From: a virus
Virus record (IMG/VR): IMGVR_UViG_3300017527_000643
Span: 1 to 64,000 of that record
Direction: 5' to 3' (one strand)
Length of the DNA: 64,000 nt
Positions 1 to 64,000 of the stretch are shown piece after piece. A model generated the notes under the pieces. The model worked only from the letters and a program-made list of their open reading frames with translations. It was not told the origin of the DNA and made no database searches. Every line of letters begins with the position of its first letter. Within the stretch, counting starts at the first letter, position 1. The position numbers and the translations under genes are program-made.

Positions 1-156
1 TGCTACGTGGGAGTTCATAGATTGTTACTTCATCCTGAAGAAGTAATCTCTATTCCTGAATTGAAAAAAGAGCAAAGGAAACAAAGAATTCGAGGCAGCG
101 GGCGTAGAAAAATTGGTCAAGTAATCCATTTAGAACCAAAAGGATCAAGACGTTAG
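1..156 (+). CDS. 3' end of a gene entering the window (possibly terminase large subunit C-terminus)
   Basis: Frame 1 is open from base 1 to TAG at 154-156 (CYVGVHRLLLHPEEVISIPELKKEQRKQ...). The terminase guess rests only on its position upstream of the head module. Confidence 0.3.
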   Translation, partial: CYVGVHRLLLHPEEVISIPELKKEQRKQRIRGSGRRKIGQVIHLEPKGSRR

Positions 157-210
157 TTAAATATTAGCTCGTATCTCGATGTAAGATTTTCTGCAGAAAG
201 GGGTAATGTT

Positions 211-864
211 ATGTATAAAGTTCAAAATATGACTCCAGGTAATCTTCCAATAGATTTGGAACAAGGTAGCATTATATTGACATCTGGTCAGGTAATTGAC
301 CTAGACGCCCATTGTTCAAGGAAGTGGATAAATACAAATATGTTATTGAAACAATTGCTTGCTTCAAAAGCGTTAAGAGTGGTTCATGATTCTACGGTCG
401 TAATTCCAAAGGCTCCTGTAAAGCAGGTGCGTAATATTAAGACAGAGGCTCGTGCGAAAAGGGCTAAGAAACTTCCTAAGCCTGCTATTGCTAAAGTTGC
501 TAAGAAACCAAAAGTTATAGATTTAAGTGGCAAAGAAGGCCCAACAGAGAAAAAATACAAGAAGCCAAGCACAAGATCTAAAAAAGAGACGAAAAAGAAG
601 GACGAGAAAGAAGAAAAACCTAAGAGAAAATATACAAGAAAAAAGAAGAAAGATGAGGATAAAGAGGACAAGCCTAAAAGGAAGTATACAAGAAAGAAGA
701 AAGAAGACAAGGAAGAAAAAAAGACGACAAAGAAGCGTACCTATACGCGTAAGAGTTCTACAAAAAAATCTTCTTCTAGAAGTTCTTCAAGCAGTTCTAG
801 GAAGAAGTCAGACAGCAAATCTACAAAAAAGAGAACATACAGGCGTAAAAAGAAGGATGATTAA
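211..864 (+). CDS. Lys/Arg-rich histone-H1-like basic protein with KR(K/T)YTRK repeats
   Basis: Globular N-terminal ~60 aa followed by a very basic tail with KPKRKYTRKKK x2, KKRTYTRK and KKRTYRRK. Confidence 0.7.
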   Translation: MYKVQNMTPGNLPIDLEQGSIILTSGQVIDLDAHCSRKWINTNMLLKQLLASKALRVVHDSTVVIPKAPVKQVRNIKTEARAKRAKKLPKPAIAKVAKKPKVIDLSGKEGPTEKKYKKPSTRSKKETKKKDEKEEKPKRKYTRKKKKDEDKEDKPKRKYTRKKKEDKEEKKTTKKRTYTRKSSTKKSSSRSSSSSSRKKSDSKSTKKRTYRRKKKDD

Positions 865-885
865 TTTTTAGGAACGGTGACCGCT

Positions 886-3153
886 ATGGCAAAGATTGAC
901 ACGCTTAAGTCTCATTTTGCATTCTTGGCAAGTTCCCAAGGATATATTAGTGAGGATGACTACCATACAGCATGCCATAGTATTACTGACAGCGGAATGC
1001 TGCAGGAATTGGCTGACTGGATAGTAGAAAAAGATTATAAATTGGTAAAGGGAGTTGGCCCACAGTACCAGCAGGAAGTAATGCAAAAGGTAAAGAACCC
1101 TAATGTAAACGATGTGAAAGATACAAAACATCGAACGCATAAAAATAAGAACAAATTTCAGAAGTCCAAGAAGAAGGACGCTGATTGGGAAGAAGACGAG
1201 CGCAAGCTTGAAGATCAATCAGCGGGTTGGGATCGTTTTAAACTAGTTGAAGGTGATACGTGGGATTACGTAATAGAAACAGGGATGGGTAATCCAACTG
1301 AAGAAGAAGAAAACGCTATTATGCGGTCGGATTATTATGGAAAAGAAATAACAGACGAAAGCATAGAAAGATTGAAAAAGGGATTGCCTTGGGAACCGAA
1401 GGGTAAATTTTCCATGACGTATTCTGGCGTGGATGGGAAGGAAGAAATGTCATTCGACTCGGCAGAAGAAGCCAAAGAATATATAGTAGACCGTAGCCCG
1501 CTTAGGGTAAGTGAAGATGGCTTTGGTACGGACTACGCAAGTTATTCGTTTAACAATTTCACGCTATCTGATTTAGGGTTGTCTCACAATGAGTACGGTG
1601 AACTGAAAACAGACGCGTCATTTCATCTGAATAAAACTATCGAAGATATGCAAGAATTCGAAGATGAGTTTCTTCCTGCCTGGAAGAAATGGAAAGCATC
1701 TTTGAACGACGATAAAGAATTTCTCGCACAGCTTGCTGCTGTGGGACTTACTGCACAGGATTTTAGCAACTACGAGCAGGCCCAACGTTCAATTATGCAG
1801 CTTATTGAATCATACGCAAATGAGATCCCAGAGGATGCACATATTGACCACGGGGCACTACAGAGTGAATTTTTGAAAATCGATCCGCGTTCTGAGCTTC
1901 CAATTAATCAGCGCATCACTAATGCAATCTCGCGGATGTATGATCCTGTAGTATTGAAAGAAATATTTGATACTATTTTTAGGGGCGTTCAGGCTGGCTT
2001 TGAAAAGGTGCCGCCGAAGCCCGATGAAGCGCCAGGGACGCCAGAAGAGCCTATGCCGTCTGGTACGCGTGAGATAGAATTCGATCTTGGCCCATCCGGG
2101 TTGGAAACTGCATCTAAGAAACCACGAGCACGTAAGGTTGCTGCAACGGTTGCTCGCATTGGGTATTCTGATAAAGAAAAGCTGAATATAAAGTTTGAAA
2201 ACGGTGCTAAGTTTTCTTCCTATGTGGCAGAAACTCCGTTGCAGAAGGCTGCTGGCTTAGAGGTATTTGATTCGTTAGCTACTACTGAGGGGTTGTTTTT
2301 CCCGTTTGAAGAAGAGGGCAGTGTAACGTTCCATATGGGCGCGGTTGCATTCCCAATTGATATTGTATTTTTGATGGAATCACCTAACGGGCTTGAAGTC
2401 GGAAAAGTAGTTGCGAATATCGAACCGGGCGCACCCGACTGGTGGTCCTACCCGAATACTGGTGCTGTATTGGAAGTAGCTGGAGGTATGTGTAAAAAGT
2501 CCAATATCAAAGTTGGGTCGGTTTGTAACGTCACTAGAAGAATTGAAGCTGATACGCTTCCTCCAGAGTACAGCTTGAGCTTACCTGATTACGCGGGTGA
2601 GCATGGTATCTTTGATTTGTTCAAGCTGCTGAGTGAATACCACAGCGGCCAAAGTGACCCTATCTATGCAGTTCAAAGTAGAGAAAGCAAAGACAATATT
2701 TCCTTAGATGAATTGGAAGCAATCGAAAGTCTGCTTGAAGATATTGATATGGGACGCTACATGCCGGGATATCCTCACGGGCAATTGGCTCCGGGTGAAG
2801 GCCCAATGAATAAACAAGAAGAGGAAGAGTACGAGAACGAGCAGGCAGAAGCGCGTAAAGATATGAGCATTGCTGAATCCTGGCTTCCAGAGATTAGAGA
2901 ACTAATTAGTGAAAATTCTCCTGAAGAAGACAGCGAGCCTGAACCAGAAGAAGATGATATCTTTATGCAGCCTTCTGGTTCGCTGGGCGGCAGAACGAGC
3001 GTTAGTGCCGGTGGAAAATTTTTAGGAGAGTTCTCTTCAGATGAAGAGGCCGAAGCTGCTATAAAAGAATGGATGGAAGAACATAAGTGGTACCCTAACG
3101 TATGGAGAGTATCAGATCACGGCAACATAATTGGACCAATCGTTCTGGAGTAA
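886..3153 (+). CDS. Acidic multi-domain head-associated protein containing a DUF192-like domain
   Basis: VAETPLQKAAGL...EGLFFPF...FHMGAVAFPIDIVFL...VLEVAGG matches DUF192 (~2190-2530). Start is ATG 886 (alternative GTG 877). Confidence 0.7.
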   Translation: MAKIDTLKSHFAFLASSQGYISEDDYHTACHSITDSGMLQELADWIVEKDYKLVKGVGPQYQQEVMQKVKNPNVNDVKDTKHRTHKNKNKFQKSKKKDADWEEDERKLEDQSAGWDRFKLVEGDTWDYVIETGMGNPTEEEENAIMRSDYYGKEITDESIERLKKGLPWEPKGKFSMTYSGVDGKEEMSFDSAEEAKEYIVDRSPLRVSEDGFGTDYASYSFNNFTLSDLGLSHNEYGELKTDASFHLNKTIEDMQEFEDEFLPAWKKWKASLNDDKEFLAQLAAVGLTAQDFSNYEQAQRSIMQLIESYANEIPEDAHIDHGALQSEFLKIDPRSELPINQRITNAISRMYDPVVLKEIFDTIFRGVQAGFEKVPPKPDEAPGTPEEPMPSGTREIEFDLGPSGLETASKKPRARKVAATVARIGYSDKEKLNIKFENGAKFSSYVAETPLQKAAGLEVFDSLATTEGLFFPFEEEGSVTFHMGAVAFPIDIVFLMESPNGLEVGKVVANIEPGAPDWWSYPNTGAVLEVAGGMCKKSNIKVGSVCNVTRRIEADTLPPEYSLSLPDYAGEHGIFDLFKLLSEYHSGQSDPIYAVQSRESKDNISLDELEAIESLLEDIDMGRYMPGYPHGQLAPGEGPMNKQEEEEYENEQAEARKDMSIAESWLPEIRELISENSPEEDSEPEPEEDDIFMQPSGSLGGRTSVSAGGKFLGEFSSDEEAEAAIKEWMEEHKWYPNVWRVSDHGNIIGPIVLE

Positions 3154-3177
3154 TTCAAAGAGGGAAGAGGAACCTGA

Positions 3178-4326
3178 ATGAAAACTACAAATAAAATGGA
3201 CGGAGATTCCTTCGCCAGGGAACTTGCTACTGCGGTGTCTTCTCCCAAGGACAACCACATAATTATTGCGCAGGAAGCCGTAGATCTTAAAGATGAAGCA
3301 ACGCAGTCTGCACAATCGTATTGGATGATGGGGTGGACTTGGGATGAAATTGAATCTGTCTTAGAAGATTCAGAATACCCCAAGAACGTTATCACCCACG
3401 CGATAAAGAACACAAAAGAATATGCTAAAAAGATACTGAACGAAGGTCCGTTTTCAGTTTTAAAGATGGGGCAGGATGTAAAATTGGTCAATGGGTCAGT
3501 TGGTGTATTGGAAGAGAAGTACGCTGACCACATTACTATCAATTTAAAAGATCTTGGCAGTACAAATATTACTGCTGATCAGTTGGATCTTCCTGCTACG
3601 GAGATGTTACGAGAAGCATACGGGCTTAGAATGAAAGCTGACCACATGCTTTATAAGCTGTCTACTGACCAGCTAGAGCCTATTTCGGTGGAGAGCCAAG
3701 CTATAGATCCTGCGCTTGAATCCGTTGATAATGCGCTTTCAGTAATGGCAAGCATTAAACAAAATACGGATGAAGTAAAGCGTGAAGCGGCGCAATTACA
3801 CAGCAAATGGGAATCCGATGTGGGCAAATGGGAACCCCAATCAGAAGAAGAGCGTGAATTTGCGCAGTATGTACAGGTAACGCTCACTGGAGAAAGCCAA
3901 GTAGACAGTGAGATTACAGAGGTATTTCATAATAGATTAGGTAGCGTTCTTGCCTCTCTGCACGATGAAATCCGTAAAGGAGCAGCAGTTGTAGATGAAG
4001 GTGTTCTAGACTTTCTGAATAATACGTTTCCCAACATTACAGATAAACTCGAAGCACATCTTTATGGGATCAAGCAGCGTAACGCTAAGGCACGGGAATA
4101 TGTACAGCAGTTCGCAAAATTTGATAAAGAAGATGCTGAGTGGAAGAAAAATGCAGTTCAATTTGCCGTGTCTTCATGGGAACTTACAAAAGAATTTATG
4201 GAAACATGGGAGTCTATAACTGTTCCTAGAATTGAAAAGGGCATTCAATCCATTTCGGGGCTTTTGGGGAATGTAGCTAAACAGCAAATAACTGCATCAG
4301 TTCAGAAAGCTTTGAAAACCCTTTAG
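3178..4326 (+). CDS. Hypothetical helical protein in head module
   Basis: 382-aa ORF with GAGG SD; no recognisable motif. Confidence 0.6.
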   Translation: MKTTNKMDGDSFARELATAVSSPKDNHIIIAQEAVDLKDEATQSAQSYWMMGWTWDEIESVLEDSEYPKNVITHAIKNTKEYAKKILNEGPFSVLKMGQDVKLVNGSVGVLEEKYADHITINLKDLGSTNITADQLDLPATEMLREAYGLRMKADHMLYKLSTDQLEPISVESQAIDPALESVDNALSVMASIKQNTDEVKREAAQLHSKWESDVGKWEPQSEEEREFAQYVQVTLTGESQVDSEITEVFHNRLGSVLASLHDEIRKGAAVVDEGVLDFLNNTFPNITDKLEAHLYGIKQRNAKAREYVQQFAKFDKEDAEWKKNAVQFAVSSWELTKEFMETWESITVPRIEKGIQSISGLLGNVAKQQITASVQKALKTL

Positions 4327-4347
4327 TATAATGTAATGAGGTGAGGA

Positions 4348-4590
4348 ATGTACCTATACTACGATAGAGTTTCTAAAATGTTTACGTTGGACGCAGGCGA
4401 CGACGGCGTTGTTTTTCTAGGGCCAATTACGAATGCCCTGGTCATGCTGCGATCCTACGGGCTTACGGACTCTCAAGCCAGAGAAGCCGCCCTACAAGCC
4501 GTTTTCAATATGGGCGCAGCGGTTGATATCGCAACGGTTCGTAGAATCGCATCTAAGGAAAGCCAATTCTTTAGGAGAAATGTTGCGTGA
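4348..4590 (+). CDS. Small hypothetical protein
   Basis: 80 aa, strong SD GAGGTGAGG. Confidence 0.6.
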   Translation: MYLYYDRVSKMFTLDAGDDGVVFLGPITNALVMLRSYGLTDSQAREAALQAVFNMGAAVDIATVRRIASKESQFFRRNVA

Positions 4591-4792
4591 CAAGCCACAA
4601 ACATACGTTTACCCAGATGATAATGATGGATTAGCGTTTGCTCCTCCATGCGAAATTGTTGATCTGGTTAAATTCGTAGATGGAGTTTGTCCGTTTTCTG
4701 GGCATGAGGATTGTAGGGATTGTATTTCAAATGAGTTTGATGCAGAGTGCATCTGGCAGCTTTGTAATTCAGACAGATTTGGATTGGCATAG
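4580..4792 (+). CDS. Small Cys-rich hypothetical protein
   Basis: ATG 4580 with AGGAG SD inside ORF 4433-4792; 6 Cys including CxxC; stop overlaps portal start. Confidence 0.5.
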   Translation: MLRDKPQTYVYPDDNDGLAFAPPCEIVDLVKFVDGVCPFSGHEDCRDCISNEFDAECIWQLCNSDRFGLA

Positions 4793-6621
4793 TGGCTAAA
4801 AAATCAAAAACAAAGAAGAAAGCATCTACGCGTAAAAAAGCTGCTGCACCCATCGTGCATAGTCCAAACGTAATCCAGACTAAAGCTCGTGGACCCATCC
4901 GAAGAACCGCCCAAACATATGGTGGAAGCTCTGGGGCTGGCAGCACTTCTCGTGGTAGTGGCCAATCTTTAGCCCAATCTCCTCTCTACTACGACTACAG
5001 ATGGTCTACGCCAGATAAGTTCTATTATCCTAAAAATAGAGTAGTAGCGAATTCTATTTGGAGAGAAGTTTATAAAAGAGATCCTGCTATTGCTGCTGCT
5101 ACAGATATGTACGCTGAACTTCCCTGGTCGCAGTTTGACCTTATGGGTATTGACGACAAGCACATTCGACATGTCTACGAAGATATGTTCACCAGTTTGA
5201 ACCTTGTTCCCAAGCTCCCCTCGTTTACTCGGGACTATATGATAACTGGAGAATTAGTCCTTCATAATATTTTCAATTCTACCAAGGGAATATGGGATCG
5301 GATAATCCCGCACAACCCAGATTATGTAAAGGTGGATGGGATTGGGTTGGCAGTTGAGCAACCGTTACTTTCGCTACTTCCCACGCCAGAAATAAAAAGA
5401 CTGATCAATTCAACTGACCCACGGATACGCAGATTGCAGAAGGTTATTCCTAAAGAGATCATCAATGCCTTTAGGATGAATCGTGAAGTTCCCCTTGATG
5501 CACTAAACACTACGTATCTTCCTCGTTTGAATTCGTCTACAGATGTACGTGGAACATCATTATACACTCGGCTGTTCCGCGTCATTATGTATGAAGACTT
5601 TATTGTTAATGCCAGCCTCGCGGTTGCCCAGCGAAACGCTGCGCCGTTACGTATCTTCAAACTAGGTGATCCAAACAGCGGTTGGTTGCCAGATGAAGAA
5701 GACGAAGCTGCCTTTGCTGAGATGCTGAGTATGGCAGAAGCTGACCCGCTTGCTGCTATTATCATGCACCATAACGTCACCGCAGAGTTGGTAGGGGTGA
5801 GTGACCGCGTGCTGCTTATTTCTCGTGAGTGGGATTTTATAGAGCGGGTAAAGCTGCTTGGTTTGGGAGTTGCTAAATCGTTTCTGGTAGGTGAAACCTC
5901 GTTTGCTGCCGCAGTTGCAGGCTTACAGACTTTGATGGAAAGGCTTGCAGCGTTACGTTTGCGGTTTGAAGACGATTGGATGATAAAGAAGATATGTGCA
6001 CCCATTGCAGAAATTCATGAATTTTACAAAAGACCGCGCTGTGAAACTGAGCATCGAATTAGGGTGCAACGACCGTTAGAAGAGCGCGAGTTGATTATTC
6101 CAAAAATTAAATGGCATAAGAGCCTGGAACCCACCCAGGATGTTGCTATTCTTAATGTATGGAGAGATCTGAAAGAGCGTGGCATTCTTTCTGAGCGCAC
6201 TTACACCGCTGGTGCGGGTGTGGATATTGACGCTGAACGTAAGAACATCGCAGAAGAGCGTAAGTACAAGCAGGAGCACCCAGAGATATATGGTGCGCCG
6301 CAGCAGCAACAGGCCCCTCCGAAGCCCGGTGCGCCGGGTGCCCCAGGCGCTCCTCCGGGAGCACCGGGAGCCAAGCCGCCAATTCCTCCCCCTGCCTCCT
6401 TACAAAAGAAGTATGGGTCTAATAACCCCTATATGGCTAGTAGTCGGGATGAATTGGTAACTCGGTTAGACGAATTGGCCGATACAGAAAATAAAGTAGA
6501 TGTTCGGGATGTTGTAGAGGCCATGGATGATTTGGAATTTGAAGAAGGCATAAACCGCCGTGAAGAGCTTTTGCTTAATGATATCCCCTTAGCAGGCTCA
6601 GATCTTCTCACTGGAGAATAA
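4792..6621 (+). CDS. Portal protein
   Basis: 609 aa upstream of protease/scaffold/MCP; portal-like segments (YKRDPAIAAATDMYAELP, PLRIFKLGDP, LGVAKSFLVGE); Pro/Gly-rich C-terminal tail. Confidence 0.8.
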   Translation: MAKKSKTKKKASTRKKAAAPIVHSPNVIQTKARGPIRRTAQTYGGSSGAGSTSRGSGQSLAQSPLYYDYRWSTPDKFYYPKNRVVANSIWREVYKRDPAIAAATDMYAELPWSQFDLMGIDDKHIRHVYEDMFTSLNLVPKLPSFTRDYMITGELVLHNIFNSTKGIWDRIIPHNPDYVKVDGIGLAVEQPLLSLLPTPEIKRLINSTDPRIRRLQKVIPKEIINAFRMNREVPLDALNTTYLPRLNSSTDVRGTSLYTRLFRVIMYEDFIVNASLAVAQRNAAPLRIFKLGDPNSGWLPDEEDEAAFAEMLSMAEADPLAAIIMHHNVTAELVGVSDRVLLISREWDFIERVKLLGLGVAKSFLVGETSFAAAVAGLQTLMERLAALRLRFEDDWMIKKICAPIAEIHEFYKRPRCETEHRIRVQRPLEERELIIPKIKWHKSLEPTQDVAILNVWRDLKERGILSERTYTAGAGVDIDAERKNIAEERKYKQEHPEIYGAPQQQQAPPKPGAPGAPGAPPGAPGAKPPIPPPASLQKKYGSNNPYMASSRDELVTRLDELADTENKVDVRDVVEAMDDLEFEEGINRREELLLNDIPLAGSDLLTGE

Positions 6622-6631
6622 GAGGTTTTCT

Positions 6632-7150
6632 ATGGCCGGGAGATTGAAAAATATCTTCGTGCATTGTTCTGCGTCCCCGTGGGGTGAGGTTCTGATTTTT
6701 GATGAGTGGCATAAGAAGCGCGGCTGGAGCGGCATAGGCTATCATTATATTATTTTGAATGGTCGGCCTTTTGCCGATGTAGATTATTGGGAGTTTCTGG
6801 ATGGACAAATCGAACCGGGGCGTCATCTCGATGATGACCCGATATTTGAAGACGATGAAATTGGTGCTCACGTTGCCGGTAGGAATCGTAGCTCTATTGG
6901 AATTTGTTTGGTGGGTAAAAAAGAATTCACGGACAAACAACTCGAAACAGCGAAAGAACTATTGAAGACCCTTACAGCCCACTTTGATCTTACGTTAGAC
7001 GATGTGCTGGGGCACTATGAAGATCCGAATACCAGCAAGACTTGCCCAAACATTCCGATGGAGTTCTTTAGAGAGTATTTGAAGGATAACCTTTCTTTGA
7101 AAGATTTGCAGGAGAAGATAGCGCATCACATTCAGGGTATCTATGGATGA
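6632..7150 (+). CDS. N-acetylmuramoyl-L-alanine amidase (Amidase_2, T7-lysozyme-like endolysin)
   Basis: VHCSA, GWSGIGYHY, GAHVAGRN, SIGICLVG, GHY...KTCP Zn-ligand motifs. Confidence 0.9.
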   Translation: MAGRLKNIFVHCSASPWGEVLIFDEWHKKRGWSGIGYHYIILNGRPFADVDYWEFLDGQIEPGRHLDDDPIFEDDEIGAHVAGRNRSSIGICLVGKKEFTDKQLETAKELLKTLTAHFDLTLDDVLGHYEDPNTSKTCPNIPMEFFREYLKDNLSLKDLQEKIAHHIQGIYG

Positions 7151-7827
7151 ACATTACAAAAGAAAACATAGATCATTTTTGGCAGAATGTGGTTGTAAAG
7201 AACTTTCCAGATGCTAAAATAAAGTTCAAGAATAAAAGCATTTTGATGCGCATTCTTGGCGTGTTGCTATTTTTCAACCCTTCCTTTATGACAAAATTTA
7301 TTACGGTGCTTGGCAATACTATCTACGTGCCAACAGCAAAGTGGATGGAGGATGAATACCGTACTATCTTATTTGTTTTTTCCCATGAGTTTGTCCACAT
7401 GTGGGACCGCAATCTTTCTAAACTTGCGTACAAATGGGATTTGTTTTCTTTGGGGTACCTTTCCCCGCAACTATGGGGCTTGCTTAGTTTGACTGCGTTT
7501 TTGGCTTTCATCAATTTATGGTTTTTATTGTGTTTGATTCCTTTGGTTTTTGTAGCTCCTTGGCCTTCTCCTTGGCGCACAAAGATTGAAGCTAATGGCT
7601 ACGCAATGACTATGTATATACGGTCCATTACAATTGACCCGCAGTATGATAAAGAGCAGGGAGCAGAATTGCTAGCTAAGAAGCACTTTGTCAGTAAACA
7701 ATATTACTGGATGTGCCGCGATAAAGATAAAGTCAAGAAGATGCTGATTGAACGATACGAAACGTTACCGCAAACGCATGGTGCATTTAACGAGGTTTCC
7801 CAATGGGTAAAGACCCAACTACGCTGA
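7147..7827 (+). CDS. Membrane-associated zincin metallopeptidase-like protein
   Basis: HEFVH (HExxH), a hydrophobic hairpin (LWGLLSLTAFLAFINLWFLLCLIPLVFVAPW) and downstream ExxxY. Confidence 0.6.
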   Translation: MNITKENIDHFWQNVVVKNFPDAKIKFKNKSILMRILGVLLFFNPSFMTKFITVLGNTIYVPTAKWMEDEYRTILFVFSHEFVHMWDRNLSKLAYKWDLFSLGYLSPQLWGLLSLTAFLAFINLWFLLCLIPLVFVAPWPSPWRTKIEANGYAMTMYIRSITIDPQYDKEQGAELLAKKHFVSKQYYWMCRDKDKVKKMLIERYETLPQTHGAFNEVSQWVKTQLR

Positions 7828-8594
7828 CCCTATCTCCATCAAAAGTTGATACATTTCAGGGATGTAGACGCCTTTTCAAATACCGTTATTTGGAGCAGCC
7901 ATTCATTCCTGAAGAAAACAAGTACTTTCTTATTGGGAATATTGCACATAAGGTGCTAGAAGATTTGCATAAAGAACAAATGGATAGTTCCAAGCTAAAC
8001 TGGAAATCGGCTATGGGACGCCATTTCAAAGCTGCGGTTAAAACCTACAAAGCGTATGACAAAATAAAAAAAGGGGTAATCACAAAGGACGATTTATATT
8101 CTATAAAGATGATGATGGCCAAGTACCTAAAGCACTTGAAAAAGAATGATGTTCCTAATGTGTTTCAGGTTGAAAAGCTGGCCAAAATCACATTCGATGG
8201 TGTTGTAGTTTGGTTGAAAGCAGATAGGATAGATGAATTAAACGAAAACTCATACAAAGTTATAGATTATAAATCGGGGAGTCCTGCGACTAAAAAAGAT
8301 GAATTGGCTTCTGTACAAATTCCTTCATATGGTATATGGTTGAGGCAATTACTGCCTGATGCGGATTATATAAAAGGGCAGTACCTGTACTTGAAATATG
8401 TTGACTCTAAAAGGGGCATCCATACCTACGATATATCGGATGAAATGATGGATCAGGCAAAAGAAAAATACTTGAAAGTTGACCGGAAGTTAAAGAATGG
8501 CTGCGATTATAGGCAGAATTTCAAGTACAAATATTGCCGGTGGTGCGACTTTAGGCGACACTGCCTGGAGGATGAAAACGATGACCTTTCATAA
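7803..8594 (+). CDS. PD-(D/E)XK RecB/Cas4-like nuclease with probable Fe-S cluster
   Basis: LSPSKVDTFQGC, GNIAHKVLE, KADRID, IDYKSG, QxxxY, C-terminal CxxCxxxxxC. Confidence 0.85.
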   Translation: MGKDPTTLTLSPSKVDTFQGCRRLFKYRYLEQPFIPEENKYFLIGNIAHKVLEDLHKEQMDSSKLNWKSAMGRHFKAAVKTYKAYDKIKKGVITKDDLYSIKMMMAKYLKHLKKNDVPNVFQVEKLAKITFDGVVVWLKADRIDELNENSYKVIDYKSGSPATKKDELASVQIPSYGIWLRQLLPDADYIKGQYLYLKYVDSKRGIHTYDISDEMMDQAKEKYLKVDRKLKNGCDYRQNFKYKYCRWCDFRRHCLEDENDDLS

Positions 8595-8757
8595 GACTGG
8601 TATATCCCCAATAGAAGAGATCAAATGCAGTTGCGGGCATGAGATCAAGGGGCACATTAGTTCATGCCCTAACTGCAAGAAGACATTAGTTCCTGAGAAT
8701 CTACAAACTGCACCGAAAGATCCTCCTCCCGATAAAGAAGAATCAAAAGTTAAATAA
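8581..8757 (+). CDS. Small zinc-ribbon protein
   Basis: ATG 8581 after GGAGG; CSCGH...CPNC. Confidence 0.55.
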   Translation: MTFHKTGISPIEEIKCSCGHEIKGHISSCPNCKKTLVPENLQTAPKDPPPDKEESKVK

Positions 8758-8779
8758 TTGATCTAATCTCAGTTTATAC

Positions 8780-8824
8780 TCTCTCCTGTAACTTTGGTTG
8801 CAAACCTTATGTTTACAGGAGAGA
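8780..8824 (+). promoter_or_regulatory. RBS-sequestering hairpin in the protease leader
   Basis: TCTCTCCTGTAA (8780-8791) is the perfect reverse complement of TTACAGGAGAGA (8813-8824), which contains the SD; inner GGTT/AACC stem. Confidence 0.7.
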
Positions 8825-8827
8825 ACT

Positions 8828-9718
8828 ATGCCGTTTTACAAGACCGCTCAGACTCCCATCGTTAGCGTCTACGAATCGTCTGGAAAATTTAGTAAAAGAG
8901 CAGCCCAAAATGATGAAATGACACAGCAAGAAGACGATGCTGTGAAGACTGCGTTGAACATCTTATCAAAAGATGTTCTCAAGGCTGTTTCTAAAGTTTA
9001 TAACATATCTGATAATATCAATGATTATATTTTTCCAGTGCCTCGTGCGGTGACTGCTGATGAACCAAACAACAATGGTGATAATTTTAGGCATGATGAA
9101 CTTACGCGGTTCTCATCCAATCACCGTTGTTTAGTTTTTCAGACTTTCCGCAATGATCCTCTACATATAGAGCACGCAGCAGACGACCCAAAGAGTGCGC
9201 GTGGCTATATTCCTGATGCCCACTATGTGACAGCTAAGGATGACGATAAGCACGTTCTTACTGTTGTGGCGATGGATACTACTAAAGATGCGCCTCTAGC
9301 AGAAAGCTTATTGAGCGGGGATGTTGACACATTTTCTATGGGATGCATTTGTGACCAAGTGCGTTGTAGTTACAGCAAATGTAACTCTCCAGTGGCTAAC
9401 TCGGATAGGGACTTATGCGATCACTTGAAATGGTACAAAATGTCTACCATTGATGGTGAGCTTATTTATGAAGATTGCTTGGGAGTTGAGTACCAGGAAT
9501 TGTCCGTTGTTGGTAATCCTGCAGATCCTAAAGCAAAAACACAAGCTCTCCTGAAGTATGCTGCAAGAAAAGCTAAACTTGGTCAGCCTCGTGCGGCATT
9601 TAGTTTACTTTCTACATTAGTTAGTGAGCCAGACCAGCGAGAAGTAGCTAGATTCTTTAGTAAAAACGCAGGTAAGCTGCCTGAGTCTATGTTAAGATTA
9701 GCCGACAAAATCTTATAA
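8828..9718 (+). CDS. Prohead (capsid maturation) protease with Zn finger
   Basis: NxNGDxF..EL, TF...HIEH, FSMGC, CSxxxC..CDH, ELSVV..PADP motifs; lies between portal and scaffold. Confidence 0.85.
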   Translation: MPFYKTAQTPIVSVYESSGKFSKRAAQNDEMTQQEDDAVKTALNILSKDVLKAVSKVYNISDNINDYIFPVPRAVTADEPNNNGDNFRHDELTRFSSNHRCLVFQTFRNDPLHIEHAADDPKSARGYIPDAHYVTAKDDDKHVLTVVAMDTTKDAPLAESLLSGDVDTFSMGCICDQVRCSYSKCNSPVANSDRDLCDHLKWYKMSTIDGELIYEDCLGVEYQELSVVGNPADPKAKTQALLKYAARKAKLGQPRAAFSLLSTLVSEPDQREVARFFSKNAGKLPESMLRLADKIL

Positions 9719-9798
9719 ATATAAACTTTCAAAATATTCTAACAGAAGTTTAACAATTTTTCCTATAAATTAGATAATAACAATAAGGAGTTTCAACA

Positions 9799-11526
9799 AT
9801 GTCGCATGGACTTCGCGCCCGCGTAGCAAAAAAAGCTAAGCGCCTAGCAAAAAAAGCGCAAGTAGCGCCGCCAGGTGCACCGCCCGCACCAGGGGCTGTA
9901 CCGGCCCCTGGAGCACCCACGGGCGCACCTCCTATGCCCGGTGCCCCTCCTGCTCCTGGAGCAGTCCCTGGAGCGCCAAAACCCCCCGGAAGGCCCCCTG
10001 CTGGCGGTGCGCCCCCCGGCGCACCTCCTGGCGCACCAGCACCGGGAGCACCTAAACCTAAAGAGGAAATCGAACAAGACGTAGAAAAGGACATTCGCAA
10101 GCAGAAAGAGACTGAAAGCAAGATTAATGATTTGGATGAAAAGGTAACTGCTATCAGCGATCAGGTGGAAGGGCTAACCAAATCTATAAATAAACTAGTA
10201 AACACTATACAAAAAGGCGACGGTGGCCCTACTGATTTTGAAAAGAAGTTCGAAGAAGTAAAAGAAGAAGACGACGAGGGACTATCTTCCTCTGAATTTG
10301 GTTTAGGTAACGACGATGACAGTCTTATTGTAAGCAAGGAGGGACATAAAATGTCCGATAAGCAAAAACTGAGAAAAGCGCGTAAGGAACGGCTGCAGGC
10401 GAAGGAACTTACGTATGAAATGAAGGAAATGCCCAACAAGAAGTACAAGCAACAAGTTCCAGCACCGACGATCACTAAGCTGAAGGACGAACCGGATGAT
10501 TGGGGTCAGTACCGGCTGAAGGCGTCAGACATGGCTATGGATCTGAACGCCGCTGGCGATGAGTGGGCTATTGTAAATAAGCACAACGATCAGGTTTTCT
10601 ACACAATCAAGCCGACTGCTGAGACTAAGGAAGTTTTCTCTACCCGTGAGTTTGCCGAGGCAGTAATCAACGACGTGCGCGAAATGGGCCTTGAAGCGGC
10701 CATGGATAAGTACGCTGCCCTTCCTATGGAATTCTTGAAAAAGAAGAAAGAGGAAGATGGCGACGGCGATGAGAAGCCGAAGATGCCGATGAAGATGAAG
10801 CCGAAGGACAAAGAAGAGAAGAAAATGCCTCCCTTTATGAAGAAAAAGAAAGAGGAGGATGTTGATGATAAGATGGAAGAAGAAGCTTGCGGTGCGATGA
10901 AGTCCGCACAAGCAGAAGAAGGTGATGCACCTGCGGAAGAAGAAGCTCCTGCAGAGGAAGTAGAGGCCGCTGCGGAGGAAGCACCCGCAGAAGAAGCCCC
11001 GGAAGAAGTAGCACCTGCAGAAGAATCTACTGATGATGAGCCTACGGAAGCTACAGCCTCGTTGGCTGACGTTCAGCGTAGATTCATTCGGGCATTCCGT
11101 CTAGCGCTTTCTGCCCAGCAGAAAAACCTGACTGACAATCCGCTCAAAGCAGCTTGGTACGAGACGCTGGCAGGGTTGGATATTCCTAACGCCGAGAAGG
11201 TGATCGAAGCTACGTTTGCTCGCGCTGCCGCTGAGCATTTCGAAGTTGCATTGCTGAAGACTGCTGAGTTCCTGGGTATGAGCGATGAGGCTTTTGTAGA
11301 AATGGAATCTCAGATTGGCGAATTGAATACCCAACCCCCTAAAACCGCATCCGAAGAAGAAGCAGATGAACGGCACCAGAAATCTGCTGCACTTCGGGCG
11401 CGTGCACATAATGCTTCGTTGCCGCTGTCCACAGCCAGTGACGCAGACCCTACCAACTTTGCTTCGCAGATCGAAAGCGCACTGCCGAAACCAAAGCTTC
11501 ATGGGGTAAGTCGGTTAGGTAAGTAA
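9799..11526 (+). CDS. Capsid scaffolding protein
   Basis: Low-complexity PGAP, KE-rich and EEAPAEE segments plus coiled coil; lies between protease and capsid genes. Confidence 0.7.
   Translation: MSHGLRARVAKKAKRLAKKAQVAPPGAPPAPGAVPAPGAPTGAPPMPGAPPAPGAVPGAPKPPGRPPAGGAPPGAPPGAPAPGAPKPKEEIEQDVEKDIRKQKETESKINDLDEKVTAISDQVEGLTKSINKLVNTIQKGDGGPTDFEKKFEEVKEEDDEGLSSSEFGLGNDDDSLIVSKEGHKMSDKQKLRKARKERLQAKELTYEMKEMPNKKYKQQVPAPTITKLKDEPDDWGQYRLKASDMAMDLNAAGDEWAIVNKHNDQVFYTIKPTAETKEVFSTREFAEAVINDVREMGLEAAMDKYAALPMEFLKKKKEEDGDGDEKPKMPMKMKPKDKEEKKMPPFMKKKKEEDVDDKMEEEACGAMKSAQAEEGDAPAEEEAPAEEVEAAAEEAPAEEAPEEVAPAEESTDDEPTEATASLADVQRRFIRAFRLALSAQQKNLTDNPLKAAWYETLAGLDIPNAEKVIEATFARAAAEHFEVALLKTAEFLGMSDEAFVEMESQIGELNTQPPKTASEEEADERHQKSAALRARAHNASLPLSTASDADPTNFASQIESALPKPKLHGVSRLGK
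9862..10060 (+). repeat. Pro-Gly-Ala (PGAP) low-complexity repeat in scaffold
   Basis: APPGAPPAPGAVPAPGAPTGAPPMPGAPP...; a similar tract is in the portal at ~6301-6400. Confidence 0.85.
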
Positions 11527-11585
11527 TCTAACACTTTGTTTTTTGAATAAAAAACTTGATGAAAGCTTAAAGAGGAGAAAGTAAA

Positions 11586-12308
11586 ATGCTAGACAAAAAA
11601 AGAGGATACGCGTATGACCGCCCGTTCTATGATGTAGACACTAACGTTAACATCTGGGCAGGTATGGTTGCCTTCCTAGCAACCAATGCGGCTGGAGCAA
11701 CTGTGGCAACTACGGCTGCTTCTGGTTCGGTTCCTATTGGAACCTTCTGGAAGGATAGTGCGCTGGCCTACATCCGTACCAACATTGAGAGTGGTACATT
11801 CAATGCTACGAATACGCTCAACTTGAGCAAGGGTAATGTGCTTGGAACCGGATTCATTAAGGTAACGAGTGCTACTGGCATGACCGTGTATACTCAGGGA
11901 ACTGACTATACGGTATCAACCACGAATGGTGTAGTTACACGCCTGGCTGCAGGTACTATTCCTGCCCTGGCCACCGTTCTGATTTGGTACAGCTATAACC
12001 TGCAGCAGACCCAAGTTTATTGGGACAATGTGTCCACGCAGTTCACCGCCGCAGGCCAGAACTATGATCGTCAGCCTGATGATACCTTGGGTTCTGGCAA
12101 GATCACGGTTGCTGAGAGTGACGCAAAGCTGTACACCGATCAGTACGATGTCAACCAGACTTACACCCTGAATGCGCCACTTTATTCCAATTCAGTGAGT
12201 CAGTGGACGACTGTTGCTGGATTTACCAATGTGTGTGGTCGTGTAATTGGCGTGCCGACTGCCGCAGATCCGTTCCTGGGAGTGCAGCAGATTACGGTGG
12301 CTGTGTAA
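11586..12308 (+). CDS. Head decoration/cement protein
   Basis: Immediately before MCP; GSGKITV...LYTDQYD...APLY...G.V...P.AADP pattern of decoration proteins, with an inserted beta domain (YTQGTDY). Confidence 0.65.
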   Translation: MLDKKRGYAYDRPFYDVDTNVNIWAGMVAFLATNAAGATVATTAASGSVPIGTFWKDSALAYIRTNIESGTFNATNTLNLSKGNVLGTGFIKVTSATGMTVYTQGTDYTVSTTNGVVTRLAAGTIPALATVLIWYSYNLQQTQVYWDNVSTQFTAAGQNYDRQPDDTLGSGKITVAESDAKLYTDQYDVNQTYTLNAPLYSNSVSQWTTVAGFTNVCGRVIGVPTAADPFLGVQQITVAV

Positions 12309-12365
12309 GTTAGGACACCGGGAGTCTTAACCGCTACTTAAACCATTTGTCAAGGAGGATTAGTT

Positions 12366-13502
12366 ATGAAGTTTAACCCGTACACCAGCAAGCAGGCTTC
12401 CGGTGTAGAAACGCTGGACCGAAAAACCGGAGCACCTTTCAACCCAATGAATGTGGGCAAAGTACAGAAGTCTGGCAATATGCAGATCTCTGCTTCTGAG
12501 CGTATGTTCAACAACCAAGGCGAAATCAACGCCAGCGGTAACGGTGAAGTTCTCGAAAAGATCAAGCACCTGCTGGACGGTATGGCTGACGGCACTTATG
12601 ACGTTGAGCGTACCGCCTCGTATGCAGGCGAAGGGATGAGCGGAGCGGAGAGTGATGCTATTCTTCGTGAAGCTTTCTCCGATCCTTCAAGCGAGGGATT
12701 CCGCCAGGTTGGTCAGGGCCTCCTGAACCCCATTAAGGAAGTCATTGACTATGAGGGTCTGGCACGCAAAGTATTCGCGCCCAGAACCGTGAAGGCTGGG
12801 GAAGTTGTACGTTACGACAAGGACGTGTACATCCGGGGTTGGGTGATCGCAGAAGACGGTCAGACCCCGCAGTCCGTTGTCGAGGGACGCTACATCTACC
12901 CGCCTGAGTTCGAAGTTACCGCTTATCCTTCGATTGAGATCAAGGACAAGTATCGTGCGCAGTACGCCATCCTGGCCCGTGTGCAGGATCGTGCGCGTAT
13001 GAGCATTGAGTACCAGGAAGACTTGGCGCTCATCAACCTGCTGCAGGCTGGCGCGAACGCCACCAACACTACCACGTTCTTTGCTACACTGAACTTGGCA
13101 GCGCTGGAAGGCATTCGTTACCAGATTGAGCGGCACCGTCTGATCTGTGACAAGTTCATCATCCATCGTCAGGAAGTCTCTGACTTGGTGAACACTCTGT
13201 CCCAGCAGGTGGACCCGGTAACCCAGCGTGAGTTGATCATGGCCGGTTACATCGGTACCGTGCTGAATGCTATGATCGTGACCACTGCCGGTACGCAGAC
13301 GTTTGAAATTCTGCAGCCTGGTGAAGTTGTGGCCGTTACCGCCCCTGAGTACTTGGGTGGTATGCCTATCCGTGTCGAGTTGTTCAGCGAGCCTGTCAAC
13401 GAGTTCATGGAAGGCCGTCCGCGCCAGGGTTGGTTCTGGTACGAGTTGATTGCACAGGTACTCGTGAATCCTGCTGGTGTTGCACAGGGCACCAAGGTTT
13501 AA
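12366..13502 (+). CDS. Major capsid protein (HK97 fold)
   Basis: 378 aa, strong SD AAGGAGG, strongly biased codons; PIKEVIDYEGLARK, YIYPPEFEVTAYPSI, GW..YE.....VNP.GV. Confidence 0.9.
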   Translation: MKFNPYTSKQASGVETLDRKTGAPFNPMNVGKVQKSGNMQISASERMFNNQGEINASGNGEVLEKIKHLLDGMADGTYDVERTASYAGEGMSGAESDAILREAFSDPSSEGFRQVGQGLLNPIKEVIDYEGLARKVFAPRTVKAGEVVRYDKDVYIRGWVIAEDGQTPQSVVEGRYIYPPEFEVTAYPSIEIKDKYRAQYAILARVQDRARMSIEYQEDLALINLLQAGANATNTTTFFATLNLAALEGIRYQIERHRLICDKFIIHRQEVSDLVNTLSQQVDPVTQRELIMAGYIGTVLNAMIVTTAGTQTFEILQPGEVVAVTAPEYLGGMPIRVELFSEPVNEFMEGRPRQGWFWYELIAQVLVNPAGVAQGTKV

Positions 13503-13536
13503 CGAGTAGCTAACTAGTTGTATTGATTAGCATGTA

Positions 13537-13567
13537 GCCATCTGGGAGATAACCTCCCAGGTGGTTT
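13537..13567 (+). terminator. Hairpin after MCP (weak terminator or RNA stabiliser)
   Basis: GCCATCTGGGAG-ATAAC-CTCCCAGGTGGT followed by only a short T run. Confidence 0.55.
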
Positions 13568-13605
13568 ACGTGCGTTTACAACCTTACAAATAGGGAGGAT
13601 CGAAA

Positions 13606-14037
13606 ATGAAGTTTGACAAAAATGCCGCACGGGACCAACTGGACCTTGCAGCCAACGAATTGGAGAAAGCTGGTTTTGCCGATCTGGCAGAAAAAGTCGA
13701 TTACTATGCTGCACGCCTGATGAAGGCTACCGCCAGTGAGATTCCGTTGGTCAAACGCGCCCTCTCTAGAATCCAACAAGAAGCTAAAAAGAGGTTGGGT
13801 GCAGCACAAAAACCCAAGGCTGCTACCAAAAAGGATAAGGCAACGGCTGCTACTTCTAAATCTCGGCGTGCGGGTGAGGCCAGGAAGGCAACATTGAAGA
13901 GACGCCTGAAGACCATCGTTGCTAATCGTAAGAAGGCAGCAGAACGCTTGGAAGCTCTGCGGGCCGACCGCCAAGAGCGTCGGAGTGGCAAGGAAGCGCG
14001 GAGACATTCTAGGAAGAAGAGAATTTCTAAATCCTAG
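13606..14037 (+). CDS. Basic head-associated/DNA-binding protein
   Basis: N-terminal LxxxANELEKAGFADLAEKVD helix pair, K/R/A-rich remainder; follows MCP. Confidence 0.6.
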   Translation: MKFDKNAARDQLDLAANELEKAGFADLAEKVDYYAARLMKATASEIPLVKRALSRIQQEAKKRLGAAQKPKAATKKDKATAATSKSRRAGEARKATLKRRLKTIVANRKKAAERLEALRADRQERRSGKEARRHSRKKRISKS

Positions 14038-14061
14038 CAAATATAAATAAAAGCATGAATC

Positions 14062-14092
14062 AAGGCATACTCTTCGGGGTATGCCTTTTTTT
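14062..14092 (+). terminator. Rho-independent terminator closing the capsid operon
   Basis: AAGGCATACTC-TTCG-GGGTATGCCTT followed by a T7 run; cUUCGg tetraloop. Confidence 0.9.
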
Positions 14093-14229
14093 GTTTATAA
14101 ACTAAACTTATAGATATTTTTGTAACAGTAATTAAGTTTTTTGCATGTAATATAATAGAATAGGACTGAAATTGCGTAGAAACCCATAGTGGGTTGCTAC
14201 AACGCCACGAAACGAAAAGGAGAAGTAAA

Positions 14230-14904
14230 ATGGCGACCAAAGGAAAGAAGAATGTGAAAACTGCGAGAGCACGTAGACTTACCCTGCAGAACCTCATTGC
14301 TGAAGGTGAGGAAATTTGGGTAACAAACAGATCTGGAGAACTTACGGGTAAAGAAGCCGGTAATATTGTTCTTCAGGTAGGTTCGGGCAACATGATCGAT
14401 ACTGTTGTAATTCCTCCTGGAAAAGACCCCGTATGCCTGACAGATCAGGTTACTCCTAAACTTCTGGCCGATTGCATGGATTTGTTCAAGCTGGTGCGTG
14501 CGGACGCGCTGGTGCTGCAAGATCCTGCACACGCGGAAGCGTATTACGAGAAGAATAAGTCTCGCAAAAACGTTGTAGAAGAGAAGATCAACAAGTTTAT
14601 CAAAATGAAGCCTGAAGATGTTGTAGTAAAGAAAGCTTCATCGGCAAACGTTGAGATCAATCCTAAGATTGGTGATATTTGCCTGAAAGCTAAGCATGCT
14701 GCGCTGTCTGAGCATGAATCGCTTGAGCGTTTGATGGAGCAGGAGTCCGTTCTGAAATTGGATGATTACAACTATCTGATGATGAACGGCGTCTACAACG
14801 GTGTCAAGCGCTGGGCTAAGGATCAGCAAAACAAGCTTTTGAAGGCTGAGATGGCAACGCTGGATGACGAGGAAGATCCAGTAGAAGCAGCGTTGAATAA
14901 GTAA
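14230..14904 (+). CDS. Hypothetical protein
   Basis: ATG 14230 with AAGGAG SD; 224 aa. Confidence 0.65.
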   Translation: MATKGKKNVKTARARRLTLQNLIAEGEEIWVTNRSGELTGKEAGNIVLQVGSGNMIDTVVIPPGKDPVCLTDQVTPKLLADCMDLFKLVRADALVLQDPAHAEAYYEKNKSRKNVVEEKINKFIKMKPEDVVVKKASSANVEINPKIGDICLKAKHAALSEHESLERLMEQESVLKLDDYNYLMMNGVYNGVKRWAKDQQNKLLKAEMATLDDEEDPVEAALNK

Positions 14905-14917
14905 CGGTTTGAATGAA

Positions 14918-14946
14918 AGGAGGGGGGCTTTGGTCCCCCTCCTATT
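14918..14946 (+). terminator. GC-rich hairpin, probable terminator
   Basis: AGGAGGGGGGC-TTTG-GTCCCCCTCCT followed by ATTT. Confidence 0.6.
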
Positions 14947-14964
14947 TGAAAAGAGGAGTTTACA

Positions 14965-15903
14965 ATGCCATTGCTTACCGCTGAAAAGCACCAATGGACT
15001 AAGCAGCCGCCCTATAATTTTTATCATTTTCCTGATGAGCACCGGGCTGGCTGGCAAGTCTTTTGGGAAGAGATGGACGGCGATATCGATAAGATATTAG
15101 AGTTCGCAAAGAAAGCGGATATCGAGTGCCCAAACGAGTGGTATGAAAGTCTGCACCGTTTCCTATTTCTTACCTTCGATGGCAATGTGAAGCTTCTGAA
15201 GTGTGGTGCAGATACGTCTTTTGGAACGTTCATCCAAAAGATCCGAGATTCACACTTCAACAATCCAAAGAATAAGCAATGGTATACGGTTCGCGGGATA
15301 ACCCAGAATAACTTCATTGCTATGCTAGAACGTGCTGTCGATATCAAGGATGTTCGACAGGCAGTTGCGTTTGTAAACGCCCGTGTAAAGGATATGGGAT
15401 TCTTCCTTTACAGTGAGTTTGTCCTTTCAAAAACTAAGGGTAAGAGTGAGATTAAAAGCGTAGCGTCCCACTTGAACAAGAAAGCCTATAAGCTTGAGAT
15501 GGAAGCTATGGGACATTCTCCATTGGAGGTATTGAAGGACGGAGACATTATTCGCCATAGCTTATTCCCGGAAGATGAGTTTGAAATCAGTGAAATTGTA
15601 CGAGATGAAAACAAAGAAATTGAAATGCTGGTTACGCTTGATAAGCAGGGGCGTGTAGCTTTTGTTACAGACCTTTGGAATGTAGCGCAAACACAGCCTG
15701 GAGTGCAACCTATAGGGCAACCTCCTGATCAAACTGATACTACCCCTGATGTAGGTGCGCTTTTACAAATAGATGACTATAACGAGTTTATAAATGCGTT
15801 GGAAGTACAAACACAGCAGAACACAAGTTTAGTTCCCCGGCGCGACGAAATTATTCAACAGTGGCAGCAAAGTCATCCAGGAACGCATACGGTTAGTTTT
15901 TAG
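14965..15903 (+). CDS. Hypothetical multi-domain protein (possible head cargo)
   Basis: 312 aa, SD GAGGAG; internal KSVASHLNKKAY linker. Confidence 0.6.
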   Translation: MPLLTAEKHQWTKQPPYNFYHFPDEHRAGWQVFWEEMDGDIDKILEFAKKADIECPNEWYESLHRFLFLTFDGNVKLLKCGADTSFGTFIQKIRDSHFNNPKNKQWYTVRGITQNNFIAMLERAVDIKDVRQAVAFVNARVKDMGFFLYSEFVLSKTKGKSEIKSVASHLNKKAYKLEMEAMGHSPLEVLKDGDIIRHSLFPEDEFEISEIVRDENKEIEMLVTLDKQGRVAFVTDLWNVAQTQPGVQPIGQPPDQTDTTPDVGALLQIDDYNEFINALEVQTQQNTSLVPRRDEIIQQWQQSHPGTHTVSF

Positions 15904-15934
15904 TCTAATAACGAAACGAAAAGCAGGTACAATA

Positions 15935-16162
15935 ATGGAAAACAATCAGTTTGTTACGAATGATTTGAGCCTAGCGGCTTATTTAGTGATGCGTGGTTGT
16001 GAATTAAAGCAGGCTCAACAATTGGGTAAAACATTCAAGTTTATTATAAACTTGGGCGACCACAGAGCACGGACATTGCAAGCTGATTTTATAAATTCTG
16101 AAGCAAGGCGGTTTGATGGTGCAGTTCGTGATCTGAAAAAGATCATGTTTAGTGGAGGCTAG
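15935..16162 (+). CDS. DUF5659-like small protein
   Basis: TNDLSLAAYLVMRG...FKF pattern. Confidence 0.6.
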   Translation: MENNQFVTNDLSLAAYLVMRGCELKQAQQLGKTFKFIINLGDHRARTLQADFINSEARRFDGAVRDLKKIMFSGG

Positions 16163-16163
16163 G

Positions 16164-16568
16164 ATGCCCAAAAATATAAAAGCATATGAGCTTGATCAGG
16201 TGCTCGAACTGCTGGGTACTGTCCAAGAAAAGGCAGACGACATCGCAAAGCGTTTGGAAGTTGTGTACGACTTAGGGCCTGCGCTAGAAGAGCAGGACGT
16301 TGGAGAGTTGGGTGAAATTTTAGAATCAGTGGATGACGTTATTGAAGATTTCCATTACTCACTAGCATCCTATATGGAAGGCGTTGGTATTGAATTTGAA
16401 AAAGAGGAAGAAGGCGAAGAAGAAATAAGAAAATTAGAAGGACCATCTGGGTTAGAAAAATTTATTGAAGATAAGCTTGAGTGGGAAGAGGAAGAGGAAG
16501 AAGAGGAGGAACTAGATCCTGAAATGATGGAAGAAGAGGAAGAACCAGAGCCAGAGTTTTTACGCTAA
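16164..16568 (+). CDS. Very acidic protein with poly-Glu tail
   Basis: ATG 16164 after GGAGG; E-rich C-terminus. Confidence 0.6.
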   Translation: MPKNIKAYELDQVLELLGTVQEKADDIAKRLEVVYDLGPALEEQDVGELGEILESVDDVIEDFHYSLASYMEGVGIEFEKEEEGEEEIRKLEGPSGLEKFIEDKLEWEEEEEEEEELDPEMMEEEEEPEPEFLR

Positions 16569-16578
16569 GGATTGTAAA

Positions 16579-17448
16579 ATGCCTAACCATTCTTTCACTG
16601 ATTTCGATGTGTTACGCACCGGCACTATTGAGCCGCTTACTGTATTTGTGCGCGATCCTAAGACGGAAGACTTGGTAGATGTTGTAGGCACAAGCACATT
16701 CAATCTGATTGATATAGCAGATGACTCTGTAAAATTCACTACTACGTTTAGTGGAACAGGCGGTACAGGAATAACAAGGGCATCTTGTGGTGTTTACCAA
16801 TATTCTATGGATACTGCTACCTTTCCTGATGAGTACATTGCGTCTTGGCGCTGCGTATTAGAGGGAGATGTTGTAACTAATAATGTATTTATAAAAAATG
16901 TACCAAGTAAAATGTTTGCAAGAGCCGCTGCGTTACGGGTGCAGGTGGACAAAGCTCGAAAATCAATATCTGACGATATTGAAAATATGGATAAATCGGA
17001 ATTTGAACCTGCTGTAGGATTTTTTTACGGATATACAGACGCACACCTTATCTACTACTTGGAACGTGGTGCGCAGTACATAAACTTGATTCCTCCATAC
17101 ACTGCGTTTAACCCTGTCACGTTCCCGTGGGCGCAGTACGGAATGATTCTTACAGATGCTGCTGTAATAGCTGCGTTGGAATCGCAGGGAATTTTTGCTA
17201 TCGATACTGATTACAACTATTCGCTTGGTGGGAATAGTTTGGTTATAGATCATTGGGCTAAAATCTCAGGATTATTGGGTACTTTAATTTCTAGATTTGA
17301 TAGTAATGTTATGAAGTTCAAGCAACAATATCGTTCCAAAGGAATGGTTATGTTCCAATGGATGCCCGGTGGTGTCCGCGCTGCTAGACAATTGTCCGCA
17401 ATGCCTTCTGGCTTTTGGAGTCGCATGCTTAGCTCAGCATTCGTCTAG
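16579..17448 (+). CDS. Head-tail connector/neck protein with N-terminal Ig-like domain
   Basis: Beta-rich N-terminus (GVYQY...Y.ASW) and helical adaptor-like C-terminus (YTDAHLIYYLE..A..IN..PP.T, DYNYSLGG); position after head genes. Confidence 0.55.
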   Translation: MPNHSFTDFDVLRTGTIEPLTVFVRDPKTEDLVDVVGTSTFNLIDIADDSVKFTTTFSGTGGTGITRASCGVYQYSMDTATFPDEYIASWRCVLEGDVVTNNVFIKNVPSKMFARAAALRVQVDKARKSISDDIENMDKSEFEPAVGFFYGYTDAHLIYYLERGAQYINLIPPYTAFNPVTFPWAQYGMILTDAAVIAALESQGIFAIDTDYNYSLGGNSLVIDHWAKISGLLGTLISRFDSNVMKFKQQYRSKGMVMFQWMPGGVRAARQLSAMPSGFWSRMLSSAFV

Positions 17449-17457
17449 GAGGCAACC

Positions 17458-20133
17458 TTGACTGCTAAACTTGTATTTTCCGAAACGGACGGCCAGCAGA
17501 TCTACTATGTAGGTAAGCACGGTAACGATAGTGATGATGGGCTTACTATAAACCGTGCGTTCCTGACCTTTGGGGCTGCTATTGCCGCAGCCGTTGCTGC
17601 AGTTCCGGGTGCAGCTAATCGCTTTGTTATCTACTGTGAAGATGATGGAATTTACAGCGAGGCTATTACCGTCCCGCAGTATGTGGATGTACATGCCGCT
17701 AACGCTAAGATTACAAGTGCAGCGGGTGCAGGACTCGGGACAGGCACAGTTCTGATTGCAGCCGATTGCACTGTTACATTCCGTGAGATCGAGCAGACGA
17801 GCGCTGCGGCGCTATCTTCTGCCGTTGTCCGCACCAACACGGTGGGCACCGGCAAGGTCGTGGCTGAAACGGTCAGGGTGAGCAACCAGACCATCGGGAT
17901 CTTCAACATCGGGTTCACGAACGGGGCTGTGCTCATGGCCGAAGTCAAGCAGGTTTTCGTGGACACCGGCTGGGGTGTTGGTGATGCAAGCTCTGACCAG
18001 GGGCATACGCACATTGACATCGAGGACATTTACATTGGCGGTACTAGCGGTACGGGCATCTCCCGCTTTTCCACAGGTTCGACCGTGGGGCGTGTTTCAC
18101 ACATCCTGGAGACAGGTTCTCCGCTAACCACTACCGGGCTGTTCTGCTCAAACGGCTCGCTGGACTTGGTTATCGGAACTATCACGATGGATACCGCGTG
18201 GAACATTGCAGCGGGCGGTACGCTTCACTTGCTTATAGACACTGTTACCGGCACCCGCACTGAAGTGGGTACCGCTCTTGTTACTGAAGCAGGCTACATT
18301 CGAGAAACCAGTGGCCCAACTAATTTGACGCCAGCCGCTATCACTGACACTGAACTACTACGCCGCAGTGGCACTACAATTGACAGCATCGCGGGATCAT
18401 CCTTGACCGGGATGGATCACGGTCTTTTGAACGCAGCTAGTCTATTGGATGACGACCATGCGAACTATTTATATTTGCCGGGACGTGTTGGCGGTCAGGT
18501 CGCTATTGGTGGAACTATAGCCGCTAATGTGCTTACTCTTCAGGACAACGTAGCCAATGCTAATCAGATTACATTCGGCACAGGGATAAACGCTGGACTG
18601 CTTGACGCGCAGACGGGCGGCAACGACATCGAAGCACGGCACATGGCACTCGGCGTTTCCAGAACAGCGACCGACTCGCACAGCCTCATTATCACGCAGG
18701 ACTATGCCGGGACAGTTGGAACGGTAGTTGGCGTCGGGATTTTCAATCGGGTTACGCCGGGAGTTCCCGTTACTACAAGTCAAGCGGTAGCGGTTCAGGG
18801 CAATCAGTGGTTCGACGGATCAAACTGGCAACAGGGTGGTGCTCCGATTGCAAATAGCCAAGTAAGGTGCTTGGATTTTTATCCTGCTCCCGCGATCTTT
18901 GGCGCGTCGTGGGGCGCTCCTACTTTGGACATCGGCGGCATCGGTACAGCGGGACTTCTCAATGTCGCTAATCGTGCGGTTGTTGCGGAGAACATCACAG
19001 GCATCGGTGTCGCTCCCATCGCTGGCATCTTCGGCAACGACAACACTACAGCTCAGATTGTCTTAGGAATCAAGATCGCACAACCAATCACTACTACTGG
19101 ATTGTGGGGAAGGCTCTGCGGCCTTCAGATAGAGCCACAGACTGAAGGCTTGATCAATCAGGGTTTGTGGATGATGGGTGACGGCATCGGGTCTGACCTG
19201 TGCTTAGGTGCGGGTGACGGTACCGGCGAGATCCAGTGTACGTTTCCACCTGACAACTTCGCGTTCGCAGTAGGAGTCGTGACGCTTACCGATTTCGGAG
19301 GTGCTTTCACGGCTGCGATGGTCGGACGCACAATCCACATCAAAGGTGCTACCACAGCCGGGAATAATGGGACGTTCGTGATTGCCAGCTTCATCGGTGC
19401 GACTCAGGTTACTTGGGCGAACGCAGCCGGGGCCGCAGAGGCGTTCACTGGTACCTACAGTGTCACCGGTAAGGGCGATGCCTGCATCTACTACGATGGC
19501 TCAGACCTGATCGTTGACCCAGATGCACTCACGGCAGGAGACAGGGTTTATATCGGTGCAACTGGCGACGACGATATGTTGCTGAACGACATTGAGATCG
19601 GCGGTAACGCACAGTTCGGAGCAGATGTTGTACTTACTAGAGGTGCAGCGAACCGGCTTGATTTTGCTGCTGGGGATAGCTTACGTCTTTCATCCACGGG
19701 TACATTACAGTTTATAGATACTGCTGCCCAACTAGCAGCAACAGCTACGGGAAACTTGACTGCAACTGTTTATAGGCTGATTCTTAATGGATTCCACAGC
19801 TATACTTCTGCTAGTCCAGCACAAATTACAGCAGACCAAAATGATTATGCACTCCCATCTGCTGGGAGTCAGCGGTTCAAGCTGAGACTTTCAACAGATG
19901 CTGCCCGTACTATTACAGGAATTGCTATTCAAGTAGATGGAGATGCTATTTATATTATTAATGTAGGTGCTAATAATTTGGTATTGGCACATCAGAATGT
20001 AGCTTCTGCTGCGGCGAATCGTATGATTTCTCCGACCGGAGCAGATTTGACATTAGGTGCCGACGAGTACGCCTATCTTTGGTATGACGATGTAACGCTT
20101 AGATGGCGTATTTTGGAAACTAACGGAGCGTAG
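17458..20133 (+). CDS. Large virion fibre/adhesin protein
   Basis: TTG start after AGGAGG; YVGKHGNDSDDG...AFLT..AA entry motif of beta-helix proteins; G/A/T-rich modular sequence. Confidence 0.65.
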   Translation: MTAKLVFSETDGQQIYYVGKHGNDSDDGLTINRAFLTFGAAIAAAVAAVPGAANRFVIYCEDDGIYSEAITVPQYVDVHAANAKITSAAGAGLGTGTVLIAADCTVTFREIEQTSAAALSSAVVRTNTVGTGKVVAETVRVSNQTIGIFNIGFTNGAVLMAEVKQVFVDTGWGVGDASSDQGHTHIDIEDIYIGGTSGTGISRFSTGSTVGRVSHILETGSPLTTTGLFCSNGSLDLVIGTITMDTAWNIAAGGTLHLLIDTVTGTRTEVGTALVTEAGYIRETSGPTNLTPAAITDTELLRRSGTTIDSIAGSSLTGMDHGLLNAASLLDDDHANYLYLPGRVGGQVAIGGTIAANVLTLQDNVANANQITFGTGINAGLLDAQTGGNDIEARHMALGVSRTATDSHSLIITQDYAGTVGTVVGVGIFNRVTPGVPVTTSQAVAVQGNQWFDGSNWQQGGAPIANSQVRCLDFYPAPAIFGASWGAPTLDIGGIGTAGLLNVANRAVVAENITGIGVAPIAGIFGNDNTTAQIVLGIKIAQPITTTGLWGRLCGLQIEPQTEGLINQGLWMMGDGIGSDLCLGAGDGTGEIQCTFPPDNFAFAVGVVTLTDFGGAFTAAMVGRTIHIKGATTAGNNGTFVIASFIGATQVTWANAAGAAEAFTGTYSVTGKGDACIYYDGSDLIVDPDALTAGDRVYIGATGDDDMLLNDIEIGGNAQFGADVVLTRGAANRLDFAAGDSLRLSSTGTLQFIDTAAQLAATATGNLTATVYRLILNGFHSYTSASPAQITADQNDYALPSAGSQRFKLRLSTDAARTITGIAIQVDGDAIYIINVGANNLVLAHQNVASAAANRMISPTGADLTLGADEYAYLWYDDVTLRWRILETNGA

Positions 20134-20134
20134 T

Positions 20135-20665
20135 ATGTCGTTAATGCGTGGAGCACAGGGCGGCCAGGTGCGCTGGGATGACCTTCGGTTCCCATTCACA
20201 CGGGATAAGCAAGGTCAATCATCTTTGCCTGATTACGACTTCACGAATATGGGGTTGCTGTTCCCAGAGAACGGCGCATCTGAGATCGTTTACCTACATG
20301 CGCAGTTCCCACACCGGATGCTCCTGGGAAGTGATATCTACCCGCACATTCATTATGTACAAGATGTAGCAGACGAGCCTGTATTCAAGATGGATTATCG
20401 CTGGACCAAGAACGGTGACGATCCTACTGGAAGCTTTACTACTATATCTGCTTCTACGTTTGCGTTCGCTTATACATCTGGTAGCATTCTACAGATAGTA
20501 GCTTTTCCAGCTATTGATGGAAGCGGTATTGATACCGTAAGTTCGATGATGGACATTAAAATATATAGGGATGACACTTCAGTGTCTGGAGACGTGCTAA
20601 CTAAAGAATTCGACATCCACTATCAAATTGATGATAGGGGCAGTCGGGAAGAGTATACAAAGTAG
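20135..20665 (+). CDS. Virion-associated beta-sandwich protein
   Basis: WDDLRFP...QFPH...PHIH...FDIHYQID..GS pattern typical of fibre-adjacent phage proteins. Confidence 0.5.
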   Translation: MSLMRGAQGGQVRWDDLRFPFTRDKQGQSSLPDYDFTNMGLLFPENGASEIVYLHAQFPHRMLLGSDIYPHIHYVQDVADEPVFKMDYRWTKNGDDPTGSFTTISASTFAFAYTSGSILQIVAFPAIDGSGIDTVSSMMDIKIYRDDTSVSGDVLTKEFDIHYQIDDRGSREEYTK

Positions 20666-20674
20666 GAGAACGAT

Positions 20675-20929
20675 ATGGCACTTTCAGATATGCATTGGAA
20701 CAAGATCCTGGAGGCAATTTCACTGAAGACGCAGATGACCAATCCCAATGAAGTGTTTCTGGCTTTCAAGGAGAATTGGGAATTGTTTAGTGATGAAGCT
20801 GCGTTGGATAAGTTCCTCCAGCCAACGAAGTTGGAGAGGTTGGAGAAATTGAAGGCAAGTCGGGAGCATCAGCAATGCTGCCTGGACGGCCTGTGCGCAG
20901 AAATCGAAGAACTCGAAAAGGAAAGGTGA
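20675..20929 (+). CDS. Small coiled-coil protein (fibre chaperone-like)
   Basis: 84 aa, SD AGGAG. Confidence 0.5.
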   Translation: MALSDMHWNKILEAISLKTQMTNPNEVFLAFKENWELFSDEAALDKFLQPTKLERLEKLKASREHQQCCLDGLCAEIEELEKER

Positions 20930-20934
20930 TCGAA

Positions 20935-21138
20935 ATGGAAAACGAAACGCAAAAACAAGAAGGCGTAATGGGTACTGCAGGGGTTCCTACAGAGCACGCA
21001 GTAATGCTTGTTCCATTCAATGTGATGCAAGCAATCTCAACCTATCTTACGACGAAGCCGTACAACGAGGTAGCACAGTTCATCCAAGTATTGTCGCAAA
21101 TTCAGGCGCAAGATGTGAGAAAAATAAAAGGAAAGTAA
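20935..21138 (+). CDS. Small fibre-associated protein
   Basis: ATG 20935 after AGGTGA; I..YL..KPY.EVA..I..L motif. Confidence 0.5.
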   Translation: MENETQKQEGVMGTAGVPTEHAVMLVPFNVMQAISTYLTTKPYNEVAQFIQVLSQIQAQDVRKIKGK

Positions 21139-23883
21139 ATGGCGTTTGTACAACCATGGTTTGAAGTAAGCTTCGGCAGGAGATTTACAGGACTCCTGAC
21201 TGTAGGATACCGTCTATATAAAAACGACGGCAATGATTCAGTAGCGCGTACTACTTTAAACGTGGTTGAAGTTGGTGGGGGCGGTTACGGTGTACCAAAC
21301 GTGAATGTACCCAATGATGCGGCTGGCATCGAATGGGATACAGGCGGTGCAATAGTTCGGTACGCGCATGAGGATATTGACCCATTCCGTAGTCGGGAAG
21401 AAATGCCCGATGATATTGATACTGAACTTACCTTGAACCATGGTGCTGGTAGCTGGCAAACTGCTACAATCGCGGCGTCTGCCGTAGCTTATGAAGTTTG
21501 GAGTGAGGCGCTTCCAGGAGCATACGGCGCAGGTGAAGCAGGTAACATAGTAGGAAACAATTTGGACACCAATGTGGGCAGTCGTGCTGCTCCTGGTGAT
21601 CAGATGGATCTGATAAACGACGCTGTAGACTCGAATAGTTTAGCTGACTCTGCCGTTCAAGAAATTGACGCTGAGCTAACCTTAAATCATGGGGCTGGTA
21701 GTTGGCAATCTGCAACAGTGACTCCATCAGCAGTTGCGTATTCAGTTTGGAGTGAACTACTTCCGGGTGCCTATAACATTGGTGAAGCTGGCAACATCGT
21801 TGGAACCAATTTAGACGATACTATATCTTCTAGATTAGGACTTACTAGATTCAATTCTATGACTGTGGCAGCAGAATCTACTGCACAAGTAGGATCTACA
21901 GCTACTAACATTCAGACTTTGTTTGTTCAACTTGATGATTTCTTTAACAATATGCAGGTTATTGTAATCAACGCGGCAGGAACAGCAGTCAGAAATATCA
22001 ATGATTACAACCAGTTGAATGGTGAAATCATAGTAGATGCACTACCATTTGTACCTGCATTCAATGACCCTGTGATCGTTCTTTCTCGCACAGGATCAGT
22101 GCCCTTAGACGTTGCTGCTATTGATGCTGAGCTAACATTGAATCACGGTGCTGGTAGTTGGCAGTCCGCAACAGTAATGCCGTCTGCTGTCGCTTACGCA
22201 GTCTGGAGTGAAGGACTCCCTGGCTCATACAATATTGGTGAAGCTGGAAATATTGTAGGAAACAATTTGGACACCACCGTTGGTAGTCGTGCCGCACCCG
22301 GCGACCAGATGGATTTAATCAACGATGCTGTTGACGCAAACAGCTTAGCCAATTCTGCAGTTCAAGAAATAGATACAGAATTGACGCTGAATCATGGTGC
22401 GGGCAGTTGGCAATCTGCTACGGTTTCCGCATCGGGTATTGCTTATGCTGTTTGGAATGAACCGCTTCCGGGCGCTTATGCGATTGGTGCCGCTGGAAAC
22501 ATAGTAGGCACTAATTTAGACACCAACGTGGGAAGCCGTTCTGTCCCTGGCGATCAGATGGATCTAGTCAATGATGCTGTTGACGCAAACAGTTTAGCTA
22601 ACTCTGCTGTTCAAGAAATAGATACAGAGCTTACTTTGCAACACGGGGCTGGCTCATGGCAGTCCGCTACTGTTTCTGCGTCAGGAATTGCTTATGCAGT
22701 ATGGAGTGAACCACTTCCAGGAGCCTACAACATCGGTGAAGCAGGCAATATAGTAGGCTCTAATCTAGATACCAACGTTGGTTCCCGCGCAATACCTGGC
22801 GATGAAATGGCATTGGTTGATGATGCAATCACCAATGATAAATATGACGAAGCTACTGCATACCCACTTGAATCTGTAGATAGTGGTGCAACCCAAGTAG
22901 CTAGAACTGGCGCTGATGGGGACACACTAAAAACATTATCGGATCAAATCGATGGAACTGCGGTTCCTGGCGACGAGATGAATCTTGTAGACAACGCTAT
23001 TACATCAGCTAAATACGATGAGATAACAGCATTCCCAGTAAAATTTGATGACAGCGGTAACACCCTTATTGCACGCACTGGTGCGGACGGTGATACGTTA
23101 GAAACTCTGTCTGATCAGATCGACGGTACAGCGGTTCCAGGCGATGAAATGAACTTGGTAGACGATGCAATTACGTCTGATAAATACGATGAGACAACGG
23201 CATTCCCATTAGAATCTGTTGATAGCGGTTCAACAGAAGTAGCGCGTACTGGTGCTGATGGCGATACACTAGAAACCATTAGTGACCAGATAGACGGGAT
23301 TCCTGCGGCGGTTTCCACAGATGTTTGGAGTGAAGCACTTCCTGGCGCGTTTGCTGCTGGTGAAGCAGGAAAGATTGTTGGGGATAATGTTGACGCAACT
23401 ATAAGCTCCAGAGCCGTTCCAGGCGATGCTATGGACTTGGTAACGGATGCTGTGGATGCAGATGCCCTAGCAACGTCAGCTATGGCTGAATTGAACACGT
23501 ACTTAGAAGTCACTGCAGGCCACGGCGCAGGCCCATGGACCAGCGCATCAGCAGTTGACTGGACTACTGCTGAGAAGGAGCAGATCAGGGATGCACTTGG
23601 TGTAGACGGTACCAAGAACACTGCGGTAGGTGGCCAGGTACAGGACATCGAAGACAAGATCGATATCATCGATACCAATGTAGACACGGTAGTAGCAGAC
23701 GTTGCTACGATTAAGATCGATGTGGCTTTCTTGAAGCAGCTAGAATCGGGTAATTGGGAGATCCTAAATAACCAGATGATCTTCTATGATACCGATGGCG
23801 TAACACCGTTGCGCACCTACAACCTATTCAACCGGCTTGGCGTTCCAGCAGACGTAGATACATACAAGCGTGAAAAAGTGTAA
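21139..23883 (+). CDS. Acidic repeat-rich fibre/whisker protein
   Basis: Five 83-aa-type repeats (two truncated) plus one degenerate copy, and three 57-aa repeats. Confidence 0.7.
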   Translation: MAFVQPWFEVSFGRRFTGLLTVGYRLYKNDGNDSVARTTLNVVEVGGGGYGVPNVNVPNDAAGIEWDTGGAIVRYAHEDIDPFRSREEMPDDIDTELTLNHGAGSWQTATIAASAVAYEVWSEALPGAYGAGEAGNIVGNNLDTNVGSRAAPGDQMDLINDAVDSNSLADSAVQEIDAELTLNHGAGSWQSATVTPSAVAYSVWSELLPGAYNIGEAGNIVGTNLDDTISSRLGLTRFNSMTVAAESTAQVGSTATNIQTLFVQLDDFFNNMQVIVINAAGTAVRNINDYNQLNGEIIVDALPFVPAFNDPVIVLSRTGSVPLDVAAIDAELTLNHGAGSWQSATVMPSAVAYAVWSEGLPGSYNIGEAGNIVGNNLDTTVGSRAAPGDQMDLINDAVDANSLANSAVQEIDTELTLNHGAGSWQSATVSASGIAYAVWNEPLPGAYAIGAAGNIVGTNLDTNVGSRSVPGDQMDLVNDAVDANSLANSAVQEIDTELTLQHGAGSWQSATVSASGIAYAVWSEPLPGAYNIGEAGNIVGSNLDTNVGSRAIPGDEMALVDDAITNDKYDEATAYPLESVDSGATQVARTGADGDTLKTLSDQIDGTAVPGDEMNLVDNAITSAKYDEITAFPVKFDDSGNTLIARTGADGDTLETLSDQIDGTAVPGDEMNLVDDAITSDKYDETTAFPLESVDSGSTEVARTGADGDTLETISDQIDGIPAAVSTDVWSEALPGAFAAGEAGKIVGDNVDATISSRAVPGDAMDLVTDAVDADALATSAMAELNTYLEVTAGHGAGPWTSASAVDWTTAEKEQIRDALGVDGTKNTAVGGQVQDIEDKIDIIDTNVDTVVADVATIKIDVAFLKQLESGNWEILNNQMIFYDTDGVTPLRTYNLFNRLGVPADVDTYKREKV
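21415..23540 (+). repeat. Intragenic tandem repeats (249-bp and 171-bp units)
   Basis: IDxELTLxHGAGSWQ...AVQE units and AxPGDEMxLVD...SDQIDG units; synonymous divergence between copies. Confidence 0.9.
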
Positions 23884-24065
23884 TGACTAGAAAAATAACA
23901 AGAGGTATGGGTGAGGGTGGTCAGATTGGTAGAGGTGGTAATCAAATTACCAGAGGATTTGGAACACAATTTGGAAATGTTTGGAGAGAAGTTCTTAGGA
24001 TGTGTTCCAGGGTAGCTAAAACTTTGAATCTTGAATCGGTGATCAAATGGAGACGGACCAGCTAG
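23883..24065 (+). CDS. Small protein with ITRG repeats
   Basis: 60 aa, coupled by TAATG overlap. Confidence 0.5.
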   Translation: MTRKITRGMGEGGQIGRGGNQITRGFGTQFGNVWREVLRMCSRVAKTLNLESVIKWRRTS

Positions 24066-24172
24066 AACTTGATTCGTACATCAGTCCGCAGCTTGAGTTT
24101 GATGGGCGAAATGAAGATTACCCAATGTCTACTATATGTAGAACACTAGAATTGGAGTCTGAAGAAAAACTG
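24047..24172 (+). CDS. Small 41-aa ORF not in the ORF track
   Basis: METDQLELDSYISPQLEFDGRNEDYPMSTICRTLELESEEN; GGTGA SD; fills the gap. Confidence 0.4.
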
Positions 24173-24219
24173 AAGTTGGAAGAAGATTCAGCAATCGAGT
24201 TAGAATATAGGGACTGGCC

Positions 24220-24693
24220 GTGATTTTGATACTGGACATAGATGATACACTCGCAGATACGAAGGAGCGTAGTGGTTTTGTAGATAAGCCTGACCCTTCA
24301 CAGGAGGATTGGGACAAGTTTTTTGATCCTGAATTGATGGATCAGGACGAGCCGATCAAAGAGGCGCAATTAGCTTTAGAAAACATTTTGCCATTTGCAG
24401 AGGATGTTTACTTTATAACTGGTCGGCCTGAAAAAACTAGAGATGTAACTGAAAGCTGGTTACATATTCATTACGGCTTCAATGACTTTGATAAACTTTT
24501 TATGCGAGGCGACACTGATCGAAGAAAAGCGGCTGAATTCAAAAAGAGTGTACTAGAAGACGAGATTCTTCCAAAAACTGAAGGTAAAACTTTAGTTATG
24601 ATAGACGATGGAGAAAGTATTCTGGAGATGTTTGACGAGTACGGAATCCCCATAAAAGCTCCTGAAGGTTGGGACGCATTTATAACAGGGTAA
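24220..24693 (+). CDS. HAD-family phosphatase, PNKP 3'-phosphatase-like
   Basis: DIDDT (motif I), ITGRP (II), MR..DRR...FK (III), IDD (IV). Confidence 0.85.
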   Translation: MILILDIDDTLADTKERSGFVDKPDPSQEDWDKFFDPELMDQDEPIKEAQLALENILPFAEDVYFITGRPEKTRDVTESWLHIHYGFNDFDKLFMRGDTDRRKAAEFKKSVLEDEILPKTEGKTLVMIDDGESILEMFDEYGIPIKAPEGWDAFITG

Positions 24694-24698
24694 GGATC

Positions 24699-25010
24699 AT
24701 GCCTATAAATCAATCTAAATATTATGTTGGAGATATAGGAACAGAAATCTTGGTTGACACGGGGAGCGATATCTCTACAGCCACTGTTATGAAACTCCTT
24801 GTGAAGAAGCCCTGTGGTGCTGAAGTCGAATGGACTGGCACCCTTGGGCCACCCAATGCTGTAGGTGTCTACACTAAAATATTGTATGTAGTAAAGGCAG
24901 GAGATTGGGATAGTCAGGGCTGGTGGAATGTGCAGTCCTACATTGAAATGCCGGGATGGAGAGGCAAAGGCGATACAGTAAAGTTTAAACTGTACCCTGA
25001 TTACCAATAG
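24699..25010 (+). CDS. Ig-like (BppU-N-like) virion protein
   Basis: YVGDIGT...KKP.G..V.W...Y....GD.D..G.W..Q pattern. Confidence 0.55.
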   Translation: MPINQSKYYVGDIGTEILVDTGSDISTATVMKLLVKKPCGAEVEWTGTLGPPNAVGVYTKILYVVKAGDWDSQGWWNVQSYIEMPGWRGKGDTVKFKLYPDYQ

Positions 25011-25018
25011 GAAGTTGA

Positions 25019-25936
25019 ATGAGTCCATTCTGGAAACCACCGTATAAGACGCGCAGAGCTAACAGGATTCTTACCTTTGCCGTCAAGCAAAACAACACGC
25101 TTCTTGAAGTGGGTGGTGAGGCTTGTTTTCTTTTACAAAGGAAAGCAAGATTAACTGCACCGTTCCAAAAGGAGTCTAGAAGGGTAAGCACAATAACAGA
25201 GACTGCTTCGTCGCACTCATATAGTATTGATCCAGACACTGGAATGCTCCGGTACTGTTTGTGGTCAGAGACAACTGATTTGTCAAGTACGTATCCAGAT
25301 ATTGGGACACTTACTGCGACTGTTCAGTCTTCTGGAGGAACCGCTGTTTGGGAAGCTGCCGTGGATAAGTACTCGTTTATTCCTGATAGGGATGAGTACA
25401 CGTTCGATATTTTCCAAGATGAAATAGATAGCGATGGGAATACCATTAACGATGCAGTTTATGTAGTGTTTAATACACCGCCGTTTACAGCAGACAACAG
25501 TGTTTACTTTAATTTTGGAAATATTAATCCATTGGTTAATTTTCCTGCAATGCAACCAGTCAGAGATAATGAAGAAGGATTTCAACGAAGCTTGTTTGGA
25601 TTTGAGCAGTGGTTAAACCCATTTCCAAAGATACGAAAGAAATTTGCACCTAATTCATTTCTCCTTGCGTTTCCAGGAGTTAAATCAGATTTTGAAATTA
25701 CGGAGAGCGGCCTTTTGCAAGAAACGCGTGCCGATTTTTGGACTGTTCCTCCTCCCTATAGTCCTGCAATTGTGGAGCACGATATAATTATTCGACCATC
25801 AACTACAGAGCGCTATCAAGTGGTAAACTATACCCCAATTTACATAGAACACATATTGGTTTCTCAACATTTCGACATGGTAGAACTAGATCCACGAAGT
25901 AGTATTTACGATGTTGAATACGATCCAGGGTGCTGA
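25019..25936 (+). CDS. Neck/head-closure protein
   Basis: GGE...LLQRK N-terminus and WT.P.P....HDIII....ERY.V C-terminus; synteny. Confidence 0.55.
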   Translation: MSPFWKPPYKTRRANRILTFAVKQNNTLLEVGGEACFLLQRKARLTAPFQKESRRVSTITETASSHSYSIDPDTGMLRYCLWSETTDLSSTYPDIGTLTATVQSSGGTAVWEAAVDKYSFIPDRDEYTFDIFQDEIDSDGNTINDAVYVVFNTPPFTADNSVYFNFGNINPLVNFPAMQPVRDNEEGFQRSLFGFEQWLNPFPKIRKKFAPNSFLLAFPGVKSDFEITESGLLQETRADFWTVPPPYSPAIVEHDIIIRPSTTERYQVVNYTPIYIEHILVSQHFDMVELDPRSSIYDVEYDPGC

Positions 25937-25938
25937 TT

Positions 25939-26580
25939 ATGAGTCTAACTATGTGGTACAGAGGCATTCGGTTTATGAAGGACTTTATGTGTCAATACCT
26001 GAATTATATCTTTATTGCTAATGAAAAAGAAAGTTTGATCTTTACAGATGGGACAAAATCCATACAATTTTCCAGGACACCTGAAGCTGTAAAGCGGGCT
26101 TCTTGGGAATACCGCGTACTGCCTGCTGTGCTCGTTGGGAAAGTCACTGGTGGCCTACAGTACGTTTCATTTACTAAGGATTTACTGGACACAGCCAAGG
26201 CTGATGATACAGACCAAACGTATAGAGATGGTGGGGATTTTGACATAAACCTATCATTGGACGTTAGGGCTACTACAATAGAAGAACGGGATAATTTGAC
26301 AGATATTACAGGCATTTATTTGTCTCATCCAGATGCTAAAGATTACTTCTTAAGGCAGGGACTTCGCTTACCTGAAGCTCCTAAACTAGGGGCTGAATCA
26401 GAGGTTAAAGAGCCTACTATTGATTACCCTATTTATGCCAGGGAAATGAGTATAAGGATTCTTAGCCGTTGGCAAGAAGAAAGAGCCATGGAAGAACGGC
26501 TACTTAGCATTCTTTTAGATTTGGAGCTTTATGTCGAATATGATCCAAATACTGGAAGATCGACGGTCATTACTGAGTAA
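25939..26580 (+). CDS. Tail completion/terminator protein
   Basis: LPAVLV, LDVRA....ERD.L.D; directly precedes sheath. Confidence 0.55.
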   Translation: MSLTMWYRGIRFMKDFMCQYLNYIFIANEKESLIFTDGTKSIQFSRTPEAVKRASWEYRVLPAVLVGKVTGGLQYVSFTKDLLDTAKADDTDQTYRDGGDFDINLSLDVRATTIEERDNLTDITGIYLSHPDAKDYFLRQGLRLPEAPKLGAESEVKEPTIDYPIYAREMSIRILSRWQEERAMEERLLSILLDLELYVEYDPNTGRSTVITE

Positions 26581-26657
26581 ACAGGAGTTAAATTTAAAGA
26601 TAGCCTTTATGGTAACGTATGTTTTAGCTTATGCAGGATTAACTACGGAGAAACACA

Positions 26658-28022
26658 ATGGCAATAAGAATACCTGGGATCATTGTTAGGATAGTAAATG
26701 ATGCGGGGATTATCGCCCCACCACTTTTCCAGCGGTACCCTACGTACATCGGGGAAGGCGATCCCTATCGTGAAATCATCGATTCAAAACTAACCAGGGG
26801 AACTGGCGCTTGGGAAAATTTGCCAACAGTTACGACTGTTAATGAGATTGTGAGTGTTGGCGATCTTCCTGGAATTGCTAGTTACGTTGCGGGTACTGAT
26901 TATAGTTTAGTTGGAAATACGATTAATTGGAATGGTGCCGCAAGTGAGCCAACCGCAGGCGATTCTTACTATGTTACTTTTACTGAAACTCGCCCAGCAT
27001 CTGCCTACACACCAATGCTCTACTTGAACGAAAACCTTATTTATGCAGACCACGGAAACGGCACTAGGACAGATGGAACGATCAATGATGTGTCTGTTGC
27101 AGGCGCACTAGGGCTGAATGCTGGAGCTTTAGGTGTTATTATTGCTCAACTAAACTTGAGCGGCGCGGTAGACCCTGATAATCCAACGAATGCTGAACTT
27201 GAAACTGCGTTTATTGCTATGCGCGATGAACTGGATAAGGTTACAGACTATAAACTATTCTTAAACCCGATGTCTTCTGGAACCCTGAATACCACATCGG
27301 CTGCGAATATTTTCTTCAATCATGCTGTTTTGGCATCTCAGCCTGCTAATAAGCAAGAAAGAACTGTGATTGCTTCGCTTCCACAAGCCACAGGCTATCA
27401 GGCCGCTGCCACATTCGCTCAGAGCTACGCACACGAGCGTATGGTGGTCCCCGTTACCCCCGGTGCAATTAGCAGCGTTGTGGGCTACACAGGCACCTAT
27501 GATACGCGGTTCTATGCCGCTGCATTGGCTGGGAAGCTTTGCTCGGTAAGCATCGGGCGTGAGATCTCAGACGAGATTATTCCTAATGTGCTGTTTACTG
27601 ATAACTTCACTCCAGAAGAACTAAACTATCTGGTACAGCGTGGCGTCTCTCCTGCCAAGATTTCGGGCGAAGTTGTGCGTAATGTAATGGCGATTACCAC
27701 AGATACAACCAATGCGCTTACAGAATCCCTCGGCGTGCAGGACATTGCAGATTACGTGAAGAAGTACTGGAGGGAAGGGCTGTGGGCAGCGTTTAGGAAC
27801 GCGCCAATTACACAAACATTGGTTGGGCAGGTACAGGCTGCATCTACCAATATTTTGAATTCATTAGCAGGGGACGCAATTATAGCTGAATATAGAGACA
27901 TTTCGGTAGCACAAGATGTTGAAGAGCCACGGCAGTTGAATGTTACTGGCAAGATTAAACCCGCATTTGGCTTGCAGTGGATGGACGTAACGTTTACATT
28001 CGTGTTGTCATTTACTGCATAA
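26658..28022 (+). CDS. Tail sheath protein
   Basis: IPG.IVR N-terminus; C-terminal sheath domain (EELNYL...GV, ITTD, DYVK, P...L.W..VTF). Confidence 0.85.
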   Translation: MAIRIPGIIVRIVNDAGIIAPPLFQRYPTYIGEGDPYREIIDSKLTRGTGAWENLPTVTTVNEIVSVGDLPGIASYVAGTDYSLVGNTINWNGAASEPTAGDSYYVTFTETRPASAYTPMLYLNENLIYADHGNGTRTDGTINDVSVAGALGLNAGALGVIIAQLNLSGAVDPDNPTNAELETAFIAMRDELDKVTDYKLFLNPMSSGTLNTTSAANIFFNHAVLASQPANKQERTVIASLPQATGYQAAATFAQSYAHERMVVPVTPGAISSVVGYTGTYDTRFYAAALAGKLCSVSIGREISDEIIPNVLFTDNFTPEELNYLVQRGVSPAKISGEVVRNVMAITTDTTNALTESLGVQDIADYVKKYWREGLWAAFRNAPITQTLVGQVQAASTNILNSLAGDAIIAEYRDISVAQDVEEPRQLNVTGKIKPAFGLQWMDVTFTFVLSFTA

Positions 28023-28032
28023 GAGGTGAAAC

Positions 28033-28548
28033 ATGCCTTATCCATACAATGCATTGCCCAATACCCAGCATAGCGTATTTTACTCATACGCTGTTACGGT
28101 GGGGTCTGGAGCACAAATAGGTTCTTTTGAAAAGTTCTCGTCTACGTTCTCCAGAACGGCAGAGCGTATTCGTGAAGTTTATTTTTCAAGAGGTGCCCAG
28201 ACTAAAGAAATCGTATGGGCTGGTACGGACATCCAGGTAAGTATTGACCACGTTGAGCTATACCAAACGTCCATCCTGCAGGCTCTGGGTTTTCAAATCT
28301 ATACAATTGAAGATCTGAACCAGACGTTGCATATTCACGAAATGATGTTTATCCCAAATAGCCCGGTTCAATCTTCCAATACGGAAGATCCTGGGAGTGC
28401 AAATACCGAATATCGACTGATCACTTATGAAGACTGTGTGGCGACCGCTGCAAGCAAAGAAATAAACATTGGGACTGCTAGGATTGTCGAATCCATGACA
28501 TTTGAGTGCAGAACTGTCACGGGGCAAAACTTACCAGTTCCTCCTTAA
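28033..28548 (+). CDS. Tail tube protein
   Basis: 171 aa after sheath; IG......R...IRE, YEDC, ESMTF. Confidence 0.8.
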   Translation: MPYPYNALPNTQHSVFYSYAVTVGSGAQIGSFEKFSSTFSRTAERIREVYFSRGAQTKEIVWAGTDIQVSIDHVELYQTSILQALGFQIYTIEDLNQTLHIHEMMFIPNSPVQSSNTEDPGSANTEYRLITYEDCVATAASKEINIGTARIVESMTFECRTVTGQNLPVPP

Positions 28549-28591
28549 TGTTTATAGTTTATAGTTTATCGAAACGAAAAGGAACGCAGCT

Positions 28592-29092
28592 ATGACAACG
28601 AAGCCTATTCCCCCTTCCGATATTACTAATTTGCCACCGCAAGACATTGGCCAAATAGAGCATAATTCTGAGTTTTATGCTTTTGAGCAATTGTTCTTTA
28701 TGGGATATGCGGAATCTGAGCCAATCGTAATATATAAAGACGATAAGCACGAATTTATTGTTAAATTCAGAACGCTCACCCCAAATGAATTGCGCGATGT
28801 TATCGAATCGGCGCATAAATTTGAGACGGTTGGTGCACAGGCGATCACCGAAAAATTGGAAACATTAGCACGAGTTATCGTTACAATTAACCATACACCA
28901 CTCGTACTTACACAAAAAGAGCAACAGGAATATTATGATAAACATAATGAACACCCAGCATCATTGACTATGGCACGCATCATTCTGCACGAAAAGATAA
29001 AGTCAATGGAAATCATTGAGATCATGTACGATAAGTATATGGATTTTCAGATAAAAATAAATGAAATGTTTGAGGAGGCAAAAAAAAAATAG
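28592..29092 (+). CDS. Tail assembly chaperone (G-like)
   Basis: KFRTLTPNE motif; lies between tube and TMP; ends at an A10 slippery run. Confidence 0.8.
   Translation: MTTKPIPPSDITNLPPQDIGQIEHNSEFYAFEQLFFMGYAESEPIVIYKDDKHEFIVKFRTLTPNELRDVIESAHKFETVGAQAITEKLETLARVIVTINHTPLVLTQKEQQEYYDKHNEHPASLTMARIILHEKIKSMEIIEIMYDKYMDFQIKINEMFEEAKKK
29080..29092 (+). other. Programmed -1 ribosomal frameshift site
   Basis: GCA AAA AAA AAA TAG; the -1 frame is open (IETSGFFNLNLEI) into ORF 29128-29559. Confidence 0.8.
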
Positions 29093-29559
29093 AAACGAGC
29101 GGCTTCTTCAATCTTAATTTAGAGATAATGACACAATTCAAAGTTCTCCCTACCGATCCACGATTTCAGTCCTTAAACCTTTTCCAAAAACTTGTGTTAG
29201 CATCTGCCTTACGTAAAGATTTTACTAGCAAGGTAGAGATCGGAAAAGGCATATTTGATAAAGCTTTACTATATATAAACCCTGAAGTATGGTTGAAAGA
29301 AAAGGCAATTCAAGGAGAATTACCCCCAGGTAAATATGATAAGGTGAACTCAGAATTTAAAAACATACAGGCGTATGGACGGGCTACTGGTGAAATGCCT
29401 GAAGATACTATGATAGCCAAGGCACTCAAGCAGGCATTAGCTATGAAGGGAAAAGTGTCCCCTAACGATAGGTTAGTTTTGCGTGGGGATCTTGACAATC
29501 TTCAGGAATTCAAGGGTGCACCCCTCCCAACGCACCCTACTTCCTCTGACGAATTGTGA
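29089..29559 (+). CDS. Tail assembly chaperone extension (GT-like, -1 frame)
   Basis: Open -1 frame from 29089; no good SD before ATG 29128; FKVLPTDPRF motif. Confidence 0.7.
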   Translation: METSGFFNLNLEIMTQFKVLPTDPRFQSLNLFQKLVLASALRKDFTSKVEIGKGIFDKALLYINPEVWLKEKAIQGELPPGKYDKVNSEFKNIQAYGRATGEMPEDTMIAKALKQALAMKGKVSPNDRLVLRGDLDNLQEFKGAPLPTHPTSSDEL

Positions 29560-29566
29560 TAATATA

Positions 29567-31897
29567 ATGGCAGATTCCTTTGATCCAAGTGCAGTAAGCA
29601 GCATGGAAGCCTCCATGGCGAAAATGGCTACCAGTTCAGCAACTGTAGCTGACGCCATGCAAGGAATGCAAACTTCGATGGGTGGGATGCGTGAGTATAT
29701 GGAGACGGTTAATACTTCTAGTGATAGTTTGGATGCTGCTTTAAAAGAAATTGTAACAACTGTAAATTATATGGCAAGGGGGATAGATGAAGTTGCAGAT
29801 AGTGTAAAAGAGTCAACGACTAACATGCAAAAATTTAACAAAGAGACAAAATCCGCAGCAAAAAACGCTGGTATGATATCTAAATTTTATGCAAAGATGA
29901 AAAAAGATATTAAAGGTCTACCAAAAAGCACGGCGAGTTTTGCTAAAAGTTCGGCTGCTCAAGTTACTGGAATGAGTATTGGGTTAGGAACTATTGTTAC
30001 TTTACTATTAAAAGCCGCCAACAACATGCGTATGCTTAGCGGAATGACACGCCAAGCTTCTGCGCATTTTGAAGGAGGGCAGAAACAAATCGGTTCAGCT
30101 AGGGCAGCGGTAATGCAACTTCGTCGTGGGTTTGCTGCAACTTATGAAGAAGCTGGTGGGGTTGTAAGTTCTTTGGCTCAGATGGGAATGAGTGCAAAAG
30201 AGATAGAAGGAACGCATTTCAAGAAAAAAACATGGATTGAAGGCCCCGTGGCGATGACGGAAGAACTGAAGAGATTGTCGAAGAGTGAATATAACGCATT
30301 TAAGGATGTTGGTCGATTACAACGAGATTTATCTGATAACCAAACTACTATGACAGATGAAGAATTTGAACATAAAAAAGGACTAATGAAAGAACGCATG
30401 TGGGATCAGGAATACTCAAGCCAACGACAAATGAGAATTATTAAAGACCAAAAGGAAGCAAGCATAGCAGCACACGAGGCTTCGGAAAAGACGAGAAGAA
30501 GAGAATATAAGACTACATACGGTGCTGCACAAGAATTATACGCCATTGAAAAAGCATTTGGAGTAAAAGTGCAGCAGAGCGGTATGTTTGTTAAGCAGAT
30601 GGAGCAGGATTATGGAAAAGCAAATGATGAAGCAAGGAAGATGTTAGGGGCTGCGATAGCAACAGCCACCCAAATAGACAATATTGGTGTAGATGAGCTT
30701 CTGTCAGATTGGCAGAAAATGATTAATTCAGCACAGACGTACAAAACAGACGTAAATGGTATCCTTGCTTTGTACAATACTATGATGAGAAAAGAAGCAC
30801 AGATGGGATTGAAGGGTGTTCCAGTTGGCGTGCGTAAAGATATCGCAGCAACAGTGACTTCCTGGAAAGCCTCTATGGATCTAGGTATGAAGGCACGATT
30901 AGGAAAGGGTGCTACGCCAGCAGAGCGTGCGCTTGAATTTGAAAATATAGATTATGGAGAACAACTATCGCGTGCCATGAACTTCCTGCGTGAAATTGTT
31001 CCTGAAGGTATTGAAGGCGGCACAGCAGCAGAAAAATCAAGAGCTAAGATAAAAGTTCGTAAAATGGCAGAGAAGATGGAATTTCCCCCAGATGTACAGA
31101 AGCACCTTGCTGATGCTGTTGTGGAAGGAAAAATAACTTCTGAAGAAACAAAAAAGATGAATGCGCAATATGAGGCAGAAAGAGACGCAGTAGCAAAAAA
31201 TGAAAAGATATGGAATGAGCAGCGGGGGAAGTTGATTGAACACGCAGGAAAAACTGCTACAAAGTTATTAACAATTCAACAATTGCTAGAAAGAAAAGCA
31301 GCAGATTTTGCTGCTAACTATTTACAACCTATAGTGAACTGGTTATCTGAGATATGGGGCGCAGTTTCTAAACTTTGGGAAGACCCCGAGCAGAAGCTAG
31401 AGAGAAAAGCTATGGAGGAATTGACAAAAACTATGTCCCCTGCACAGGCTAGTTATTACCTGACAGATGTAATGAAAAAACATGGAGGAAAAGGTGGGGC
31501 ACTAGAACCAAAGGAATTTGCAGGAGCTACCGGTTTTGATTTGATACATTCTTACGCTCAGCAGCAAGGGGAAGGTACTTTGGGGACTGGTATGGCTACG
31601 ATTGGCGGATTGGCTAAGTGGGTGACCGGTAGCGCGGAAGAAGAAAGAGAAAAATACAGAGTAGCAGCAACATATGCTTCGGCTACTCGGCGTTCTAAAG
31701 AGCTAGCAGCAGACCCTGATTGGGGTCCAAAGTATGCGTCAGCACGAAAACAAAGTGGAAAAGCGGCTGCAAAGGTTTTTAATGATTATCTAGATCACAT
31801 AAGCGGAAAAAAGACACCAAGCGCCGAAATGCGTATACCGGGTGGTGACGGTGAAAATCTTGCTGGAGAAAGAACACCGGTTGGATCTAAACTTTAA
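29567..31897 (+). CDS. Tape measure protein
   Basis: 776 aa, helical, A/M/K-rich; follows chaperone pair. Confidence 0.8.
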   Translation: MADSFDPSAVSSMEASMAKMATSSATVADAMQGMQTSMGGMREYMETVNTSSDSLDAALKEIVTTVNYMARGIDEVADSVKESTTNMQKFNKETKSAAKNAGMISKFYAKMKKDIKGLPKSTASFAKSSAAQVTGMSIGLGTIVTLLLKAANNMRMLSGMTRQASAHFEGGQKQIGSARAAVMQLRRGFAATYEEAGGVVSSLAQMGMSAKEIEGTHFKKKTWIEGPVAMTEELKRLSKSEYNAFKDVGRLQRDLSDNQTTMTDEEFEHKKGLMKERMWDQEYSSQRQMRIIKDQKEASIAAHEASEKTRRREYKTTYGAAQELYAIEKAFGVKVQQSGMFVKQMEQDYGKANDEARKMLGAAIATATQIDNIGVDELLSDWQKMINSAQTYKTDVNGILALYNTMMRKEAQMGLKGVPVGVRKDIAATVTSWKASMDLGMKARLGKGATPAERALEFENIDYGEQLSRAMNFLREIVPEGIEGGTAAEKSRAKIKVRKMAEKMEFPPDVQKHLADAVVEGKITSEETKKMNAQYEAERDAVAKNEKIWNEQRGKLIEHAGKTATKLLTIQQLLERKAADFAANYLQPIVNWLSEIWGAVSKLWEDPEQKLERKAMEELTKTMSPAQASYYLTDVMKKHGGKGGALEPKEFAGATGFDLIHSYAQQQGEGTLGTGMATIGGLAKWVTGSAEEEREKYRVAATYASATRRSKELAADPDWGPKYASARKQSGKAAAKVFNDYLDHISGKKTPSAEMRIPGGDGENLAGERTPVGSKL

Positions 31898-31911
31898 CGT
31901 AGGTAAATCCC

Positions 31912-32685
31912 ATGGGAAAAAATAGTGCACTAGAGATTTCAAAGAAATTTGTAGACTTTCTGACGCCTGATGCGCAGGCCGAAAAACTCATATTTAGAAG
32001 ATACCCCGGCGAAATTCTCCAAGCTGCTGCAGCGTATGGAGAACCCATTAATGAAAAGCAGATCGACAAAATCATATTGAAGATCAATCCTCGAAACATA
32101 GGTTTTACAAAAGCCAAAGTTATCCAAAAAGTACAGACAAGTGCACCTGACCGTTTTATTGTGTTTGATTGGGGTCATGAACTTACGGTAATAAATATAG
32201 AGGGCGTTACTGGAAATTTGCTTCCTGACTCACTTACAAAAGGCGTCTTAGACCCTGTTGCTGATGCTACTATGGAATCGCTAGCATGGTCGCCTAACAC
32301 GCAACAAAATCTTCGAGGGAATGAAGGCTGGAAAAGTTTCCAAAATGTTAGTTCCCAGATGAACTCTATATTTAATGATGTTACTTTGGGCACAATGACA
32401 TACAGTGAGTTACTAGAATTATCTCCGAAATATAAAACGTTCAAGAAACTAGAAAAGATATATGACGATGCAGACGCAGATGATGATATCATTACTTTAG
32501 AATTGGGAAATGATATCTACAGAGGGTTTTTTGAGCAATTCAATTTTTCAATTTCGGCTGAATCTCCATGGAGTTGGACTTACAGTCTTGTTTTTGTAAT
32601 ACTTTCTAATCTTTCAGAAAAAGTTAAGAAGCTAGATCCTGCGCATACAGATAAAGATAATACTAACAAATTTACAAACAGTTAG
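31912..32685 (+). CDS. Tail tube initiator/baseplate protein
   Basis: L.INP......K.K.I...QT, WG.....I...G.TG, Y.G.F..F.F...AE.P..W.Y. Confidence 0.65.
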   Translation: MGKNSALEISKKFVDFLTPDAQAEKLIFRRYPGEILQAAAAYGEPINEKQIDKIILKINPRNIGFTKAKVIQKVQTSAPDRFIVFDWGHELTVINIEGVTGNLLPDSLTKGVLDPVADATMESLAWSPNTQQNLRGNEGWKSFQNVSSQMNSIFNDVTLGTMTYSELLELSPKYKTFKKLEKIYDDADADDDIITLELGNDIYRGFFEQFNFSISAESPWSWTYSLVFVILSNLSEKVKKLDPAHTDKDNTNKFTNS

Positions 32686-32692
32686 AGATAAG

Positions 32693-34840
32693 ATGCCAAT
32701 AAAAATCGATACAAATGATCTTATAGCTAAGGCACTTGTCCAGGAATTATATTCCAAACCGGATAAAGAAGATCAGGTGCTGGCGACTAACGCGTTGGAC
32801 AAAAGCGAAATTGTAAAATTTATGGAAGCGTATCCGCTAAAATCATCCCACGTAGACAATAATTTATTAGCTGTGGTACCACAAGATGTGTATCATCCAG
32901 AAATTACAATAGCTATTGATTTTACGCATCAATTTGTACAAAGTACAAAAGCTATTAAAGGGAAGCGCCCATTAGACCCTCGGTTTTTTGCAAAATTTGC
33001 GGATAAGCTATTTGTATTTACAAAAAGATACTTTGATTATGTGATGTCTGTTGGAGATCGTGTAGATTTTGTAGCTGATATTACTAAAGATTATGAGTTT
33101 TCTTCGCACAATGAAGAGGACATGAACCTTTTTGTGAATCGTATCATTAACTATTTCCTAACGAACGTAAGTGTAAGTAAAGCACGTAAAGAGATAGGGA
33201 ACGCATCTCTTACATTCAAGGATATAAAAAATCCACTAAAAGATGGTAAAGGCAACTACAGAATATTTTTTGATGGAGCATTTAGGATATTCAATCAATT
33301 ATTAGCGCCTATGCTTCCAATTGTTATTTGGGGAAGGGGTCGTTTGTATAAGAACTGGTATTTTCCAATCTTTGATGGATTCATTGTTTCAACTTCCCCT
33401 ACTGATTCTAATGGGTTTGTTGAGTACCAGATTTCTTGCAAGGACGTGCTTGAGTTAGCAAGAATAAGTGTGGAGATGATTAACCCTGCCATTCAGCAAG
33501 AAGCTGAAGATAAAAAAATAGATGCGATCAATCTTTTAAGTAAGCCGTTTTATGGGCATGACCACTTTACTATAGTTGACCGCATGTTCAGAGGCGGTAA
33601 GCTAGTCTATGATCCTTCAGCACGCGCAAATCAAATTCAAGAAAAATTCAATGTAGATATAACCAGAAAGCCTACCCTTACAGATGCTCCCGCTATTCCT
33701 AAAGTACATGACCCAGAGCATGCCCCAATAGAAGAGGAAGGCTTACCATTAACTGCATTAGGTAGATTCGATCCGGTTGATGGGGATGATTTTAAACTGA
33801 AGGAGGGTTTAGACGAAATTGGCGTGTATAAAGATCAGTTTACTGACAAATATAGATTAGATTATGTTTCTCATCAACGCGTGCGCAAACTCATTACATG
33901 GGGAGATAAAATGACTCCCTATAGAGTGTGGACGCTCCAATCCCCAGACTTATTTACATCTACCTTTGCTACACGATTAGATGTAATAAATGAAGTTGCA
34001 GGCAAAGTTTATTATGATTTTTTTGTTGATGGATGCGGGAATGTTCATTATCATCCAATGCGGTTAACCAATGACTTTCTAATGAACAATGCAACAACTT
34101 ATGATCCATCATCTCCCAATAATAAAAAATTTGTTCCACGTTCATTTCCTCATTCCCAAGTAATTACTCCTGAAGAAACTTTTTCTGTGAATAGTGCATT
34201 AAATATTGAAGAATTGGTTACCTTTTTGCGCGTGACTGGTGTAGATGAAGTAATAGGCTCTACCGCTCCAGAACTTTTAACTTTATATGGAAGCGCTAGA
34301 GATAAACGAATGATATCCAAGTATGGATATCGTAGAAAAGAAATTAATAATACACTCTTCAATATCAATCAGAATATCGCTAAGAAGATAACATTTTTGG
34401 ACGTAGCAGCTATGGTAATGATGCAGTTTGCTAACGCTGAGTTGTATACTCGTCAGCAGGTTATTGCTTTTCGACCAGAACTGGAACTGGCATCACCGGT
34501 AATTTTTAGTGAAGATAACAATGTATTTTATATAAATTCTATAGAGCATAATTTCGTGGTTGGTGGGGATGCTACGACCAACATCAATGGCAGTTTTGGA
34601 AGAAGAGATTTGGAATTGCCACCAGATTTGAATAGTTTACTAGTGGCAACACAAACCGTGTACGATCTTAAGGGATTCGAACCAGCAGAATTTTGGAGCA
34701 AACTAAAAATTGATGATTGGAAAAATTATTTAGATGCAACCCAAGATACTATTGAAGAACTAGAATTAATGGAATTTCTGGATAATACTTATGGATCTTC
34801 GGACGTAAGTGGGCCGGTTGATGACGATGAGTGGCTTTGA
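32693..34840 (+). CDS. Baseplate hub (gp27/gpD-like)
   Basis: IFDGFI, ISCKD, FFVD..GN.HY.P, YGYR, RPEL....P, YI.SIEHNF..G...T. Confidence 0.7.
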   Translation: MPIKIDTNDLIAKALVQELYSKPDKEDQVLATNALDKSEIVKFMEAYPLKSSHVDNNLLAVVPQDVYHPEITIAIDFTHQFVQSTKAIKGKRPLDPRFFAKFADKLFVFTKRYFDYVMSVGDRVDFVADITKDYEFSSHNEEDMNLFVNRIINYFLTNVSVSKARKEIGNASLTFKDIKNPLKDGKGNYRIFFDGAFRIFNQLLAPMLPIVIWGRGRLYKNWYFPIFDGFIVSTSPTDSNGFVEYQISCKDVLELARISVEMINPAIQQEAEDKKIDAINLLSKPFYGHDHFTIVDRMFRGGKLVYDPSARANQIQEKFNVDITRKPTLTDAPAIPKVHDPEHAPIEEEGLPLTALGRFDPVDGDDFKLKEGLDEIGVYKDQFTDKYRLDYVSHQRVRKLITWGDKMTPYRVWTLQSPDLFTSTFATRLDVINEVAGKVYYDFFVDGCGNVHYHPMRLTNDFLMNNATTYDPSSPNNKKFVPRSFPHSQVITPEETFSVNSALNIEELVTFLRVTGVDEVIGSTAPELLTLYGSARDKRMISKYGYRRKEINNTLFNINQNIAKKITFLDVAAMVMMQFANAELYTRQQVIAFRPELELASPVIFSEDNNVFYINSIEHNFVVGGDATTNINGSFGRRDLELPPDLNSLLVATQTVYDLKGFEPAEFWSKLKIDDWKNYLDATQDTIEELELMEFLDNTYGSSDVSGPVDDDEWL

Positions 34841-34876
34841 TTAGTATTTTTGGTATTGTTTCTTTAGAGGATTACC

Positions 34877-35959
34877 ATGGCATTAGACGCATTTTTATTC
34901 GAAGCACGCGTAACAGCGGTGTTTCCTGAAGAACGTGTGGTAAGTGCATCATGGCTTAAGTCTGGTGAACATCAGATTTTTGATGCGCGTGTCATAATGA
35001 GTCATGGGAATTTTTCATTTCCTATGGTAGGCGATATCGTCCTAGTTATTGGTGGTCCTTCAAGTTACTATTGCATAGGGAAAATAGATAATCAGTATAA
35101 AGTAAAGCTTGGGCTAGGCCAGGAAGATGAGGACGGTAATCCTGCTATAGTTAAGCTAGGTGATGGCACGGAAATTGGTGAAGATCTAAAAGCTAAAAAG
35201 GTACATGGAGGAGAAACTGTCCTTGGAAATTTAGCTAAAGGAATCTGGTTATCGCTTTCCAATTCGCGCAATTTTTCCTTGATGGGTGGTGTAAACGAGG
35301 GGATCAAATATATTTACAATGCAGGAAAGACCACGATACGAACGCTACAAGTATTAAGTCAAACGATTGTAAATGATGCAAGCGGGCAAATTACCACATT
35401 GGGCGCTGTCATGCGCTTCTTTCCTGGTGTTGGTAACTTTATCGCTAAGAACCCACAAACGCAGCAAGGTGCAGTAGAAGCTACTACTACAATTTACGAT
35501 ACTGCTACTGCTCTTGCAAAAGCAACGTTCAAACTAGGTGATATTTTTATTGAACCGATTGCCTCTCAAGATGCAGGGATACTTCAGCCCCATACGGAAG
35601 CAGGAGTCGCTGGTACAGCATCCTGGCTGAATGCCATATTAGCTGTAATGAACGCTGCGGGAATAGAAGTAGCTTCTATTAAAATGGACGCAGTTGGTAA
35701 TTTAACAATAAACACTCCACTAGGCGGAAAAACAGTTATAAATTCGAGTACTACTACGCATATTATTAGCACGGCGGGTACATGGATTGGCGGAACGACT
35801 GAAGGGCCTCCTGTAGACCCGATGGTGTTGGGGCAACAATTATATACTTGGCTTGCTGCGCATAAGCACCCCACGGGGACTGGCCCATCTGGGCCACCTA
35901 CACCAGATGACCAAGCTACATTAGCTACAATCCTTAGTCTGAAAAACTTCGTAGACTAA
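34877..35959 (+). CDS. Baseplate spike (gpV/gp5-like)
   Basis: N-terminal OB-fold (ARVTAV...P.VGD.VLV) and C-terminal HxH metal tip (AHKHPTGTGPSGPP). Confidence 0.75.
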   Translation: MALDAFLFEARVTAVFPEERVVSASWLKSGEHQIFDARVIMSHGNFSFPMVGDIVLVIGGPSSYYCIGKIDNQYKVKLGLGQEDEDGNPAIVKLGDGTEIGEDLKAKKVHGGETVLGNLAKGIWLSLSNSRNFSLMGGVNEGIKYIYNAGKTTIRTLQVLSQTIVNDASGQITTLGAVMRFFPGVGNFIAKNPQTQQGAVEATTTIYDTATALAKATFKLGDIFIEPIASQDAGILQPHTEAGVAGTASWLNAILAVMNAAGIEVASIKMDAVGNLTINTPLGGKTVINSSTTTHIISTAGTWIGGTTEGPPVDPMVLGQQLYTWLAAHKHPTGTGPSGPPTPDDQATLATILSLKNFVD

Positions 35960-35960
35960 A

Positions 35961-36452
35961 ATGGCTCTTTTACCCGCTACATTAGCTTCAGCATTGATTG
36001 CAAACATTGATAACTTCACGATGGAAGCACAGGCAACGGCTGCGTGGGCAGACTCTTTTGATACGTATTTTCAGACAGCGATGGCTGGTGCTGTTCCTAT
36101 AATTCCTCCCCCGTTTACTGCTACAGCCGATGCACGGGATCAAATGGAAGACGCACTTACAGGAATGTCGGTGCAGGATATGGGGTCAACCAAAATCGTA
36201 GCTGGAATTACAGCATATTGGACACAACTAACTGCAGATGCAACGACTATTTTTTCTGCATGTACGGCTATCGCAGCCCCCGGTGGTTTGGCTGCGCTTA
36301 AGGGTCTGTTGGATCTTGATTTTGCATCGAATACGACTGGTGTTGTAGCAAAAGAAGCGGCGTTAACTACAATTGCAAATACGATCCATACTGCACAAAG
36401 CGGGGGAACTGCGACATTTCCAGCACCGGTTGGTGTGCAAACTATTGTTTAG
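35961..36452 (+). CDS. Baseplate-associated Ala-rich protein
   Basis: 163 aa following the spike. Confidence 0.5.
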   Translation: MALLPATLASALIANIDNFTMEAQATAAWADSFDTYFQTAMAGAVPIIPPPFTATADARDQMEDALTGMSVQDMGSTKIVAGITAYWTQLTADATTIFSACTAIAAPGGLAALKGLLDLDFASNTTGVVAKEAALTTIANTIHTAQSGGTATFPAPVGVQTIV

Positions 36453-37363
36453 CTAATTTCTAAACTATTCAATAATTTCCAAACTTTAGCTTCAATTTCT
36501 TCGGTAAATTCATAAGGAAATCCTGCTGCACCAGGGTGCCCTCCCCCATCAAAATACTTAGCGATTGCTGCCACGTCAACTTCACCAGTCCTAGCGCGTA
36601 ACGAGCACGAGTTTATAATGGGGTTGATGACACAAATATAATTCAGATCCTCAGAAGCTGGGTGGTCTAGGGCTGCGTGCCCTATTTCTGAAATGTAATC
36701 GGTAGCGAATATGATCTTGAATTTATTTCTGAATCCGTCTGCGTACAGCCGTGTTCTTTCTAGCTGTGTCCTAATTACTTGGGATACATAGCGTTTTTTG
36801 CGGGCAATCAAATACCCTATGATGGTCTTGAATGGTTCTTTAGTATCGGCGTCTAGGCTCTCCAGAAAAGCTTTTACAAATGCATCCTTACCAATAAAGC
36901 CTAACAGGGTGTTCATTTGCTCGGAACGTTCTCTATAGGGAGAATCTAGTTGCCACATATCCCAGGCAGTTACCGTCTTTACAAAATCAAAATATGTTCC
37001 CTGTGTCTTGCCTTCATGAAGAGAAAACAGGATTTCGGTGGCTGATTTGGTTAAATCTACGGTTGCCCATTCATATTTTTTTACCCAGGCACGCGTTTTG
37101 TGATGATCCACTAAAATGACATCCAATCCATTTTTTGCTTCTTTATCAATCAGTAAGGCCGTTTCCTTGGTGGGGCAGATGTCGCAGATTAATAACCTAT
37201 CACCGTTGCTGAACTCTTTGTTTTTTATATAATTTACTATTGCTTCATCTATGTTTTTGTAAGTATGATAGGAAGTAGAAGCAATTTCAAGCCCGGAGGC
37301 TTCAGCGACAATGCGAGAACCTACTGCGTCTAGATCATTATGGAGCTTGAGGTGGTCTGCCAT
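36449..37363 (-). CDS. DHH/DHHA1 phosphoesterase (nanoRNase NrnB-like)
   Basis: HNDLDA, CD, DHH, D.W, SLR, GGGHPGAAG; SD GGAGGT. Confidence 0.9.
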   Translation of the reverse strand: MADHLKLHNDLDAVGSRIVAEASGLEIASTSYHTYKNIDEAIVNYIKNKEFSNGDRLLICDICPTKETALLIDKEAKNGLDVILVDHHKTRAWVKKYEWATVDLTKSATEILFSLHEGKTQGTYFDFVKTVTAWDMWQLDSPYRERSEQMNTLLGFIGKDAFVKAFLESLDADTKEPFKTIIGYLIARKKRYVSQVIRTQLERTRLYADGFRNKFKIIFATDYISEIGHAALDHPASEDLNYICVINPIINSCSLRARTGEVDVAAIAKYFDGGGHPGAAGFPYEFTEEIEAKVWKLLNSLEIS

Positions 37364-37480
37364 ATTAATTTACCTCCCGTTTTATAACATAATACTTTAA
37401 ATCCTAGAATTTCCAAGGAAATTTTTCAGAAGTTAACGTAGGCGGTTCATAGTTGGCTATAGTATACCAGAGGAATTTTT

Positions 37481-37954
37481 ATGGCAGAATCTAAACTAGA
37501 AGACAATGCTTGCCTGTGCGCTTGGGTATCCTTCATTGGGGATTTCCGGGCTACGCTGGAAGCTCTGATTGACAGCAGTATTGCGATCTTTACTACGATC
37601 AAAGTTACGTTGGCTTTGGTTCCTACGAACCTCACTGACCAGTTGAAGAAGCTGCGTTATGAAGCTGAGCTAGCTGTGATAGAGCAGGTAATAGCAGTCA
37701 TTGAAGCTCCTCTAGGCTACGTGGGGCGCTATGCGCGACCTTATGCTGATTGTGACCCTGTGTCGTCGCTTATCGTAGCTAATAATAAAGTACGGGAATT
37801 TTTGACTGCAGACGTTGAAGAACGGCGATTTGAAGTGGAACAGTTTATTGCGGCACTAAACAGAGAAAGCCTAAAGATCGAAGAAATCGATCAGATAATT
37901 GATGTGCTCACAGAAATAAAATCTGCTATAGAAATCTGTGGTGGCGAGGAATAA
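37481..37954 (+). CDS. Hypothetical helical baseplate-region protein
   Basis: 157 aa, GAGG SD. Confidence 0.55.
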   Translation: MAESKLEDNACLCAWVSFIGDFRATLEALIDSSIAIFTTIKVTLALVPTNLTDQLKKLRYEAELAVIEQVIAVIEAPLGYVGRYARPYADCDPVSSLIVANNKVREFLTADVEERRFEVEQFIAALNRESLKIEEIDQIIDVLTEIKSAIEICGGEE

Positions 37955-37956
37955 TT

Positions 37957-38712
37957 ATGAAACTTGACCCTACCGTTCAATATGATTTGGGAGTTAATTT
38001 TAAACAAGAGATAACTGGATTTTCTCCAAAAGCTACCCTTACACTTACTCCGACAGGTGATCTTCAATTTATTAATGGAAAAAGTAAACTTGTAACACAA
38101 TTAATGCGGGCGCTTGTAAACGAAAAGGTAGGTTTACCACTAAATATTCCTGCGGACACATCTGGAAGACAACTACAAACATTGATTTCCCTAATTTTGA
38201 GAAATTTCAAACGCATTCAAGTGGAAGAAACGGATCTTATAAACCCTAATTTTATTGGATACACAATATATAGACGGGGTGGTCCTGTTGACTTTAGTGG
38301 AGATACCTCAGATACATTTGTTAAAATATCTAAAAGTGAAGTGACCCACAGATTTTCAGATCTAAACTTAGAAAATGGAAGTGTTTATGAATATGGTATA
38401 TCAAAAACTTTTAGAAGAGGTGCAGTGTCGCCGCAGGTTGAGCAGATTAACGTTACTCCATCGCAGTTTTTGACTAACCAAAAAATTGTAATTGGAACTA
38501 ACATAGTTGGAATTCCTGGTAATGAATCAGTGACTTTATATGTAAATACAAATAGGCTATATAAGAAATCTGAATTGTTAGAAACTATTGAAGAAATTAA
38601 AACTTATATAGATGAAACGGAACCAAGAAGAATGCTTGTTGATATAGAGATTCGTAATCTGCTCGATGAATTTGTTAGTTTGGCTGTTGGAAGGCAGAAT
38701 CAAATATCTTAA
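37957..38712 (+). CDS. Baseplate wedge gp25/gpW-like protein with FN3-like insertion
   Basis: GDLQFING..KL..Q; GYTIYR...F.D..LENG..YEY insertion; C-terminal EPRR..V. Confidence 0.6.
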   Translation: MKLDPTVQYDLGVNFKQEITGFSPKATLTLTPTGDLQFINGKSKLVTQLMRALVNEKVGLPLNIPADTSGRQLQTLISLILRNFKRIQVEETDLINPNFIGYTIYRRGGPVDFSGDTSDTFVKISKSEVTHRFSDLNLENGSVYEYGISKTFRRGAVSPQVEQINVTPSQFLTNQKIVIGTNIVGIPGNESVTLYVNTNRLYKKSELLETIEEIKTYIDETEPRRMLVDIEIRNLLDEFVSLAVGRQNQIS

Positions 38713-38721
38713 GAGGTAACC

Positions 38722-40137
38722 ATGGTACAATTCAAATCAAAAGAGACTGTCTTAGGCGAGCTTCAAACATTTTTGAAAGCCTATAATAGGCAGATTGATA
38801 CTGGACAAAACAGTCTTACTAAAGATTTTGTACTGCTTCCACAAGCGGTTGGTGGCTCTTTAGTTTTTGACCAGATTGAAACAGTCAATGATCAATTCAT
38901 TTTGTCGCAACAAGACACTGCCGAACTAAATTTAGAAGGAACCAATTATAAATTAGAAAGGTCTGCTGGAACATTTGCAATAGTTACTGCTACCTTTTAC
39001 ACGGAAACTATTCCTACCTCTGACATTTTTATTCCTGCAGGTACTCAAATACAAACAGTCGGTACATCATTTGTTTCTCCAGTGGTTTTTGAAACAGTAG
39101 CTGATTACTCCTTAGCAGTATCTGCCATTACCGACTTTTTTTCTTATGACCGCAACAGATATGAATTTCCCGTGCTATGTACAGCAGAAGAGACTGGATC
39201 GGATAGTAATGTTGGTACAGGCACCGTTATTACTATTTCAGGATCAATAACACAGATATCGGGAGTAACGAATCTTGCAGCGAGCAGCGGCGGTTCTGAT
39301 GCAGAATCAAATGAGGATTTTAGAGCTAGAATTCAGGCAACTAAAACAGGAAGAGATTTAAACACGGTCAATGGGATTACTGCCTATGTAGAATCAGCAG
39401 GATTTATTGATGCGCATGCGGTACGCGTTGAAGATGCTGATTCTGAAAGAGCTACTGGAATCGATGTGTTTATTATTGATACATACATAGCTGCAGATAC
39501 CCAAACGTTTACTTATCAAACGAATACCCCCAGATATTATTTTGAAAATCCACCAGTAGTATCAGTTTCTTCTGTCTCATCGTCTATTTCGGGAGTTGTC
39601 AGTACTGCGGATTATGATGTGCGTTTAGATAATTCTACACCATTAAGACGGAGTGCGCTTGCACAAGATTATATTGAAATTAGAGCTTCTGCATCATTAA
39701 CACCTGGAACTACATTTGAAGTTACATATACATATAGAGCAGACATTGCACAGCTTCAAAGCACGTTTGATGAGGATGATAATAATGTGCTTACTGCGGA
39801 TGCGCTAGTGAAGCACGCATACCCGTTGTCGTTCATTATCAATGCCACGCTGACTTTGAAAACTAATGCAGATGGCCCCGCGACTAGAAATAGAGTTAGA
39901 AATGCGTTGATTCAATTTTTGGCAACATACAGGTTGGGGCAAGATATTCAGAAGAGCGATATTATAATCGTACTCCAAGAAGGATACGGCGATTTTGCGG
40001 TGGATTCTGTAGATGCAGTTATAATCAACGAGTACTATCTAGAAGACGAATTTGGAGTTTCATATCTTCCAGTGGACGAAACGATTGCAGTTTCTGACAA
40101 ACAATATGTAATACCTGGGACTTTTACGATACTCTAA
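38722..40137 (+). CDS. Baseplate J/gp6-like wedge protein
   Basis: IPAGT, C.A...G...NV, VTN.....GG.D.ES.E.FR.R. Confidence 0.85.
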   Translation: MVQFKSKETVLGELQTFLKAYNRQIDTGQNSLTKDFVLLPQAVGGSLVFDQIETVNDQFILSQQDTAELNLEGTNYKLERSAGTFAIVTATFYTETIPTSDIFIPAGTQIQTVGTSFVSPVVFETVADYSLAVSAITDFFSYDRNRYEFPVLCTAEETGSDSNVGTGTVITISGSITQISGVTNLAASSGGSDAESNEDFRARIQATKTGRDLNTVNGITAYVESAGFIDAHAVRVEDADSERATGIDVFIIDTYIAADTQTFTYQTNTPRYYFENPPVVSVSSVSSSISGVVSTADYDVRLDNSTPLRRSALAQDYIEIRASASLTPGTTFEVTYTYRADIAQLQSTFDEDDNNVLTADALVKHAYPLSFIINATLTLKTNADGPATRNRVRNALIQFLATYRLGQDIQKSDIIIVLQEGYGDFAVDSVDAVIINEYYLEDEFGVSYLPVDETIAVSDKQYVIPGTFTIL

Positions 40138-42474
40138 ATGGTAGCCTACACCTCACAAGCAAGCGGCGATTGGTCCAACGCTGGGACGTGGCTTCCTGGT
40201 GGTGGCCCTCCTATTGCTGGGGACACCGCTACGATTGCTGGCACACACATTGTTGAGATTGATGGAGATACTACAGTAGGTACTTCACCAAACAATCAAA
40301 CTACGTTTGTAGTTACTGTTCAAAATCGCGGTACATTAAGGTGGAAAGCCCCACCAACAGGCGATTGGACTTTTGAAGTTCGCGGTAATATGAAGATTGA
40401 TGCAGGAGGCACCTTTCAGATAGGAAAATCTTCAAGCCCTATTCCAAACACGCGGACGGCTACACTTTATTTTCCATCGAATTTATCTTCCACCCACCAT
40501 TGGAGATTGAACAACGATGGTGATGTTGTTATCCACGGTGCACCAGATTACCGCCAGACTTCGGGGGTGCTTCGTGCACGGCTAGTAGGTAATGTTACCG
40601 CAAATCCTGGAACTCCCGTTGCTTTTCAAACAAATATTTCTACGGGCTGGCAAATGGGCGACACAGTATGGGTAGGGACAGGGGCAAGCCCTACAACTGC
40701 ACCTACTGCGTGTGAACAGATTGTGATTGCAACTGCCCCTGGTGCTACTTCTTATACCGCTGATTTTGCCAATGATCATGTGGCTGGTGATGTGGTTGTT
40801 CATGACTCTGGCAATGTACTGATTAGAGGAGGAAGTGCCAGCCCCCTAAAGGGATTAACTTTATATTCAACTTCCAGTACTACGCTTACAGCGGCAAACA
40901 TTAAATACGACATACGGTGGGCACGTTTTCTTTATTGTGCAACGAGCACCACTGACTCACGATCTGCTATATATTTTGCATGCTCACCATCGACAATAAC
41001 CAATGCACATTTTGATCCTAACAATTTCGTACTGGAGGGGTGTATATTTAGCGATCCTGCCACAACTGCAACGCCTGGGAAAGTACTCTATTTTCAGTGC
41101 ACCCTTGATTTGGAAGATCAGCACACTATGATGGATAATTGCCATTGTTGGGATCACTATACCCTAGTTGAGCTTGCAAGTAATGTAAAAGGAAGACCTG
41201 TCATACACGATTGCAGTGCTATAGAAATGTTCGACGCTGGTATCCTTGCTGAATCATCTAATTTGGGGTTGTATGTAGATGGGTTTATATACGTATCGGA
41301 TTCTACGTGGTCAGGTAGTGGTCGAATCGGAATTGAGGGGTGGGTCAGATCAGTAGTGAACACAGAAATTCATAGAGGATATCACGGAATAAGTATAACT
41401 GATAGTGGCGTTCAAACCACACCTGAGTTGATGCTTTTTCGCAATGTTAAGATCTACAATGCTTATTACTCTGCAGTCACGCATCCTGACGCTCGTCGTG
41501 TGAGCATGATGTTTGATACTTGCGAAATTTACAACAATAGACAGAACGGCCTACAGTTTTCTGGAACTCATGGAAGAATAGAAATTCTAAATTCCTCATT
41601 TGATGATTGTGGAAATGCTGCCTCTAATAAGGGCGCTGTTTATATGACCGGGAAGCCCCGATTGTTACGTTTCCATACCTGTACTTTCGGATTAAACGAT
41701 AGAAACAACAATAACAATGTGCATATAGGGGGTACGCAGCTAGGTACAGGAGATTACCGGATTATTGCAGAGAACTGCACATTCAAAGAACCCGCGAATT
41801 GGGTTGCTGGATCGTACCGATGGGCTACAGATGTACATAAGTGGGCGCTTTCATTGGGTGGAGAAAGCAGCGCAGGAGATTGGCGCACACGCATGGACCA
41901 GACGCCCAATGTTTCTGCAGAGTATGTTGATTGTGGGGTCTTAGACTATTCCGATGTAGACCAGTGGCCAGTTCAATATCCGAATGTTACTCGATTAGCG
42001 GTCGGTGCTGGGGGTGGTGAAATTAGAAACGAAACGACTGAGATAATTGACAATACATTCCCAGCAGTCAAGCTACTACCATTTGGTCCTGCCATAGATT
42101 TTATTACAAGACACCGTTCAATATTGCTCCCGTTGACCGCAGGCCAGACGCTGACGGTTACATTATCTATGAAGAAAACAGCAGATGGCTTAGCCTACCT
42201 TCCTGGGATATTCTTGGAAGGACTTGGGATTAATGATGAATCACGCATGACTGCCGCATTGTTAAACACATGGGAAGAACTATCTGTTACTGGAACCGCT
42301 CAGTGGACTGGTGTGGCTGAATTTTACATATCAGGCGGTTCGAATGTAAATGACCCTTCTGTAACGTTTGGCGATGACTACTATTCACCACCAGATCCAA
42401 CCGTCCCTGCGGATTGGGATACCATGTTCGGTTGCAAAGTTTATGCTGATGGGTTCAGCATTACGGTGACGTAA
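40138..42474 (+). CDS. Tail spike/adhesin A1 (G8-like domain + right-handed beta-helix)
   Basis: SGDWS..TW..G..P..GD..TI...H.V; parallel beta-helix repeats; paralog of 42475-45240. Confidence 0.65.
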   Translation: MVAYTSQASGDWSNAGTWLPGGGPPIAGDTATIAGTHIVEIDGDTTVGTSPNNQTTFVVTVQNRGTLRWKAPPTGDWTFEVRGNMKIDAGGTFQIGKSSSPIPNTRTATLYFPSNLSSTHHWRLNNDGDVVIHGAPDYRQTSGVLRARLVGNVTANPGTPVAFQTNISTGWQMGDTVWVGTGASPTTAPTACEQIVIATAPGATSYTADFANDHVAGDVVVHDSGNVLIRGGSASPLKGLTLYSTSSTTLTAANIKYDIRWARFLYCATSTTDSRSAIYFACSPSTITNAHFDPNNFVLEGCIFSDPATTATPGKVLYFQCTLDLEDQHTMMDNCHCWDHYTLVELASNVKGRPVIHDCSAIEMFDAGILAESSNLGLYVDGFIYVSDSTWSGSGRIGIEGWVRSVVNTEIHRGYHGISITDSGVQTTPELMLFRNVKIYNAYYSAVTHPDARRVSMMFDTCEIYNNRQNGLQFSGTHGRIEILNSSFDDCGNAASNKGAVYMTGKPRLLRFHTCTFGLNDRNNNNNVHIGGTQLGTGDYRIIAENCTFKEPANWVAGSYRWATDVHKWALSLGGESSAGDWRTRMDQTPNVSAEYVDCGVLDYSDVDQWPVQYPNVTRLAVGAGGGEIRNETTEIIDNTFPAVKLLPFGPAIDFITRHRSILLPLTAGQTLTVTLSMKKTADGLAYLPGIFLEGLGINDESRMTAALLNTWEELSVTGTAQWTGVAEFYISGGSNVNDPSVTFGDDYYSPPDPTVPADWDTMFGCKVYADGFSITVT

Positions 42475-45240
42475 ATGGTTGCTTACGTATCCAATACATT
42501 GGCGAGTAGTGGAATATGGAATAACCCATTATCATGGCTACCCGTTGGCGTACCTGCACTCGGAGATTCGGCGCTAATTCAGGCAAATCATACCATAGAA
42601 ATAACAGCTAATCATTCGATTGGTACCGACCCCAATGCTGATATGGGCGGTAGTCCTGGTGCGTGGACGAATGCTGATCTTATTGTTTATGGTTTGTTGA
42701 AGTGGGCGGATAACCCAGGTGCGAACCTTACACTTTTAGTTCAAACTAACGTAGTTTTAGATGGTGCAACGGGTGGGGGCTTAGGTCGTTTTAGAATTGG
42801 GCAGAGTGCAGGAAGCCCCCTACCATCGAATAGAACTGCAACAGTACACTTTACAAGTTTAGCTGGATACCAATATCGAATGCACATTTGGCACGGGGAA
42901 TTTGTGACACATGGTGCGGTTGCATACCATATGGCAGATGCTACAAGCCAGCGTACAAAGTTAACGGCTGCTCCGACTACGATTAGTCAATCCGCTAATC
43001 AGGTTGCAGTAGCAGATGATGGGGGGGCGCTTACTACTGAAACTGTGGAAGCAAATGACGCCACGGCCAATGATATGACACTACTGCCTGCAGTTCCTGC
43101 AATGAACGACGCATATTATTGGGGAGATGATGGTAAATTTGCTAAATTGGTGCTCAATCAAGGAACAGCCGGGGCTGGTACTTGGACGATTTATTGGGAA
43201 TATTATAATGGAGTAGCTTGGAATAGAATATTAACTCCTGATGGTAATAATCAATCATATGCATTTAAATCTTCTGGAACGCAAACTATTGAATGGCAAA
43301 TACCTGGAGATTGGATAAAGACTTCGGTAAACGGCATTAGCGCTTATTGGATTCGTGCGCGTGTAAATTCATACTCAGCGGTCACAACACAACCATTGGG
43401 TACACAATCTTGGCCATATATATCGGATGCTCCAACTATTTCTTTAGATGACGCTGTAGATTGGTCTGTGGGGGATGAGCTTGTTGTTGGTCAGGGAGGG
43501 GATAAGACCGCTGTTATGTGGACTGCTCCTGGTCCTACACAATCGGGCGATTGGGGAATAGAAAAAACAACAATTACGGGTAAAACAGACGCATCAAATT
43601 ACACATTGGATAGTTTAGCATTTGACCATCAAGCAGGCGATTTTGTGATTCAGTTGGATCGTAATATTATAATAAAAGGAGATGCGATCTTACGTGGATT
43701 CGTAATTTATGTTCCTAACCACTCTGGTACAGATGATTGGGTAATAGATATTAATTGGACAAAGTTTCAATTTATCGGAAGAAGTTCCCCCCCAACAACT
43801 TCTGCGGGTTTTAATATTAATCAGGCGATACTCACTGATGGAAATTTAAATATAAAAGATACTGTTCTAGATACATGTGCAGGAGGCCAGCCACCTAGTC
43901 TTGGTCGGGTGCTACTCATGAATGACTGCACATGCAAAGCAACAACTGATTTGTGTGATGAACTTCATTTTGTTTTAGCACAAGAAGGCATTCTGAACAA
44001 TAACTGCGACGGTCGATTCCCGTATGGACATCTTTCATTTATAGGTATTTTTGAAACATGTGTTACGAACACCTCTGCATTAGATTTGCAAAGTTTTTGG
44101 TCTTCTAATCTTGCTAGAAATCCTGCGTCAGCTAACCAGTATACATTTTCAGGAAATGCTGGAACCGTTCGTGTGTATAGTGGAGAACATCACTGCGGGG
44201 CTGGCGTAGCAGAAATGTCTACAGGAACAACCTATGATAAATTCGGTGGCATTTTTGAAAATATAAAAGCTTATCATAGCAGGTTGCGTGGAATTACTAT
44301 AAATAGCCATGCTTTAATTTTTTTCATACGTAACTGCGAATTCTATAATGGATCGGTTGGAATATACATAATATCTGATGATAATTGTATGACAATTGTA
44401 GAAAATACTTCATTTGATGATTGTGACACAGAGGCAAGCAATACAGGTGCAGTTGTTGTTGCTAGCGATATGAACATGAAATTTAGAAACTGCACTTTTG
44501 GTACTGTAACAAGAAATTTTCATAATATGATTTTTACCGCTACAGCCCCTTGGATAAATAATGGCGGTACATGCGTTTTTGAAAATTGCATTATTAAAGA
44601 ACCTACCTATTCAACGGCTGTCGCAGGCCCAGATTGGGGCATCCGTCAATGGATCTGGTGGGAAAGTAATTTGGACGATTATGATGATCTAAGTCTTTGG
44701 AATAGGATGTGTGCATATGAATTAGCTGATGTTCAATTGTTGAATAGCAGCGGCGTAAACCAATGGTCTACATTATTCGGGACTGCTTCTCGTGTGATTA
44801 TTTCTGGCGGGCGTGGGGAAGTGCACCAAGAAGCAAGCACTATCATCGATAATTCGTTTGCGATTAAGCTAATTCCGTTTAGTTGCGTAGCTGAATTTTC
44901 AGGAACCCACTATCATCCATTGGAAATCCCGGTGGATTCCGGTCAAACAATTACTGTGAAGCTGTCATTGCAAAAGAACACATCGCTTCCAACCGGGCGG
45001 CGTCCAGCAATTCACCTGTTTGGTTTGGGAATCGATGAAGAATCAGAGATGTCGAATGTGAATAATAGCTGGGAAGAATTGACTGTATCAGGAACAGCAT
45101 CTGTTAGTGGTTTTGTACGTTTTTGGGTGAGTGGCGGGTATAACACTCATGATAGTTCGAGCCTTGATAATTTTTTACGGTCTGATCCATTAGGCACCGT
45201 GTTTGCCTACGCTGATGGATTAGATGTGACAATTAGCTAG
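42475..45240 (+). CDS. Tail spike/adhesin A2 (G8-like + inserted CBM-like domain + beta-helix)
   Basis: Shares N- and C-termini with A1; extra W.YYNG..W...YWIRAR jelly-roll insert. Confidence 0.65.
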   Translation: MVAYVSNTLASSGIWNNPLSWLPVGVPALGDSALIQANHTIEITANHSIGTDPNADMGGSPGAWTNADLIVYGLLKWADNPGANLTLLVQTNVVLDGATGGGLGRFRIGQSAGSPLPSNRTATVHFTSLAGYQYRMHIWHGEFVTHGAVAYHMADATSQRTKLTAAPTTISQSANQVAVADDGGALTTETVEANDATANDMTLLPAVPAMNDAYYWGDDGKFAKLVLNQGTAGAGTWTIYWEYYNGVAWNRILTPDGNNQSYAFKSSGTQTIEWQIPGDWIKTSVNGISAYWIRARVNSYSAVTTQPLGTQSWPYISDAPTISLDDAVDWSVGDELVVGQGGDKTAVMWTAPGPTQSGDWGIEKTTITGKTDASNYTLDSLAFDHQAGDFVIQLDRNIIIKGDAILRGFVIYVPNHSGTDDWVIDINWTKFQFIGRSSPPTTSAGFNINQAILTDGNLNIKDTVLDTCAGGQPPSLGRVLLMNDCTCKATTDLCDELHFVLAQEGILNNNCDGRFPYGHLSFIGIFETCVTNTSALDLQSFWSSNLARNPASANQYTFSGNAGTVRVYSGEHHCGAGVAEMSTGTTYDKFGGIFENIKAYHSRLRGITINSHALIFFIRNCEFYNGSVGIYIISDDNCMTIVENTSFDDCDTEASNTGAVVVASDMNMKFRNCTFGTVTRNFHNMIFTATAPWINNGGTCVFENCIIKEPTYSTAVAGPDWGIRQWIWWESNLDDYDDLSLWNRMCAYELADVQLLNSSGVNQWSTLFGTASRVIISGGRGEVHQEASTIIDNSFAIKLIPFSCVAEFSGTHYHPLEIPVDSGQTITVKLSLQKNTSLPTGRRPAIHLFGLGIDEESEMSNVNNSWEELTVSGTASVSGFVRFWVSGGYNTHDSSSLDNFLRSDPLGTVFAYADGLDVTIS

Positions 45241-45248
45241 AGGTTATT

Positions 45249-47030
45249 TTGGTAGACTGGCGCGGAGCACACCCGTTTTATCTTTGGTTTTCTGAAACGG
45301 GTTTATTTGACGGCGGATTCCCTATGGGAACCGGCTCGTTTGCCTATCCGTCGCTAGTGCTTTCTCCTACAAGCCTGACTTTCAATGCTGTACTCACGCG
45401 GGCTGACCCGCAGATACAGACTGTTCAAGTAACTAATGGTGGAGGAGGCACCCTAAATAACATTTCAATTTCAGAAGGAGCAGATTGGCTTGTAGTTTGG
45501 ATTGGTGGGAGCGGTGACACTCAGCGGATAATGAACCGCGTAGATATCGAAGGACTTGAGCTAGGAACATACACAGCAACTGTGACTGTTTCTTGTAGCA
45601 ATGCTGATAACTCTCCAATTACTTATTTAGTAACTCTGACTATTGGTATTCATGCTGATTCTACACCACTGGAACCAAGCATTATTATCTGGGTTGCTAC
45701 AACGGGCAACGACACTACAGGAACAGGATCGCAGACCAATCCATATTTGACAATTGAAAGAGCGCTTCAAGATTTTGTTAGTGGTAGCCAAATTCGTATC
45801 GTGCAGGGGACATATACTCCAACGGATACAATTGCGATTAACAATTTAGAGGGATCGATATTCTCGGAAACGCCTGGTGGAGCAATAATTCAACCACAAA
45901 TGACTTCGCAGTATGGGGCAGCAATTGCAATAACAAACTCGTCTAGATTTACAGTGCAGGGTGTACATATAAAGCAATCAACAGAAACAGTCACAGCAAC
46001 TTCAGTTCCTAATACCGTTGGGTTGTATGCAACTGCTGTTCAAAACTTTGTGGCGCATACAGTTACTGTTTCAGATTTCTCTTGCCCATCTGGTTGTGCA
46101 GGGATCTGGGCAATAGGATCTGGCCGCATACAGGATTGTGTGATTGAAGATATAACCATTGATAATGGAGATCTTTACGGAATTTACGCAAATGGGATCA
46201 GTGTTATAGATAATACTGTTAGGAGATTGATAGATAGAGGAAATAGCAGCGCTTCGGGGATATACGTAATAAATGACTATACACCACCTAGTCCTACACC
46301 TACGCCCCCTTCTGGTCCTTTTGGCGGTCACGCAACTCTAACTAACGATTTGGTCCTTTATTATATGTGTAATGATGATGCTGCTAATACAACTGTTCTA
46401 GATTCAACTCCAAATAATTATGATGCAGCGTCGTTACATGATACTGATGAAATGGCAGATGTTGACGCGCCCGCTGGTGCATCAAATTCATTTTCAACTA
46501 AATTTGCAGTTATTGGAAAACATTCTTGGACAATACCAAACATTTCAGGCGAATGGAATAATGATGCAACTGATGAAGCAACTTTAGTATTGTGGCTAAA
46601 GTTAGTCGATGCAACACCGTCAGCAACAACGAGAACTGGCATTTGTCATTTGTCAACCGGTATTGGTTCAGCATCTGTTTACCCATGGACTGATGGTAAA
46701 CTCTACATGGGACAATTTCATAATGTGCGTGCAGACGCAATTGTGCCAGATGCAACAGTTGATCGTGAAACTTGGCATATGTTAACAATTACTGAAAAAA
46801 GTGGTACTGGAAATTATAAATGGTATCAAAATTTGATTGAAATTCTTTCGACTGGTGGTGTCGGTTTTATAGGAGGTAGGTTAGATAGTGCCGGTTTGCT
46901 ATTTGGAAAATCCAATGGTCCTTATTATTTTGATGGGAACATGATGGGAATAGGTATTTGGAACAGAGTTTTGACGACTCAGGAAAGAACTGATCTGTAC
47001 AACGGTGGAGATGGTTTATTTTATAGCTAG
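45249..47030 (+). CDS. Adhesin B1: BACON/Ig + DUF1565-like beta-helix + LamG
   Basis: LSPTSLTF...TNGGGGTL...ADWL...GTYTATVTV (BACON); TGND.TG.GS..NPYLTI; GIWNRVLT..E...LYN.G (LamG). Confidence 0.7.
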   Translation: MVDWRGAHPFYLWFSETGLFDGGFPMGTGSFAYPSLVLSPTSLTFNAVLTRADPQIQTVQVTNGGGGTLNNISISEGADWLVVWIGGSGDTQRIMNRVDIEGLELGTYTATVTVSCSNADNSPITYLVTLTIGIHADSTPLEPSIIIWVATTGNDTTGTGSQTNPYLTIERALQDFVSGSQIRIVQGTYTPTDTIAINNLEGSIFSETPGGAIIQPQMTSQYGAAIAITNSSRFTVQGVHIKQSTETVTATSVPNTVGLYATAVQNFVAHTVTVSDFSCPSGCAGIWAIGSGRIQDCVIEDITIDNGDLYGIYANGISVIDNTVRRLIDRGNSSASGIYVINDYTPPSPTPTPPSGPFGGHATLTNDLVLYYMCNDDAANTTVLDSTPNNYDAASLHDTDEMADVDAPAGASNSFSTKFAVIGKHSWTIPNISGEWNNDATDEATLVLWLKLVDATPSATTRTGICHLSTGIGSASVYPWTDGKLYMGQFHNVRADAIVPDATVDRETWHMLTITEKSGTGNYKWYQNLIEILSTGGVGFIGGRLDSAGLLFGKSNGPYYFDGNMMGIGIWNRVLTTQERTDLYNGGDGLFYS

Positions 47031-47043
47031 AAGGTTTATATAG

Positions 47044-49098
47044 ATGACGACTTGGCCATCCATATATGCAGCTTGGTGGGAATTTTCTGCACTTAACAAT
47101 GTAGATATTACATCTAAAGCTCCCGATCAAACTGCATTCGATCTGGTTGTTAATGATCACTTCTCTTGGGTGGCAGTAGTAGATCTAGTCAGTACAGCAG
47201 ACGCTGAATATGCTTGGAAATGGAATGGCATCGGGCGTGGCTGGTACGGACGCAGCACGGTTGCAAATACAGTTATGCACTATCAAGGAGCAGCCGGTCA
47301 AGGTGAGCCACTAATTGCTGGCCCACCCCCCACTGGCGAAAAATTATTAATAGCAGGTGTACTGGAGAATATTGGTCCTGATACCTATGATTGTTATGGT
47401 TATCGTATCTCTGTTTCGGGAGGGACCGAAACAGACAGTGATTTAGGTAGACTCCTTGGAGGAGTCACTACTTTTACGGATTTTCATTTATGGGGTCACC
47501 CTGCAGACAACCGTAATCTGGATGGCAAAGCTTATAACTTTTCAATTTGGAAAGGAACAGCACTATCGCAAGCACAATGTGAGCAGATCTTCACCGAAGC
47601 TATTCATCCTACGGATGTTCCTAATTTATTTTTCATGTGGGACGGTTGGCGGGTTCCTTCTCCCGAATACGACCCCGAATACCCGGAGGATTCGGTTTCT
47701 TACCTCTTAGACGTGTCTGCACCACCTATAGGGTACAGTGGTCCACCCCCAACACCAACGCCTCCGACACCCCCATCACCTGAACTTCCCCACGCAGACC
47801 CTTCTCCATGGCCCCCTGATAGCATTATAATTTGGGTGTCTAAGGAAGGAAGTGACACGACAGGAACAGGCAGTCAGCAGGAGCCGTACCTGACGATAGA
47901 ACGCGCCTTTCTGGACTTTACAGCAGGTGATCAGATTCGAATTTTGGATGGGACGTACACGCCAGCCGATACGATAGTTTTTGATGGTGTGCCCGGTTCG
48001 CTATTTGCTGAAAATCCAAATGAAGTTACGATTCAACCACAGCGAACATCACAATATGGGACCGCATTGGCAATTTTGAATTCGGATAGATTTACTGTTC
48101 AAGGAATAAACATATTACAATCGACAGAGACACAAACAGCTACGTCTGTTGTTAATAATGTAGGTTTATATGCAAACAATGTAGAAAATTTCCATGCGTA
48201 TACTTGTTCAATAAGCGGTTTTGATTGCCCGTCTGGTTGTGCTGGTATTTGGGCAAGTGGTACAGGGCGGATTGAAAATTGCACTGTAAGTGACCTAGCT
48301 ATTGATAATGGGAATTTATATGGAATTTACGCTAATGGGATGAGCATACTAGATAATGAGATCACAGAACTTATTGACAGAGGATCAAGCGGCGTTTACG
48401 GGATGTACGCCATAGACGATTACACCCCACCTGGACCACCTACGCCGCCTACGCCACCTGTATACCCACCGTTTGATGGGCACCATTCCTTAGTTGTTGA
48501 CTTGTGGGCCTATTACTCCCTGGACGCACCAGATGGGGCCGATTCGACCGGAAAGCACGATGCTGTTCCTACGGGTGCACCAGTCTCTGTGCCGGGTAAA
48601 CACAATAACGCAATAGACTTTACGATTGCGAACAACTATTTCGATATTGGCGAAACCGGCGCTGACGCAGCGTGGTCGGTGTCCTGTTGGCTCTATATGC
48701 CAAGTACCCGTGGCTGGGCTGGTACTGGGGTTGTTCTGAGCAGCGTAGCGCACGGGTACACTTCGTATGTGGATACAAATGGTAATCCGGGGATGTACGT
48801 TGGTGGTGCTTCTCCATGGCAGACTCATGTAACAAGTTTGGGTACAGATGCGTGGAAACACGTTGTGTACAGCCAGACCACCGGAGGATTTTACGTTGTG
48901 ATTGATGGTGACTGGGCTGGAAGGTTATCCGGTGTTGCTCCGGGCAAGACAATGGGGCCAGACAACCTTGGTGCAGACGGCAATGGGTTCAACGGGCTGA
49001 GGTGCTATGGAGATGAAGTTGGGATTTGGTCAAGGGTGCTAACTCAGGCCGAAGTTGAGGAGTTGTACAACGCAGGCGCTGGATTGTTTTATTCGTGA
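47044..49098 (+). CDS. Adhesin B2: LamG + DUF1565-like beta-helix + LamG
   Basis: Central ~210 aa closely similar to B1; Pro-rich linkers; DEVGIWSRVLT..E...LYN.G. Confidence 0.7.
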   Translation: MTTWPSIYAAWWEFSALNNVDITSKAPDQTAFDLVVNDHFSWVAVVDLVSTADAEYAWKWNGIGRGWYGRSTVANTVMHYQGAAGQGEPLIAGPPPTGEKLLIAGVLENIGPDTYDCYGYRISVSGGTETDSDLGRLLGGVTTFTDFHLWGHPADNRNLDGKAYNFSIWKGTALSQAQCEQIFTEAIHPTDVPNLFFMWDGWRVPSPEYDPEYPEDSVSYLLDVSAPPIGYSGPPPTPTPPTPPSPELPHADPSPWPPDSIIIWVSKEGSDTTGTGSQQEPYLTIERAFLDFTAGDQIRILDGTYTPADTIVFDGVPGSLFAENPNEVTIQPQRTSQYGTALAILNSDRFTVQGINILQSTETQTATSVVNNVGLYANNVENFHAYTCSISGFDCPSGCAGIWASGTGRIENCTVSDLAIDNGNLYGIYANGMSILDNEITELIDRGSSGVYGMYAIDDYTPPGPPTPPTPPVYPPFDGHHSLVVDLWAYYSLDAPDGADSTGKHDAVPTGAPVSVPGKHNNAIDFTIANNYFDIGETGADAAWSVSCWLYMPSTRGWAGTGVVLSSVAHGYTSYVDTNGNPGMYVGGASPWQTHVTSLGTDAWKHVVYSQTTGGFYVVIDGDWAGRLSGVAPGKTMGPDNLGADGNGFNGLRCYGDEVGIWSRVLTQAEVEELYNAGAGLFYS

Positions 49099-49142
49099 GA
49101 TAACTATGACAGGTATTACAAGTGCATAAAGGCTAACGAATG

Positions 49143-49173
49143 TTGAATATCATAGGATTTTTTATGCTATACT
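49143..49173 (+). promoter_or_regulatory. Possible extended -10 promoter
   Basis: TTGAAT-19 bp-TATACT with TGn extension, in a 105-bp intergenic gap. Confidence 0.35.
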
Positions 49174-49203
49174 CAGCCGGTAAGTTTAGCTTTTAGGTGA
49201 AAA

Positions 49204-50865
49204 ATGCCAACTATTGAGCAATATTACCCGGATAATGTTTCCATAAACATGGACGATACTGTCTTTGTGCGCGGGAATAATGTGTCCGATATCACTGGAA
49301 ACAATGCTATTGCATTTAAGCTACAGAATATCAAAAATCTTAGAGCCAAGAATAACAAAGCTATAAGAATCAGATCGCCACTTAACAATGCCAAGGGATT
49401 TGAAGTTTCGAACATTGAAGATGCTTATTTGCTCTATAATGTAGCCAGCAGAACAGACACTGGCTTCGATTTTTATACGTTAGAAAAGCTAAACGTTTTC
49501 AACATGACGGCACACAATTGCACATCTTGCACAACGGTTGCAGCTACTGGCAATTTCAATAATATTGCGTTTTCCGCATATCAGGATACTGCGCTATACC
49601 GGGTAGCAAAAGGATTTGAGATCGACCCTGCGTATTCGATTAATATTGATTACGTAATTCACTTTGGATTGGATACTTTAGTTGATGGGACAGCCGTTGA
49701 AGGCGATGAAATCTCAGAAAAGCAGATTCTCTATTTAGATGAACCAAATGACGACTTTACCCCTGATTACATTTCTGAGCTAGTAAACACAGGTACTGAA
49801 AACCCAATCAGAGATGAATATATAGATACTGGAGGAATAGAAAGTTATGTAACCGATGAAGCAACTGCTGACCGGAAGTATTGGTATGATATACTTGATA
49901 ATGTTTTTTGGAATGTTGATGATACCCAATCAATAGAAGTAAGCTTCATTAAGGCTTTCCAAAGCAGGGTTCTTGCTAGTACAGAGGTCACGGTATCCCA
50001 AGTAGAGAATGACACACATTTAAAGTTTGCTGAATCTCTAACCAGATTTTCAGAACTTTATCCTATGTACGCACGCTACGCAAGTCAGACTAAATTCCAC
50101 AAACGCGTCATGGATATGTGGTTTTCGGGACTGAACCCTGCGGTAGTTCAGTCTTACCAGAATGGAATTGGTGGCTACAATTTCTTACCATCTTTCTTCA
50201 AACGCATGGAAGACTATGAAGACGGGTGGATTATTGGAGTTTCCTATATAGCACATGATAATTGGCTGAACAGCATGGAGGATTTGAAATACGGGATCGG
50301 CCTTGATGTATTGGGCACATCTACGATGAACCAAGCTACTTCAGGAGAATGCTACAACAACGTGATGAAGTCACTTGCCGATATCGCTCCTGTACGCTGG
50401 TTTTTGCATGATGAAGTTCAGCCAGATGGCTATTTAATGTTCACGGATATGTATAATAGTTTTGAGGGCTGCGTTTTAGACAACATGCATTATAACGATG
50501 ATTTCAATATTTCTATTAATGAAGTAGGCGAAGATGGAGAAGCGGTTACACCAGTAATTAGAACAAGTACAGTTCTTCCATCAGGTGCGCCGTCTGGTTA
50601 TGTTGAAGTTTCATTGCTGGACAGGACTTACAGTGAAAATACCACTCGTGAATTTTATTATAGGCAAGGAACAAGCGAAGATACAATGCCTGCGTGGGAA
50701 GAAATTACGGACTGGATAGGGGGTGTTCTAACGATAGAACAGCCCTATGTACAATTTAAGATAAATGTTGAAAATGTAATTAGAGAAGTAGATTATGAAT
50801 TCCAAGGAATAGGACTAAGACAATATTCGAGTGCCCGTGACTGGACTCGACCACAATCAGGGTAG
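49204..50865 (+). CDS. Baseplate/fibre-attachment protein with N-terminal beta-helix
   Basis: Beta-helix-like N-terminus, helical wedge-like middle, PYVQFKI C-terminal domain; precedes long fibre. Confidence 0.5.
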   Translation: MPTIEQYYPDNVSINMDDTVFVRGNNVSDITGNNAIAFKLQNIKNLRAKNNKAIRIRSPLNNAKGFEVSNIEDAYLLYNVASRTDTGFDFYTLEKLNVFNMTAHNCTSCTTVAATGNFNNIAFSAYQDTALYRVAKGFEIDPAYSINIDYVIHFGLDTLVDGTAVEGDEISEKQILYLDEPNDDFTPDYISELVNTGTENPIRDEYIDTGGIESYVTDEATADRKYWYDILDNVFWNVDDTQSIEVSFIKAFQSRVLASTEVTVSQVENDTHLKFAESLTRFSELYPMYARYASQTKFHKRVMDMWFSGLNPAVVQSYQNGIGGYNFLPSFFKRMEDYEDGWIIGVSYIAHDNWLNSMEDLKYGIGLDVLGTSTMNQATSGECYNNVMKSLADIAPVRWFLHDEVQPDGYLMFTDMYNSFEGCVLDNMHYNDDFNISINEVGEDGEAVTPVIRTSTVLPSGAPSGYVEVSLLDRTYSENTTREFYYRQGTSEDTMPAWEEITDWIGGVLTIEQPYVQFKINVENVIREVDYEFQGIGLRQYSSARDWTRPQSG

Positions 50866-50874
50866 AGGTACGCT

Positions 50875-53800
50875 ATGCAAAGAACAGAATACTGGAACCA
50901 GACTCGCCCAACTGATACGCAGTTAAATTGGACTGAAACGTCCAAAACATCCGCAATTAATCAGCGATTGCGCTCATCTGCTCAGATGGGGATTGCGTGG
51001 GGATTTCAGGTAACTGTTAACTCTGTAGATAACACCAAAATTGACGTTGCCCGTGGTGAGGGCTATAGCGGTGGGGAATTCCTAATCAATGAATTCGAAA
51101 CTGCAGGTTCGGGACAGCGCATTTCCACCTATACAGATACCCCTAGCGGTACTGATGATACCGGGCCTGCCGCTACCAGTCAAGGACTTGCAGATTATAC
51201 TGCCGGGGTACTAAACTATGTATCTTTGGTTTATTCCGAAACTGAATCGCACCCATTGTCTGAAAGAAGCTATCCTTTTACAAATCGGCAAACTGTTGTA
51301 ACAGAGACGTTTACAGTTTCGGTGCTTACCGAAACTCAATGGAATGCTCTTGATGCAGAAGCATTGAACAACCGGATACTCGTTGGGATCGTGACTGCAC
51401 AGGGTGCAGGCACCCCGATTACTTCTGCAAATATTGAACAATTTGTCCAGCCGAAAACACTTCCTTCTTCCAGCCAGCCTTCTACAATTTCTGGTGTAAC
51501 AATTGTTGGTATATCTGATGTTACGCCATTAGGAATTGGTACTCTGCGGTGGGAACCAAGTACTAGCAGTATGTATTGGACTGCTCCAGGAGATACCGAA
51601 GGGACAGCGCTAACAATTAGCGATTCGGGCGTCTTTACCATATATTCTAACAACACGAATTATACACTAAGTCTAAATGTTGTGTGGGGGTCGTTGTCCT
51701 TAGTAGCTGCAGAAACGTCCGAAAATATTAGTATTAGATCTTTATACGGCAGAGAAATTCCTATGTTTAGCGCAACGGACCAAATCCATAGAGATATGGT
51801 GGGGTCTGGCCAACCAAGCACGACAAATCCGCACGCACTGACTTTAGCAGATATCGGAGGTGGAACACTCGATCACGCAGATTTATTCCACGTAAATGGG
51901 ATATCCAAAGATGCGGATAGTACGCAGCTTGAGTGCCAAATAGATGCGATTAATGACCGTATTCAAGTTACGAGCTTAGGAGGATTTGAAAATAGTTTTT
52001 TGGTGGATGGTGTTACCCTTACAGAAGCTTCTGGATCAAATTATGTAAATTTTGATACGGCACCAGCCCCTGATTCGGGTGAATATTTGATCTATGTAGA
52101 CAGCGCTGGCAATCTTGGAAAAGTCCAAATTGGTAATGCTTTTACTAATTTTACTAACTTAGATATATGGGACATAAGTAACATTGTAGCTGGAACCGGA
52201 GAGATTGAATGGGATGCTACGAATGACAGAATTAGATATAAAGCTCCGGGGGATGCCGTCTGGGGTGATTGGGTTTATGTAGCAGATAGGGCACCTCCAT
52301 TGACAGGTAATGGTGGTTTTTACAAAGTGTATTCTAGTACTACAGCTAATTGGATCATTCTTGAATTTTCTGGAATCATTGGTGCTTCAAATACTGAAAC
52401 ATTTACAGTTGTAAAGGATGAAACCAGTTATTCAGATGAATCCATGCTGAAGCTCTCCGTTGTACATTGGGATCAGCCTACTGAGGTATTGTCCAATCTT
52501 CGTGACATTCGTAGATTTGTTACTGCAGATAACCGCACTGAGTTTGAAGAAGAACATGATGAAAATGGGCACCATACAAAAACACTTAGAAATGGATTAG
52601 ACATATACAATAGAGAAGCTAATACGTTGCTAGATGTTTATGGCGAAAGTGTTGTTGTGCGTGGAAGAGCCGTTAGCCATACGGCTGGGTATTTCTCTGC
52701 AGAAAGCACTATGGGGTTGGAAGCCCACGCAAGTGATAGCCTTGGAGCAAAAATCCACGCACCGAATTTTGGTTTGTATGCTAGCGCAGCTACTGAGACT
52801 GCTATCTATGCAACCGCCCCAAATACTGTTGTTACTGTTCTTGCAGGCACTGATACTGCAATTAGAGCATCTGCGGTGGGCAATATTGCTGGGGCTTTTA
52901 TAGCTGATAATATTCGTGCAGTATACGGGTCTGCTGCGAATGAAGCATGCTATTTCTACGCTGAAACTGACACAGCTATTCGCGGAAATGCAAACGGTGA
53001 TACAGCAATCATGGGAACTGCTGCTAATACAGCGGTCTTTGGACGAGCAGAAACACGCTACGCTGCCTATTTCTCAGCACCAAATACTGCTCTTTATGCT
53101 ACTGCAGCTACGGAAGTCGCGGTAAGCGGGCTTGCTGATTCGAATGCAATTCGTGGGACAGCCGCAGATTCGTTTGGAGTGGCGGGTCTTGCTGGCGTAA
53201 AAGTTGCTGTATGGGGAAGTGCTCCTAATACAGCCGCTTCTTTTTTTGCTAATACCGCAACAGCAATTGAGGCAAACGCAGACAGGCTAGCTATTTATGC
53301 AACCGTTACAGATTCCCAAGGTATTTATGTAACAGCCCCTAATACAGCCGCTCAATTTACTGTAGAAACTAATACGGCAGTGGATGCAGGTGCATTGGGC
53401 GAAACGGCTGTTCGCGCTGTCGCATCAGCTACTGCTATATGGGTATCAGCTACGAATGAGGGGATACGCGTTACAGCAGCAGGTGCCACTGCGATATATG
53501 CTACCGCAGGAGCCGCCTATGGTGTCGCAGCCCAAGCTAATCAACTTGCGGGCTGGTTTAATGCAAGCAGTGATTATTCAGGAAATGAGGTACTAGGTTT
53601 ATATGGCGCAGCTACTAATGCAGCAGCAGGCCATGAGGAGTCTGCAATAGGTGTAAGTGGTTGGGTGGTGGGATCTTTAGCTACGGCAGTGCATGGGTCT
53701 GCTGCACATGCTTCCTATGGAACTGGCGTACTAGGGGAAGCCGGTTCTGGCAACATTGGGGTTGGTGCATATGGTGTCTTTGGTAGCGCAGGAGTTGCTG

Positions 53801-54039
53801 GCATTGGTCTAGCAGGCGTTGCAGGAATTATGGGGGCATCCCTGTCCATAAGTGCCGCTAACGCTGTGGGGCTACGCATCGTTGCTGACACTGCTGTTAA
53901 TGGAACAGGTATGCAAGTTTTTGCATCAAGCTTATTTGCAGAAATTTCTGCACCTACACAAGATGGTCACACTGATTCAGCAGAGGAAATTAAAGTTACC
54001 TTTAATGGAGCAGCTAGGTGGATTAGGTTGTATACTTAG
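50875..54039 (+). CDS. Long tail fibre protein
   Basis: N-terminal baseplate-anchor segment (GIAWGFQV...DVARGEGY); C-terminal ~450 aa of Ala/Gly/Thr beta-roll repeats (TAIYATA, AVxGxA). Confidence 0.75.
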   Translation: MQRTEYWNQTRPTDTQLNWTETSKTSAINQRLRSSAQMGIAWGFQVTVNSVDNTKIDVARGEGYSGGEFLINEFETAGSGQRISTYTDTPSGTDDTGPAATSQGLADYTAGVLNYVSLVYSETESHPLSERSYPFTNRQTVVTETFTVSVLTETQWNALDAEALNNRILVGIVTAQGAGTPITSANIEQFVQPKTLPSSSQPSTISGVTIVGISDVTPLGIGTLRWEPSTSSMYWTAPGDTEGTALTISDSGVFTIYSNNTNYTLSLNVVWGSLSLVAAETSENISIRSLYGREIPMFSATDQIHRDMVGSGQPSTTNPHALTLADIGGGTLDHADLFHVNGISKDADSTQLECQIDAINDRIQVTSLGGFENSFLVDGVTLTEASGSNYVNFDTAPAPDSGEYLIYVDSAGNLGKVQIGNAFTNFTNLDIWDISNIVAGTGEIEWDATNDRIRYKAPGDAVWGDWVYVADRAPPLTGNGGFYKVYSSTTANWIILEFSGIIGASNTETFTVVKDETSYSDESMLKLSVVHWDQPTEVLSNLRDIRRFVTADNRTEFEEEHDENGHHTKTLRNGLDIYNREANTLLDVYGESVVVRGRAVSHTAGYFSAESTMGLEAHASDSLGAKIHAPNFGLYASAATETAIYATAPNTVVTVLAGTDTAIRASAVGNIAGAFIADNIRAVYGSAANEACYFYAETDTAIRGNANGDTAIMGTAANTAVFGRAETRYAAYFSAPNTALYATAATEVAVSGLADSNAIRGTAADSFGVAGLAGVKVAVWGSAPNTAASFFANTATAIEANADRLAIYATVTDSQGIYVTAPNTAAQFTVETNTAVDAGALGETAVRAVASATAIWVSATNEGIRVTAAGATAIYATAGAAYGVAAQANQLAGWFNASSDYSGNEVLGLYGAATNAAAGHEESAIGVSGWVVGSLATAVHGSAAHASYGTGVLGEAGSGNIGVGAYGVFGSAGVAGIGLAGVAGIMGASLSISAANAVGLRIVADTAVNGTGMQVFASSLFAEISAPTQDGHTDSAEEIKVTFNGAARWIRLYT

Positions 54040-54335
54040 TAAACGCAATCGTTGTTTGCGATTTTCTCGTTTACTTCCATTAGTTTTTCAGTGCAGTTGT
54101 GCGGTGTCCACCCTTCATACCAGGAATTTTGAACACAGTCCATCGGCTCTTCAACAAAATCTCCGCATTGCTCCTTGAGATCTGCAAGCGCGTGGCAGTA
54201 CTCGTAGCATTCCGCATACATTATCTTGAAAAAATCTTCTGTTGTCATTTCGTCCAGTGAGCACTCACATGTCGGGTCTGCCCCGCAGCCCCCAAGTAGA
54301 AATCCTAATGCTGCAATTACTGTAACCATTTTCAT
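54036..54335 (-). CDS. Cys-rich lipoprotein
   Basis: ATG 54335 with AGAAAGGAG SD; MKMVTVIAALGFLLGG-C lipobox; 8 further Cys. Confidence 0.75.
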   Translation of the reverse strand: MKMVTVIAALGFLLGGCGADPTCECSLDEMTTEDFFKIMYAECYEYCHALADLKEQCGDFVEEPMDCVQNSWYEGWTPHNCTEKLMEVNEKIANNDCVY

Positions 54336-54459
54336 TTCGTTCTCCTTTCTAAACTCAATATCAGGTCGAAGTTTAGTTTTGTAAAGTAATTTTTTATGAG
54401 AAATCACTAGACCTTTTGGTAATGATGAGTATAATGTCTCCAGGAACATAGGAGATTCC

Positions 54460-56382
54460 ATGGGCAAACCCCGAATCCAAGAACTCGAAAAAATCCTTAC
54501 AAATGCGCAGGATGAGTACTACAACGGCACCTCCATCATGGGAGATGACGAGTACGATGCCCTGGCAGATGAGCTTGCTGATTTGGACCCTAAGAATAAG
54601 GTTCTGAAGCGGGTAGGAGCCTCTGTTTCTGATGATGCCAAGCTCCAGAAAGCTAAACATGCGATTCCAATGGGATCGCAGAAGAAAGTAAATGAAGAAG
54701 CTGAATTTCGTAGCTGGGTAAAAAAGACAGGTGCAAAAACGCTAGTTTGCCAAGAAAAGCTGGACGGCTTATCAATTGATTTGGTATACAAGAAGTCAAA
54801 ATTAGTTCAGGCAATTACACGCGGAGACGGCGAAACAGGAGAAGACATCACACATAATGTTGTTCATATGGATAACGTGCTTCACAGGCTTCCCAAATTT
54901 AGTGGCAGTATCCGTGGTGAAATTGTCCTTCCGAAGAGCAGGTTCGAAAAGCATTTTGCAAATGAAGGTTACGCAAACCCAAGAAATGCTGCTTCAGGAC
55001 TTTCAAGGCGTAAAACGGTAAATAAGAAGACACTCCAACATATCAAGATCATTTCCTTTGACTGTACCCACTCCAAAATTGACTTCAAGAAAGAACACCA
55101 CAAAATACGCTTTTTGGAAGGTATGGGCGTTGATTGCGTTTTCACTAAAGTAGTAGATCTGACAAATGCCATCAAGGGCTACAATCTATATCAAAAAACC
55201 AAGCGTGAAAAGCTCGATCATGAAATCGATGGTATGGTTTTCAAAGTCAACGATGTAGCAGCACAGGAAGCGCTTGGAGAGACGGACGGAAGACCCAAGG
55301 GACAGGTTGCCTGGAAGTTTGCTGCAGAGATGCGTAAAACTATACTGGAGGATGTTTCCTGGGAGGTTGGCCTTACCGGTAGAATCACTCCTGTAGCGAT
55401 TTTGAAGCCCGTGGGCGTAGGTGGCGTTACTATCAAACGTGCCAGTCTCCATAACGTGAGCAACATGGAACGCCTGGGTGTTTACCCAATGGCAGACGTT
55501 TTGGTGAGTCGTCGTAACGACGTTATTCCCTACGTAGAGAAGGTTATTGCGAAAGGCAAATCAAAACAACCAGGGAAATTCAAGGTTCCTTCAGACTGCC
55601 CTGTTTGTGGCGAAGATACAGAATTTGAAGGCGAATATTTGATGTGTTCCAGCAAGGATTGCCCAGCGAAGAAAGAGGGCGATATTAAGAAGTGGGTAAA
55701 GAAGCTCGATATAGATGAAGTCGGAGAATCTTTTATCCGTGCCGCAATCAAGGCAGGTTTCATTGAAGACCCGGCTGACTTGTATACCTTATCTGCCGAT
55801 ACGGTTGCTACGCTGGACGGCTATCAAAGCAAGAGTGCGAAAACCATCGTGCGCAATATCAATAAGACAAGAGAATTGCCTCTCAAGAAATTTATGGGAG
55901 CATTGAACATTCCCAATGTAGGAACTACCACATTTGCAGCATTGGAAAAGGGTGGCTTTGATACTATTAGAAGTTTACAAGTAGCAACTTGGGGTGAATT
56001 TGCAAAAGTGGATGGAGTGGGAGATACCACGGCTTTGGCTATTTATAACGGGCTAATCGATAAAGAAAAATTGATCGAAAAGCTTTTGAAAAACGGTGTG
56101 TCAGTAAAAAAGAAGATCGTAGGCAAACTTAGCGGAAAATCATTTTGCTTCACTGGTCAGATTTCAATCAAACGTGGCGATGCAATGAAGCTCGTGGAAT
56201 CCATGGGCGGTGAAATCAAAAGCAGTGTGGGGAAAGGGTTGACCTACTTGGTTCAAGCCAATAAGACTTCTGCATCAGGCAAATCCCAAAAAGCAAAAAA
56301 GTATGGCACTGAAATTCTCGGTGAAAAAGAATTCTTCAAGCTTGTAGACTTTTCATTCAAACGCCTTCAATCACTTAGCTAA
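54460..56382 (+). CDS. ligA: NAD-dependent DNA ligase
   Basis: EKLDG, AITRGDG, NPRNAASG, IDG.VFK, VG.TGRITPVA, C4 Zn finger, HhH, BRCT. Confidence 0.97.
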   Translation: MGKPRIQELEKILTNAQDEYYNGTSIMGDDEYDALADELADLDPKNKVLKRVGASVSDDAKLQKAKHAIPMGSQKKVNEEAEFRSWVKKTGAKTLVCQEKLDGLSIDLVYKKSKLVQAITRGDGETGEDITHNVVHMDNVLHRLPKFSGSIRGEIVLPKSRFEKHFANEGYANPRNAASGLSRRKTVNKKTLQHIKIISFDCTHSKIDFKKEHHKIRFLEGMGVDCVFTKVVDLTNAIKGYNLYQKTKREKLDHEIDGMVFKVNDVAAQEALGETDGRPKGQVAWKFAAEMRKTILEDVSWEVGLTGRITPVAILKPVGVGGVTIKRASLHNVSNMERLGVYPMADVLVSRRNDVIPYVEKVIAKGKSKQPGKFKVPSDCPVCGEDTEFEGEYLMCSSKDCPAKKEGDIKKWVKKLDIDEVGESFIRAAIKAGFIEDPADLYTLSADTVATLDGYQSKSAKTIVRNINKTRELPLKKFMGALNIPNVGTTTFAALEKGGFDTIRSLQVATWGEFAKVDGVGDTTALAIYNGLIDKEKLIEKLLKNGVSVKKKIVGKLSGKSFCFTGQISIKRGDAMKLVESMGGEIKSSVGKGLTYLVQANKTSASGKSQKAKKYGTEILGEKEFFKLVDFSFKRLQSLS

Positions 56383-56414
56383 CTGCCGCTCTTACGGCAC
56401 GTCGGGAGGAAATT

Positions 56415-56750
56415 ATGGAATCAGTATACATTGTAAGTACTGGTACGGGTTTTTTGTATGTTATTCAGGGGATTTTTACCACTAGAGAACTCGCAAACAA
56501 GTTCTCAGAAGCGTTTGAGGATGCAGTTGTTAATGAGGAGTGCCTATATACGGAATTTCCCAAATTATATAGATATGAATGCACCATAGATCTGGAAACT
56601 GGCAACCTGATCGAAGTGAAAGAGTGCAAACCTTCCGTAAGTCCCATGCTGCTAACTATCGATGGTAAAACGCTTTATTCGGTTGGCGAAACTAAGGCCG
56701 AGGCGCAGTACAATGCAGAATCTTACCTCAAGAAATTGCGCAAAGAATAA
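56415..56750 (+). CDS. Hypothetical protein
   Basis: 111 aa, GGAGG SD; VYIV....GIF.T.E.A N-terminus. Confidence 0.6.
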   Translation: MESVYIVSTGTGFLYVIQGIFTTRELANKFSEAFEDAVVNEECLYTEFPKLYRYECTIDLETGNLIEVKECKPSVSPMLLTIDGKTLYSVGETKAEAQYNAESYLKKLRKE

Positions 56751-56912
56751 AGTGATTGATTAACAAAGAAATAAACAAGTCCTTCCCTGATTTAGCTACC
56801 TATTCCTATCAATTGACTCAAAAATCAATTTAGTAGCTGTTTGTAACTTCCAAAAATCACTTTATTTTATTACTAAATATTTTTTATTATCTGCTAGTTT
56901 AGCCTTTAGCGC

Positions 56913-56941
56913 TTGACAAGCTACCATTGCGACCCTATATT
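56913..56941 (+). promoter_or_regulatory. Sigma70 promoter P1
   Basis: TTGACA-agctaccattgcgaccc(17)-TATATT, AT-rich upstream. Confidence 0.85.
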
Positions 56942-56987
56942 AGTAATGCGCAAAGGAAAGCGCAACTTATTAGAAGGGAGAACTAAT

Positions 56988-57887
56988 ATGACGGGCGTAA
57001 GCGGACTTTCGGTAATCGGGTACTTCGTGTGGTGGACGGTTAGCAACCAGAAGATTCGTAGGGATGACATGCAGAAGCTGATCGACGCAGCAGGTGTGAA
57101 GGACAATCAGGGGAAGCCGTTCAAGGTTCCTGAAGTGAAGGCGCGGTCTGCCTTCCTGAAGGCTGTCCGTGAGATTCGCGGGCAGAGCAAGAACAAGGGC
57201 ATCCTGATTCGCAAGATCAAGAAGGAATCAGAGGAATACCTTTTTGGGCTGGTTGATGAGGATGTGAACAAGCATGCACAAGAACTGAACTACTCGCACA
57301 GCGCCACCATGAAGTTCGATCCTATCCACGGTAATTTGAGTGTGGACCAGCCGCATCGAGGGTTCGATCTGGTCAAGGAACGGTACGCAGAGTACAAGGA
57401 TTTCATGAACAGCGATGATGTTCGGGAGATCGTCCTTACCATTCTGAATCAGATTCCCACTGTCAGTGTTCGTCAGCGCGGCGGCATCTACTTTGTGCCT
57501 GAGAAGTTCTCAGCCGAAGTGGAATGCCTGGAATCGCTGGTAGGCTCGCTGCCAGGTGGCGGGGAAGTTGATTTAGCTACGGTGGGCACCGGCTCCGCAA
57601 ACGGCAGTTACCTGGCGGTCGCTCCCCAGATCGATACTGAGAAGTCCAAGAAAGCCATCTACAAGGCATTTGTCGCTAGCTTGAAGTCCCGTATGCAGAG
57701 CTTCGAAAGTGACCTGGAAGAGAACGGTATCACCCAGACACACGCCCTCAAGACCCGTCTCCAGGAATTCAAGGACATGAAGGCTGAGATCGGATTCTAC
57801 CGGGATGCGCTCGAATTCCAGGTGGAAGATCTTACTGAAGGCTTGGATGCACTGACCAAGAAGGTGCAGAAGAAGTTGATGGAATAA
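56988..57887 (+). CDS. DUF6744/DUF3150-like protein
   Basis: IGYFVWWTV, AF.KA, R..GGIYFVP, helical C-terminus; ATG 56988 after AGGGAG. Family call from memory of the pattern. Confidence 0.55.
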   Translation: MTGVSGLSVIGYFVWWTVSNQKIRRDDMQKLIDAAGVKDNQGKPFKVPEVKARSAFLKAVREIRGQSKNKGILIRKIKKESEEYLFGLVDEDVNKHAQELNYSHSATMKFDPIHGNLSVDQPHRGFDLVKERYAEYKDFMNSDDVREIVLTILNQIPTVSVRQRGGIYFVPEKFSAEVECLESLVGSLPGGGEVDLATVGTGSANGSYLAVAPQIDTEKSKKAIYKAFVASLKSRMQSFESDLEENGITQTHALKTRLQEFKDMKAEIGFYRDALEFQVEDLTEGLDALTKKVQKKLME

Positions 57888-57893
57888 TGATTG

Positions 57894-57915
57894 GGAGGGC
57901 TTAGCCCTCCTTTTT
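57894..57915 (+). terminator. Rho-independent terminator
   Basis: GGAGGGC-TTA-GCCCTCC-TTTTT. Confidence 0.85.
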
Positions 57916-57946
57916 GTTTCTGCAGTATAATGAAAGGAGAAGTCTG

Positions 57947-58312
57947 ATGAAGAAGAAATTGACGAAGGTAAAAGAAGCCAGAAAGCGACTAGGACTTACA
58001 CTGCGGGATTTGGAGGAAAAGGTTGGAGTTTCCAGGCAAGCACTGTCAGCATACGAGCGTGGAGATTACCCCCCGCGTGAGGAAGTTTGGAAGAAGCTGA
58101 AGAAAGTTCTCAAGCTGAAAGGCAAAGTGGAAGAATATTGGGGCAGAGTTGCACATACCGGTAAAGCGAGACTGTACCATGAAGGTTCGGAATGCTACAT
58201 TAAGGGTTGCCACATTCAGCCAATTAGCCAGGGGTTGTGCCGCAAGCACTACCAGCGCATTCGTTATCATAGGATAACCCATGGCATTGCCCCAGAAATT
58301 AGCGAAGCTTGA
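57947..58312 (+). CDS. XRE-family HTH regulator with C-terminal CCCH Zn finger
   Basis: ARKRLGLTLRDLEEKVGVSRQALSAYERG; C.IKGC......GLCRKHY. Confidence 0.85.
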   Translation: MKKKLTKVKEARKRLGLTLRDLEEKVGVSRQALSAYERGDYPPREEVWKKLKKVLKLKGKVEEYWGRVAHTGKARLYHEGSECYIKGCHIQPISQGLCRKHYQRIRYHRITHGIAPEISEA

Positions 58313-58658
58313 AAGGCTGGCAAACAAACTAGGATATATAATAGTTCCTGGTAAAGAAAACGCCCTCCTGCCTGAAACAAAGACGATCACTGTAAACACG
58401 CGCCAATCTCCTATAAAACGCGCTTGGAATACCGCGCATGAAATAGGGCACGCAATTACGTTGACTCGTTGTGTGAACGAGATTGGTAAACGGGCACTTA
58501 GCGGTGCGTCCTACGAGTGGCCCACACTAGAGGCAGAATTTCGTGCGTGGCGCGAAGCAGATAAACTCATGAGAAAACTAAAGTTATACAATGACGCCTA
58601 CCTTAAGTATAAGCATTCCTGCATAAGATCCTATTATTGCTCATCAAATAAAAAATAA
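58281..58658 (+). CDS. ImmA/IrrE-family Zn metallopeptidase
   Basis: ITVN....PIKRAWNTAHEIGH...EAE..A; overlaps the XRE gene. Confidence 0.75.
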   Translation: MALPQKLAKLERLANKLGYIIVPGKENALLPETKTITVNTRQSPIKRAWNTAHEIGHAITLTRCVNEIGKRALSGASYEWPTLEAEFRAWREADKLMRKLKLYNDAYLKYKHSCIRSYYCSSNKK

Positions 58659-58676
58659 ACTTTGTAAAAATTCCGG

Positions 58677-58705
58677 TTGACAAGCTAAACTTCCGACCCT
58701 ATATT
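58677..58705 (+). promoter_or_regulatory. Sigma70 promoter P2
   Basis: TTGACA-agctaaacttccgaccc(17)-TATATT. Confidence 0.85.
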
Positions 58706-58750
58706 AGAGGTGTCAGCGGGAAAGCTAATATAACCGCAGGGAGAACAAAT

Positions 58751-59896
58751 ATGAAAGCTCTGGAGAAAGTCAAGAAGTTGCAGGAAGAACTGGATGCCAA
58801 TATCGTAGAGCGGTCTACCGAGATCGAAGGTTCCCTGGCGGCACTGATTGCGAAGGTGCACGTCCTTTTCCTGGGGCCTCCCGGAACCGCCAAGTCCCTG
58901 TTGGCTGAGAACATCTGCAAGGCGCTTATCGGCGGAAAGTTCTTCCGCTGGCTCATGACCAAGTATACGACGCCTGAAGAGTTGTTTGGTCCACCCTCCC
59001 TGAAGGGGCTGGAGAACGACGAGTACCGGCGTATCACCAAGAACAAGCTCCCGGAAGCTATTATTGCTTTCCTGGACGAGATCTTCAAGGCCAATTCAGC
59101 CATTCTGAACAGTTTGCTGACGGCTATCAATGAGCGCAAGTTTGACAACAACGGCGACAATGGTCCGATGGATATTCCCCTCCTGTCCTGCTTCGGTGCC
59201 TCCAATGAGTTGCCGCAGGGCGAAGAACTTGGCGCACTCTATGATAGATTCCTGATGCGCTATTGGGTCAAGGAAATCCAGGACGATACTAACTTCTGCA
59301 ACTTGCTTGCTGGCAATATCGGGAACAACGACCCTAGCGTGGAGCTTACCATCGAAGAGATCGATGAATTGAACAAGCTGGCGGCAGAAGTAACCCTCAC
59401 GCAGGACATGCTTACCAACATGCGGAAGGTCCAGGCCGATCTGAAGATCAAGGGCGTCACCGCAAGTGACCGTCGCTGGAAGAGCGCTGTAGGCGTTCTG
59501 AAGGCACTTGCGCTGCTGCGCGGGCAGGATGAGGTTACCGGAGAAGAACTGGAAGCGCTGGCAGACATGATGTGGCAGAAGCCTGAAGACCGCAGGACCA
59601 TCCTGGAAGTCGTGAGCCAGTACGGCAACCCTCTGAACCTGAAGGCTATCGAATACCTGGATATGGGCAAGGAAGTTTACGACAAGTGGGCGCAGGCAGA
59701 CAAGGATGCCCAGGAAATGGCAGCAATTCAGGCGAACAAGCAGATCAAGGAAATCCTCAAGAGCATCAAGGCTGACATCCACGGGCGCTCGGACTCCGAA
59801 ACCCGGAAGCTGCGGGAAACCCAGAAGACCCTGAAGCGCCACCTCAAGACCCTCACCATGAAGATGATGGATCTGGATGATTCGGACAGCTTCTAA
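58751..59896 (+). CDS. MoxR-family AAA+ ATPase (RavA-like)
   Basis: GPPGTAKS, TTPEELFGP, FLDEIFK, ASNE, LYDRF, SDRRW. Confidence 0.92.
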   Translation: MKALEKVKKLQEELDANIVERSTEIEGSLAALIAKVHVLFLGPPGTAKSLLAENICKALIGGKFFRWLMTKYTTPEELFGPPSLKGLENDEYRRITKNKLPEAIIAFLDEIFKANSAILNSLLTAINERKFDNNGDNGPMDIPLLSCFGASNELPQGEELGALYDRFLMRYWVKEIQDDTNFCNLLAGNIGNNDPSVELTIEEIDELNKLAAEVTLTQDMLTNMRKVQADLKIKGVTASDRRWKSAVGVLKALALLRGQDEVTGEELEALADMMWQKPEDRRTILEVVSQYGNPLNLKAIEYLDMGKEVYDKWAQADKDAQEMAAIQANKQIKEILKSIKADIHGRSDSETRKLRETQKTLKRHLKTLTMKMMDLDDSDSF

Positions 59897-59904
59897 AGAT
59901 TCAC

Positions 59905-59933
59905 TTGACAAGCTTCCCTCCCGACCTTATATT
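59905..59933 (+). promoter_or_regulatory. Sigma70 promoter P3
   Basis: TTGACA-agcttccctcccgacct(17)-TATATT. Confidence 0.85.
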
Positions 59934-59952
59934 GTCTCTAGCGGAGGAAATA

Positions 59953-61401
59953 ATGAAGGGCAAAACTCTAATCGACTATACGAAGTGGGAAAAGGTTCAG
60001 AAGGAAGGCTTCCAAGAGAAATACGAACCGATGCAGGAAGCAATCAAGAACGGCGACAACAAGGGATATACGTTTGACCCATTCACGCAGGATCTTTTCA
60101 GTGCCCTTTACCAATTGAAGCCGCAGTTCCCGGAAGAAGCTACCCCTGGCACGAACTGGCAAAAGGAAGCACTCGATACGATGCGGGATCTCCGCGAGTA
60201 CAAGGATATTCGCAACGGTGGAACCCTCTGCGATAGCTTCCAGTCTGGTCTGGGCGCTACTGTGATGGCAAAGCATTTTGCAGAAGTGCTGCCTGAAATG
60301 GAAGAACCAAATCCCGATGAACTTCAAATGCAGCAAGAAGCTATCGAAGATTTTCTGCAGGAATTCCCCGATCACCCGAATAAGGAAAAGCACCAAAAGG
60401 CACTCCAGCGAATTGCAGACCAGAACAAGGCTTCGTCAAAGGCATGGCAGGAAGGTGCTATGAAGGGGCAGGATCTGCGGATTGCCATGCGCCAAGCGTT
60501 GACGAAGGCCAAAGAGGCTATCGGAAAAGCAGAAGAAATGGCAGATGCCTACGGGTTTGGCGACGAACCCGGTAAGGATGGGTACACTGACCCCACTATG
60601 AAGTTGCGGATCGCAGAGAAGGTTCGTGCCAATCCTAAGCTGCGCAAGCTGGCTGAACTGGCTGGAAGGTTCCGTAGAGAGGCTAGGAAGGCCCAGGCGC
60701 ACAAGAAGTCCCCTGGCCCGGATGAGATCACGGATATCGAGATGGGAGCCGACCTGGGGCGTCTTATCCCTTCGGAGCTAATGAAGCTGGCTCACCCTCT
60801 GATGAAGCTCGAATTTGCCCGCAGGATGCTGGAACGGGGCCTGTCTCAGTATAAAATGGAATCTGTAGAAAAGAAGACTCGTGGGCCTATCATCGTTTGT
60901 ATAGACAATTCATATTCGATGAGTGGTCCTAAAGAGATTTGGAGCAAAGCCATTGCGCTGGCTATGTGCCAGATTGCGGTCGATCAGAAGCGCACTTTCG
61001 AGGTTATGCATTTTGATACTAAAGTACAAAAGATCTTTGCATTTCCTGCTGGAAATACTAACCCAGAAGAACTGATTCAGTGTATGTCATACTTTAGTAA
61101 GGGCGGTACTAAATTTGCTCCGGTGCTTGCAACAGCGTATGACCATATTACGAATGCGGCTGAAAAGGATTTGAAGGAAGCGGACGTTATCTTTATCACA
61201 GACGGCGAAGCTCCACTGAGTACCACAGAACAGCAGATTATCACTGCAGCCAAGAAGGCGACCGGTGCGAGCCTGTACACGATTTGTTTGGGTGCGACTG
61301 CCCCTAGCCTGGAGCCGATCAGCGATAAGTTCCTGGATCTCAAGAATCTGACTTCTCCTGAAGATGAGGAACAGGCCAAAGAGCTTATTTTCTCTGTTTA
61401 G
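59953..61401 (+). CDS. VWA-domain protein (ViaA-like)
   Basis: G.DL.RL.PSEL, GPIIVCIDNSYSM (MIDAS DxSxS), GGT, ITDG. Confidence 0.9.
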   Translation: MKGKTLIDYTKWEKVQKEGFQEKYEPMQEAIKNGDNKGYTFDPFTQDLFSALYQLKPQFPEEATPGTNWQKEALDTMRDLREYKDIRNGGTLCDSFQSGLGATVMAKHFAEVLPEMEEPNPDELQMQQEAIEDFLQEFPDHPNKEKHQKALQRIADQNKASSKAWQEGAMKGQDLRIAMRQALTKAKEAIGKAEEMADAYGFGDEPGKDGYTDPTMKLRIAEKVRANPKLRKLAELAGRFRREARKAQAHKKSPGPDEITDIEMGADLGRLIPSELMKLAHPLMKLEFARRMLERGLSQYKMESVEKKTRGPIIVCIDNSYSMSGPKEIWSKAIALAMCQIAVDQKRTFEVMHFDTKVQKIFAFPAGNTNPEELIQCMSYFSKGGTKFAPVLATAYDHITNAAEKDLKEADVIFITDGEAPLSTTEQQIITAAKKATGASLYTICLGATAPSLEPISDKFLDLKNLTSPEDEEQAKELIFSV

Positions 61402-61480
61402 CCTTACCACTCCTAGACATTCCTTAATTTTTAGCCTCCACTGTGTGGTACAATACGCCGCATGTTTGGAGGATTTCATC

Positions 61481-61876
61481 ATGGCACGGGTACTTATAGT
61501 TGATGACGATCCATCTATATTGAAATTTGTAGAGGAAATATTAAACAAATATGCGAAAAACGAATATAGTTCAGATTGGGATTTACGGGTTACTTCAGTT
61601 AGCAGCGCGATTAAAGCGCTAGAAATAGTAAAAGAGCATAATTTTGAACTGATTATAACTGATATTCTGATGGCGCGTATGGATGGGTGGGAATTTATTA
61701 AGGAAATTAGAAAGAAATTTCCGCAGTTTGATACCCCAATTGTAGTTATATCTGCGATCCAAGGGGCAGATCTAAAGTATGAAAGTATGCGGCACGGAGC
61801 AAGTGCCTGGTTCCATAAGCCATTGCGCCCAAAGGAATTCACCACAGAAATTTTTAAATTGATTCAGGAGCGTTAG
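61481..61876 (+). CDS. Single-domain response regulator (CheY-like)
   Basis: VDDD, TDILM..MDG, ISA, KP: all phospho-acceptor residues present; GGAGG SD; TGGTACAAT extended -10 upstream. Confidence 0.9.
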   Translation: MARVLIVDDDPSILKFVEEILNKYAKNEYSSDWDLRVTSVSSAIKALEIVKEHNFELIITDILMARMDGWEFIKEIRKKFPQFDTPIVVISAIQGADLKYESMRHGASAWFHKPLRPKEFTTEIFKLIQER

Positions 61877-61880
61877 GCAG

Positions 61881-62216
61881 ATGGACATCTCTACTATACT
61901 TAGCGGTATCTCTATACTCCTCGCAGCATCTTTAGTAATTTGGATGAAAGTCATTTCTGCACGGGCGTTTAAATCCCTTGATGACAAAATAAAGGATTTA
62001 CACGACACTGTTGCGGGCTTAGATTCATCTGTGCGAGACATGGAAAAGGAAATCGTTCGCTTCCAAGCTTTTGAAAAGGGTGTTGATAAAGACATCAAGC
62101 AAGTGAAAGCTGACGTTATCCGTGAAGCACAGGTGATGAATAACCATTTGGAGACTGTGCATAAAAAGATCGACCACGTTGATACTATATTAGAAAAGCT
62201 GCGGGATAAAAAGTAG
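61881..62216 (+). CDS. Single-TM coiled-coil protein (holin/XhlA-like candidate)
   Basis: N-terminal TM helix followed by heptad repeats. Confidence 0.5.
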   Translation: MDISTILSGISILLAASLVIWMKVISARAFKSLDDKIKDLHDTVAGLDSSVRDMEKEIVRFQAFEKGVDKDIKQVKADVIREAQVMNNHLETVHKKIDHVDTILEKLRDKK

Positions 62217-62226
62217 GGAGCCGATT

Positions 62227-62424
62227 ATGGTAACTGAAAAATTTAAAGAACTTATAGCCTACGTGGCGTCCTGCAACGGTACTGGGCGAGCAGAATTAGA
62301 TCAAAAGGTTGCTGCGGGAATACTTAATAAAGACGAAGCTGATTTAGTTTTTTATTATGCTAGCATCAAAAAGATAAATAATAAATTAGACAACATTACC
62401 AAAAAAGCCAAAGCTTCTCTTTGA
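62227..62424 (+). CDS. Small hypothetical protein
   Basis: 65 aa, GGGAG SD. Confidence 0.5.
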   Translation: MVTEKFKELIAYVASCNGTGRAELDQKVAAGILNKDEADLVFYYASIKKINNKLDNITKKAKASL

Positions 62425-62460
62425 GCCTTCTTGAAGTATAATACTTCTAGGAGGCTACCC

Positions 62461-62952
62461 ATGCAACCCTACAAAAAAATCATCAGAGATCCCATTCAAG
62501 TGTTCAGGCGCAGATGGAATGCTGACGGGCGTGGTAGGCTTATGGAAGGGCTTAGGAACGACGATAAGGCGTTCTCAGAGGACTTTGGGCAAGCTTACGT
62601 GACTACGATCCTTCCTGGGGTTATCAAAGCATGGCACATGCACGAAAAGCAAACTGATCGGATGCTGCTTCTGCGTGGGACTGTGCGGTTCGTGGCTGTC
62701 TTAGGGCTTGTGGCACATACGCCTGAAGGGCTTGGCCCGGATGTAAAAATGGATTTTGTAGTTAGCGATTTTGACCCATATTTGATTGTTATCCCGCCGA
62801 CTCTCTACCATGGATTTCAAAATATGGCAGATGAAGAAGCTTATATTTTGAATATTCCTACTAAAGAATACAACCGTGAAAACCCGGATGAAAAGCGGCT
62901 TGATCCTCATGATATTGTGGACTTTCCCTGGAAAATATCGTTGGATGGATAA
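62461..62952 (+). CDS. rmlC: dTDP-4-dehydrorhamnose 3,5-epimerase family cupin
   Basis: DGRG, PGVIKAWHMH, IPP.LYHGFQN. Confidence 0.75.
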   Translation: MQPYKKIIRDPIQVFRRRWNADGRGRLMEGLRNDDKAFSEDFGQAYVTTILPGVIKAWHMHEKQTDRMLLLRGTVRFVAVLGLVAHTPEGLGPDVKMDFVVSDFDPYLIVIPPTLYHGFQNMADEEAYILNIPTKEYNRENPDEKRLDPHDIVDFPWKISLDG

Positions 62953-63165
62953 ATGCCTATCTACTCTTTGAAATGTAATGCGTGTGGGCACCTCCAAGAT
63001 GAGCTTATAGGGGTTTCAGAAATAGCAGAATATGATCCAAAGGATATGAACCTATCAGAGCTTAAAGTTAAGTGCAAAAAGTGTGGTAAACATAAGTTTA
63101 GCAAGCAGGTTGCTGCCCATGGTAAAATGCCCCATAACTGGAGCGAGTGGCAGCGAAGGCCATGA
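62953..63165 (+). CDS. FmdB-like zinc-ribbon protein
   Basis: MPIY..KC..CGH...C.KCG. Confidence 0.8.
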   Translation: MPIYSLKCNACGHLQDELIGVSEIAEYDPKDMNLSELKVKCKKCGKHKFSKQVAAHGKMPHNWSEWQRRP

Positions 63166-63371
63166 AAGAGAGTTTTAAAGAATTAGTAGATTTGATAGGT
63201 GACCGTAATAGTTTATGGGTAGAGCTTCGTACAGGAATAAAAATTTGTCTTGTAGCTGTAAATGACTACAAAAAGAAAGTGCTTACAGGAAGATACACGC
63301 CATGTGTGCCAAAAGCCCGGATATTTCCCATAAAATATGAACAAATTAAACGCATAGCTGGAGGTAACTAA
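63162..63371 (+). CDS. Small hypothetical protein
   Basis: ATGA overlap with upstream stop. Confidence 0.5.
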   Translation: MKESFKELVDLIGDRNSLWVELRTGIKICLVAVNDYKKKVLTGRYTPCVPKARIFPIKYEQIKRIAGGN

Positions 63372-63532
63372 TGAAAGCTAAAGACAAAAAGATGGACAAA
63401 GTAGCATACCGTAAGAAGATCCATATCCGGTTGGATGACGATCTTCACAGAAAACTAAGGTTGAAAGTAGCTAATGAAGCTACGACTATTCAAAATTATA
63501 TTACAAATCTTCTAAGAAAATCCTTAGTTTAG
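63371..63532 (+). CDS. Ribbon-helix-helix DNA-binding protein (not in ORF track)
   Basis: 53 aa, KKIHIRLDDDLHRKLRLKVANEATTIQNYITNLL; GGAGGT SD. Confidence 0.75.
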   Translation: MKAKDKKMDKVAYRKKIHIRLDDDLHRKLRLKVANEATTIQNYITNLLRKSLV

Positions 63533-63564
63533 GAACTTTATTACTTCCCTTCATAAAAATAAAG

Positions 63565-63599
63565 TTGACAAATCTTTAGTAGATGTTTATATTACATCT
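63565..63599 (+). promoter_or_regulatory. Sigma70 promoter P4 with palindromic operator
   Basis: TTGACA-17 bp-TATATT; AGATGT-N7-ACATCT brackets the -10. Confidence 0.8.
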
Positions 63600-63642
63600 G
63601 TCGAAGTGCTGTCGGGAACTAAACAATGAAGGGAGAACGAAC

Positions 63643-64000
63643 ATGGGTAACAAGGTAAAGAAAACGGAGCCGAAGAAGCGGGTAAAGCGGTACGACGACG
63701 CTGAGAAGGTGAAGCTCTTGAATGACTATCAGGAACTTCGAAACGGTGGCAAAAACGCTGATGTTGCTGCCAAGGAAGTTGGCGTTCCCTACATCACTTT
63801 GCGGACGTGGCAGAAGGCCAAGGAAAAGAAGCCCAAGGGCAAGAAGAAGGCTGTGAAGGCCCTTGCGCGGGGCGCGAAGGCCAAGAAGGTACGCACTCCC
63901 AAGGCTCCCAGCGCGGCTGTCGTGCTCGTGCTCACGGATGGGACGCGGGTCGAATGTGCCAATGCTACGGATGCCGTGGCGTTCATCAAGGCCAATCGCT
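63643..64000 (+). CDS. HTH protein resembling IS66 TnpA/HTH_Tnp_1, running off the window
   Basis: KRYDDAEKVKLL...AAKEVGVPYITLRTWQK, K/A-rich linker, VVLVLTDGTRVEC C-terminal motif. Confidence 0.65.
   Translation, partial: MGNKVKKTEPKKRVKRYDDAEKVKLLNDYQELRNGGKNADVAAKEVGVPYITLRTWQKAKEKKPKGKKKAVKALARGAKAKKVRTPKAPSAAVVLVLTDGTRVECANATDAVAFIKANR

Follow-up and report, generated by a model that had tools for sequence, protein, structure and literature searches.

The window, a 64,000-nucleotide stretch of DNA from a large uncultured phage, carries a DUF6744 gene, a MoxR AAA+ ATPase gene and a vWA gene, each preceded by its own member of a matched promoter set (P1 to P3; Table 1). In the explanation that we consider probable, these promoters give a conserved gene trio high, coordinated expression, and the XRE/M78 gene pair lying between DUF6744 and MoxR is a separate cassette. 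The first-pass annotation had proposed a co-regulated three-gene module governed by an XRE/ImmA switch; the conserved module and, as far as sequence can indicate, its strong and coordinated expression were borne out, but the switch was not.

Table 1. Features of the trio locus and its surroundings, numbered from the first base of the window.
Feature	Position	Strand	Details
Looser promoter-family member	54357..54385	-	TTTACAAAACTAAACTTCGACCTGATATT; ahead of lipoprotein-like gene 54036-54335
Promoter P1	56913..56941	+	TTGACA, 17-bp spacer AGCT...CGACCC, TATATT; predicted to drive DUF6744
5-bp hairpin TGCGC-N8-GCGCA	56947..56964	+	predicted 5′ end of DUF6744 mRNA
DUF6744 protein, 299 aa	56988..57887	+	Pfam PF20529 1.4e-31; GC3 0.673
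Intrinsic terminator (hairpin + T-run) after DUF6744	57893..57921	+	hairpin 57893-57911
TATAAT -10 element, candidate weak XRE/M78 promoter	57926..57931	+	no good -35
XRE-family HTH protein with C-terminal CCCH zinc-binding motif, 121 aa	57947..58312	+	HTH_3 4.3e-14, 52.7 bits
Small M78/ImmA-like metallopeptidase, 125 aa (HEIGH)	58281..58658	+	PF06114 1.1e-4; phrog_87 5.2e-8
Promoter P2	58677..58705	+	11/12 consensus; predicted to drive MoxR
bpMoxR-type AAA+ ATPase, 381 aa	58751..59896	+	PF20030 2.1e-51; phrog_19600 5.5e-94; GC3 0.723
Promoter P3	59905..59933	+	9 nt past MoxR stop; predicted to drive vWA, leader ~12 nt
vWA protein, 482 aa	59953..61401	+	VWA_2 5.3e-10, 40.3 bits; phrog_24053 6e-59; GC3 0.551
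Stand-alone response-regulator receiver gene	61481..61876	+	PF00072 1.1e-20; conserved trio neighbour
Fourth 11/12-consensus promoter	63565..63593	+	unrelated spacer; before Lys-rich HTH gene (63643 onward)

The motif common to P1–P3 is TTGACAAGCT-N7-CGACCYTATATT, with a 17-bp spacer composed of AGCT, seven further bases and CGACCY. Exactly three perfect matches were found, all on the + strand (56913, 58677 and 59905), and allowing three mismatches added none, either in the window (0.00 expected) or in the whole 93,971-bp contig. An independent repeat search recovered the same three-copy family. The first-pass annotation had located these three sites correctly and had written the motif with N8, a form that gave 0 matches. 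Because the contig represents about half of the phage genome (CheckV 51%), further strict copies may exist. The spacer, as claimed, is conserved at both ends: P1, P2 and P3 agree at 10 of its 17 columns (binomial tail ~2e-8), pairs of spacers match at 12-13/17 positions compared with 2-3/17 to the promoter at 63565, the central 7 nt differ at 6/7 positions, and the similarity ends exactly at the hexamers. A spacer with conserved ends and a variable middle equally has the look of a bipartite operator.

Under a sigma-70/SigA test (TTGACA and TATAAT, 16-18 bp apart, upstream of a gene), P1, P2 and P3 each matched the -35 hexamer at 6/6 and the -10 hexamer at 5/6 positions, and thus 11/12 of the consensus, with a 17-bp spacer. 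They lie 48-75 nt ahead of the start codons of DUF6744 (56988), MoxR (58751) and vWA (59953). Even the adjoining AAA+ and vWA genes, as had been suggested, have separate predicted promoters.

The identities first assigned to the three genes were upheld by profile matches and motifs. The DUF6744 protein matched PF20529 with 110.1 bits (cutoff 27) over profile positions 20-307 of 314, and its structure model (pLDDT 81.7) suggests an alpha/beta N-terminal region and a three-helix C-terminal bundle. At E <= 1e-3 the family falls into 3,527 clusters of 50% identity, and no mention of DUF6744 was found in searchable papers. MoxR scored 174.4 bits to bpMoxR PF20030, 89.8 to AAA_5 and 53.9 to AAA_lid_8, and its translation shows a P-loop (GPPGTAKS) and a Walker B motif (FLDE). 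The vWA MIDAS site is intact (D318-x-S320-x-S322, T386, D417); in 33 homologues D318, S320 and T386 are invariant and S322 and D417 at least 90% conserved. In 14 of the 16 distinct loci on phages and plasmids, those of Moorella phage MTATph1 and of Brevibacillus and Pseudanabaena plasmids among them, MoxR comes after DUF6744, and vWA comes next where the contig extends that far; the DUF6744-MoxR order holds down to 22% identity, plasmids included. Judged by this comparison of sequences, DUF6744-MoxR-vWA is one conserved module of phages and plasmids. The response-regulator receiver gene is also found near the trio in the relatives L005, L012, L015 and L031, and the lig-orf111-DUF6744...RR neighbourhood is syntenic as a whole in relatives. 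Genes that recur beside the trio encode DNA ligase in this genome and, in others, RNR, RecQ, Pol III beta, SSB and a DEAD-box helicase.

The first-pass observation that all three genes are G/C-biased at third codon positions was confirmed, with GC3 of 0.551-0.723 where the genome averages 0.414 (sd 0.097), an excess of 2.7 sd for DUF6744, 3.2 sd for MoxR and 1.4 sd for vWA. The major capsid gene has a GC3 of 0.633, and the codon shift of the trio parallels that of the capsid gene (r = 0.78; CTG, AAG, CAG, ACC and ATC up, ATA, AGA, TTA and CTA down), which argues for very high expression, not gene transfer. GC3 of the trio is raised as well in the diverged relatives L005, L022, L025 and L015. 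An 18-nt RBS block is common to the three highest-GC3 genes, DUF6744, MoxR and the Lys-rich HTH gene (GC3 0.708). Taken with the common RBS block and the likeness to capsid codon usage, the matched promoters indicate that the trio is strongly and coordinately expressed, and the three proteins would therefore be very abundant.

In relatives, the orthologous P1 promoter is kept in L007-L013 and P3 orthologues are present in L008 and L011. In L008, L011 and L021 the spacer of the P2 orthologue is 16 bp long and differs in sequence, and a P2 spacer of 17 bp was found only in this genome. One promoter per gene is also the arrangement in L008, L011 and L005, the last without XRE/M78. Spacers are most similar within this genome, those within L008 and L011 matching at 6-8/17 and most orthologous spacers at 4-11/17, below the paralogous values. 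The tighter boxes here than in relatives need a lineage-specific cause. The C-rich stretch at -16..-13 is partly retained in several orthologues (e.g. L009 GCGACCC, L008 GTGACCT).

Only the trio has the strict motif, but unrelated small genes are preceded by looser copies, at 54385-, 69619, 83021 and 86530, so that the refuting outcome named in the first-pass annotation, a generic early promoter, is partly borne out. The family is chained: P2 shares CTAAACTTC and CGACC with 54385-, which in turn resembles 83021 and 86530. Phage promoter families with conservation beyond the hexamers are known, for example the T4 early promoters. The present family is like these in being of the host-sigma class, with extra conserved positions, and in being scattered before unrelated genes; it differs in that its boxes AGCT, CTAAAC and CGACC are genome-specific and in that 94 kb contain just 3 strict copies and about 4-5 loose ones. 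Sigma-70 is able to sense spacer sequence at position -18 (PMC3130263), and the CGACC box covers -18 to -14.

In the mechanism that we propose, P1–P3 would be near-consensus promoters read by the host housekeeping sigma factor, belonging to a phage-specific family in which extra conserved boxes adjoin the -35 and -10 hexamers. Each would supply one trio gene with its own short-leader transcript, and with promoters of their own the three genes would be expressed independently of the interrupting terminator and cassette. The most likely role of the AGCT and CGACC boxes is to tune RNA polymerase recognition, or to serve as sites for a factor that the looser family members have in common with P1–P3; binding of XRE to them is improbable. 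If the trio works like other MoxR-vWA pairs, its ATPase ring may act via the vWA MIDAS on a client or scaffold, for which DUF6744, the constant third partner in a putative physical complex, would be the best candidate.

The overlapping XRE-HTH/zinc-finger and HExxH peptidase genes were as first described, with HTH_3 and M78 matches and a 32-nt overlap. The peptidase is borderline against PF06114 (22.4 bits, cutoff 22), with H53, E54, H57, E84 and E86 invariant; the XRE tail reads C-x4-C-x9-C-x2-H, and in 8 orthologues its helix GVSRQALSAYERG and C83/C88/C98/H101 are invariant. A terminator had been thought to insulate the pair. It is present (8 pairs, 6 GC, then a T-run) and stands on the upstream side only; L007-L011 retain its hairpin, which L012 and L021 lack. 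Beyond it lies the -10 element, which may act as a weak promoter for XRE/M78; GTATAATGAAAGGAG is kept there across 8 orthologous loci. The pair is confined to one clade, and the DUF6744-MoxR slot that it occupies there is empty in the 7 loci that have a contiguous trio and filled by other small genes in 2 (Moorella phage MTATph1 and a Brevibacillus plasmid). In L012 and L031 XRE/M78 persists where MoxR-vWA is missing, and in L017 and L010 it is decaying. The notion of a module wrapped around an XRE/ImmA switch is not supported by these distributions, and the pair has the appearance of an insert unrelated to the module rather than of its switch; we picture it as a self-promoted regulatory cassette in a variable slot. 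In L025, an XRE-zinc-finger homologue lies ~350 bp downstream of vWA, a second link of that regulator family to the trio in a different position.

That XRE represses P1–P3 through AGCT...CGACC until a signal leads M78 to cleave it, with joint derepression as in ImmR/ImmA, would suit a regulator pair with overlapping genes inside the cluster, boxes on both sides of a variable centre like the halves of a bipartite operator, and the L025 homologue. The proposed operator is not kept, however, in relatives' orthologous promoters despite the invariant recognition helix, P2 orthologues there have the shorter spacer, and the region upstream of XRE has no box in common with P1–P3. The pair is also missing at most trio loci, and elsewhere outlives MoxR-vWA or is eroded; box-bearing promoters precede unrelated genes as well, and CGACC is non-palindromic. 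Such a switch is unlikely. Also at odds with the evidence, and very improbable, is a recent import of the trio with its own promoters from a higher-GC donor: GC3 of 0.55-0.72 against an average of 0.41 is what it would predict, but the codon shift matches the phage's own capsid gene, relatives at 35-50% identity have the same bias, and the gene neighbourhood is syntenic.

We regard as rather unlikely, though less so, a recent spread of one strong promoter over the sites of the other two by gene conversion or illegitimate recombination, leaving boxes of shared descent and no regulatory meaning. The excess of paralogous over most orthologous spacer identity, the 17-bp P2 spacer peculiar to this genome and the chained looser relatives (P2, 54385-, 83021, 86530), which suggest a spreading family, agree with it; a conversion tract would, however, have homogenised the centre and flanks, where P1–P3 diverge, and the C-rich stretch is partly retained in several orthologues. 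A tentative possibility, of low but appreciable probability, is that AGCT, CTAAAC and CGACC bind a phage factor (possibly the XRE-zinc-finger protein or the putatively abundant Lys-rich HTH protein from 63643) that times a small early regulon, the core of which would be a trio of capsid-level abundance acting on DNA-bound proteins. If so, the trio would represent a widespread, unstudied class of mobile-element remodelling machines under dedicated transcriptional control.

Under the favoured reading of a strongly expressed trio, the nearest known arrangements are MoxR-vWA-centric ternary conflict systems (Kaur, Burroughs, Iyer, Aravind 2020, PMC7159879). In those, effector domains are present and VMAP, iSTAND, an FtsH-type protein or a beta-propeller serves as the third component. 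Likenesses are a MoxR AAA+, a vWA (MIDAS intact here) and a constant third protein, together with the bpMoxR match and the GxxxTAKS P-loop variant noted in PMC7159879. The third component here is instead DUF6744, Pfam scans of the three trio proteins gave no VMAP, iSTAND, FtsH-type, beta-propeller, effector or EAD domain, and the trio resides on phages and plasmids, unlike those systems, which are on chromosomes of multicellular bacteria; it was not assigned to them. Nor was it classed as a known anti-phage defence system: PADLOC gave no DUF6744 or vWA match and for MoxR only LmuB (2.9e-4, not above noise), and XRE and M78 matched RmrA, capH and capP weakly.

With RavA-ViaA (E. coli), CbbQ/CbbO, NorQ/NorD and CoxD/CoxE the trio shares an ATPase ring and vWA/MIDAS adaptor encoded side by side and presumed client-protein remodelling; it differs in its conserved third gene. 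Assignment to RavA-ViaA was rejected, as the Pfam scan found bpMoxR, AAA_5, AAA_lid_8 and generic vWA but no LARA or ViaA-specific domain. Its predicted capsid-like expression also differs from the ~350 and ~90 molecules per cell reported for RavA and ViaA (PMC3893208). Among viral MoxR-vWA pairs (Bacillus phage 0305phi8-36 ORF066/ORF063, jumbo-phage group 2.2, Acidianus two-tailed virus), for which an assembly-chaperone role has been proposed (PMC7824862), matched promoters have not been described. MoxR is 36% identical to ORF066 over 92% of its length; ORF066 and ORF063 lie within a deletable island (PMC3357382). DUF6744 was not detectable in the upstream partners ORF067 and CL131 gp148 (LPD29), with an hhalign probability of 0.2 each. 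The XRE/M78 pair resembles ImmR/ImmA (ICEBs1, phi105), DdrO/IrrE and CapH/CapP in that an XRE HTH gene overlaps an M78-type HExxH peptidase gene, the M78 score being borderline; it differs in its minimal peptidase, its CCCH zinc finger, the lack of an identified operator and a clade-specific linkage to its neighbours. Finally, the hairpin with which the DUF6744 mRNA is predicted to open at its 5′ end is weakly supported by its retention in 6 orthologues, where one pair covaries.

The three genes for DUF6744, a MoxR ATPase and a vWA protein (hereafter the trio) are each preceded by a promoter (P1, P2 and P3, respectively). In the first-pass annotation the motif common to these promoters was written with eight variable central bases. 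That form gave no matches; with the centre corrected to seven bases, the motif had exactly three perfect matches, at the positions originally reported (56913, 58677 and 59905, all on the + strand), in the window and in the whole contig (the complete record). Allowing up to three mismatches added no site, either in the window, where 0.00 were expected, or in the contig as a whole. An independent repeat search yielded the identical three-copy family, and a PWM scan at 12 bits or more returned no extra family members. The 17-bp spacer of P1-P3 is composed of AGCT beside the -35 hexamer, seven variable bases, and CGACC(C/T) beside the -10 hexamer. Ten of the 17 spacer columns were identical in all three promoters (binomial tail about 2e-8); pairs of the three agreed at 12-13 of 17 positions, but at only 2-3 of 17 with the spacer of a further promoter at 63565. 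Each of these four promoters scored 11/12 against the sigma-70 consensus. The likeness of P1-P3 ended at the hexamers, since the flanks on both sides differed, as did six of the seven central spacer positions.

The trio had also been described as apparently richer than its neighbours in G and C at third codon positions (GC3), and this was borne out: the genome averaged 0.414 (sd 0.097), and GC3 was 0.673 for DUF6744, 0.723 for MoxR and 0.551 for vWA. Of the other real genes, those with the highest GC3 were the major capsid gene (0.633) and a Lys-rich HTH gene behind the 63565 promoter (0.708). When synonymous codon use was compared with that in the remainder of the genome, the shift of the trio correlated with that of the capsid gene (r = 0.78), with CTG, AAG, CAG, ACC and ATC raised and ATA, AGA, TTA and CTA lowered in both. 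Relatives at 35-50% identity repeated the GC3 bias in the same order (vWA lowest, DUF6744 and MoxR similar). An 18-nt ribosome-binding block, GAAGGGAGAACnAAyATG (56973-56990, 58736-58753 and 63628-63645), is common to the three genes with the highest GC3 in the contig (DUF6744, MoxR and the Lys-rich HTH gene), all of them behind 11/12-consensus promoters. The capsid-like codon shift, its recurrence in relatives and the common block suggest that the trio is under selection for very high expression, and each of its genes in this phage appears to carry a capsid-like expression signature. Horizontal transfer was considered as the source of the high GC3 and rejected, because the codon shift is capsid-like and the bias recurs in relatives. 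Sequence features thus support a probable co-ordinated, strong expression of the three-gene module. The region 63565-64000 contains the fourth consensus promoter and the small Lys-rich protein, a weak match to HTH_Tnp_1, which may be an abundant DNA-binding protein.

Genes of the trio and of the pair lying between DUF6744 and MoxR
Feature	Coordinates	Strand	Evidence
DUF6744	56988-57887	+	Pfam 1.4e-31
XRE HTH with C-x4-C-x9-C-x2-H tail	57947-58312	+	HTH_3 4.3e-14; HTH and tail both invariant in eight orthologues
M78-like peptidase, 125 aa	58281-58658	+	HExxH invariant; Pfam match at cutoff; phrog_87 5e-8
bpMoxR AAA+ ATPase	58751-59896	+	PF20030 2.1e-51
vWA protein	59953-61401	+	MIDAS residues conserved in 33 homologues

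The contig (93,971 bp, GC 43.8%), the first 64 kb of which form the window, is an IMG/VR virus with a CheckV completeness of 51%, which puts the probable size of the phage genome near 185 kb; by major capsid protein its nearest named relative is Virus Rctr197k (44% amino-acid identity). Homologue and locus searches provided 16 distinct loci with enough sequence 3′ of DUF6744 to be judged. MoxR followed DUF6744 in 14 of the 16 and vWA was visible in 12, supporting the proposed three-gene module. The trio was present in Moorella phage MTATph1 (DUF6744 5.6e-61), for example, and on Brevibacillus marinus and Pseudanabaena plasmids. DUF6744 proteins are encoded by large phages and plasmids whose bacterial hosts are unrelated, and they fall into 3,527 clusters at 50% identity (E ≤ 1e-3); no paper in the library searched mentions the family. 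No locus was found by a single-sequence MoxR search of viral contigs or by a DUF6744 search of species-representative bacterial genomes.

MoxR-vWA pairs are remodelling chaperones, the clients of which are mostly unknown. Such pairs have been described in 0305phi8-36, group 2.2 jumbo phages and Acidianus two-tailed virus (PMC3357382, PMC7824862). In 0305phi8-36 and Aphanizomenon phage CL131, unlike the trio here, the gene 5′ of MoxR was not detectably DUF6744 by hhalign. The P-loop of the present MoxR, GPPGTAKS, is the GxxxTAKS variant also seen in some ternary-system MoxRs of Kaur et al. (PMC7159879). The trio represents a so far undescribed variation on the MoxR-vWA theme that recurs widely on mobile DNA, and this probably abundant, conserved and unexplained machine presents a concrete structural and genetic target. 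DNA-metabolism genes often adjoin it, with an NAD-dependent ligase here and in the related locus L031, and RNR, RecQ, Pol III beta, SSB or a DEAD-box helicase elsewhere; this neighbourhood is at most a lead. The ligase gene lies shortly 5′ of DUF6744 in the window (54460-56382) and abuts it directly in L031 (370-2277). A stand-alone response-regulator receiver gene (61481-61876), followed by a coiled-coil gene, is kept close to the trio in L005, L012, L015 and L031.

The first-pass annotation had proposed that the trio is controlled by an XRE/ImmA-type switch, with the AGCT and CGACC boxes of the spacer as a possible operator. The distribution of the XRE/M78 pair argues against such a regulon. 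The gap between DUF6744 and MoxR was empty in seven loci and held XRE and M78 only in the closest clade (the window, L008, L011 and L021, with the short contigs L007, L009, L010 and L026). In the Moorella phage it contained three small ORFs, and in the Brevibacillus marinus plasmid NZ_CP034542 (L039, 6065-7004) a DUF4258 gene and a small hypothetical gene that together may be a toxin-antitoxin-like pair; small two-gene cassettes seem to accumulate in this slot. In L012 and L031 the order DUF6744-XRE-M78 was followed by neither MoxR nor vWA, and the 61-kb record containing L031 had no MoxR anywhere. XRE was reduced to a 44-aa remnant without the HTH in L017 (778-912), and an internal stop interrupted M78 in L010 (1806-2177); the cassette is eroding in these relatives. 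XRE overlaps M78 by 32 nt in the window, and the two genes have a conserved -10/RBS block of their own, GTATAATGAAAGGAG. A good intrinsic terminator follows DUF6744, and there is none behind the M78, MoxR or vWA genes. Judged from gene content and order, the pair is apparently an insert in a variable slot. In favour of the switch, L025, a distant relative with a contiguous trio, carries an XRE of the same CCCH zinc-finger architecture about 350 bp 3′ of vWA (3957-4310), there with no M78 peptidase. The location of a repressor/protease pair within a cluster does not show control of that cluster.

Comparison of orthologous promoters likewise counted against the proposed operator. The recognition helix of XRE was invariant in eight orthologues, down to 55% identity. 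In the orthologous promoters the TTGACA and TATATT hexamers were retained, and the AGCT and CGACC boxes were not. P1 orthologues matched the P1 spacer of the window at 4-11 of 17 positions, and P2 orthologues had a 16-bp spacer of different sequence. The region upstream of the XRE gene itself contained none of the P1-P3 boxes. Because the helix is invariant while the boxes are not kept, and the XRE upstream region lacks them, the boxes are probably not an XRE operator. The match was tighter in this genome than within L008 or L011, where the P1 and P3 spacers shared only 6-8 of 17 positions. Conserved spacer ends around a variable middle favour a function over a simple conversion tract. The boxes might tune recognition by sigma-70 polymerase, which senses spacer sequence at -18 (PMC3130263), a position within the CGACC box (-18 to -14); equally possible is binding of a phage factor common to a looser promoter family. 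P1-P3 form a compact natural test set for the effect of spacer sequence near the -35 and -10 hexamers on promoter use.

The looser relatives were located at 54385 (-), 69619, 83021 and 86530; a further, truncated one sits where the contig ends. They have in common CTAAAC (in either orientation) beside the -35 and/or GACC(C/T) beside the -10. A -35 hexamer followed by CTAAAC occurred five times in the genome (0.37 expected). Downstream of these looser relatives lie a lipoprotein-like gene and small ORFs without a Pfam family. The objection that the motif might precede many unrelated genes therefore holds in part: the strict motif is confined to the trio, yet it belongs to a phage-wide family. 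The class-B box TTTACAAAACTAAAC was absent from every relative's locus examined. The sequences at 42850 (+), CACTTTACAAGTTTAGCT, and 83854 (-), CACTTTACAAGCTTAG, are similar to the -35/box portion of the family but lack a -10 hexamer; these sites may be dead or partial promoter copies.

The constant linkage of DUF6744 to MoxR-vWA, taken alone, suggests that it could be a client or scaffold of the pair. Complex prediction of DUF6744 with vWA, both supplied as alignments, scored 0.00 and was not informative for or against. In the AlphaFold model of DUF6744 (pLDDT 81.7), an alpha/beta region at the N-terminus is followed by a three-helix bundle at the C-terminus. With the whole model as query, Foldseek returned no PDB entry at E ≤ 1e-3, and VIA-align gave only generic three-helix bundles (residues 217-299). 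When residues 1-216 were folded separately (pLDDT 81.2), the top Z was 6.8, within noise. In the BFVD viral library only uncharacterised viral proteins were matched, one from Haloarcula virus HVTV-1. A faint resemblance of residues 52-138 to TBP-like, RnlA-NRD and RNase H3 N-domains is a lead.

An Rfam search over 54-64 kb matched no RNA family, and no consensus structure was found in the P2 5′UTR. The P2 -10 box (TATATTAG) is matched by CTAATATA (58725-58732) in an 8-bp inverted repeat that spans the predicted start site (58700-58732), is retained in L008 and L021, and does not occur in P1 or P3. The DUF6744 mRNA is predicted to begin with a 5-bp hairpin (56947-56964), kept by six orthologues with one covarying pair, which could be an mRNA-stabilising 5′ stem.
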